Source: a virus (Duplodnaviria; Heunggongvirae; Uroviricota; Caudoviricetes). Taken from it: a DNA stretch of 7,885 nucleotides. The position numbers and the translations under genes were made by a program. The stretch lies in the IMG/VR virus record IMGVR_UViG_2693429508_000009. One strand, given 5' to 3'. The notes beneath the pieces were generated by a model. The model saw only the letters and a list, made by a program, of their open reading frames with translations, was not told the DNA's origin and ran no database searches. Positions 1 through 7,885 of the stretch are shown piece after piece. Numbering within the stretch: the first letter of the stretch is position 1; the number at the start of each line of letters is the position of its first letter.

Positions 1-1
1 C

Positions 2-250
2 TGCTTAAAAAAAGAACAAATGGTAGTGTCCGCTATTGCCAGTACACCTCATCCATCACCGAAAAAAATTGGCTTTTACACCATTGGCGATAAAAGCATT
101 TACCTGTATGACCTACGCCGCATGGATGAAATCATGGAGGCTCTTGATAATCGTTCGTCGATGGATTGGTGTGTTGCTGTTCATGATATGAATGCAGGGT
201 TTGATGAAAAGATTTTGTTCCCCTCATCAGTTGAAAGCACTGCGGGTTAA
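2..250 (+). CDS. 3' end of a phage early-region protein of unknown function (frame open to the window edge; first in-window ATG at 20)
   Basis: Reading frame is open from position 2 to TAA at 248-250. The stop is followed 10 nt later by the next gene, whose SD (AAGGAG 249-254) overlaps it, i.e. operon-style packing. No family recognised. Confidence 0.4.
   Translation, partial: CLKKEQMVVSAIASTPHPSPKKIGFYTIGDKSIYLYDLRRMDEIMEALDNRSSMDWCVAVHDMNAGFDEKILFPSSVESTAG
21..51. repeat. left copy of a 31-bp perfect inverted repeat (partner 7855-7885)
   Basis: TGGTAGTGTCCGCTATTGCCAGTACACCTCA at 21-51 is the exact reverse complement of 7855-7885. The match stops at 52/7854 on the inside and is cut by the window edge on the outside. 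Confidence 0.9.
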
Positions 251-260
251 GGAGTAACAC

Positions 261-428
261 ATGACCACTATTACCAAAGAACGTATTGAATTGTTCATTA
301 AAAACCCGCTTGAAAACGGGCTTACCCGTGGTGAACAAATGGAACTGGCACGGATTGCGCTGGCATCGCTGGAAGCAGAGCCGGTTGTGTTCTGGTTTGA
401 AAAATATCAAGAAGGGGCTACGGCATGA
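261..428 (+). CDS. small hypothetical protein (55 aa), paralogous to the N-terminal part of the following ORF
   Basis: ATG 261 preceded by AAGGAG at good spacing; 55 codons to TGA 426-428, which overlaps ATG 425 of the next gene (ATGA). Missing from the ORF track only because it is under 60 aa. Shares the MTT.T.E start and an I-A-L-x-S-L-x-A-E-P motif with ORF 425-769. Confidence 0.5.
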
Positions 429-769
429 CGACTTTTACCAGAGAGCAGTTAATAGCTCACGCAGAGGAGACTATTGAAGCACAGAGACTGTGCATACCGG
501 GCACAATCGACCATGACATCATCCGCACATATAAGATGGATATTGCTGTTCTGGAAATCGCACTGGTATCGCTGGCAGCAGAGCCAGCCGGTAAATTGCA
601 TGAATACAAACCAGTGGGATATCAGCGTCTGGTCGATGAGTTAACCATGCTGGTAAAGCAGTTAACCTGGCAACTGAGGAAAGCGAAGCCAGACTGCAAA
701 TTACCGGATAAGGCGATGAGTTATCTGGAGCGGAACGGACTGATAAGCGTGGAGGATATTTTACGATGA
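425..769 (+). CDS. hypothetical phage protein (114 aa)
   Basis: ORF-track ORF with ATG overlapping the upstream stop (ATGA at 425-428); its own stop TGA 767-769 overlaps ATG 766 of a downstream mini-ORF. Protein-like composition; family not recognised. Confidence 0.55.
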
Positions 770-849
770 CCTGGCCTGAAGCATTAACAACGGTAGGAAT
801 TGCGATGGCGGTGGCGCTGGTGGTGTATTCGATTTGCCGCTGGGGATAA
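766..849 (+). CDS. possible 27-aa hydrophobic peptide ([27 protein letters not shown]), translationally coupled to the upstream gene
   Basis: ATG 766-768 overlaps the TGA 767-769 of the upstream ORF; 27 codons to TAA 847-849. Central stretch is long enough for one transmembrane helix. Too short for independent statistical support. Confidence 0.3.
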
Positions 850-1060
850 AAACGGTTTGCGGGAAAAGGAGAGTTAAGTAGAATTGCAGCGGGTGCTTGA
901 GGCTATCTGTCTCAGGCATGAACACCAAAAGGCAGATAGAGAAAAGCCCCAGTTAACATTACGCGTCCGGCAAGACGCTTAACATTAATCTGAGGCTCAA
1001 TCTATGAACGGCAAATCTAGGTTAGCCTCTTACGTGCCGAAAGGCAAGGAGAAGCAGGCT

Positions 1061-1216
1061 ATGAAGCAGCAAAAGGCGATGTTAATCGCCCTGATCGTCA
1101 TCTGTTTAACCGTCATAGTGACGGCACTGGTAACGAGGAAAGACCTCTGCGAGGTACGAATTCGAACCGGCCAGACGGAGGTCGCTGTCTTCACAGCTTA
1201 CGAACCTGAGGAGTAA
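1061..1216 (+). CDS. hokD: Hok/Gef-family type I toxin (51 aa small membrane toxin)
   Basis: Translation MKQQKAMLIALIVICLTVIVTALVTRKDLCEVRIRTGQTEVAVFTAYEPEE has the Hok/Gef hallmarks: N-terminal TM helix, TRK(D/S)LCE motif, conserved C-terminal region. It matches my recollection of E. coli HokD/RelF. SD GGAG at 1048-1051. An in-frame upstream ATG at 1004, also with a GAGG SD, would give the 70-aa ORF in the track. Family call is firm; exact paralogue is from memory. Confidence 0.85.
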   Translation: MKQQKAMLIALIVICLTVIVTALVTRKDLCEVRIRTGQTEVAVFTAYEPEE

Positions 1217-1284
1217 GAGACCAGGCGGGGGAGAAATCCCTCGCCACCTCTGATGGGTCAGGCATCCTCAATGCACCCACACTT

Positions 1285-1317
1285 AACCCGCTTCGGCGGG
1301 TTTTTGTTTTTATTTTC
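1285..1317 (+). terminator. rho-independent terminator downstream of hok
   Basis: GC stem CCCGC (1287-1291), loop TTCG, GCGGG (1296-1300), followed by a T-rich tract 1301-1317. Confidence 0.8.
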
Positions 1318-1436
1318 AACGCGTTTGAAGTTTTAGATGGTGCCGGAATAGAATCAAAAATACTTAAGTAGCGCGCAGGGAGAAGAGGGATGGACCCCGA
1401 ACAGGGGAGTGCTATTTATCTGGAAGGATTCTGTTG

Positions 1437-1697
1437 ATGAAAATCGAAGAATTACGTGAAATTTTTAGTGAAGATGGCCTCTATACTGTGCGCGTTGAGA
1501 ATGGCGCTATTGTCAGCCACTGCCGTATTAAATGTTTACAGTCTCAACAAAGGAAGAGTGGAGCTGCGTTAATTCATTTTGTGGATGGGCTTGTGACGGA
1601 TGGTTTTATTTCGCGTGCAAATGAATTTGTCACATCGTTGCCGTCTCTGAAAGAAGCTGGGATTAAGGCTGGTTTTTCTGCTTTTGAAGATGAGTGA
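1437..1697 (+). CDS. hypothetical phage protein (86 aa from ATG 1437; track ORF starts at TTG 1434)
   Basis: SD GGAAGGA (1422-1428) 8 nt upstream of ATG 1437; clean ORF to TGA 1695-1697. Its position between hok and the DUF968 gene mirrors the rem position in the K-12 Qin prophage, but I cannot confirm sequence identity to Rem from memory. Confidence 0.55.
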   Translation: MKIEELREIFSEDGLYTVRVENGAIVSHCRIKCLQSQQRKSGAALIHFVDGLVTDGFISRANEFVTSLPSLKEAGIKAGFSAFEDE

Positions 1698-1763
1698 ATT
1701 CATCTACAATTCAGCGCAGGGCTGAACCCCTGTTGAGTAACACTGTGCCACCGGAGAAAGCCG

Positions 1764-2042
1764 ATGGCGCAAAATTCCAGACTACACAATTCTGATAATT
1801 CAGCCGTCTTTGCCAGCAGGCACGGGCGGCGCTCTCACGCATTTAAATCTGATTGGTACCAGCATCCTCCATGCACTGAAGAACAGGCCGAATGGCTCAT
1901 TCAGTGTTACCGCAGGCGCGGATGCGAGGTTAAAAAAGCCCTTAGCCTCGACTACCGTCACTGGATAATCTCCGTCAGGCTCCCTTACTCCGAACGGCCA
2001 ACGCGTCCGTCCCGCACATTCCAGCAACGGATCTGGAGGTAA
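1764..2042 (+). CDS. hypothetical protein (92 aa)
   Basis: SD GGAG (1753-1756) 7 nt upstream of ATG 1764; its stop TAA 2040-2042 abuts the start of the next gene. Arg/Ser/His-rich composition makes it less certain; the overlapping minus-strand ORF 1800-2225 looks like antisense noise. Confidence 0.45.
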   Translation: MAQNSRLHNSDNSAVFASRHGRRSHAFKSDWYQHPPCTEEQAEWLIQCYRRRGCEVKKALSLDYRHWIISVRLPYSERPTRPSRTFQQRIWR

Positions 2043-2043
2043 T

Positions 2044-3102
2044 GTGCGGGTATTACTTCGACCTGTTCTGGTACCGGAACTCGGTCTGGTTATCGTTAAG
2101 CCAGGCCGTGAATCAATGTCAGCATTCCATAACGGCAGAATACTGGTGGAGCCGGAACCAAAAAGCATGCGTAATCTGCCGTCCGGGGTCGTTCCTGCCG
2201 CTCGCCAGCCGCTGGTGGAAGACAAAACATTGCTGCCGTTTTTCAGTAACGCACGGGTGATTCGTGCTGCTGGTGGTGCTGGTGCATTGTCTGACTGGCT
2301 GTTGCGCCATATTAAATCCTGCCAGTGGCCACACGGCGATTATCATCACAGCGAAACCGTCATTCACCGTTATGGTACCGGCGCAATGGTGTTGTGCTGG
2401 CACTGCGACAACCAGCTGCGTGACCAGACATCCGAATCACTCGAGCAACTTGCTCATCAAAACCTGTCAGCATGGATGATTGACGTCATCGGTCACGCAA
2501 TAAGCGGTACGCAGGAGCGTGAATTATCTCTGGCTGAATTATCCTGGTGGGCGGTCCGCAATCAGGTGGCGGACGCGCTACCGGAAGCGGTATTACGTCG
2601 TTCGCTGGGGTTGCGTGCGGAAAAAATTCGCTCTGTGTACAGTGAAAGCGACATCATACCGGGAGAGCAGACAGCCACCAGCATACTGAAGCAGCGCACA
2701 AAAAATATTGCGTTACTGCCTCACGTCCACCAGCAACAGAACCCACCACAGGAAAAGACGGTGGTCAGCATTGCCGTTGATCCGGAGTCACCGGCTCAGT
2801 ATCTCCAGCGCCAGAAATCACAACGGGAAGAGATGCCTGTATACACGCGCTGGGTAAAAACGCAGAAATGCATGACGTGTGGCAATCAGGCAGATGATCC
2901 GCATCACATCATTGGTCATGGACTGGGAGGGATGGGAACAAAGGCTGATGATTTGTTTGTTATTCCGTTATGCCGTAAATGCCGTAACGAACTACATGCC
3001 GGAGTAAAAGATTTTGAAGAGAAACACGGCAGTCAGCTGTTGTTGCTGATTCGTTTTTTAATGCACGCGAGAAATTCGGGTGTTCTGAAGTGGAAAGCAT
3101 AA
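2044..3102 (+). CDS. DUF968-like prophage protein (YdfU-like) with C-terminal HNH-like Cys/His motif
   Basis: 352-codon ORF from GTG 2044 (strong SD GGAGG 2034-2038), with a possible alternative ATG start at 2116. C-terminal region reads C-x2-C ... D-P-H-H ... C-x2-C ... H (CMTCGNQADDPHHIIGHG ... LCRKCRNELHAG), a beta-beta-alpha-Me/HNH-like pattern. Immediately followed by rusA (TAA 3100-3102, ATG 3103). Confidence 0.65.
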   Translation: MRVLLRPVLVPELGLVIVKPGRESMSAFHNGRILVEPEPKSMRNLPSGVVPAARQPLVEDKTLLPFFSNARVIRAAGGAGALSDWLLRHIKSCQWPHGDYHHSETVIHRYGTGAMVLCWHCDNQLRDQTSESLEQLAHQNLSAWMIDVIGHAISGTQERELSLAELSWWAVRNQVADALPEAVLRRSLGLRAEKIRSVYSESDIIPGEQTATSILKQRTKNIALLPHVHQQQNPPQEKTVVSIAVDPESPAQYLQRQKSQREEMPVYTRWVKTQKCMTCGNQADDPHHIIGHGLGGMGTKADDLFVIPLCRKCRNELHAGVKDFEEKHGSQLLLLIRFLMHARNSGVLKWKA

Positions 3103-3483
3103 ATGACCGAGCGCATAGAATTTGTTTTACCTTACCCGCCGACGGTGAACACTTACTGGCGTCGTCGTGGCAGCACATATTTTGTATCAAAAGCCGGGGA
3201 GCGTTATCGCCGGGCAGTGGCGCTTATTGTTCGCCAGCAGCGGCTGAAATTAAGCCTGTCCGGAAGGTTGGCAATAAAAATTATTGCAGAACCACCGGAT
3301 AAGCGCCGCCGTGACCTGGACAATATTCTGAAAGCGCCGCTGGATGCGCTGACGCATGCGGGGTTGCTAATGGACGATGAGCAGTTTGATGAAATCAATA
3401 TCGTTCGTGCTCAGCCAGTATCTGGTGGACGTCTGGGGGTGAAGATTTATCCCATAATGCTTGAAGGGCAGGTCAAAAAATGA
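3103..3483 (+). CDS. rusA: Holliday junction resolvase RusA (copy 1, 126 aa)
   Basis: Translation shows RusA hallmarks: LPYPPTVNTYWRRR near the N-terminus, the acidic RRRDLDN motif, LMDDEQF and GGRLGV. Stop TGA 3481-3483 overlaps the ATG 3480 of a Q-like start. Confidence 0.9.
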   Translation: MTERIEFVLPYPPTVNTYWRRRGSTYFVSKAGERYRRAVALIVRQQRLKLSLSGRLAIKIIAEPPDKRRRDLDNILKAPLDALTHAGLLMDDEQFDEINIVRAQPVSGGRLGVKIYPIMLEGQVKK

Positions 3484-3623
3484 AACTGGAAGATTTACCG
3501 AAATACTACTCCCCAAAATCCCCCGGCCTGACTGATGCATCGGCCTCAACGTCGAAAGATGCGCTGAGTATCACTGATGTGATGGCCGCGCAGGGCATGA
3601 CACAGAATCGGGCTGAGATGGGG
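3480..3623 (+). pseudogene. 5' fragment (48 codons) of a Q-like antiterminator gene, truncated at the single N at 3624; probably a contig end, not a biological truncation
   Basis: MKLEDLPKYYSPKSPGLTDASASTSKDALSITDVMAAQGMTQNRAEMG matches the N-terminus of the complete Q ORF at 4433-5287 with only a few substitutions. The sequence after the N (3625 onward) is unrelated. Confidence 0.6.
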
Positions 3624-3632
3624 NATTAAGAC

Positions 3633-3652
3633 TATCACTTATTTAAGTGATA
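3633..3652. promoter_or_regulatory. 20-bp perfect dyad TATCACTTA-TT-TAAGTGATA, operator-like
   Basis: Arms 3633-3641 and 3644-3652 are exact reverse complements. The TATCAC half-site resembles lambdoid repressor operator half-sites. It sits in non-coding DNA about 170 bp upstream of ORF 3805-4062. Function is inferred only. Confidence 0.35.
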
Positions 3653-3804
3653 CTGGTTGTCTGGAGATTCAGGGGGCCAGTCTACGGACATTTTCTGCCT
3701 GTGGACCAGGAAAGTGCACGGGTGCTTTCCACTCCCATGAAGCCCGGCAATCCGCGCAGATACAGTAATAAACGAACTGACAGCAGTAAGATGGAGCGTT
3801 TCTT

Positions 3805-4062
3805 TTGAACAACCAGACAATGACTTTTACCCCTGAACAATTGCGTAAACACGCGCAGGAAATGCTGCGTCATGCTGAACAACTCGAAAAAACGGGCATA
3901 ACAAAAGACGCTATCCGTAAAGATATGGTACCCGCGCTTCGGGAACTGATGCAGGCGAAGCATCGCGCACAGAAAGCAGTAGATGAGCTGGTGGACTGTG
4001 TGGCAGAGCTGGAAACCAGAGTCGGAAAGTTTGAAAAACTGGTGCAGGAGGTGCTGCGCTGA
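3805..4062 (+). CDS. hypothetical phage protein (85 aa from TTG 3805; 80 aa if ATG 3820), likely helical
   Basis: GGAG at 3793-3796 is 8 nt upstream of TTG 3805. Stop TGA 4060-4062 overlaps ATG 4062 of rusA copy 2 (TGATG coupling). Charged, heptad-like composition. Confidence 0.5.
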   Translation: MNNQTMTFTPEQLRKHAQEMLRHAEQLEKTGITKDAIRKDMVPALRELMQAKHRAQKAVDELVDCVAELETRVGKFEKLVQEVLR

Positions 4063-4436
4063 TGCGCCATGAGTTTATTTTACCTTATCCGCCGACGGTG
4101 AATACTTACTGGCGACGTCGTGACAACACATATTTTGTATCAAAAGCCGGTGAGCGTTATCGCCGGGATGTGGCGCTTATTGTCCGTCAGCAGCGACTGA
4201 AATTAAGCCTGTCCGGAAGACTGGCGATAAAGATTATTGCAGAGCCACCGGATAAGCGCCGTCGTGACCTGGACAATATCCTGAAAGCACCACTGGATGC
4301 ACTGACACATGCGGGAGTGTTAATGGACGATGAGCAGTTTGATGAAATCAATATCGTTCGTGGTCAGCCAGTATCTGGTGGACGTCTGGGGGTGAAGATT
4401 TACCCCATAATGCATGAAGAGCAGGTCAAAAAATGA
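4062..4436 (+). CDS. rusA: Holliday junction resolvase RusA (copy 2, 124 aa)
   Basis: Same RusA motifs as copy 1. By eye roughly 90 percent identical at protein level, with differences clustered at the N-terminus plus scattered substitutions. ATGA overlap with Q at 4433-4436. Confidence 0.9.
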   Translation: MRHEFILPYPPTVNTYWRRRDNTYFVSKAGERYRRDVALIVRQQRLKLSLSGRLAIKIIAEPPDKRRRDLDNILKAPLDALTHAGVLMDDEQFDEINIVRGQPVSGGRLGVKIYPIMHEEQVKK

Positions 4437-5287
4437 AACTGGAAGATTTACCGAAATACTACTCCCCAAAATCCCCTTGCCTGACCGATGCATCGGCCTC
4501 AACGTCAAAAGATGCGCTGAGTATCACTGATGTGATGGCCGCGCAGGGCATGACACAGAATCGGGCTGAGATGGGGGTTTCTGCGTTCCTTGGGAAAATG
4601 GGCATTAGTATGAATGACAGAGAGCGGGCAACAGAATTGCTGACAGAATATGCACTCAGTCGGTGTGATCGCGTGGCGGCGTTAAGAAAACTCCCGGCAG
4701 AAATAAAACCGGCAGTGATGCGTATTATGGCTTCGTATGCGTTTGAAGATTATGCCCGTAGCGCGGCGAGCAAAAAACAGTGCCCCTGCTGTCACGGAAA
4801 AAAATTTATTGAAAGCGAGGTTTTTACAAACAAGATCCAGTATCCGGATGGTAAGCCGCCGGTATGGGCAAAGTGTACGAAAGGTGTGTATCCGTCTTAC
4901 TGGGAAGAATGGAAAAAAGTCAGGGAGGTGGTAAAAGTTGCCTGTCCGGAGTGTGGCGGAAAGGGTGAGGTTTCCACCGCCTGTAAGGATTGCCGTGGGC
5001 GTGGTGTCGCCATTCATCGTGAAGAGTCGGTAAAACGTGGTATGCCTGTTATCAGAGACTGCCAGCGTTGTGGTGGTCGTGGCTATGAAAGACTACCATC
5101 AACGGAGGCATTTAATGCTATATGCGAGGTGACAAACCAGATAACACGCGCGTCATGGGAAAAAACAGTTAAGAAATTTTATGATGCGCTGGTGACCCGG
5201 TTTGATATTGAAGAAGCATGGGCTGAGCGGCAGTTAAAAAAGGTAACTAGGTTGATTTTTCCGGAATCTGTGGTAAATTCGTCATAA
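4433..5287 (+). CDS. Q: late-gene antiterminator Q (lambdoid Q family) with a DnaJ-like cysteine-rich zinc-finger region
   Basis: Positioned directly after rusA and directly before a pR'-like promoter, a terminator and phage tRNAs. N-terminus MKLEDLPKYYSPKSP resembles E. coli prophage Q-like proteins as I recall them. Contains three perfect CxxCxGxG repeats (CPECGGKG, CKDCRGRG, CQRCGGRG) and one degenerate repeat (CPCCHGKK). Confidence 0.75.
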   Translation: MKLEDLPKYYSPKSPCLTDASASTSKDALSITDVMAAQGMTQNRAEMGVSAFLGKMGISMNDRERATELLTEYALSRCDRVAALRKLPAEIKPAVMRIMASYAFEDYARSAASKKQCPCCHGKKFIESEVFTNKIQYPDGKPPVWAKCTKGVYPSYWEEWKKVREVVKVACPECGGKGEVSTACKDCRGRGVAIHREESVKRGMPVIRDCQRCGGRGYERLPSTEAFNAICEVTNQITRASWEKTVKKFYDALVTRFDIEEAWAERQLKKVTRLIFPESVVNSS

Positions 5288-5291
5288 CGAT
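5252..5291 (+). promoter_or_regulatory. candidate late promoter pR' with sigma-dependent pause element (Q utilisation region)
   Basis: TTGATT (5252-5257), 16-nt spacer, TAAATT (5274-5279), then AACGATGGG at 5286-5294. This matches my recollection of the lambda pR' -10 hexamer (TAAATT) and the AACGAT promoter-proximal pause motif. Overlaps the Q stop codon at 5285-5287. Confidence 0.55.
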
Positions 5292-5325
5292 GGGCGTTTT
5301 ATGCCTGACGTTAGAAGAGTTTCTA

Positions 5326-5352
5326 CAACCCGCCGCCGAGCGGGTTTTTTAT
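5326..5352 (+). terminator. rho-independent terminator (tR'-like, the likely target of Q antitermination)
   Basis: Stem CCCGC (5329-5333), loop CGCCGA, GCGGG (5340-5344), extendable by A-T pairs, followed by TTTTTT at 5345-5350. Lies about 40-60 nt downstream of the candidate pR' start and upstream of the tRNAs. Confidence 0.7.
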
Positions 5353-5389
5353 TGCGGAATTAATTACGGACCGTTATTATTCTGCTCCC

Positions 5390-5465
5390 GGCCCTTTAGC
5401 TCAGTGGTGAGAGCGAGCGACTCATAATCGCCAGGTCGCTGGTTCAAATCCAGCAAGGGCCACCA
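5390..5465 (+). tRNA. ileZ: tRNA-Ile (anticodon CAU; presumably lysidine-modified, reads AUA)
   Basis: 76 nt. 7-bp acceptor stem GGCCCTT/AAGGGCC, D-arm AGCTCAGTGGTGAGAGC, anticodon loop CTCATAA, T-arm GGTTCAAATCC, discriminator A plus encoded CCA. Very close to E. coli tRNA-Ile2 (ileX) as recalled. The symbol follows the Stx-phage convention and is not verified. Confidence 0.9.
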
Positions 5466-5565
5466 TCACAAACCGCCATTAGCTTATCAGGAAGAGCAGA
5501 CGACACGATAACAGGGTTGTTGGTGCGGGGGCGGGTCCCCGATGGCGGTCCATTATCGGTATTCA

Positions 5566-5642
5566 GCGTTGTTAGCTCAGCCGGACAGAGCAATTGCCTT
5601 CTAAGCAATCGGTCACTGGTTCGAATCCAGTACAGCGCGCCA
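5566..5642 (+). tRNA. tRNA-Arg (anticodon UCU, reads rare AGA/AGG)
   Basis: 77 nt. Acceptor stem GCGTTGT/ACAGCGC with one G-U pair, anticodon loop CTTCTAA (UCU), T-arm ACTGG-TTCGAAT-CCAGT, discriminator G plus CCA. argN/argO-like, as in Stx phages. Confidence 0.9.
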
Positions 5643-5752
5643 TATTCATTCTTCCAGATTCCTTCCGGCAGAGCCTTATACTGAAATATACCTGGCTCAG
5701 GATATTGTTGAAAATATTTTATGTTTGTCAAAAATAAAAGTTCTGTTAAGTA

Positions 5753-6106
5753 TTGATTGAGTGTTTGTTATACGGTCTAATGGTTTTTTCAGCATTAAAT
5801 ATTTATCATTCATATGGTGTGGGTAGAGTGAATATTGATGAGGCGTCGGGGTGTTTCATCCTTAGGCAGCGTATTGATATAGTCAATGCAGCACGAGCAA
5901 AGGCCTTCAGCCGTTTGACAGTTTTGTTCTGTACTCCTGATCGTCTTTCGGGAAGAGACGTTATTATTCTGAATAGTGATGCTATACAGAGGGTTTGCGA
6001 TGAGTTCATGGTTGCTAATTCAGAATTATTTGCTCTTGTTCAGGAGTACAACAGAATAGCCAGGACCTGTGGTATGGATGAACTTCGGATTACTCATCTG
6101 GGGTAG
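5753..6106 (+). CDS. hypothetical ORF (117 aa from TTG; no convincing SD), possibly a gene remnant in the stx-equivalent cargo slot
   Basis: ORF-track ORF; its 5' part is AT-rich and lacks a ribosome-binding site, while the C-terminal two-thirds has protein-like composition. No family recognised and no resemblance to Stx A or B subunits. Confidence 0.3.
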   Translation: MIECLLYGLMVFSALNIYHSYGVGRVNIDEASGCFILRQRIDIVNAARAKAFSRLTVLFCTPDRLSGRDVIILNSDAIQRVCDEFMVANSELFALVQEYNRIARTCGMDELRITHLG

Positions 6107-6291
6107 ATACATATCTGGATTATCACCTGTTACGGTAAAAAGTGATTGCTTACTGTTTTTGTGAATGGCATTGCAGCAGCCGGATAATGTCAGTGCTGGC
6201 TGACGGTGTGCTGGTGGCGGGTGTGGTGGTTGTTGCTTTCCCGTTGCTGAAAAAGAAAACGCCAGACTGTTAGCCGGGTATCAGTTAGCGG
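6034..6291. repeat. 258-bp exact direct repeat, copy A (ends at the N gap)
   Basis: Identical by eye to 6612-6869; copy A runs into the N run at 6292 and copy B starts right after the 5-N run. This is the pattern of unmerged contig-end overlap in a scaffold. Confidence 0.85.
6187..6273 (+). CDS. possible 28-aa hydrophobic peptide (MSVLADGVLVAGVVVVAFPLLKKKTPDC); a second identical copy at 6765-6851 lies within repeat copy B
   Basis: ATG 6187 to TAG 6271-6273. Hydrophobic core followed by a KKK cluster (single-TM-like). Weak or absent SD; too short for statistical support. Confidence 0.2.
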   Translation: MSVLADGVLVAGVVVVAFPLLKKKTPDC

Positions 6292-6503
6292 NNNNNNNNN
6301 NNNNNNNNNNNNNNNNNNNNNNNNNNNNNNNNNNNNNNNNNNNNNNNNNNNNNNNNNNNNNNNNNNNNNNNNNNNNNNNNNNNNNNNNNNNNNNNNNNNN
6401 NNNNNNNNNNNNNNNNNNNNNNNNNNNNNNNNNNNNNNNNNNNNNNNNNNNNNNNNNNNNNNNNNNNNNNNNNNNNNNNNNNNNNNNNNNNNNNNNNNNN
6501 NNN
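6292..6503. other. assembly gap (run of N); single N at 3624 and 5 N at 6607-6611 are further joins
   Basis: Unresolved bases in the sequence itself. Confidence 0.95.
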
Positions 6504-6577
6504 CCCTTTAGCTCAGTGGTGAGAGCGAGCGACTCATAATCGCCAGGTCGCTGGTTCAAATCCAGCAAGGGCCACCA
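6502..6577 (+). tRNA. second tRNA-Ile(CAU) copy on a small placed fragment (first 2 nt masked by N)
   Basis: 6504-6577 is identical to the tRNA at 5392-5465. The 3' flank (6578-6606) differs from the first copy's flank at three positions, so this is a paralogous copy, probably from another prophage, inserted between the gaps. Confidence 0.7.
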
Positions 6578-6611
6578 TCACATACCGCCATTAGCTCATC
6601 AGGAAANNNNN

Positions 6612-6869
6612 TCTTGTTCAGGAGTACAACAGAATAGCCAGGACCTGTGGTATGGATGAACTTCGGATTACTCATCTGGGGTAGATACATATCTGGATTA
6701 TCACCTGTTACGGTAAAAAGTGATTGCTTACTGTTTTTGTGAATGGCATTGCAGCAGCCGGATAATGTCAGTGCTGGCTGACGGTGTGCTGGTGGCGGGT
6801 GTGGTGGTTGTTGCTTTCCCGTTGCTGAAAAAGAAAACGCCAGACTGTTAGCCGGGTATCAGTTAGCGG
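6612..6869. repeat. 258-bp exact direct repeat, copy B
   Basis: Identical to 6034-6291; unique sequence resumes at 6870. Confidence 0.85.
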
Positions 6870-7076
6870 GAGAAATTTTTAAATACTTCACAATTCAGGC
6901 GGTTGACTGTTGTCTGGTTTGCGGGGAGTTTGTTAAAAGAAACTGGCATGGTGAATCCCCCTGTGCGGAGGGGCAATCAGCGAGTAGGTATATGGGATAA
7001 TCGCGGATTCAGGTGCTGGTACTGAATTCACCGGGAGGCACCCGGCACCATGCAATGGCACATAGCGCCACTCTCC

Positions 7077-7111
7077 AGCCCCTCTCCGGAGGGGCTGTTT
7101 ATATTGATTTT
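7077..7111 (+). terminator. stem-loop with U-rich tail (probable + strand terminator closing the tRNA/cargo transcript)
   Basis: AGCCCCT (7077-7083), loop CTCCGG, AGGGGCT (7090-7096), followed by GTTTATATTGATTTT. Confidence 0.5.
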
Positions 7112-7131
7112 GTCAGATGTGAGTAAACTCC

Positions 7132-7467
7132 TTATGGACTTTGTTGTTTTAGTCCATAAGGACATATTTGCAGAGTGCAACGGTTATTAAAGCATTCATT
7201 CAATACGTTATCTGTATTTGTAGGGCATTCCTGGCTGTTTTTGATTAAATTCCAGAATGTTTTATTGAATGGTACTACGTTGTAAATGGTTACAGGTAGC
7301 ACTTTGTTATTGAGCATGATGCCTGTGTGAGTCAGTGTAAATATACTTTCAGGAGGTAAGAAAGCATCCGATTGATACCAGATTATTAATTTTATTTTAC
7401 TCCATATGACTGAAAAAGATATTCCGCATGATGGCTGGATAACTGTATCAATCACAATCCACTTCAT
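7132..7467 (-). CDS. hypothetical 111-aa protein encoded in AT-rich DNA (moron-like); five Cys, four of them in the C-terminal third
   Basis: Minus-strand ORF with SD AAGGA 6 nt upstream of its ATG (plus 7465-7467). AT-rich DNA is stop-codon-rich, so a 111-codon ORF here is unlikely by chance. A 270-bp AT-rich upstream region (7468-7727) and hairpins at its 3' end (7130-7161) fit an autonomous transcription unit. Family not recognised. Confidence 0.4.
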
Positions 7468-7727
7468 TTAGTTTCCTTGTTTATGCCTTGCTGGTGATGT
7501 TCTGAAAAGTATAAATGATATTTTTGAATGTAAACCATAGAGCAGAATTATTTTTCTGATGTTGTTTATTGTTTATTTAAATGCAGGGTGGTTTATATCT
7601 CGTCTTGTAGTTTATCCATGCATATCTGCTTGATAATCAGGTTTTTATTTAAGGTATGGTTTTGTGTTTTTTCTGTATTACATGTCAGGTATTTTAAAGA
7701 ATTATTTTTCAGATGGTGGAAAGAACC

Positions 7728-7885
7728 ATGGCATTTAAACACTATGATGTTGTCAGGGCGGCGCCGCCGTCAGATCTTGCGGAAAAGCTGACACATAAAC
7801 TGAAAGAGGGCTGGCAGCCGTTTGGTAGTCCGGTGGCCATAACCCCTTATACCCTGAGGTGTACTGGCAATAGCGGACACTACCA
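7728..7885 (+). CDS. 5' end of a phage protein of unknown function (MAFKHYDVVRAAPPSDLAEKLTHKLKEGWQPFGSPVAITPYTL...), runs off the window
   Basis: ATG 7728 with GGTGGA 8 nt upstream; frame open to the window end (52 codons); normal-GC composition resumes here. Resembles small conserved proteins found near lysis cassettes in E. coli prophages, from memory only. Confidence 0.55.
   Translation, partial: MAFKHYDVVRAAPPSDLAEKLTHKLKEGWQPFGSPVAITPYTLRCTGNSGHY
7855..7885. repeat. right copy of the 31-bp inverted repeat (partner 21-51)
   Basis: See partner entry; this copy lies inside the coding sequence of the gene starting at 7728. Confidence 0.9.

Follow-up and report, generated by a model that had tools for sequence, protein, structure and literature searches.

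Small single-pass inner-membrane regulators such as AcrZ, KdpF, MgtS, MgrB, PmrR and CydX of Escherichia coli constitute a functional class and not one homologous family. Proteins of the AcrZ/KdpF/MgtS class are 25–50 residues long, span the membrane with one helix, have small-xxx-small packing motifs and lack a cleavable signal peptide. They exert their effect through binding to larger proteins of the membrane, and annotation pipelines often miss them. Phages also encode membrane proteins for superinfection exclusion or host modulation, among them lambda SieB and RexB, T4 Imm and Sp, and HK97 gp15. These are much larger than 27 amino acids (aa), in many cases cross the membrane several times, and are made while the prophage is repressed. 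Short, hydrophobic, single-helix peptides are found as well among the type I toxins (Hok/Gef, TisB, DinQ, Ibs and ShoB). Among the accessory proteins of lambdoid phages, Ea22 has been described as pro-lysogenic and mosaic (PMC10834534, PMC7093339).

We analyzed a 7,885-nucleotide stretch of phage DNA (IMG/VR record IMGVR_UViG_2693429508_000009; "the window" below) that carries a string of three small genes, ORF1, ORF2 and ORF3. Judged by sequence comparison, the last of these appears to be the gene for a genuine, conserved and almost never annotated 27-aa phage membrane peptide that belongs to no characterized family. The original prediction for this region, which was made from the DNA sequence, is confirmed in what it observed and supported in part in how it interpreted the observation.

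How does the peptide compare with the systems above? Like members of the AcrZ/KdpF/MgtS class it is a single predicted transmembrane helix of less than 50 residues, but it has no sequence relationship to them (the KdpF model gives E = 0.12 and 12.5 bits versus a cut-off of 26.85), and it is carried by phages and phage-plasmids and translationally coupled to its upstream gene. It shares with the exclusion proteins SieB, RexB, Imm, Sp and gp15 that they too are products of accessory, non-essential phage genes for inner-membrane proteins; it differs in that no homology to them was detected and nothing at this locus indicates expression in the lysogen. The comparison with the type I toxins is taken up with the properties of the peptide (below).

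Organization of the region

The three ORFs lie where the original prediction had placed them (Table 1), and direct reading of the sequence shows that each junction is an ATGA overlap of stop and start codons (425–428 and 766–769). The 261–849 segment closes a string of early accessory ("ea-type") genes in a lambdoid prophage; the replication genes precede it, and hok/sok and the nin/rusA/Q genes come next. Directly 3' of the peptide stop codon is a putative hok promoter, which forms the 3' limit of the peptide module and is not among the sites listed by a consensus scan. The hok/sok locus itself begins 42 nt 3' of ORF3; it is an optional neighbor and lies outside the trio.

Table 1. Coordinates of the gene trio, its translation signals and the adjacent hok/sok locus in the window
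Feature	Position	Strand	Remarks
ORF1	261–428	+	55 aa; from the ORF listing; RefSeq hypothetical protein WP_000207997.1
ORF2	425–769	+	114 aa; from the ORF listing; RefSeq hypothetical protein WP_000206826.1
ORF3	766–849	+	27-aa predicted single-pass membrane peptide
Shine-Dalgarno-like AAGGAG	249–254	+	6 nt 5' of the ORF1 start; direct sequence reading
Shine-Dalgarno-like AAGGGG	412–417	+	7 nt 5' of the ORF2 start; direct sequence reading
GGAGG Shine-Dalgarno of ORF3	751–755	+	10 nt 5' of the ATG, within the 3' end of ORF2; direct sequence reading
Putative hok promoter (TTGCGG, 16 nt spacer, TAGAAT)	857–884	+	inferred from the position of the hok mRNA leader
hok/sok type I toxin-antitoxin locus	891–1216	+	Rfam RF01794, 112 bits; hokD or mokW/hokW in homologous records
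hok mRNA leader and Sok target	891–1066	+	
mok	1004–1216	+	
hok	1061–1216	+	
Terminator-like site	1285–1302		3' of hok/sok

ORF1 and ORF2 are mosaic accessory proteins

ORF1 and ORF2 belong to the Eaa/Ea22/DUF551 class, a group of mosaic accessory proteins in lambdoid phages. What they have in common is an exchangeable N-terminal helical-hairpin module that ends in a 10-residue motif, and the paralogy of the two proteins that had been predicted holds for their N-terminal ~54 residues (BLASTP E = 1e-5, 33% identity). ORF1 consists of a stand-alone N-terminal module of the Eaa/DUF550/DUF551 type (42 residues) plus a 13-residue tail; ORF2 consists of a variant N-module (a predicted helical hairpin, residues 6–52, with a 10-residue end motif), a disordered linker (residues 56–62) and a different C-terminal module, recognizable by stretches of 12 and 24 residues. 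The N-module, which begins M(T/S)T(I/F)T.E and ends in the 10-residue motif, is present in both, and an HMM of the module (window-type sequences were included in the model) matches ORF1 with E = 2e-17 and ORF2 with E = 2e-28. Independent of this model are the BLASTP similarity above and the matches of both proteins to four PHROG families, phrog_60, phrog_660, phrog_3323 and phrog_5117; the values are 1.3e-19 (phrog_3323) and 4e-18 (phrog_60) for ORF1 and 8e-43 (phrog_660) for ORF2. Homologues of ORF1 include the N-termini of proteins named Eaa, DUF550 or DUF551, and its type of N-module also stands at the head of 260–300-aa DUF551 proteins. In the protein P0031 the ORF1 N-module is fused to the C-terminal part of ORF2, and the modules are therefore interchangeable.

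Neither ORF1 nor ORF2 has a Pfam or NCBIfam match at E ≤ 1 (DUF551 PF04448, DUF550 PF04447, Ead_Ea22 and ead/Ea22-like models included), and what they share with DUF551/DUF550-type domain proteins is only the N-module and, for ORF2, the C-module. An AlphaFold2 model of ORF2 has a confident helical hairpin (mean pLDDT 74.8 overall and about 90 for residues 11–50); comparison of ORF2 with the PDB gave nothing informative (best Foldseek E = 0.96, best phmmer E = 0.41). We also considered whether ORF1 plus ORF2, or ORF2 plus the peptide, might be one frameshifted gene, and rejected this: the fusions P0001, P0002, P0024 and P0011 are rare single-cluster variants.

The domain-swapping mosaicism of ORF1 and ORF2 is like that in the Ea22 papers (PMC10834534, PMC7093339), and the peptide cistron comes after genes of this class in 933W and VT1-Sakai as well. 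The location is different, in that the genes analyzed here are in the rightward region between P and the nin genes and not between exo and xis. The same two papers do not mention the peptide, and the word "membrane" occurs in them zero times.

Evidence that ORF3 is a gene

An open frame of 27 codons at an ATGA junction is by itself not improbable, so the case that ORF3 is more than a chance frame comes from comparative evidence. Loci were gathered as follows: a search with an exact stretch of hok-promoter DNA, an anchor that does not depend on the ORF, gave 121 IMG/VR loci, and further loci were found with a degenerate ORF pattern and by tblastn. The peptide module is present in 99 of the 121 hok-promoter-anchored loci, and ORF3 is intact in 93 of those 99. 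Frameshifts or stops in homologous copies, which the original prediction had named as evidence against the peptide, occur in a minority only (about 6 of the 99, plus phage POCJ13). The disrupted copies include nonsense mutations at W3 with at least two origins (TGA in IMG/VR loci, TAG in POCJ13) and 1-nt deletions; the replacement W3R is tolerated.

The substitutions point to purifying selection on the protein: 43 distinct alleles in the hok-anchored set fall at codon positions 1, 2 and 3 in the numbers 9, 9 and 25 (chi-square p = 0.0026), and 18 of the alleles are synonymous where about 12 are expected. For the 14 codons that are free of the search pattern the corresponding numbers are 15, 15 and 24 (p = 0.22), which is not significant alone. 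Frame 0 is the only frame that is open in all four diverged copies, and the length is exactly 27 codons in the window, 933W, VT1-Sakai, the lytic phage Av-05 and an IncY plasmid copy. The window and Av-05 copies differ by 12 synonymous and 6 non-synonymous changes (Sd and Nd; dN/dS = 0.09, Fisher p = 2.6e-5), and comparisons with Av-05 overall give dN/dS values of 0.09–0.14 (Fisher p from 2.6e-5 to 2.7e-4). Among close prophage copies the constraint is only moderate (dN/dS about 0.4–0.6).

The translation signals are retained along with the frame. The ORF3 start overlaps the stop codon of the upstream gene in 157 of 165 copies (138 as ATGA and 19 as TGATG), and a GGAGG lies 7 or 10 nt 5' of the ATG in 149 of the 165; start codon, stop position, length and Shine-Dalgarno sequence are all conserved across copies. 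Forms of 45 and 52 aa that are extended upstream have been deposited in NCBI (e.g., WP_423274943.1), and these are possible only in the DUF551 context. The 27-aa core is taken as the common unit because the window has no upstream in-frame start codon.

Could the 84 nt have been kept for a reason other than protein, for example as an upstream element of the hok promoter, a termination spacer or a recombination junction, or be a decaying relic? The 3' half is highly uniform in nucleotide sequence among hok-linked copies, some copies have the frameshifts or stops described above, and the ORF is rarely called by RefSeq, all of which would fit such an explanation. Against it, the module is found without hok in many contexts, its start, stop, length and Shine-Dalgarno sequence are retained, and in the comparison with Av-05 synonymous change has reached saturation (dS > 1) with the protein retained (dN about 0.11–0.18). 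Other frames have no coding signature, and neither has an antisense ORF at 761–928 (55 aa), which was rejected as a real gene on finding 8 synonymous, 31 non-synonymous and 3 stop changes in its frame. We regard a non-protein explanation as very improbable. Conservation as part of the hok locus was likewise rejected, since the hok leader starts at 891 and the module often occurs without hok. The 27-aa frame is thus conserved and, as predicted, seems to behave as a translated gene for a single-helix membrane peptide; there is a strong likelihood, on this comparative evidence, that ORF3 is a real, selected and translated gene.

Annotation has mostly passed this gene by. The 27-aa ORF is absent from the RefSeq annotation of the identical region of E. 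coli 042, and it exactly fills an annotation gap in Av-05 and in an IncY plasmid; the exact peptide sequence has been deposited in NCBI as a "putative prophage protein". No ribosome-profiling or proteomic match was found in the supplements of smORF studies or in full-text searches by peptide sequence, nor did searches by peptide sequence find literature on it. The Rac prophage region of K-12 has no ea-type string.

Properties of the peptide

The Kyte-Doolittle mean over 19 residues is 2.16 for the window peptide and 2.0–2.3 across four diverged variants (the classical transmembrane threshold is about 1.6), and all variants are predicted to be single helices of less than 50 residues, with a predicted transmembrane span at about residues 6–24; the most hydrophobic segment is residues 7–24 in each of the four. 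Its motifs are a conserved WPEA(F/L) N-cap, G11xxxA15 and a YSxxRWG C-cap; G11 and A15 have no protein-level change in the unbiased (hok-anchored) set. The only charged residues are E5 and R25, with an additional Arg at position 27 in 933W. The peptide could be assigned to none of the families in Pfam, NCBIfam, PHROG or PADLOC. The weak matches are to phrog_4612, a family of unknown function (E = 0.011–0.019 for the 27-aa forms and 0.0035 for the 45-aa extended form), and to the DUF883_C glycine-zipper model (E = 0.029, below its cut-off).

These properties raise the question of a membrane-damaging small toxin or viroporin-like oligomer (similar to a type I toxin or pinholin), made only when the early operon is on, that depolarizes or permeabilizes the host. 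The peptide resembles the type I toxins in being small, very hydrophobic and of one helix; the small residues at positions 11, 13, 15 and 17 form, as read from the sequence, two GxxxA-like faces that could allow self-association, the glycine-zipper similarity points the same way, and the peptide adjoins hok here and in the 99 anchored loci. It has, however, no match to Hok/Gef in Pfam, NCBIfam or PADLOC or to any other toxin family, and the genuine hok is a separate gene (Table 1). The sole Rfam antitoxin match starts at 891, after the peptide stop codon. No dedicated antisense RNA, structured 5' leader, mok-like leader or fold-back mRNA control was found for it; its cistron is instead coupled directly to the one before it and has a strong Shine-Dalgarno sequence. 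It also lacks the charged tail typical of many type I toxins, and hok is downstream in only 27 of the 86 loci newly found by the ORF-pattern scan. We consider the toxin explanation unlikely. Superinfection exclusion and a toxin or modulator pair, both suggested in the original prediction, receive no backing from anything tested: PADLOC gives no homology of the peptide to known exclusion or defense families, there is no Pfam or NCBIfam match, and the PHROG matches are the weak ones above. A peptide that binds or modulates other proteins through its transmembrane helix, rather than damaging the membrane, is about as likely as not to be the correct description.

A portable terminal cistron

The peptide cistron is found after at least six kinds of upstream gene: those for "VEDILR" C-module proteins, DUF551 proteins, 933W L0139 and Av-05 gp123 and, in annotations of E. 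coli genomes and plasmids, those for a dATP/dGTP pyrophosphohydrolase-domain protein and a methyltransferase. The C-termini encoded upstream are unrelated, and the homology sets in only with the ribosome-binding site and the ATG. On the 3' side it stops with the stop codon, beyond which more than 15 different contexts occur; several of these have (as read by eye) a terminator-like hairpin followed by a T-run.

This distribution bears on the proposal that coupling of the peptide to a soluble protein marks a specific pair, in which the Eaa-class protein encoded upstream would have the peptide as its own membrane partner or anchor, and coupling would keep the synthesis of the two matched. The stop/start overlap in nearly all of the collected copies (above) is in accord with such pairing, as is the finding that at least 35 of 82 unique upstream proteins carry the same N-module, including that of the very distant lytic phage Av-05. 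On the other side, the upstream C-terminal modules are of at least four unrelated kinds, the N-module is missing in some upstream proteins (clusters u2, u4 and u77), and the predicted helix leaves only ~5 N-terminal and 3 C-terminal residues outside it, so that there is little surface for binding a soluble domain; co-occurrence is explained by linkage alone in mosaic phage DNA. Many different Eaa-class genes precede the peptide cistron; a specific partnership with the 114-aa protein is not supported, and a dedicated pair is distinctly unlikely.

We propose instead that ORF3 is a separately initiated gene for a 27-residue inner-membrane peptide, a portable terminal cistron that stands directly behind whichever Eaa-class gene precedes it. 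What comes immediately after it is usually a terminator-like hairpin, a further gene or the promoter of hok. Its translation would occur by termination-reinitiation coupling, aided by its own GGAGG, and the peptide would probably be produced with the early operon in lytic growth. Once inserted, it would have its N-terminus outside with E5 and its C-terminus inside with R25, and the invariant G11xxxA15 face may pack helix-to-helix against a host or phage membrane protein, much as the small membrane regulators of E. coli do. As a whole, this account of a portable terminal cistron for a membrane peptide that acts as a helix-packing modulator is, we believe, probably right. A more specific idea, which we offer tentatively and consider rather unlikely, is that the peptide is a widespread phage "transmembrane decoy" that early in infection binds a specific host inner-membrane protein through its G11xxxA15 face and so biases the lysis-lysogeny decision or the outcome of infection. 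Its target could be a membrane-anchored defense or abortive-infection effector, a protease such as FtsH, or Hok itself. A decoy of this kind, if real, would for the first time offer a molecular way into the long-enigmatic Eaa/Ea22/DUF551 accessory regions that Shiga-toxin phages and P1-like plasmids carry. If the peptide is inert, the 84 nt are still a clear instance of a portable cistron with mosaic boundaries at its ribosome-binding site and its stop codon.

Distribution

The module is present in 1634 of 5426 complete E. coli genomes (about 30%) and is often multicopy, with up to 7 copies per genome; E. coli copies total roughly 3100. Carriers include prophages, the Shiga-toxin phages 933W, VT1-Sakai and VT2-Sakai, P1-like plasmids and the lytic phage Av-05. 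A tblastn search with the peptide found it in 196 plasmids, 188 of them non-mobilizable and most about 90–120 kb in size; one that was inspected is IncY, i.e., of the P1 type. With the strict pattern and one genome per species it was found in E. coli and Shigella flexneri only; matches among plasmids and phages extend this to Salmonella and a single Klebsiella record. Annotation systematically overlooks small membrane proteins, and this one always stands at the end of poorly understood "ea" accessory operons, whose products (e.g., Ea22) reportedly alter the balance between lysis and lysogeny. Its inclusion in the annotation of phages and prophages, together with genetics, would close a gap in the maps of medically important phages, and it might prove to be a new host-modulating peptide.

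An additional small ORF near rusA

ORF 3805–4062 had been predicted to be coupled to rusA copy 2 and related at its N-terminus to ORF1 and ORF2. The coupling is present, as a one-base overlap. The N-terminal relatedness is weakly confirmed for ORF2, with which one N-terminal helix is alike (BLASTP E = 6e-4 over 33 aa); no similarity to ORF1 was found. The N-module HMM matches it at positions 2–35 only (E = 0.0017) and the 10-residue motif is absent, so its membership in the N-module family is not convincing. What had been seen as a recurring small-protein family of the nin region is in fact the N-terminal module that is exchanged among mosaic proteins of the widespread Eaa/Ea22/DUF551 class. 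The best PHROG match of ORF 3805–4062 covers just the C-terminal part of phrog_2565 (residues 121–203 of 204), and for this reason it looks like a gene fragment.

Gene layout around the peptide ORF

The three coupled small genes of the original prediction, with an ATGA overlap at both the ORF1/ORF2 and the ORF2/ORF3 junction, lie on the same strand exactly as claimed (table). This region is nearly identical to a lambdoid prophage found in E. coli 042 and many further strains, where the order is replication genes (O-like and P), small accessory genes, the trio, hokD, the DUF968 gene, rusA and the Q antiterminator. A 76-aa ORF 10 nt 5' of ORF1 (phrog_1714 match, E = 5e-37) is part of the same accessory gene string.

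Features of the window and their positions
Feature	Position	Strand	Remarks
76-aa ORF	20-250		
AAGGAG	249-254	+	Shine-Dalgarno-like, from sequence; ORF1 start
ORF1	261-428	+	55 aa; RefSeq, E. coli 042 prophage: hypothetical protein
AAGGGG	412-417	+	Shine-Dalgarno-like, from sequence; ORF2 start
ORF2	425-769	+	114 aa; RefSeq, E. coli 042 prophage: hypothetical protein
GGAGG	751-755	+	Shine-Dalgarno-like, from sequence; peptide ORF start
ORF3 (peptide ORF)	766-849	+	27 aa; RefSeq, E. coli 042 prophage: blank
Candidate hok promoter	~857-884	+	inferred; not in consensus scan; 8 nt past peptide stop codon
hok/sok RNA	891-1066	+	Rfam RF01794, 112 bits
mok	1004-1216	+	part of hok/sok locus
hok	1061-1216	+	hokD or hokW in homologous records
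Terminator-like site	1285-1302	+	3' of hok
rusA copy 1	3103-3483		Holliday-junction resolvase; 3' of DUF968/YdfU-like gene 2044-3102
ORF 3805-4062	3805-4062		85 aa; one-base overlap with rusA copy 2
rusA copy 2	4062-4436		Holliday-junction resolvase; after ORF 3805-4062, before Q antiterminator 4433-5287
tRNA calls	5390-5462, 5566-5639, 6502-6574		
STnc100 sRNA match	6917-7106		Rfam RF02076, 132 bits

ORF1 and ORF2 share an exchangeable N-terminal module

The paralogy proposed for ORF1 and ORF2 holds for their N-termini, whose first ~54 residues align (BLASTP E = 1e-5), and both match phrog_60, phrog_660, phrog_3323 and phrog_5117. All four are function-unknown PHROGs, and the HMM searches suggested for the 55- and 114-aa proteins found no Pfam, NCBIfam or PADLOC model that either matches. 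Database homologues labelled Eaa, DUF550-containing or DUF551-containing begin with a stretch that matches the first ~42 residues of ORF1, and the relatives of ORF2 are mosaics in which one common C-terminal module (C-module) follows varied N-terminal modules (N-modules). One collected variant, P0031, joins the N-module of ORF1 to the C-part of ORF2, and the two N-termini are therefore interchangeable alleles of one module. In the AlphaFold2 model of ORF2, residues 6-52 form a high-confidence helical hairpin (pLDDT ~90) with an IALxSLxAEP motif at its end, and a disordered linker (56-62) and a helical C-part of lower confidence come after it; sequence and fold searches of ORF2 against the PDB gave nothing informative. 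Because of the homologue mosaic, P0031 and this model, we read ORF1 as a stand-alone N-module and ORF2 as an N-module plus a C-module. Domain-swapping of the same kind has been described for Ea22 and DUF551 in lambda and Stx phages, as has a pro-lysogenic effect of Ea22, in papers that do not mention the ORF1 and ORF2 proteins (PMC10834534, PMC7093339). A frameshift has also joined the 114-aa protein and the peptide into one 143-aa product, P0011, which is an uncommon E. coli variant.

The 27-codon frame is under selection

Loci were collected from IMG/VR with a 33-nt stretch of the hok promoter as an anchor that is independent of the peptide ORF; two of the 123 found were too short to judge, and the 84-nt peptide cistron is present upstream of the anchor in 99 of the 121 assessed. 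Their alignment contains 43 distinct substitution alleles across the 84 nt, distributed 9/9/25 over codon positions 1/2/3 (chi-square p = 0.0026); 18 alleles are synonymous vs ~12 expected (p = 0.03), and replacements are mainly from one hydrophobic residue to another. The other five frames are without such a pattern except the antisense frame with the same wobble positions, in which the window's ORF listing has no ORF of 20 aa or more. Antisense ORF 761-928 was rejected as the source of the constraint since the coding pattern is missing in its frame.

The frame, whose conservation the original prediction had proposed to check, is mostly intact; a minority of six hok-anchored loci carry a frameshift or stop (a 1-nt deletion in three, W3 to TGA in two and a near-end 1-nt deletion in one), and two further loci have an in-frame 6-nt deletion. 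The Trp-3 codon (window 772-774) is a hot spot for change, with TGG to TGA in two IMG/VR variants (L021 and L073), to TAG in phage POCJ13 (locus L126, 1507-1509) and to CGG (W3R) in six loci; these changes could mean that loss is tolerated or that translation can begin internally, for instance at Met14. Phage vB_EcoS-689R5 (locus L001, 3714-3824) has a 1-nt deletion just past the ATG that shifts the frame, and a 36-aa product has been annotated there from the wrong frame.

By tblastn, 27-codon homologues are found unannotated behind L0139 in 933W, between H0068 and xis in VT1-Sakai (hok absent nearby), exactly filling an 82-nt annotation gap in P1-type IncY plasmids, and filling the gap separating two annotated genes in Av-05, a lytic Vequintavirinae phage. 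Across the four diverged copies (window, 933W, VT1-Sakai and Av-05) frame 0 is the sole frame open in all. The window and Av-05 differ by 12 synonymous and 6 non-synonymous changes (Fisher p = 2.6e-5; dS ~1.2, dN 0.11, dN/dS 0.09), and dN/dS values of 0.4-0.6 among closer prophage copies indicate moderate constraint there. Could the 84 nt matter at the nucleic-acid level only? Synonymous change is saturated in the comparison with Av-05, and the module is present in hok-free contexts; both speak against this. With its frame kept in diverged copies, its synonymous excess and its translation signals, the peptide gene appears real, as had been predicted.

The peptide cistron moves as a unit

The peptide ORF overlaps the upstream stop codon in 157 of 165 copies (138 ATGA, 19 TGATG), and GGAGG lies 7 or 10 nt upstream in 149. 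Clustering of the proteins encoded upstream of these copies gives many groups, whose C-termini are of at least four unrelated types (...VEDILR, ...PLPEPPQEVNQ (DUF551), ...KNIEQEVNR and ...KKKGMNQ), a diversity that speaks against the proposed specific pairing with soluble ORF2. A dedicated partnership with whatever protein is encoded upstream would be consistent with the coupling and with the N-module that these proteins frequently have in common, but their C-modules are unrelated to each other, some lack the N-module, and the extramembrane surface of the peptide is tiny.

Downstream, homology stops at the stop codon (TAA or TGA) in >15 contexts, several of which, judged by eye, resemble intrinsic terminators a few bases past the stop (e.g., AAAAACCCCGG...CCGGGGTTTTT). 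A strong hairpin and T-run lie within ~5-15 nt of the stop in several hok-free contexts (loci L127 4341-4385, L130, L143, L151, L157 and L174), so the peptide is probably often the last cistron of its operon. In lambdoid phages, a mosaic unit the size of one gene is classically recognised by limits that fall on a ribosome-binding site and on a stop codon, as here. Judged from sequence, the peptide is encoded by a cistron that is conserved and under selection, has good translation signals and moves as a unit behind Eaa-class genes.

The module occurs in 1634 of 5426 complete E. coli genomes (at most 7 copies per genome), and tblastn with the peptide found 196 plasmid records (166 Escherichia, 29 Salmonella and 1 Klebsiella), mostly ~90-120 kb in size and 188 of them non-mobilizable. 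With a strict pattern run on one genome per species, E. coli and Shigella flexneri were the only species matched. NCBI and UniRef contain entries identical to the window peptide under the name 'putative prophage protein', among them one from the original annotation of E. coli 042; RefSeq has a 45-aa form extended upstream in a DUF551 context, for which the window's ORF listing contains no upstream in-frame start codon. None of the Pfam, NCBIfam, PADLOC or PHROG families includes the peptide (best match phrog_4612, E = 0.0035-0.02), and its sequence was not found in the papers and supplements searched. It is widespread, Stx phage copies included, and almost never annotated.

A predicted membrane peptide next to hok/sok

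The predicted single membrane helix agrees with a 19-residue Kyte-Doolittle mean of 2.0-2.3 in all four diverged variants (best segment residues 7-24), and the product is, by its sequence, a transmembrane-like peptide. Alignments of the copies give an N-terminal cap M-(T/S/N)-W-P-E-A-(F/L), a G11 + A15 packing motif that is invariant at the protein level in the hok-anchored set, and a C-terminal cap Y21-S22-x-(C/F)-R25-W26-G27 (Arg at position 27 in 933W). An acidic residue before the helix and a basic one after it suggest an N-out/C-in orientation by the positive-inside rule. Since the promoter scan of the window found no promoter of its own, the peptide would be expressed together with the early operon; it would then insert into the inner membrane and might act through helix-helix packing against a membrane protein. 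AcrZ, KdpF and MgtS are small E. coli regulators that act by such packing, and the peptide may resemble them in this mode.

The neighbouring 891-1216 segment, with the terminator-like site at 1285-1302, makes up a full type I toxin-antitoxin locus of the hok/sok type. No terminator lies between the peptide stop and hok, and with the putative hok promoter starting so close to that stop, read-through from the upstream operon would reach hok. A membrane-damaging toxin or viroporin might be imagined from this neighbourhood and from the two small-residue faces of the peptide, but antisense control is absent, the ribosome-binding site is strong and hok is frequently missing beside the peptide; nothing tested supports the toxin or superinfection-exclusion role once suggested. 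We regard the peptide as a new, uncharacterised small membrane protein of the phage- or host-encoded kind, whose importance would rise if a host target or a lysis-lysogeny effect were found.

ORF 3805-4062 and other features

ORF 3805-4062 does overlap rusA copy 2, but the evidence argues against its proposed kinship with the N-module family: its similarity to ORF2 is limited to one N-terminal helix (E = 6e-4), it has none to ORF1, the N-module HMM matches positions 2-35 only (E = 0.0017), the IALxSLxAEP-type motif is absent, and in PHROG it matches best the C-terminal third of the ~200-aa families phrog_2565 and phrog_2539. More plausibly, it is a remnant of the rearrangement from which the second rusA copy arose. 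Over 491 nt (blocks 3111-3600 and 4064-4553 of the alignment) the two rusA copies share 92.5% identity, and the pair looks like a recombination or duplication scar.

Runs of N at 6292-6503 (212 bases), 3624 (1 base) and 6607-6611 (5 bases) are reported inside the tRNA region, where additional tRNA genes may lie under the masked stretch. The STnc100 match 3' of the Q/tRNA region is strong.

Follow-up and report, generated by a model that had tools for sequence, protein, structure and literature searches.

Plasmid R1 carries a hok/mok/sok (parB) system that acts by post-segregational killing. Its hok mRNA has been described in a closed, an open and a metastable state (PMC9841398). A prophage-borne relative, hokW/mokW/sokW, is found in the Stx2 phage 933W and the Sakai prophage Sp5. 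There the sokW RNA was detected, HokW proved toxic and was located in the inner membrane, and mutations in the sokW promoter (-10 region, Figure 1E) abolished protection by the antitoxin (PMC8621323). When a prophage carrying hokW-sokW is induced, the sokW RNA is lost, and HokW appears about 1 h ahead of the endolysin; growth is arrested about 40 min earlier, phage release is approximately two-fold higher, and lysis is assisted (PMC8621323). HokW and R1 Hok are 44% identical (PMC8621323). Further members of the family, hokC (gef) and hokD (relF), are encoded in the genome of E. coli K-12, the latter in the cryptic prophage Qin. Overexpressed RelF/HokD has reportedly been known to be toxic since 1986.

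We analysed a stretch of 7,885 nucleotides, referred to below as the window, that comes from a mosaic lambdoid (Qin-like) E. coli prophage. All sizeable ORFs of the window are directed rightward. Small ORFs are followed by the hok cassette, an ORF of 87 aa, a DUF968 gene, two consecutive RusA genes, the gene of antiterminator Q, tRNA genes, and an sRNA of the STnc100 family. The position of the 87-aa ORF matches that of K-12 rem, and the DUF968 ORF is similar to ydfU. E. coli GF4 has this gene order in its annotation as well, hokD-rem-DUF968-RusA-Q-tRNAs. In Qin of K-12 the order is hokD-rem-ydfU-Q, so that the neighbours rem, DUF968/ydfU and Q are common to the downstream side of both loci. 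Phage mEp460 carries hok (labelled MokW protein) and rem, next an ORF of 1050 bp situated where the window has DUF968, and then RusA and Q.

Taken together, the sequence comparisons, the predicted folds and the homology with described systems make it very probable that bases 875-1310 are a type I toxin-antitoxin cassette of the canonical hok/mok/sok kind, complete and belonging to the HokD/HokW lineage. It would be a self-contained unit extending from promoter to terminator in the early rightward (nin) region of the Qin-like prophage, with a mechanism similar to those of R1 and hokW. All sequence elements and predicted structures of the cassette are present in the window, and all are conserved (Table 1).

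Table 1. Features of the hok/mok/sok cassette and of the sequence upstream of it (positions in the window).
Feature	Position	Strand	Comment
Small ORFs, product not assigned	20-849	+	upstream of the hok cassette
Candidate hok promoter -35, TTGCGG	857-862	+	weak, within poorly conserved sequence
Probable hok promoter -10, TAGAAT	879-884	+	read from the sequence; register shared with homologues
Full-length hok mRNA, about 420 nt, probable ends	891-1310	+	5' end from Rfam model position 1 and alignment with hokC, hokB and R1; 3' end from the terminator
tac (translational activator), 5' end of the mRNA	891-902	+	pairs with 1266-1278 in the predicted full-length fold and with 944-950 when the 3' end is shortened
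tac-stem hairpin of the open (processed) form	891-950	+	Rfam structure, fold of 891-1264, compensatory changes; holds the 7-bp stem and ucb
Predicted Sok antisense RNA, about 71-75 nt, probable ends	938-1012	-	mapped from the 933W sokW and K-12 sokC annotations
ucb (anti-SD element)	944-950	+	inside the tac-stem hairpin
Sok-target hairpin	952-989	+	Rfam structure and predicted folds; 16-nt G+C-rich insertion at the tip relative to the Rfam consensus
mok Shine-Dalgarno box, GAGG	992-995	+	8 nt before ATG 1004
mok reading frame, 70 aa	1004-1216	+	in frame with hok (Hok plus 19 extra N-terminal residues); layout as in annotated mokW and mokC
Putative sok promoter	1019-1047	-	-35 TTGCCT (1047-1042), 17-nt spacer, -10 TAACCT (1024-1019); read from the sequence
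hok Shine-Dalgarno box, AAGGAG	1046-1051	+	read from the sequence; K-12 hokD homology starts here
hok toxin gene, 51 aa	1061-1216	+	identical to HokD/RelF; Pfam HOK_GEF match
G+C-rich 3' hairpin	1224-1245	+	stem of nine pairs in the MFE structure; by comparison with R1 (PMC9841398), probably protects the processed mRNA at its 3' end
fbi (fold-back inhibition), CCUCAAUGCACCC	1266-1278	+	pairs with 891-902, one bulged U
Intrinsic terminator of the hok mRNA	1285-1310	+	stem 1285-1302, then T-run

An earlier reading of the window, made from the sequence only, had assigned the toxin ORF to the Hok/Gef family. Indeed, the product matches Pfam HOK_GEF (PF01848) with 81.6 bits at a cut-off of 22 (E = 3e-23), and all of its residues (51/51, 100%) coincide with those of K-12 HokD. 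DNA with 100% identity is labelled hokD in RefSeq. The same reading had noted the strong terminator after hok, and a stem followed by a T-run is observed there. A permissive Rfam search of 780-1420 also placed isrK (25.7 bits, threshold 50) and rsmX (23.3 bits, threshold 56) over the 3' UTR and terminator; both are below threshold, and these candidates were rejected as unsupported.

The non-coding leader, given before as about 200 bp, measures 170 nt from the probable start G891 to the hok ATG and 212 nt from the stop codon (848) of the preceding small ORF. On the plus strand, region 891-1066 matches the Rfam family RF01794 ('sok') along the entire model (positions 1-157 of 157), scoring 112.4 bits where the gathering score is 59. 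Since the model stops at the hok AUG, it describes the hok mRNA leader in the sense orientation, the Sok gene being its complement.

The predicted fold of the full-length transcript 891-1310 (MFE -169 kcal/mol) has both ends paired. The tac and fbi elements, whose pairing had been proposed for inspection, form 12 bp in it with pair probabilities of 0.90-1.0. The partners are GGGUGCUUGAGG and CCUCAAUGCACCC in the window, GGGUGCCUGAGA and UCUCAUGGCACCC in hokB, GGCGCUUGAG and CUGAAGCGCC in R1; compared with the window, the changes in hokB and R1 are compensated. The tac element is absolutely conserved (100%) in 65 loci. In the same fold the mok Shine-Dalgarno box is sequestered by pairing of ucb positions 945-948 with 994-997. 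Folding of 891-1264 gives the open form, where the tac stem pairs 891-898 with 944-950, the target hairpin occupies 952-989, and the region of the mok Shine-Dalgarno box (992-997) pairs with dcb (1024-1029). Folding of 891-1250 and 891-1258 gives a metastable 5' hairpin (893-902 with 910-919). The closed, open and metastable states known from the hok mRNA of R1 (PMC9841398) are thus all recovered. These folds are thermodynamic predictions, the minimum among the alternatives depending on the assumed end of 3' processing.

A stem of 7 bp, CTATCTG/CAGATAG, had been noticed around 910-950. The stem is present, and its position is slightly further to the left, 903-909 and 933-939. It forms the core of the first hairpin of RF01794, which is longer (891-950) and conserved. 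RNAalifold applied to 16 homologues (phage loci, 933W, hokC, hokB, and an R1-type plasmid) recovers this tac-stem hairpin with two-sided changes in four pairs; in particular, the pair A905-U937 is replaced by U-A or G-C in four sequences. Since the stem is paired in the Rfam model and A905-U937 covaries, the stem is not a chance occurrence.

Candidate promoters were found for both RNAs. The -10 box of hok lies 6 nt before the GGGTGC/GGCGC 5' end, in the same register as TATAAT in K-12 hokC and TATGAT in the R1-type plasmid. On the minus strand, the sok -10 box TAACCT matches three of the six consensus positions and is followed at a distance of 7 nt by a purine, G1012. The hexamers TTGCCT-17-TAACCT occur in 52 of 68 distinct loci and TTGACC-18-TAATCT in 8 of 68, the window site being below the threshold of a generic scan. 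Indeed, a generic sigma-70 scan of 780-1440 reported neither the hok nor the sok promoter; its sole promoter match, at 1325-1354, is unrelated, and the scan does recover the terminator 1285-1302. Therefore the assignment of the promoters relies on the register, on conservation among homologues, and on 933W, which is identical to the window from 1018 to the hok ATG, both sok hexamers included; for the same reason, we infer rather than observe the expression of hok and sok in the window. The search for an antisense promoter suggested by the sequence-only reading thus gave a mixed outcome: a site identical to that of sokW is present on the minus strand, and the generic scan reports none.

The annotated 933W sokW and K-12 sokC each overlap the first 9 nt of their mok genes. 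The Sok RNA mapped from them to the window is predicted to form one long hairpin, preceded by about 9-13 nt of single-stranded 5' tail and followed by a CUUUUCUCU tail. The predicted free energy is -31.4 kcal/mol (z = -5.2), and none of 200 shuffled sequences was as stable. The sequence-only reading had made the completeness of the locus depend on a leader capable of the hok-type long-range structure and on an antisense RNA; the fold and the antisense gene are both present as predictions, and the claim of a complete locus holds.

In K-12, hokD is situated directly behind relE. It is homologous to the window only from a point near 1046 onward, about 15 nt before the hok ATG, and what precedes this point is the 3' end of relE. 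Because relB-relE is fused there, K-12 hokD has neither the hok nor the sok promoter, and tac, ucb, the Sok target and the mok start are absent as well. The earlier statement that K-12 hokD is devoid of mok/sok control therefore agrees with the alignment to the window. It was also correct that the hok gene of the window stands alone: the K-12-type arrangement, with relE immediately upstream and no leader, mok or sok, was looked for in the window, and a full leader was found in its place.

We considered the distribution of both arrangements. Among 80 IMG/VR phage contigs encoding an identical Hok, the leader is at least 84% identical to that of the window in 70, and 7 have a divergent (75-79%) leader of the same kind; two have the relE junction, and one (L083, 62%) has an unrelated upstream sequence. 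In a set of 5426 complete E. coli genomes, coverage of the leader and the 5' part of hok (891-1131) reaches at least 80% in 4023, where some copies are 100% identical and annotated as hokD. The relE-hokD junction of K-12 is covered in 1165 of these 5426 genomes. These counts make the arrangement of the window the common, intact form and that of K-12 a truncated minority. Thus the locus is not the unusual one that it had been supposed to be; the relBE-hokD locus of K-12 is the exception. The cassette is of an already known type, widespread and already annotated.

Conservation delimits the cassette. In 65 distinct phage-borne copies the identity to the window is 0.94-1.00 over most of 891-1300, and only 0.59-0.76 at 851-870 and 0.56 at 1311-1320, so that it falls just outside approximately 871-1310. 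This suggests that the unit from the -10 box to the terminator moves among differing phage contexts.

The cassette might nevertheless be a silent remnant whose sequence is intact but which has no function, a state suggested for K-12 hokD and other chromosomal hok loci. The match of both promoters to the consensus is weak. Tyr47 of Hok is encoded in the context TAC-G, and so full toxicity may require A-to-I editing. In a statement cited in a preprint (bioRxiv 10.1101/2025.08.07.668861), chromosomal hokA, hokB and hokC are said neither to mediate post-segregational killing nor to respond to rifampicin by activation; for that reason the intact sequence of the window is not a proof of activity. 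On the other hand, nothing is missing or interrupted in the window, unlike K-12 hokD. The non-coding control elements are 94-100% conserved in the 65 distinct copies whereas the flanks are not, and the stems show compensatory changes, which argues for selection. Moreover, the hokW/sokW cassette, 91.6% identical, is active in its native prophage (PMC8621323). We consider an inert remnant quite unlikely.

The reading frame of mok calls for a separate discussion. ATG 1004 had been recognised as an upstream start in frame with hok and having its own Shine-Dalgarno box, and it is confirmed as such: it lies 57 nt upstream of the hok ATG, and the ORF spans the hok start. Through this overlapping upstream mok frame with its own Shine-Dalgarno box, translation of hok would be coupled to that of mok. 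Since the two frames and the stop codon are shared, ribosomes starting at 1004 must produce a 70-aa Mok-Hok protein. The in-frame layout had been contrasted with the canonical out-of-frame overlap, and an atypical regulation had been proposed from it. One possibility would be that the main product is this N-terminally extended Hok and that the control differs from the canonical coupling of mok and hok, although a membrane activity of the 70-aa form itself is hypothetical. In plasmid R1 mok is out of frame with hok, the start codons (AUG 116 and AUG 174) being 58 nt apart (PMC9841398); the same spacing, also out of frame, is seen in K-12 mokB/hokB. However, in-frame pairs with a spacing of 57 nt and a shared stop codon are annotated in K-12 (mokC/hokC) and 933W (mokW/hokW), and an R1-like IncFII plasmid has a spacing of 57 nt in frame as well. 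The latter copy rules out the view that mok is always out of frame in R1-type loci. As R1 itself has 58 nt, the frame was discarded as a criterion for the family.

The 57-nt spacing, with a 70-aa ORF in frame, is shared by 57 of the 68 distinct phage loci whose Hok is identical. In 8 of the 68 the spacing is 1 nt shorter (56 nt), and the out-of-frame mok of 19 codons has a stop codon overlapping the hok ATG. Thus the frame of mok is not constrained and drifts, while the cassette stays unchanged. In R1, all that matters is that mok is translated as far as the hok start (PMC9841398). All the remaining control elements in the window are canonical. Judging by the sequences compared, an in-frame mok is the norm for the hokC/hokD/hokW branch, and an atypically regulated hok with the extended protein as its main product appears highly improbable.

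For the canonical cassette, the steps of the mechanism are likely to be those of plasmid R1 hok/sok and phage hokW/sokW, from which they are taken over by homology. A weak constitutive promoter (-10 at 879-884) would produce a stable hok transcript of about 420 nt. In the full-length transcript tac would pair with fbi, and ucb would hold the mok ribosome-binding site; with the ends paired and this site held, the RNA would be neither translated nor bound by Sok. Slow trimming from the 3' end would remove fbi, after which the 5' end would pair with ucb and the region of the mok start would be exposed. Ribosomes on mok would then open the hok start, and Hok would be made. As long as it is supplied, the short unstable Sok RNA (about 1012 to 938, minus strand) would bind the exposed mok start region via its single-stranded 5' tail, block translation of mok, and mark the duplex for cleavage by RNase III. 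When the supply of Sok stops, Hok would insert into the inner membrane and depolarise or kill the cell. For the window copy we infer from its relatives the ends of the transcripts, the 3' processing, the instability of Sok, the toxicity in the native context, and the biological role.

By analogy with hokW, the most likely trigger in the prophage is induction; prophage loss is a possible second trigger. A role in addiction or abortive infection, which the sequence-only reading had proposed, is plausible in itself. That it is the main role, in place of assistance to lysis on induction, is possible, but we regard it as the less probable case. The R1 hok/sok system stabilises plasmids and lowers the plating efficiency of T4, as summarised in PMC8621323, and prophages show an approximately four-fold enrichment of hok genes (bioRxiv 10.1101/2025.08.07.668861). 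However, hok was not found to be enriched in the vicinity of defence systems (bioRxiv 10.1101/2025.08.07.668861). In the sole direct test of a prophage-borne relative, assayed on induction, growth stopped sooner and phage release was about two-fold higher (PMC8621323).

A more speculative reading, to which we give somewhat little weight, has two parts. Firstly, transcriptional interference may couple the cassette to prophage induction. The hok gene of the window is co-directional with the early rightward operon, and hokW of 933W is co-directional with the leftward pL operon after excision and circularisation. Because of this orientation, anti-terminated early transcripts would in both phages meet the sok promoter head-on and pass the hok terminator. 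If so, Sok would be shut off and 5'-extended hok RNAs would be produced; this could account for the RecA-dependent loss of sokW RNA, for which the authors of that study gave no explanation (PMC8621323). Secondly, the variable patch at approximately 996-1020, which comprises mok codons 2-6 and the matching 5' tail of Sok, may be a specificity code. The patch shows 17 leader-type variants among the 80 loci with an identical Hok, and such a code could prevent cross-protection among several hok/sok copies of one genome.

The value of the locus as a discovery is small, as a cassette of this type was annotated in 933W in 1999 and a close relative was characterised in 2021. Its use is in correction and annotation: the textbook hokD of K-12 is the truncated minority form, and automated annotation gives the toxin ORF only, omitting mok and the Sok RNA.

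Among the known systems, the window is closest to hokW/mokW/sokW of 933W and Sp5, with 91.6% nucleotide identity over window positions 780-1288. All three genes are annotated in 933W, which has the same 70-aa in-frame mok, 51-aa hok, and hok Shine-Dalgarno box. The differences are in residues 2-5 of Mok and the matching 5' tail of Sok (9 of 15 bases over 1002-1016), in four residues of the C-terminal part of Hok, and in the terminator after fbi, which 933W lacks. The 933W cassette occupies the extreme right of the prophage map, that of the window the nin region. K-12 hokD of Qin has the same hok Shine-Dalgarno box, 3' UTR and fbi within the compared stretch. In K-12 hokC/mokC/sokC, a 69-aa mok is in frame and shares its stop codon with the 50-aa hok, and sokC overlaps the mok start. 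The hokC leader aligns with that of the window throughout, and the tac element GGGUGCUUGAGGC is the same in both. The hokC leader has about 20 nt less, its Sok-target hairpin being without the G+C-rich tip; sokC has a promoter of the TTGACC-18-TAATCT type, and an IS186 element lies 19 bp downstream of the stop codon. Finally, the tac, ucb, Sok target, mok Shine-Dalgarno box, dcb and fbi of plasmid R1 are all matched in the prophage-borne copy of the window, and its antisense RNA by the predicted Sok.

The leader of the hok mRNA contains a variable patch at window positions 996-1020. Across 65 distinct phage-borne copies, mean identity to the window in this patch is only 0.66-0.76, while the rest of the leader is 94-100% conserved. 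The patch takes in the surroundings of the mok ATG, codons 2-6 of mok, and the corresponding 5' single-stranded tail of the antisense RNA Sok. Among 80 phage loci, all with identical Hok, it occurs in 17 leader-type versions, encoding such diverse mok N-termini as MNGKS, MLYTR, MLDTC, MLNTC and MSHKC. Differing versions are present on two contigs of one genome (L046 and L063). One possibility is that the patch might determine Sok/hok specificity between co-resident copies.

The Tyr47 codon of Hok, TAC, is followed by G (TAC GAA), creating a TACG motif at positions 1199-1202. TadA performs A-to-I editing at this motif. Editing has been reported in hokC, hokD and hokE, and the Tyr-Glu pair (TAC GAA) at this position is reported to be conserved in 62% of Hok peptides (bioRxiv 10.1101/2025.08.07.668861). 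Editing at this site would turn Tyr47 into Cys.

The segment 1225-1306, covering the hairpin of the hok 3' untranslated region, the 3' element fbi and the terminator, has a sub-threshold Rfam match to isrK, an sRNA of the Salmonella Gifsy-1 prophage (25.7 bits, E = 0.0018; the gathering score is 50). This similarity may be due to chance or to a distant relation. In phage 933W, similarity of the hokW cassette to the window ends right after fbi (L001, approximately 2995-3060, versus window 1280-1310), and the terminator hairpin of the window has no counterpart after fbi of hokW. Thus the 3' end of the hokW mRNA must form in another way.

Two neighbours of the cassette are listed in the table. 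Just 5' of it ends an unannotated hydrophobic ORF, possibly encoding a small membrane protein. Between the hok terminator and an 87-aa ORF in the rem position (1434-1697), close behind the former and about 80 nt before the latter, lies a candidate sigma-70 promoter.

Features of the window outside the hok cassette
Feature	Position	Details
27-aa hydrophobic ORF	766-849	unannotated; start in ATGA overlap with preceding ORF
Sigma-70 site	1325-1354	+ strand; TTGAAG-18-TAGAAT; sole site reported by the scan of 780-1440
N runs	3624, 6292-6503, 6607-6611	flanked by exact duplications
Exact repeat pair	3368-3623 / 4321-4576	offset 953
Exact repeat pair	6034-6291 / 6612-6869	offset 578
Exact repeat pair	5392-5470 / 6504-6582	offset 1112
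tRNA-Met(cat)	5390-5465	downstream of Q
tRNA-Arg(tct)	5566-5642	downstream of Q
Second tRNA-Met(cat)	6502-6577	downstream of Q
STnc100 (sRNA family)	6917-7106	full-length match, 132 bits versus gathering score 47

The duplications beside the N runs produce a second RusA-Q junction and the second tRNA-Met gene. Taken together, the N runs and repeats look like an artefact of scaffolding or assembly in a multi-copy lambdoid region, or like masking, rather than biology.

Q is followed in the window by the three tRNA genes and then by STnc100. Location of tRNA genes behind Q is the usual layout of the late region in lambdoid and Stx-type prophages; likewise, in E. coli GF4 tRNA genes (Ile, Lys) are situated behind Q.

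Follow-up and report, generated by a model that had tools for sequence, protein, structure and literature searches.

The tandem rusA/Q-start arrangement of draft scaffold CXDS01000169.1 is very probably an assembly product of two prophage remnants

The window analysed here is the entire 7,885-nt record CXDS01000169.1 of assembly GCA_001259615.1, a draft scaffold with IS600 termini on both edges. It carries the Holliday junction resolvase gene rusA and the start of the antiterminator gene Q twice, in tandem. Judged from the finished genomes of other strains, this tandem very probably arose when short reads were assembled and scaffolded, and is not a genomic arrangement. Its sequence comes from two prophage remnants, locus A and locus B. 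The alleles switch from B to A within the second copy of Q, the single N between the copies sits at a site where the two loci differ, and colinearity with finished locus A returns when the intervening piece is removed.

Results

The duplication as it stands in the record

The repeat pair 3111-3623 and 4064-4576 was identical at 475 of 513 nt by direct count (92.6%). A repeat search aligned 3111-3410 with 4064-4363 at 90%, and this alignment ran on up to the N. The final mismatch between the copies is at 3554, and the 69 nt of 3555-3623 are 100% the same in both. A 6-nt indel lies at the start of rusA, and beyond it the two copies are offset by 953 nt. The two RusA proteins share 115 of 126 aa (91%), and both matched the Pfam family RusA (PF05866) over profile positions 1-123/124, at 61.6 and 61.3 bits against a curated cut-off of 22.8 bits. 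The ORF at 4433-5287, a hybrid of the two loci, matched the antiterminator Q family PF03589 at 179 bits; the Q fragment at 3480-3623 (48-49 aa) scored 24.1 bits on the same family, under its cut-off of 26.7. Runs of N are found at 3624 (1 N), 6292-6503 (212 N) and 6607-6611 (5 N). A previous sequence-only reading had described diverged tandem copies with an N between them, RusA proteins about 90% identical, and a last 60-70 nt before the N identical to the second copy, all of which the counts bear out. It had placed the repeat at 3103-3623 and 4062-4582 with 143 nt of Q; the duplication stands, but the second copy ends at 4576 and the duplicated part of Q is 144 nt. The features of the window are as follows.

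1-51, minus strand: terminal 51 nt of IS600 at the left scaffold edge; 100% match to 3828-3878 of locus L002, where it abuts an annotated IS600 transposase
52-3623, plus strand: locus A (prophage remnant 1), with nin-region small ORFs, sok/hok, Rem, DUF968, rusA copy 1 and the start of Q
2044-3102, plus strand: DUF968 gene (Pfam DUF968 match)
3103-3483, plus strand: rusA copy 1 (Pfam RusA match)
3480-3623, plus strand: first 144 nt of Q, locus A
3624, no strand: single N, the probable false join; first A/B-differing site after the 69-nt identical stretch (G in A, T in B)
3625-3684, minus strand: left terminal 60 nt of IS2, its body pointing left towards the N; holds the dyad at 3633-3652
3686-3808, plus strand: 3' end (last 40 codons and stop) of a gene for a DnaB-type replicative helicase, cut short by IS2; 100% nucleotide match to 3' ends annotated 'replicative DNA helicase'
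3805-4062, plus strand: orf85 (85 aa), a conserved hypothetical gene of locus B between the helicase gene and rusA
4062-4436, plus strand: rusA copy 2, locus B allele; diagnostic sites at 4063-4420 all B-type
4433-4576, plus strand: start of Q (144 nt), locus B alleles at 4/4 diagnostic sites; last 69 nt the same in both loci
4577-5352, plus strand: rest of Q and terminator with locus A alleles (33/33 SNPs A-type); the probable true continuation of base 3623
5353-6291, plus strand: locus B downstream region, B-type from 5353, with tRNA (CAU), tRNA-Arg (UCU) and small ORFs
6292-6869, no strand: second artefact block (212 N, a 103-nt locus A piece at 6504-6606, 5 N, a repeat at 6612-6869)
6870-7854, plus strand: locus B with the STnc100 sRNA, iraM and a truncated DUF1737 gene
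7132-7467, minus strand: iraM
7855-7885, plus strand: terminal 31 nt of IS600 at the right scaffold edge, inverted relative to 21-51

Sequence on the right of the N

The window holds only the end of IS2, without transposase genes, and this sequence stops at the N. A 59-nt query from the IS2 end had a 100% match in 6,907 E. coli records, in one example a short way upstream of a gene annotated as IS2 transposase. In a finished locus B (L005, 5564-5623), 3625-3684 is collinear with an IS2 that goes on 96 nt further left, and 3625 is therefore not a structural boundary. For the same reason we rejected the idea that the locus B contig begins at the IS21/IS2 boundary. The translation of the helicase remnant was the same as in L002 and L005. 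An annotated CDS of equal length occupies the position of orf85 in L001, L002 and L005-L014; a profile search of orf85 gave no Pfam family above the cut-off. The exact RusA copy 2 protein was found at locus B in finished genomes. The whole of 3625-6291 matched L009 and L005 without gaps, and 6612-7885 matched L009 at 99.84%.

The sequence-only reading had taken 3625-3804 for unrelated non-coding DNA with an operator-like dyad. The dyad is present (TATCACTTA-TT-TAAGTGATA, 3633-3652), but the helicase remnant makes much of this segment coding, and a phage operator was rejected as the dyad lies inside the IS2 left end. No repressor gene was found near the dyad among the ORFs of the window.

Two separate loci in finished genomes

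In finished genomes, locus A has the order DUF968-rusA-Q (273 aa)-methylase and locus B the order IS2/IS21-'dnaB-orf85-rusA-Q (284 aa)-tRNA-iraM. Two finished genomes carry both, ~0.66 Mb apart in each: CP104423.1 (locus A at 1.858-1.867 Mb, locus B at 2.527-2.540 Mb) and CBDDMI010000001.1 (1.821-1.830 and 2.485-2.497 Mb). Locus B of both is also present in S. sonnei 53G (HE616528.1; PMC5447701). The rusA-Q regions of the two loci are 93-96% identical, with stretches of perfect identity of 40-340 nt. An intact 273-aa Q follows rusA copy 1 in all ten finished A loci shown, and a 284-aa Q follows rusA copy 2 in eight of ten finished B loci, these being the ones in which the gene is called.

Homology of complete genomes to the window begins at base 52, and sok was matched within its locus A part. 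Locus A of CP064376.1 and CP104423.1 is the same as window 1-3623 but for one mismatch (gap-free in CP064376.1, L043 1958-5580) and agrees with 4577-5352 at every SNP. The tRNA region of locus A also contains the 103-nt piece at 6504-6606 at 100% (L035 7932-8034). In contrast to the window, finished locus A has a single rusA, an unbroken 273-aa Q followed by the methylase gene, and an 8-nt AGGTAACA repeat near the end of Q. Locus B (1.316-1.328 Mb in 53G HE616528.1, and others) matches window 3625-4576, 5353-6291 and 6612-7885, and shares the IS2 end, the helicase remnant, orf85, rusA, the tRNAs, iraM, the truncated DUF1737 gene and the flanking IS600. It differs from the window by 33 other bases in the middle of Q and in its left flank, where IS2 extends leftwards and is split by an IS21-type element, locus A lying far away.

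Allele switch and restored colinearity

We typed the window against loci A and B of one and the same finished genome. At 4063-4507 it was B-type at 38 of 38 SNPs and at one 6-nt indel; at 4577-5289 all 33 SNPs were A-type. The change from B to A falls within the 69 identical nt; the N of the first copy stands at the homologous first A/B site after this stretch. The left side of the junction thus ends at the last base common to A and B, and the right side starts inside the multi-copy IS2. Removal of 3624-4576 brings back colinearity with finished locus A: the spliced sequence 1-3623 plus 4577-5352 aligned to locus A of CP064376.1 in one 4,399-nt alignment with one mismatch and one 8-nt indel. 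Since the second copy carries A alleles from 4577, the best description of the artefact is an insertion of a 953-nt locus B piece in locus A.

The sole B-type feature in 4577-5352 is that the 8-nt repeat is missing at 5248. Lying inside an A-type tract, this absence counts against an artefact; it needs two extra path switches in identical stretches of 40-50 nt, or a locus A strain without the repeat.

A second artefact in the same scaffold

The segment 6612-6869 is an exact repeat of 6034-6291 (258 nt, 100%). In finished locus B, base 6291 is directly joined to the sequence at 6870, and removal of 6292-6869 restores colinearity with finished locus B. This block is a second artefact of the same kind, in which a locus A piece and an exact repeat are inserted in locus B.

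Searches for the arrangement elsewhere

A search of 5,426 complete E. coli genomes gave no tandem rusA arrangement, and the tandem mosaic was not found in the finished S. sonnei-type genomes examined that carry loci A and B. Four places in the 5,426 genomes covered at least 80% of the query 2900-4700, each with one rusA and one Q only. Two have the order dnaB-orf85-DUF968-rusA-Q, and two have dnaB-orf85-rusA-Q, with both window copies mapping onto one rusA-Q. Genes and orientation are as in the window in E. coli EC12 (dnaB-orf85-DUF968-rusA-Q) and FDAARGOS_944 (dnaB-orf85-rusA-Q); these natural orders differ from it in having one rusA and one Q each, never both orders in tandem. DUF968 is thus an optional module between orf85 and rusA in natural lambdoid orders. 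The IS2/helicase junction was absent from the same 5,426 genomes and had no exact match among GTDB species-representative genomes.

Alternative explanations

We considered whether the A/B join may be false while 3625-6291 reproduces locus B of this strain correctly, gene conversion from A having replaced ~4577-5289 and made the hybrid Q genuine. This is unlikely. It accounts for the B-type state of the 8-nt indel and of everything from 5353 onward, and for draft contigs that run contiguously from orf85 to iraM (L026). It also agrees with the finding of the exact hybrid Q protein in 18 draft contigs of different assemblies, and the hybrid in the 17 other than ours could be a real allele. However, an exact protein look-up placed the window's 284-aa hybrid Q in these 18 contigs only, all <10 kb, and in no finished genome; RusA copy 2 and DUF968 gave ~90 index blocks each, with the longest contig >1 Mb. 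Among the draft contigs that encode the hybrid, A and B flanks occur in all combinations, and in the drafts L028, L029 and L034 rusA copy 1 is followed by a B-type Q start, a pattern more easily explained by path switching than by a single allele. Moreover, the first copy stops one base before the first A/B site, which implies that the reads still hold two alternatives there; conversion of B to the A sequence would have left only one.

A real fusion of both remnants in the isolate through IS2, with Q cut at nt 144 by an IS2 that borders the locus B helicase remnant on its other side and the N hiding ~1.27 kb of IS2 body, is less probable still. The IS2 end immediately right of the N has its body oriented to fill such a gap, and the reading gains from the fact that IS-mediated rearrangements are common in Shigella. 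Against it, no IS2 right-end sequence precedes the N, and there is no target-site duplication (TGGGG before the N, CGGAC beside the IS2 end). The remaining gaps in the scaffold have been given lengths (212 N and 5 N), but here a single N stands. Nor would truncation of Q make A alleles resume at 4577, exactly the position homologous to 3624, and in finished genomes an IS21-type insertion and other IS lie left of IS2, not locus A. All of these points apply equally to the literal reading of the record: a single ambiguous base at the N, and a shortened Q set apart from another orf85-rusA-Q module by 60 nt of residual IS2, in a tandem that recombination between lambdoid prophages would have made. 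Mosaic genomes are a feature of lambdoid phages, and the orders with and without DUF968 both occur naturally. Beyond this, only the record as written speaks for such a tandem, which the sequence-only reading had offered as its alternative; neither the 5,426 complete E. coli genomes nor the finished S. sonnei-type genomes with both loci that we examined lend it support. The same scaffold contains a second artefact of the same kind, the junction itself is an N, and the arrangement does not recur in the finished genomes examined. We regard a real tandem as extremely improbable. The first proposal of that reading, that a contig break at the edge of a repeat led to the scaffolding of modules from two prophages into one, is supported by the distance between the loci, the position of the N and the restored colinearity.

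Discussion

There is no new biology in the tandem rusA/Q arrangement. The value of the analysis is as a data-quality warning on a public draft record, whose tandem rusA, 48-49-aa Q fragment and hybrid 284-aa Q are, on the assembly explanation, three false features. At least 18 draft contigs have already brought the hybrid Q into protein collections. Draft-based analyses of prophage gene content, paralogues and recombination in Shigella would count rusA too often and could report mosaicism where there is none.

The assembly explanation may be pictured as follows, the exact order of assembler and scaffolder steps being our reconstruction. The isolate, which probably belongs to the S. sonnei lineage, would carry two decayed lambdoid prophages: locus A, laid out as IS600-nin genes-hok/sok-DUF968-rusA-Q-methylase-tRNAs-IS600, and locus B, laid out as IS2/IS21-'dnaB-orf85-rusA-Q-tRNAs-iraM-DUF1737'-IS600. 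Extension of locus A would have halted at 3623, one base ahead of the point where reads split between G (A) and T (B). The locus B path, from the IS2 end to nt 144 of Q, would have been joined through the shared 69 nt to the locus A rest of Q, giving a chimeric contig. Pairs of reads that connect rusA copy 1 with the continuation of Q may then have led the scaffolder to set the two pieces one after the other, with one N between them. As a result, 953 nt (the N and 952 nt of locus B) would stand inserted in an otherwise intact locus A.

Our guess is that the record was made with a Velvet/SSPACE/GapFiller pipeline, as its accession belongs to the CX.. series used for the S. sonnei strains of Holt et al. 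2012. The paper on this Sanger pipeline reports 299 S. sonnei assemblies with a mean of 405 contigs and states that greedy tools can produce false joins (PMC5320598). According to the GapFiller paper, extension halts in repeats with equally supported alternatives (PMC3446322). We found no statement there on one N being left in gaps that cannot be closed, and therefore the meaning given here to the single N is tentative. The window shares with false joins from SSPACE/GapFiller the gap characters at joins and the placement of joins where repeat copies diverge (PMC5320598, PMC3446322). Pieces of paralogous loci set in series, and an exact duplication flanking a gap, are likewise common to the window and to chimeras of the SSPACE/GapFiller type.

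The repeat in the window

A repeat search of the window detected a diverged direct repeat (3111-3410 against 4064-4363, 90%), and pairwise alignment carried the match as far as the N. By direct count, 475 of 513 bases were common to 3111-3623 and 4064-4576. The last mismatch was at 3554, which leaves the 69 nt directly ahead of the N identical in both copies, in agreement with the 60-70 nt estimated in a sequence-only reading. The RusA proteins, described there as about 90 percent alike, shared 115 of 126 residues, and both rusA ORFs matched Pfam RusA across the entire profile. That rusA and the start of Q occur twice, split by a single N at 3624, was also borne out. The boundaries were slightly misplaced: the repeat offset of 953 nt sets the end of copy 2 at 4576, not 4582, and the Q repeat is 144 nt. 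Further N runs lie at 6292-6503 (212 N) and 6607-6611 (5 N).

Pfam matches flanking the rusA copies
2044-3102: DUF968
4433-5287: antiterminator Q (long ORF)

Two separate loci in finished genomes

Exact protein look-ups with RusA copy 1, RusA copy 2 and DUF968 resolved two separate prophage remnants in finished genomes, locus A and locus B. Two genomes, CP104423.1 and CBDDMI010000001.1, were present in the look-up lists of both loci, which lie ~0.66 Mb apart in each.

Gene order and positions of the two loci
Locus A: IS600, 76-aa, 55-aa and 114-aa ORFs, hok, DUF968 (352 aa), RusA (126 aa), intact 273-aa Q, methylase, tRNAs, IS600
Locus B: IS2 split by an IS21-type element, helicase remnant, orf85 (85-aa ORF), RusA (124 aa), 284-aa Q, tRNAs, DUF3927, IraM, truncated DUF1737 gene, IS600
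CP104423.1: locus A 1,858,369-1,867,427; locus B 2,527,495-2,539,869
CBDDMI010000001.1: locus A 1,820,906-1,829,964; locus B 2,484,630-2,497,004

The finished locus A of CP064376.1 aligned to window 1-3623 without gaps and with a single mismatch. This copy (L043) includes a 250-nt stretch (1525-1774), spanning a portion of a Rem-family ORF and the beginning of a 92-aa ORF, that most finished A loci lack (L018, L035, L036). No obvious repeat flanks the stretch, which looks like a genuine strain polymorphism.

Allele typing of the second copy

The window was aligned to loci A and B of one and the same finished genome.

Allele type along the window
4063-4507: B-type, 38/38 SNPs and one 6-nt indel
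4508-4576: A and B identical, 69 nt
4577-5289: A-type, 33/33 SNPs
5248: B-type, without the 8-nt AGGTAACA repeat carried by locus A
5353 onward: B-type at all diagnostic sites

The switch from B to A falls within the 69-nt A/B-identical stretch, the same stretch that closes copy 1. Base 4577, the homologue of the N at 3624, is the first site past this stretch where the loci differ (A = G, B = T), as expected of the contig break at a repeat boundary that had been proposed. When 3624-4576 was deleted, 1-3623 and 4577-5352 formed a single 4,399-nt alignment block to finished locus A, which differed only by one mismatch and the 8-nt indel. The allele switch and the restored alignment indicate that the "second copy" is 952 nt of locus B inside an otherwise continuous locus A, and that copy 1 in fact resumes after it. 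The earlier suspicion that modules of two prophages were scaffolded together is thus upheld by the separate loci, the allele switch and the colinearity regained by deletion. On these alignments, we conclude that the tandem rusA/Q-start feature is an assembly artefact without biological novelty.

DNA to the right of the N

The 59-nt query 3625-3683 matched 6,907 E. coli records at 100%; in one example record, an annotated IS2 transposase lay shortly downstream of it. It is collinear with the IS2 left end in a finished genome; in the window, the IS2 end reaches 3684. The bases from 3684 on match annotated replicative DNA helicase 3' ends and the adjoining 85-aa gene at 100%, and the translation of 3686-3808 gives the same 40 C-terminal helicase residues. 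Rightward from the IS2 end, the order is therefore helicase pseudogene, then orf85-rusA-Q. The reading of 3625-3804 as unrelated non-coding DNA bearing an operator-like dyad was rejected: the dyad exists (TATCACTTA-TT-TAAGTGATA, 3633-3652) but falls within the IS2 end, and 3686-3808 is helicase-coding. These matches place the first base after the N 60 nt within a multi-copy insertion sequence, the body of which would point into the gap.

In finished locus B (L005 3404-5467, outside the window), the IS2 by the helicase remnant is interrupted at roughly nt 156 of IS2 by an IS21-type element (istA/istB), and more IS600 and IS1 copies are close by; this prophage thus shows heavy nested IS decay.

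Real tandem or false join

If the arrangement were a real tandem mosaic, as alternatively proposed, it might occur in finished genomes. Among 5,426 complete E. coli genomes searched with window 2900-4700, none had the arrangement. Only four places covered at least 80% of the query: two have the natural order dnaB-orf85-DUF968-rusA-Q and the other two dnaB-orf85-rusA-Q, in which a single rusA-Q takes both window copies. The IS2/helicase junction was absent from the same 5,426 genomes and had no match among species-representative genomes. A real IS2-mediated fusion of the two prophage remnants is, in our judgement, highly improbable.

The false join probably arose as follows. Extension of locus A would have halted where two equally supported alternatives arose; the locus B path would have been connected, through the 69 nt common to both loci, to Q as it continues in locus A; and read pairs reaching from rusA copy 1 into that part of Q would have linked the two pieces, with a minimal gap written. 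GapFiller extension fails in repeats when alternatives are equally supported (PMC3446322); we found no statement on single-N gaps in that paper. The Sanger pipeline paper (PMC5320598) describes SSPACE and GapFiller as greedy, with false joins possible, and reports a mean of 405 contigs for 299 S. sonnei assemblies; the software used for the window record itself may differ.

The hybrid Q protein

The 284-aa Q ORF (4433-5287) carries B alleles to 4507, A alleles over 4577-5289 and the B-type at 5248, where the 8-nt repeat is missing. Its exact protein was found in only 18 contigs, every one <10 kb, compared with 95 index blocks for RusA copy 2 and 88 for DUF968, the longest contig there being >1 Mb. 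In draft contigs with the hybrid Q, it is preceded by either rusA copy 1 or rusA copy 2 and followed by either the methylase or the tRNA region of locus B, and allele switches are confined to A/B-identical stretches of about 40 nt or longer. All flank combinations, with switches only in identical stretches, form the pattern expected from short-read assembly path switching. There is a small chance that the hybrid is a real gene-conversion allele; however, copy 1 ends exactly one base short of an A/B site, which argues that both alternatives were still in the isolate's reads there. The hybrid Q is probably a recurrent assembly chimera, now present in protein collections.

Another artefact at 6292-6869

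The sequence at 6034-6291 is exactly repeated at 6612-6869 (258 nt), across N runs.

Composition of 6292-6869
6292-6503: 212 N
6504-6606: 103 nt
6607-6611: 5 N
6612-6869: 258-nt repeat

The 103-nt piece is 100% identical to the locus A tRNA region, not to locus B, and in finished locus B base 6291 runs directly into the sequence at 6870. This comparison indicates that 6292-6869 is a second scaffolding artefact. With a locus A piece within locus B sequence, the scaffold interleaves A, B, A, B, A, B.

Two CAU-anticodon tRNA copies (5390-5465 and 6502-6577), from different loci, differ by 2 bases. ARAGORN called this tRNA 'Met'. RefSeq labels the tRNA in the corresponding place after Q in E. coli prophages as tRNA-Ile, presumably lysidine-modified and ileX-like.

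Origin of the scaffold and minor features

An exact look-up with the window's Q protein led to the draft record CXDS01000169.1 (assembly GCA_001259615.1, 7,885 nt), to the whole of which the window is identical. Its edges, 1-51 and 7855-7885, are the same IS600 terminus in opposite orientations, with a 31-nt perfect inverted repeat (21-51 against 7855-7885); the scaffold runs from one IS600 copy to another. By exact protein look-up, finished genomes with an identical RusA copy 2 include HE616528.1 and CP019689, listed as S. sonnei 53G and 75/02 (PMC5447701). CX.. accessions are listed for S. sonnei strains of Holt et al. 2012 (PMC5447701). From these two points, we infer that the window is very probably a draft S. 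sonnei scaffold.

A hok/sok type I toxin-antitoxin lies at 891-1216, and an sRNA lies just upstream of iraM.

Minor features of the window
891-1066: sok (Rfam, 112 bits), overlapping the start of the Hok/Gef-family ORF
1004/1061-1216: Hok/Gef-family ORF
6917-7106: STnc100 sRNA, full-length family match (132 bits)
7132-7467, minus strand: iraM

What the first reader, a model, noticed from the sequence alone, without database searches (positions are those of the whole stretch)
5643..7727. The stx-equivalent cargo slot downstream of Q-pR'-tR'-tRNAs holds unassigned, lower-GC ORFs instead of a toxin operon
In Stx phages the Q - pR' - tR' - ileZ/argN/argO module is followed directly by stxAB, so whatever sits there is expressed at high level under Q control during induction. 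Here the same module is followed by about 2 kb of visibly AT-richer DNA with no Stx-like reading frame. It carries a 117-aa ORF without an SD, a 28-aa hydrophobic peptide ORF, a terminator-like hairpin at 7077-7111, and a divergently oriented 111-aa ORF. Cargo in this slot is a classic moron position and the best place in this window for an undescribed late-expressed function (virulence, defence or superinfection exclusion).
Basis: partly seen in the sequence, partly recalled or inferred. Interest (0 to 1): 0.6.

Follow-up and report, generated by a model that had tools for sequence, protein, structure and literature searches.

The report
Known prophage cassette: iraL, STnc100, small genes
The "empty toxin slot" of this E. 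coli prophage holds an already described accessory cassette, chiefly the stress-regulator gene iraL and a known small RNA, so it is ordinary apart from one small conserved gene of unknown function.

Summary
The ORFs, the hairpin, the lower G+C and the absence of stx are all real. The region is not 2.1 kb of unassigned cargo.

Window 6292-6869 is a scaffolding artefact: N runs, a stray tRNA copy and a perfect 258-nt duplicate. Finished genomes run straight from 6291 to 6870, which leaves about 1.5 kb.

- **111-aa ORF (7132-7467, minus strand):** 111/111 identical to IraL of E. coli CFT073. IraL is a characterised RssB anti-adaptor that stabilises RpoS and has its own sigma-70 promoter.
- **Hairpin at 7077-7111:** the terminator of an STnc100-family sRNA (6917-7106; Rfam 132 bits).
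- **"28-aa" peptide:** a 43-aa DUF3927 protein.
- **"117-aa ORF":** a conserved 92-aa gene (5828-6106, phrog_2873) with dN/dS about 0.26 and no known function. PGAP left it unannotated in the copies examined.

Comparison with a Stx2a phage shows that STnc100 and an iraL/iraM-like gene also sit just right of stx2B. Only about 660 nt (orf92 and DUF3927) actually replace stxAB.

The cassette occurs in about 21% of complete E. coli genomes. Verdict: already known, low interest. The residual question is what orf92 does.

The parts
4433..5287 (+). Q-family late antiterminator (context, left flank)
   Evidence: Matches PF03589 at 179 bits and has a DnaJ-type CxxCxGxG zinc finger. Annotated 'antitermination protein' in 042, strain 64 and CFT073.
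5252..5279 (+). pR'-like promoter: TTGATT, 16-nt spacer, TAAATT preceded by TGg (inferred)
   Evidence: Read directly from the sequence. It falls below the scan's 9/12 threshold. It resembles lambda pR' (TTGACT-17-TAAATT) as I recall it from memory. This is an inference only.
5327..5353 (+). tR'-like intrinsic terminator
   Evidence: Stem of 7 pairs followed by TTTTTTATT.
5390..5465 (+). tRNA with CAT anticodon (ileZ-type; PGAP calls it tRNA-Ile)
   Evidence: PGAP annotates tRNA-Ile at the same place.
5473..5549 (+). Degenerate argN-type tRNA remnant
   Evidence: Acceptor and T-arm ends are conserved, but the D and anticodon region is replaced relative to CFT073 and the Stx2a phage tRNA-Arg(TCG). 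Neither ARAGORN nor Rfam calls it here.
5566..5642 (+). tRNA-Arg (TCT), argO-type
   Evidence: - phrog_2873 at 194.8 bits.
- In-frame, indel-free homologues at 59-63% aa identity in EC581 (annotated by PGAP there) and in 2014C-3338.
- dN/dS 0.26-0.27, against about 1.1 in shifted frames.
- AF2 pLDDT 86; helix, beta-hairpin, helix.
- No Pfam, NCBIfam, PADLOC, PDB or BFVD assignment.
6142..6273 (+).
   Evidence: PF13064 at 95.6 bits against a cutoff of 25. phrog_1470 'TciB-like'. PGAP product WP_000562553.1 is 100% identical.
6292..6869 (.). Scaffolding artefact: N runs, a stray tRNA-Ile fragment and an exact duplicate of 6034-6291
   Evidence: Window 6504-6606 is 100% identical to the CFT073 tRNA-Ile region, whereas the window's own first copy is 98% identical to it.
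6917..7106 (+). STnc100-family sRNA gene, including its terminator hairpin at 7076-7097
   Evidence: RF02076 at 132.4 bits (gathering score 47), covering model positions 1-206 of 206. Terminator found.
7132..7467 (-). iraL, an RssB anti-adaptor
   Evidence: 111/111 aa identical to CFT073 IraL, WP_000871291.1 / c1429. NCBIfam NF007393 at 162 bits against a cutoff of 121. Matches IraM in PDB entry 8twd at E 9e-32.
7468..7540 (-). iraL 5' UTR (33 nt; start site at 7500) and sigma-70 promoter (-10 TATACT, -35 TTTACA)
   Evidence: The 5'-RACE sequence in PMC4045071 matches the window at 31 of 32 positions and places the start at 7500.
7728..7857 (+). N-terminal part of the DUF1737 gene (right flank; precedes the holin in finished genomes)
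   Evidence: PF08410 at 57.9 bits. Context shown.

Best explanation
The region is the accessory cassette of a widespread lambdoid prophage of the CFT073 potB-island type, read from a badly scaffolded draft. Once the 578-nt artefact is removed, about 1.5 kb lies between tRNA-Arg and DUF1737. It contains four features.

1. **iraL (minus strand).** It is transcribed from its own sigma-70 promoter in the lysogen. IraL binds the adaptor RssB and stops it delivering sigma-S to ClpXP. That raises RpoS during exponential growth, which is a lysogenic-conversion function. This was shown experimentally for the identical CFT073 protein and is inferred for this copy.
2. **An STnc100-family sRNA (plus strand).** It ends in its own Rho-independent terminator. 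Its family membership is shown here; its targets are unknown.
3. **orf92 and a 43-aa DUF3927 membrane peptide (plus strand).** Both lie downstream of pR'-tR' and the tRNAs. RNA polymerase modified by Q would therefore transcribe them during induction, and would then run antisense across iraL. This step is inferred. These two small genes are the only segment that truly occupies the stxAB position.

I commit to orf92 being a real, soluble helical-hairpin late accessory protein, and to DUF3927 being a single-pass membrane peptide. The biochemical role of each is unknown.
For: - **Artefact and true order:**
- **IraL identity:** 111/111 to CFT073, with the same neighbours in CFT073, 042 and strain 64. 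NCBIfam NF007393 at 162 bits. IraM-RssB structure 8twd matched at E 9e-32. The published 5'-RACE start maps to 7500.
- **IraL function:** sigma-S levels and half-life, and RssB binding, are reported in PMC4045071.
- **STnc100:**
- **DUF3927:**
- **orf92 is coding:**. A 39%-identical homologue lies between the tRNAs and the TerB-like/holin/endolysin genes of a Citrobacter braakii prophage.
- **Boundaries against a Stx2a phage:** left homology ends at 5650. Right homology starts at 6888, which is 46 nt after the stx2B stop. That phage has STnc100 75 nt after stx2B, followed by an iraL/iraM-like gene.
- **Prevalence:** 1,183 and 1,133 of 5,426 complete genomes carry at least 80% of the two halves.
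Against: - No expression data exist for this copy.
- The window-type orf92 has only a weak Shine-Dalgarno sequence (GGGTAGA, against AGGAGTAGA in EC581).
- PGAP lists no feature over the orf92 interval in any window-type record listed, nor in the three genomes examined.
- The two contigs carrying the left and right halves overlap by only 258 nt. Their linkage in this particular genome is inferred from other genomes.
- The window as a whole is not collinear with any complete genome.
- The pR' assignment is by eye only.
Confidence: 0.88

Rival explanations
1. One reading: the slot carries an undescribed late-expressed function (virulence, defence or exclusion) that replaces the toxin under Q control.
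For: orf92 and DUF3927 lie on the late strand in exactly the stxAB position. orf92 is under purifying selection. orf92 has no functional assignment in any library or fold search.
Against: - The largest and best-conserved cargo, iraL, is characterised, on the opposite strand and driven by its own promoter.
- STnc100 and an iraL-like gene coexist with stx2 in Stx2 phages.
- No PADLOC defence model matches.
- orf92 and DUF3927 occur separately in other prophages, so they do not form an obligate pair.
- Both families are already catalogued, as phrog_2873 and PF13064.
Confidence: 0.15
2. The ORFs are decayed fragments with no intact coding capacity, left over from a dead prophage.
For: PGAP lists no feature over the orf92 interval in any window-type record listed. 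The argN-type tRNA is degenerate. DUF1737 is annotated as partial in 042, strain 64 and CFT073. PGAP calls a pseudo-CDS over the sRNA.
Against: - iraL is intact and identical to a functional allele.
- orf92 has dN/dS of 0.26 and no indels across three lineages at 67-72% nt identity.
- DUF3927 is 100% identical across the genomes examined.
- The STnc100 match covers the full model with compensatory changes in the terminator stem.
- The cassette also occurs in deposited phage records: vB_EcoS-640R1 carries the iraL half, and mEp460_ev081 carries the orf92/DUF3927 half with a truncated STnc100.
Confidence: 0.04
3. The whole arrangement is an assembly chimera of unrelated contigs and says nothing about a real locus.
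For: The window has N runs, exact duplicates, a stray tRNA copy from a second prophage, an IS-end-like join at 3624-3684 and a 31-nt inverted repeat at the window ends. No complete genome is collinear with the whole window.
Against: Each half (4059-6291 and 6612-7857) is collinear with finished genomes. The halves overlap perfectly by 258 nt. The same order, Q, tRNAs, orf92, DUF3927, STnc100, iraL, DUF1737, is present in CFT073, 042 and strain 64, and more than 1,100 complete genomes carry each half.
Confidence: 0.06

Closest known systems
IraL of uropathogenic E. coli CFT073 (c1429; Hryckowian et al. 2014, PMC4045071)
   Same: The protein is 111/111 identical. The flanking genes are the same (DUF3927 on one side, DUF1737 on the other). 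The 5' UTR and start site match at 31 of 32 nt.
   Different: Nothing of substance differs. CFT073 has an IS200 between Q and the tRNAs and an intact argN-type tRNA.
IraM of E. coli K-12 (b1160, next to e14) and RssC of Salmonella
   Same: Same NCBIfam family (NF007393). 62% aa identity to IraM. Matches the IraM chain of the IraM-RssB crystal structure 8twd.
   Different: Similarity is limited to the coding sequence. IraM is induced by Mg2+ starvation, whereas IraL acts in exponential phase and contacts RssB differently (PMC4045071, PMC10844676).
The stx2AB / STnc100 (EcOnc27) / iraM-like / nanS-p region of Stx2a phages (e.g. Stx2_EH2246, LC567837)
   Same: Same order: tRNAs, cargo, STnc100, minus-strand ira gene, then DUF1737/esterase N-terminus. 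About 70% nt identity from 46 nt after stx2B onward. The tRNA block is 88% identical.
   Different: stx2AB (1,368 nt) is replaced by orf92 and DUF3927 (about 660 nt). The phage Ira protein is 107 aa and is 73% identical to IraL and 65% to IraM. The Q gene is of a different type.
Rfam RF02076 STnc100 / PasD sRNA family (Zhu, Shabalina and Storz 2026 preprint)
   Same: Full-length covariance-model match with the terminal hairpin. The location is in the prophage late region, next to Q, esterase and lysis genes.
   Different: The central variable loop is shorter than in the Stx2 copy. Targets and seed region are unknown for this variant.
PF13064 DUF3927 / phrog_1470 'TciB-like'
   Same: Strong HMM matches. 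Small protein with one hydrophobic helix and a basic tail.
   Different: The PHROG label is annotation by homology only. No function was tested here or found in the literature I searched.

Membership tests
IraM/IraL/RssC RssB anti-adaptors (NCBIfam NF007393) | Whole-protein HMM score above the curated cutoff | tested here: met
   162 bits against a cutoff of 121, covering residues 1-110.
IraM/IraL/RssC RssB anti-adaptors (NCBIfam NF007393) | Identity to an experimentally characterised member | tested here: met
   111/111 identical to CFT073 IraL. 66 of 107 aligned residues (62%) identical to K-12 IraM. E 9e-32 to IraM in PDB 8twd.
IraM/IraL/RssC RssB anti-adaptors (NCBIfam NF007393) | iraL-type promoter, start site and genomic context | tested here: met
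   The published 5'-RACE sequence maps to window 7500 on the minus strand, with TATACT as the -10 element. Neighbours are the same as in the CFT073 potB prophage.
IraM/IraL/RssC RssB anti-adaptors (NCBIfam NF007393) | Binds RssB and lengthens the sigma-S half-life | not testable with these tools
   Shown for the identical protein in PMC4045071.
STnc100 sRNA (Rfam RF02076) | Covariance-model score above the gathering threshold over the full model | tested here: met
   132.4 bits against 47, covering model positions 1-206 of 206.
STnc100 sRNA (Rfam RF02076) | 3' Rho-independent terminator | tested here: met
   Stem at 7076-7097 with 9 pairs, 7 of them G-C, followed by TTTATATT. Compensatory changes occur in other copies.
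STnc100 sRNA (Rfam RF02076) | Discrete Hfq-associated transcript | not testable with these tools
   Reported for the Stx2-phage copy (EcOnc27/sRNA103), as cited in PMC12711010.
DUF3927 (PF13064) | Pfam score above the gathering threshold | tested here: met
   95.6 bits against 25, covering residues 2-43.
Shiga toxin operon (stxA/stxB) | A- and B-subunit reading frames downstream of the tRNAs | tested here: not met
   Window 5651-6887 shows no similarity to stx2AB of L005 (2801-4168). No Pfam toxin domain was found.
Moron (independently transcribed accessory gene in a phage late region) | Own promoter and terminator, atypical composition, and presence or absence between otherwise collinear phages | tested here: met
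   - iraL has its own mapped start site.
- G+C is 0.31-0.39 against about 0.50 in the flanks.
- mEp460_ev081 shares the left half but carries a TolA-like gene instead of iraL.
- No separate terminator for iraL was demonstrated.
phrog_2873 (orf92) | HMM match and evidence that the frame is coding | tested here: met
   194.8 bits. dN/dS 0.26-0.27, no indels, and twice as many third-position changes. The function of the family is unknown.
Known anti-phage defence systems (PADLOC) | Match of any cargo protein to a defence model | tested here: not met
   No families matched orf92, DUF3927 or IraL.

The most novel reading that the evidence does not exclude
orf92 (5828-6106) is a functional, Q-dependent late gene. 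PGAP lists no feature over it in any window-type record listed, and the interval is carried by about 1,180 complete E. coli genomes. It sits in exactly the position that stxAB occupies in Stx phages. STnc100 copies, which are single here, double in vB_EcoS-640R1 and six-fold in strain 2014C-3338, may act as portable terminator and recombination joints through which such cargo, including stx, is exchanged. In addition, late read-through antisense to iraL would switch off the lysogen's RpoS-stabilising function on induction.
Probability: 0.3. Interest if true: 0.45.

Novelty: already known. Interest (0 to 1): 0.2.

Why it matters
The practical value is corrective. The apparent "mystery cargo" is the characterised RpoS-stabilising gene iraL, a catalogued sRNA and a Pfam DUF, read from a mis-scaffolded draft.

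Three smaller points could interest phage and E. coli specialists:
- A conserved 92-aa gene under purifying selection has no feature listed over it in any window-type record listed, although about a fifth of complete E. coli genomes carry the interval.
- Stx2a phages carry a third iraL/iraM-type gene directly behind stx2B and STnc100. This links toxin phages to RpoS control.
- Homology breakpoints between related phages fall at or in STnc100, which suggests it marks the edges of exchangeable cargo.

None of these points was tested experimentally here.

Tried and rejected
- **orf92 function.** Pfam, NCBIfam and PADLOC scans gave nothing. PDB sequence-profile searches, Foldseek against PDB and Foldseek against BFVD gave only non-significant helical-hairpin matches with E above 0.1. 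The afdb50 library was unavailable.
- **orf92 relatives.** An exhaustive HMM search of 1.84 billion representatives found only 19, so no informative distant homologue exists.
- **The search for related loci.** P0026 found nothing in viral contigs. P0025 gave one Citrobacter locus.
- **orf92 plus DUF3927 as an obligate two-gene module.** Considered, for example as a toxin-antitoxin pair, and rejected. EC581 and 2014C-3338 have orf92 without DUF3927. vB_EcoS-640R1 has a DUF3927 remnant without orf92.
- **The PGAP minus-strand pseudo-CDS over window 6936-7061.** Rejected as a gene because it lies inside the STnc100 match.
- **A Trp-leader hit at 5247-5353.** It scores 25.7 bits, below gathering, and reflects only the tR' hairpin.
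- **The promoter scan.** It found no more sites than shuffled sequence (7 against 5.8 expected), so it was not used as evidence.
Full report
**What is in the sequence.**
- A Q-family antiterminator lies at 4433-5287 (PF03589, 179 bits).
- A strong intrinsic terminator lies at 5327-5346 followed by a T run.
- A CAT-anticodon tRNA, which PGAP calls tRNA-Ile in finished genomes, lies at 5390-5465. tRNA-Arg(TCT) lies at 5566-5642.
- By eye, TTGATT-16-TGgTAAATT at 5252-5279 could be pR'. This is only an inference.
- Downstream, G+C drops from about 0.50 to 0.31-0.45.
- The listed ORFs and the hairpin exist.
- No Stx-like frame is present.

**The gap region is an artefact.**
- Window 6034-6291 is repeated exactly at 6612-6869.
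- Window 6504-6605 is a second copy of the tRNA-Ile region, sitting between N runs.
- In E. coli 042, strain 64 and CFT073 the sequence runs without interruption from the equivalent of 6291 to 6870.
- The stray tRNA fragment is 100% identical to the CFT073 copy, while the window's own first copy is 98% identical to it. It probably comes from a second prophage in the same genome.

The true interval from tRNA-Arg to DUF1737 is about 1,508 nt, not 2,085.

The window as a whole is a chimeric scaffold. No complete genome is collinear with it; the best hit covers 88% in seven pieces.

**The 111-aa ORF is iraL.** Its product is 111/111 identical to WP_000871291.1 of CFT073. That protein is IraL (c1429). 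Hryckowian et al. (PMC4045071) showed the following:
- IraL binds RssB.
- IraL raises the level and half-life of sigma-S in exponential phase.
- iraL lies on the potB island, which the annotation shows to be a lambdoid prophage.
- iraL is transcribed from a sigma-70 promoter.

Their 5'-RACE sequence matches the window at 31 of 32 positions. It puts the start site at 7500 on the minus strand, with TATACT as the -10 element.

The protein scores 162 bits on NCBIfam NF007393, against a cutoff of 121. It is 62% identical to K-12 IraM. It matches the IraM chain of the IraM-RssB crystal structure 8twd at E 9e-32.

Later work reports higher iraL expression in a fur mutant and after a shift to 37 C.

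**The hairpin is an sRNA terminator.** Window 6917-7106 on the plus strand matches Rfam STnc100 (RF02076) at 132.4 bits, against a gathering score of 47, over the whole model. The hairpin at 7076-7097 is the model's terminal stem.

STnc100 is a known prophage sRNA family related to PasD. A copy 75 nt downstream of stx2B has been noted in Stx2 phages, where it overlaps the Hfq-bound sRNA EcOnc27.

PGAP's 126-nt minus-strand pseudo-CDS at the corresponding place in 042, strain 64 and CFT073 lies inside this sRNA. It is best disregarded.

**The small peptide.** The 28-aa hydrophobic ORF is the C-terminal part of a 43-aa DUF3927 protein that starts at GTG 6142 (PF13064, 95.6 bits). It also matches phrog_1470, labelled 'TciB-like'. 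It is 100% identical in CFT073, 042 and strain 64.

**The 117-aa ORF.** No library names it, and PGAP lists no feature over this interval in any window-type record listed. It is nevertheless a real gene in a shorter form.
- Diverged copies in strain EC581 (annotated there as a 92-aa hypothetical protein) and in strain 2014C-3338 keep the frame from GTG 5828 to the same stop. They have no indels at 67-72% nt and 59-63% aa identity.
- Nei-Gojobori dN/dS is 0.26-0.27 in frame, against about 1.1 in the shifted frames. Third-position changes are twice as frequent as changes at the other positions.
- It matches phrog_2873 at 194.8 bits.
- The family is tiny. An exhaustive HMM search found 19 representatives among 1.84 billion proteins.
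- A 39%-identical member in Citrobacter braakii also lies between prophage tRNAs and a TerB-like gene, a holin and an endolysin.
- AlphaFold gives a confident model (pLDDT 86) of helix, beta-hairpin, helix. Neither PDB nor BFVD returns a significant fold match.
- The Shine-Dalgarno sequence is good in EC581 (AGGAG) but weak in the window lineage. Present-day expression is therefore uncertain.

**Position relative to stx.** I aligned the de-duplicated window with Stx2a phage Stx2_EH2246.
- Left homology ends at 5650, just after the last tRNA.
- Right homology resumes at 6888, which is 46 nt after the stx2B stop.
- In that phage STnc100 lies 75 nt after stx2B.
- STnc100 is followed immediately by a minus-strand 107-aa gene annotated iraM. 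Its product is 73% identical to IraL and 65% to IraM.

STnc100 and the ira gene are therefore conserved right-hand neighbours of the slot. Only about 660 nt, carrying orf92 and DUF3927, stand where stx2AB stands.

Breakpoints in other phages fall at the same element.
- Phage mEp460_ev081 is 98.8% identical up to window 7054, inside STnc100. It then carries a TolA-like gene instead of iraL.
- vB_EcoS-640R1 has two STnc100 copies.
- Strain 2014C-3338 has six STnc100 copies.

This suggests, but does not prove, that STnc100 serves as a joint for cargo exchange.

**How it most likely works.**
- *Shown elsewhere for the identical protein.* IraL made from its own promoter in the lysogen sequesters RssB and stabilises RpoS.
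- *Shown here.* The family memberships, the gene order and the evidence that orf92 is coding.
- *Inferred.* orf92 and DUF3927 are read from pR' by Q-modified polymerase on induction. That transcription continues through the STnc100 terminator and runs antisense to iraL.
- *Unknown.* The biochemical roles of orf92, DUF3927 and this STnc100 variant.

**Prevalence and verdict.** At least 80% of each half of the cassette is present in 1,183 and 1,133 of 5,426 complete E. coli genomes. The finding is a correct recognition of the moron slot, but its contents are already known. The interest is low. The only open item is the small orf92 family.

Noticed in passing
window 3104-3684: There is a second RusA gene plus the first 49 codons of Q, about 92% identical to the copy at 4062-4580. 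It ends at a single N (3624). About 60 nt follow that look like an insertion-sequence terminus; I recognise it from memory as an IS2 end. A query spanning it hits 25,119 places, 3,499 of them on plasmids. This is probably a contig break at a repeat rather than a real tandem duplication.
   Followed up: partly
window 21-51 and 7855-7885: A perfect 31-nt inverted repeat joins the two ends of the window. Homology to finished genomes stops at 7857. The last 28 nt are probably an assembly or graph artefact and not part of the DUF1737 gene.
   Followed up: partly
window 891-1216: A hok/sok-type type I toxin-antitoxin locus is present. The sok RNA scores 112 bits at 891-1066. A 70-aa Hok-like ORF lies at 1004-1216. 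The locus is annotated hokD in related prophages. A sub-threshold isrK hit (25.7 bits) lies just downstream at 1225-1306.
   Followed up: no
window 5473-5549: The middle tRNA of the ileZ-argN-argO trio is degenerate here, as it is in E. coli 042. The acceptor and T-arm ends are kept, but the D and anticodon region is replaced. CFT073 and the Stx2a phage keep an intact tRNA-Arg(TCG).
   Followed up: yes
L005 4421-4744 (Stx2a phage Stx2_EH2246); similar rows: Several deposited Stx2a phages carry an intact 107-aa iraM/iraL-type gene directly behind stx2B and STnc100. It is 73% identical to IraL and 65% to IraM, so it looks like a third subtype. The published iraL and iraM matches all shared at least 95% identity with their query (PMC4045071), so this subtype may not have been scored as either gene. 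Whether it binds RssB is untested.
   Followed up: partly
L009 1167-1379 and 3139-4118; L007 3570-3763 and 4039-4227: STnc100 occurs as multiple copies in some prophages. Strain 2014C-3338 has four head-to-tail copies plus two more. vB_EcoS-640R1 has two copies. All copies share an invariant motif (TTGTTAAAA...GCATGGTGAATCCCCC) and a variable central loop.
   Followed up: partly
window 6936-7061 (- strand), equivalent to L002 8325-8450: PGAP annotates a 126-nt 'hypothetical protein, partial' pseudogene on the minus strand in 042, strain 64 and CFT073. It lies entirely inside the STnc100 sRNA match and is probably a spurious CDS call.
   Followed up: yes
L004 6681-7004 (K-12 iraM): K-12 iraM shares only its coding sequence, at about 71% nt identity, with the window. 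Neither flank is similar. iraM and iraL therefore sit in unrelated contexts, as the 2014 paper stated.
   Followed up: yes

What the first reader, a model, noticed from the sequence alone, without database searches (positions are those of the whole stretch)
7077..7737. Moron-like unit: a minus-strand 111-aa ORF in very AT-rich DNA, bracketed by hairpins
The 7132-7467 minus-strand ORF has a good SD and a 270-bp AT-rich upstream region shared with the divergent + strand gene at 7728. At its 3' end there is a perfect 11-bp stem (CCTTATGGACT / AGTCCATAAGG, 7130-7161) that overlaps its last codons, and further out the GC-rich hairpin at 7077-7096. The sharp composition shift against flanking phage genes, plus its own promoter and terminator, is the signature of a horizontally inserted moron. 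The product has five cysteines, four of them in the C-terminal third, and no recognisable family.
Basis: seen in the sequence. Interest (0 to 1): 0.55.

Follow-up and report, generated by a model that had tools for sequence, protein, structure and literature searches.

The report
Prophage-borne iraL, a known RpoS stabiliser
The 111-aa minus-strand ORF is iraL, an already characterised prophage gene whose product blocks the adaptor RssB so that the stress sigma factor RpoS escapes ClpXP degradation; the finding is real but ordinary.

Summary
There is an intact 111-aa ORF (7132-7467, minus) with a Shine-Dalgarno site. It lies in a 630-bp AT-rich block (32% GC; flanking genes about 48-55%). A perfect 12-bp hairpin covers its stop codon, and a GC-rich hairpin lies further out. 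The claim of "no recognisable family" is wrong. The protein is 111/111 identical to IraL of uropathogenic E. coli CFT073. It scores 162 bits against the NCBIfam IraM model (cutoff 121) and matches the solved IraM structure 8TWD. IraL is an experimentally characterised RssB anti-adaptor that stabilises RpoS in log phase. Its 5'-RACE transcript start maps to window position 7500. "Moron-like" is a fair description: own promoter, foreign composition, and an unrelated 231 bp in its place in an Stx2a phage. The GC-rich hairpin, however, is the terminator of the convergent plus-strand sRNA STnc100 (6917-7106). The 12-bp hairpin is specific to this allele and has no covariation support. Two untested leftovers remain. 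The four C-terminal cysteines are among the most conserved residues of the whole IraM family. A PhoP-box-like repeat sits upstream of the promoter. Verdict: already known, low interest.

The parts
7132..7467 (-). iraL coding sequence (111 aa plus stop): RssB anti-adaptor of the IraM family
7468..7500 (-). iraL 5' UTR (33 nt) from the transcript start at 7500, with Shine-Dalgarno AAGGAAA at 7478-7472
   Evidence: The 5'-RACE sequence ACATCACCAGCAAGGCATAAACAAGGAAACCA published for CFT073 (PMC4045071) matches the window minus strand 7500-7469 at 31 of 32 positions. The one difference is a strain SNP visible in the alignment.
7508..7534 (-). iraL sigma-70-type core promoter: -35 TTTACA (7534-7529), 15-nt spacer, -10 TATACT (7513-7508)
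   Evidence: Read from the sequence, placed relative to the published transcript start. Identical to CFT073 in both hexamers. The consensus scan missed it because it only accepts 16-18 nt spacers. The exact hexamers are my inference; the paper's figure is not held.
7563..7579 (+). PhoP-box-like direct repeat TGTTTA-TTGTT-TATTTA, -63 to -79 from the iraL start, in reverse orientation (untested lead)
   Evidence: One mismatch to KGTTTA-N5-KGTTTA. Expected 0.17 per window; 32 of 200 shuffles have at least one. The homologous position is a perfect box in an Stx-phage allele (L007 2888-2904) and a one-mismatch box in the Stx2c-type allele. It is deleted in another allele.
7129..7162 (-). Perfect 12-bp hairpin with a 10-nt loop, covering the codons PYGLKQQSP and the stop. 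Possible 3'-end stabiliser; function unproven
   Evidence: -17.5 kcal/mol, z = -5.2. Degraded to -9.1 and -4.8 kcal/mol in alleles that are 76% and 89% identical to IraL in protein sequence, with no compensatory changes. No U-tract follows it on the minus strand.
6917..7106 (+). STnc100-family prophage sRNA, convergent with iraL. Its Rho-independent terminator is the GC-rich hairpin 7076-7097 followed by a T-tract
   Evidence: Rfam RF02076, 132.4 bits (gathering 47), full-length model match. Plus-strand terminator call.
7097..7726 (.). AT-rich iraL cassette (32.2% GC), the segment that is present or absent between the STnc100 terminator and the DUF1737/nanS-p start codon
   Evidence: Composition. 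BLAST against Stx2a phage LC645409 matches only 6888-7096 and 7727-7835, with 231 unrelated bases between. The whole block is present at >=95% identity in 1432 of 5426 complete E. coli genomes.
7728..7857 (+). 5' part of a DUF1737 / nanS-p-type late gene, divergent from iraL and cut at 7858 by the end of an IS600 copy (7858-7885)
   Evidence: Pfam PF08410 E = 9e-16. The window departs from CFT073 and phage 640R1 after 7857. The last 28 nt are multi-copy in E. coli genomes and abut an IS600 transposase gene.

Best explanation
The unit is iraL, a lysogenic-conversion (moron-type) gene carried antisense in the late region of a lambdoid prophage.

Shown elsewhere for the identical protein: IraL binds RssB, the response-regulator-like adaptor that delivers sigma-S (RpoS) to the ClpXP protease, through RssB's N-terminal receiver domain. 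This blocks delivery, so RpoS is stabilised during logarithmic growth.

Shown here: the protein is identical to CFT073 IraL, it belongs to the IraM family and has the IraM fold, the published transcript start and core promoter are present, and the cassette has a foreign composition and is present or absent among related phages.

Inferred: the gene is expressed in this strain's lysogen from its own sigma-70 promoter (-35 TTTACA, 15 nt, -10 TATACT, start at 7500). Q-dependent late transcription of the plus strand would run antisense across it on induction. Its transcript ends somewhere in or after the 12-bp hairpin, facing the terminator of the convergent sRNA STnc100.
For: Identity and family:
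- 111/111 aa identity to CFT073 C_RS06710 (c1429), in the same synteny: Q, tRNAs, DUF3927, iraL, DUF1737, holin, lysozyme.
- 99.6% DNA identity over 6851-7857.
- NCBIfam IraM 162 bits, above the 121 cutoff.
- PDB 8TWD IraM E = 9e-32 over residues 1-78.
- 62% identity to K-12 IraM.

RssB contact residues of IraM compared with IraL:
- Cluster I (I4, I6, W22, K26, I42): all identical.
- Cluster II: C14, F18, W30 identical; T13S and L75I conservative.
- Cluster III: I61, Y62 identical; H63N and I64V changed.

Published function (PMC4045071):
- 5'-RACE transcript start.
- Deleting iraL lowers RpoS level and halves its half-life in log phase, in CFT073 and in S. sonnei.
- iraL with its native promoter raises RpoS in K-12.
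- IraL copurifies with RssB and, in two-hybrid assays, binds only the RssB N-terminal domain.
- RNA-seq evidence of transcription (PMC12890032) and raised IraL levels in a fur mutant (PMC7157518).

Cassette nature: GC 32% against about 50%, and the indel relative to an Stx2a phage.
Against: - Nothing was measured in the strain this window comes from.
- Two SNPs separate it from CFT073 near the start site: position -1 (7501) and one in the 5' UTR. Their effect is unknown.
- The 15-nt spacer is suboptimal for a sigma-70 promoter.
- The prophage looks degraded or poorly assembled: IS600 in the neighbouring gene, N gaps, duplicated segments. Prophage context effects could therefore differ.
- The terminator of iraL is not identified.
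Confidence: 0.95

Rival explanations
1. One reading: an orphan moron encoding a cysteine-rich protein with no recognisable family and unknown function.
For: Pfam-A gives no hit, even at E <= 10. PHROGs places it in phrog_4407, "unknown function".
Against: NCBIfam IraM is above its cutoff. There is a match to a solved IraM structure. The protein is 100% identical to the experimentally characterised IraL (PMC4045071). K-12 IraM itself also gets no Pfam hit in this library, so the Pfam silence says nothing.
Confidence: 0.02
2. Same protein, different regulation. Like K-12 iraM, this gene is mainly a PhoP/PhoQ (low Mg2+) output acting through the upstream PhoP-box-like repeat, rather than a constitutive log-phase gene.
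For: IraM is induced through PhoP/PhoQ (review PMC10948607). A repeat with one mismatch to the PhoP box lies at 7563-7579, which is -63 to -79. The homologous site is a perfect box in one Stx-phage allele and a one-mismatch box in the Stx2c-type allele. The published complementing fragment (-100 to +33) includes it.
Against: The match is not significant on its own: 32 of 200 shuffles reach it, and the region is T-rich. The three sites are homologous, so they are not independent evidence. One allele has lost the repeat but keeps the core promoter. IraL acts in LB log phase without Mg2+ limitation. The IraL paper mentions PhoP only in its reference list and reports no PhoP or Mg2+ experiment.
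Confidence: 0.2
3. The two hairpins are the gene's own tandem transcription terminators.
For: Both lie 3' of the stop codon on the iraL transcript and fold very stably (-43.7 kcal/mol for 7060-7180, z = -5.9). Reading through from iraL would meet them in turn.
Against: On the minus strand neither stem is followed by a U-tract. The terminator scan reports the GC hairpin only on the plus strand, and it is the terminal stem of the STnc100 covariance model. The 12-bp stem weakens to -9.1 and -4.8 kcal/mol in diverged iraL-type alleles through synonymous changes, without compensation. It is absent in the Stx2c-type allele and in K-12 iraM.
Confidence: 0.25
4. A PmrD-type connector that protects phospho-PmrA, rather than an RssB anti-adaptor.
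Against: Only 14-19% identity to PmrD, against 65% to IraM over the same residues. The identical protein binds RssB and stabilises RpoS.
Confidence: 0.02

Closest known systems
IraL of uropathogenic E. coli CFT073 (c1429; Hryckowian et al. 2014, mBio, PMC4045071)
   Same: Identical protein, 111/111. Same prophage slot and neighbours. Same -35 and -10 hexamers and transcript start. 99.6% DNA identity over about 1 kb.
   Different: Two SNPs next to or within the 5' UTR. Here the downstream DUF1737 gene is cut by IS600. The source strain is unknown.
IraM (YcgW) of E. coli K-12, the Mg2+-starvation / PhoPQ-dependent RssB anti-adaptor (PDB 8TWD)
   Same: Same family and fold. 62% identity. Cluster I RssB-contact residues are identical. 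Same four C-terminal cysteines and the ICPYG motif.
   Different: Only about 71% DNA identity, confined to the coding sequence, with unrelated flanks next to e14. IraL has a 4-residue extension (QQSP), consistent with a TAA to CAA change at the IraM-type stop. IraL is reported to bind only the RssB N-terminal domain and to act in log phase.
IraM-family genes of Stx2/Stx2c-converting phages (e.g. phage 2851, O157:H7 Stx2c prophage)
   Same: Same orientation and same slot, between an STnc100-like sRNA terminator and nanS-p/DUF1737. Homologous promoter region. 75-76% protein identity.
   Different: They lie immediately downstream of stxB. The Stx2c type lacks the QQSP extension and the 12-bp hairpin. 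Function is untested as far as I could find.
PmrD (PhoP-activated connector protein that binds phospho-PmrA)
   Different: 14-19% identity, a different partner (PmrA, not RssB), and no Cys4 C-terminal tail.
Classical lambdoid morons (bor, lom, stx)
   Same: An accessory gene in a prophage with its own promoter, deviant composition, and presence or absence among relatives. It occupies the same late-region slot as stx.
   Different: It is transcribed against the late operon, and its terminator is not defined.

Membership tests
IraM/IraL/RssC family of RssB anti-adaptors | Sequence match to the curated family model above its cutoff | tested here: met
   NCBIfam NF007393, 162 bits against a cutoff of 121, residues 1-110 of 111.
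IraM/IraL/RssC family of RssB anti-adaptors | PmrD-like antiparallel beta-barrel plus helix fold of residues 1-78 | tested here: met
   [not shown]
IraM/IraL/RssC family of RssB anti-adaptors | Conservation of the IraM residues that contact RssB in the crystal structure (clusters I-III) | tested here: met
   Cluster I: 5 of 5 identical. Cluster II: 3 of 5 identical plus 2 conservative changes. Cluster III: 2 of 4 identical. Residue list, alignment.
IraM/IraL/RssC family of RssB anti-adaptors | Physical binding to RssB and stabilisation of RpoS against ClpXP | not testable with these tools
   Published for the identical protein: copurification, two-hybrid, and RpoS half-life of about 5 min against about 2.5 min in the deletion mutant (PMC4045071).
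IraL allele (as opposed to IraM proper) | Identity to CFT073 IraL, its promoter and its genomic context | tested here: met
   111/111 aa. Promoter and 5' UTR match the 5'-RACE sequence at 31 of 32 positions. Same prophage synteny.
Prophage moron | Accessory gene inside a prophage, present or absent among related phages at the same site | tested here: met
   Lambdoid late region. An Stx2a phage keeps both flanks with an unrelated 231 bp in place of 7097-7726. Only 4 of 251 matching phage records carry the full block.
Prophage moron | Nucleotide composition distinct from neighbouring phage genes | tested here: met
   Cassette GC 32.2% and iraL GC3 33.9%, against 48-55% in Q, STnc100, DUF3927 and DUF1737.
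Prophage moron | Own promoter | tested here: met
   The published 5'-RACE start and the -35 and -10 hexamers are present in the window. Activity in this strain was not measured.
Prophage moron | Own terminator | tested here: inconclusive
   The 12-bp hairpin lacks a U-tract and is not conserved in diverged alleles. The GC hairpin belongs to STnc100 on the other strand.
STnc100 sRNA (Rfam RF02076), the neighbour that owns the outer hairpin | Covariance-model score above the gathering threshold, over the full length | tested here: met
   132.4 bits against 47, model positions 1-206 of 206.

The most novel reading that the evidence does not exclude
This module could control the stability or activity of IraL/IraM-type anti-adaptors, rather than being a dispensable flexible tail.

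- They are invariant or nearly so in 33 representatives from Salmonella, Citrobacter, Enterobacter, Klebsiella, Kosakonia and others. These share only 20-41% identity with IraL, apart from one E. coli IraM-type member at 63%.
- The tail is as conserved as the barrel: mean top-residue frequency 0.45 against 0.47.
- With a diverse alignment, AF2 gives the tail a pLDDT of 72-78.
- The only solved structure removed residues 79-107 because full-length IraM was unstable, and described the tail as less conserved and flexible.
- The structure paper and its preprint do not mention cysteines or IraM-bound zinc, and a library search for IraM, RssB and zinc turned up no title pointing to it.

A second, weaker lead is that prophage iraL/iraM alleles, including those next to stx2, keep a PhoP box and so tie RpoS stability to PhoPQ signalling.
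Probability: 0.35. Interest if true: 0.4.

Novelty: already known. Interest (0 to 1): 0.1.

Why it matters
As it stands this is a re-discovery. iraL is a published gene that helps explain why many pathogenic E. coli and Shigella hold high RpoS levels in log phase.

The practical value is corrective:
- PHROGs still lists the family as "unknown function".
- Pfam gives no hit.
- Many Stx2/Stx2c phage records leave the homologue unannotated.

A sequence-only reader, or a phage annotation pipeline, will therefore keep flagging it as an orphan.

If the side observations hold, they would add a regulatory handle to a well-studied proteolysis switch. These are a conserved Cys4 tail and a PhoP-box-like site, with IraM-family genes sitting next to stx2. 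They would link Stx-phage carriage to the host general stress response.

Tried and rejected
- Pfam-A scans of the ORF found nothing at E <= 0.01 or at E <= 10. K-12 IraM also found nothing. The library is simply blind here, although precomputed tables list PF11183 for relatives.
- PHROGs gave only "unknown function".
- The consensus promoter scan did not report the mapped promoter, because its spacer is 15 nt. It reported two other weak sites, no more than expected by chance.
- The first AF2 run used 16 close homologues and was poor (pLDDT 54.8, tail below 50). It was superseded by the 33-sequence run.
- Model coordinates are not exposed, so Cys-Cys distances could not be measured.
- I looked for covariation support for the 12-bp hairpin in diverged alleles and found none; the stem simply decays.
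- I looked for a remnant of the cassette in the Stx2a-phage "empty" site. Only short matches of 9-21 nt with weak statistics appeared, so I treated them as chance.
- Bougdour et al. 2008 could not be read. PhoP dependence of iraM is cited from a review instead.
- A literature search for IraM with Stx2c found nothing.
- I rejected a hidden plus-strand gene. The plus-strand ORFs here (7050-7190, 7588-7791) overlap the sRNA or the DUF1737 start out of frame, and they are not annotated in CFT073.

Full report
**What the window is.** The window is the late-regulatory region of a lambdoid prophage from a scaffolded draft assembly.
- hok/sok lies at 891-1216 (Rfam sok, 112 bits).
- A DUF968-type gene is followed by two copies of rusA and a Q antiterminator at 4433-5287 (Pfam Antiterm, E = 2e-53).
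- tRNA genes lie at 5390, 5566 and 6502.
- N runs are at 3624, 6292-6503 and 6607-6611.
- The flagged region follows.
- The same gene order is present, gap-free, in the potB prophage of E. coli CFT073: Q, tRNA-Ile/Arg/Arg, DUF3927, an "anti-adapter protein IraM" gene on the opposite strand, DUF1737, holin, lysozyme. It is also present in the phage record vB_EcoS-640R1.

**Checking the observation.**
- The ORF 7132-7467 (-) is 111 aa with an ATG start. AAGGAAA (7478-7472) precedes it.
- The ORF is 34.5% GC (GC3 33.9%), its 260-bp upstream region is 29.6% GC, and the 630-bp block 7097-7726 is 32.2% GC. By comparison Q is 48%, DUF3927 51%, DUF1737 52% and the adjacent sRNA 55%.
- The inverted repeat over the stop codon is a perfect 12-bp stem (7129-7140 / 7151-7162) with a 10-nt loop. 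It folds at -17.5 kcal/mol, z = -5.2.
- The GC-rich hairpin is a 9-bp stem at 7076-7097.
- The product has five cysteines, four of them at positions 81, 92, 97 and 102.

Three points are wrong.
- Both hairpins lie on the 3' side of the ORF, so the unit is not "bracketed".
- The GC hairpin carries its T-tract on the plus strand. It is the terminal stem-loop of a full-length Rfam match to the prophage sRNA STnc100 (6917-7106, +; 132 bits against a gathering score of 47). It therefore belongs to the convergent neighbour.
- The protein does have a family.

**What it is.**
- The ORF scores 162 bits against NCBIfam NF007393, "anti-adapter protein IraM" (cutoff 121).
- It matches the crystallised IraM fragment in PDB 8TWD at E = 9e-32 over residues 1-78.
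- It is 111/111 identical to the CFT073 protein C_RS06710. DNA is 99.6% identical to CFT073 over 6851-7857.
- That CFT073 gene (c1429) is iraL, described by Hryckowian et al. 2014 (PMC4045071).
- The paper's 5'-RACE sequence, ACATCACCAGCAAGGCATAAACAAGGAAACCA, is the window's minus strand from 7500 to 7469 with one difference. That difference is a strain SNP visible in the alignment with CFT073.
- This places the transcript start at 7500 and gives a 33-nt 5' UTR. Upstream lie TATACT (7513-7508) and TTTACA (7534-7529), separated by 15 nt. Both hexamers are identical to CFT073.
- The consensus scan missed this promoter only because it requires 16-18 nt spacers.

**How it works.** The biochemistry is published for the identical protein, not shown here.
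- IraL copurifies with RssB. In two-hybrid assays it binds only RssB's N-terminal receiver domain, whereas IraM is reported to bind both domains.
- Deleting iraL lowers RpoS and halves its half-life in log phase in CFT073, and lowers RpoS in Shigella sonnei. iraL with its native promoter (-100 to +33) raises log-phase RpoS in K-12.
- The IraM-RssB crystal structure shows the mechanism for the family. The anti-adaptor bridges both RssB domains, remodels the helical linker, and occludes the alpha4-beta5-alpha5 face that sigma-S needs.
- IraL keeps all five cluster I contact residues (I4, I6, W22, K26, I42), three of five in cluster II and two of four in cluster III.
- Transcription in lysogens is documented by 5' RACE and RNA-seq. 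Raised IraL levels are reported in a fur mutant.

**Is it a moron?** In architecture, yes.
- The block 7097-7726 has foreign composition.
- It carries its own mapped promoter.
- It is transcribed against the Q-dependent late operon.
- It is a clean presence/absence polymorphism. An Stx2a phage (LC645409) matches the window at 6888-7096 (STnc100-like) and 7727-7835 (start of the DUF1737/nanS-p gene), with 231 unrelated, GC-rich bases between.
- Only 4 of 251 matching phage records carry the full block. By contrast, 1432 of 5426 complete E. coli genomes do, at >=95% identity.
- K-12 iraM shares only the coding sequence (about 71% DNA identity), in unrelated flanks beside e14.

The "own terminator" part is not established.
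- Neither stem is followed by a U-tract on the minus strand.
- The 12-bp stem is allele-specific. In two diverged iraL-type alleles (76% and 89% protein identity), synonymous changes in the Tyr and Gly codons break pairs without compensation. Stability falls to -9.1 and -4.8 kcal/mol, the latter at z = -0.3.
- The Stx2c-type allele and K-12 iraM lack the stem altogether.
- The same alignment shows where IraL's four extra residues come from. The IraM-type stop TAA is CAA in iraL, and translation runs on to the next TAA inside the 3' arm.

**Wider family and side observations.**
- A tblastn search finds IraM-family genes in 46 phage records. All but five are Stx2-, Stx2a- or Stx2c-converting or related E. 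coli phages, including 2851 and 1717. They are mostly unannotated or "hypothetical".
- In an O157:H7 Stx2c prophage the homologue (75% identical, 107 aa) lies directly between stx2B and nanS-p. A 76%-identical, 111-aa allele sits in the same place next to RIP/SLT_beta genes in three other assemblies.
- I found no paper linking IraM with Stx2c.
- An exhaustive profile search finds 93 representatives at E <= 0.001, 48 of them at E <= 1e-10. Those looked up come from Salmonella, Citrobacter, Enterobacter, Klebsiella, Kosakonia, Intestinirhabdus and Dryocola, and are annotated IraM.
- Across 33 full-length representatives (20-41% identical to IraL, apart from one E. coli IraM-type member at 63%), the invariant columns are M1, P12, W72, C81, C97 and C102. 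C92 and P103 are at 97%. Every sequence has the Cys-x(8-18)-Cys-x(4-5)-Cys-x4-Cys pattern. The tail is as conserved as the barrel, 0.45 against 0.47 mean top-residue frequency.
- The crystallographers removed residues 79-107 because full-length IraM was proteolysed and insoluble. They described the tail as less conserved and flexible. With a diverse alignment, AF2 gives the tail a pLDDT of 72-78 with short secondary-structure elements.
- A Cys4 metal or redox module is therefore a reasonable but untested reading. I could not measure Cys geometry because model coordinates are not exposed.
- A PhoP-box-like repeat (TGTTTA-N5-TATTTA, 7563-7579) lies at -63 to -79. It is not significant alone, since 32 of 200 shuffles reach it. 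The homologous site is a perfect box in one Stx-phage allele and a one-mismatch box in the Stx2c type, and it is deleted in another allele.
- IraM is a PhoP/PhoQ output. The IraL paper cites PhoP only in its reference list.

**Verdict.** It is iraL, the fourth RssB anti-adaptor of E. coli and Shigella, here in a prophage whose neighbouring DUF1737 gene is cut by an IS600 end at 7858. Interest is low. The only parts not already in the literature I could search are the family-wide Cys4 tail, the PhoP-box-like site, and the recurrent placement of IraM-family genes beside stx2. All three are leads, not findings.

Noticed in passing
window 7858-7885: The DUF1737/nanS-p-type gene departs from CFT073 and phage 640R1 after 7857. 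The last 28 nt are a multi-copy sequence in E. coli genomes (up to 43 places per genome, on chromosomes and plasmids) that abuts an IS600 (IS3-family) transposase gene. The window therefore ends inside an IS600 end that interrupts the late gene.
   Followed up: partly
[not shown]
   Followed up: partly
window 7135-7227 (IraL residues 81-111): The four C-terminal cysteines and the CP(Y/H)G motif are invariant or nearly so in 33 diverse Enterobacteriaceae family members. AF2 gives the tail a pLDDT of 72-78. The solved IraM structure omitted this tail and called it less conserved and flexible.
   Followed up: partly
window 7563-7579: PhoP-box-like direct repeat upstream of the iraL promoter. It is a perfect box at the homologous site of an Stx-phage allele (L007 2888-2904). 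Not statistically significant on its own.
   Followed up: partly
window 6917-7106 (+): Full-length STnc100-family prophage sRNA, convergent with iraL, with 25 nt between its 3' end and the iraL stop codon. Any iraL read-through would be antisense to it. In Stx2 phages a copy is reported 75 nt downstream of the stx2 operon. Phage 640R1 has a second, 74%-identical copy upstream.
   Followed up: no
window 3103-3629 vs 4062-4588; 6142-6273 vs 6720-6851; N runs at 3624, 6292-6503, 6607-6611: rusA plus the start of Q occurs twice, and a 43-aa DUF3927/TciB-like ORF occurs twice with identical translation. Both lie next to N runs, so this is probably scaffolding of repeated prophage segments rather than real tandem duplication.
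   Followed up: no
window 5753-6106 (+): A second AT-rich ORF (117 aa, GC 41%, GC3 37%) lies just after the tRNAs. It has a full-length match to PHROG 2873 (unknown function) and no Pfam or NCBIfam hit. It may be another accessory gene in the same slot.
   Followed up: no
window 891-1216: hok/sok-type toxin-antitoxin locus: Rfam sok at 112 bits, overlapping a 70-aa ORF (1004-1216) whose counterpart in phage 640R1 is annotated host killer protein.
   Followed up: no
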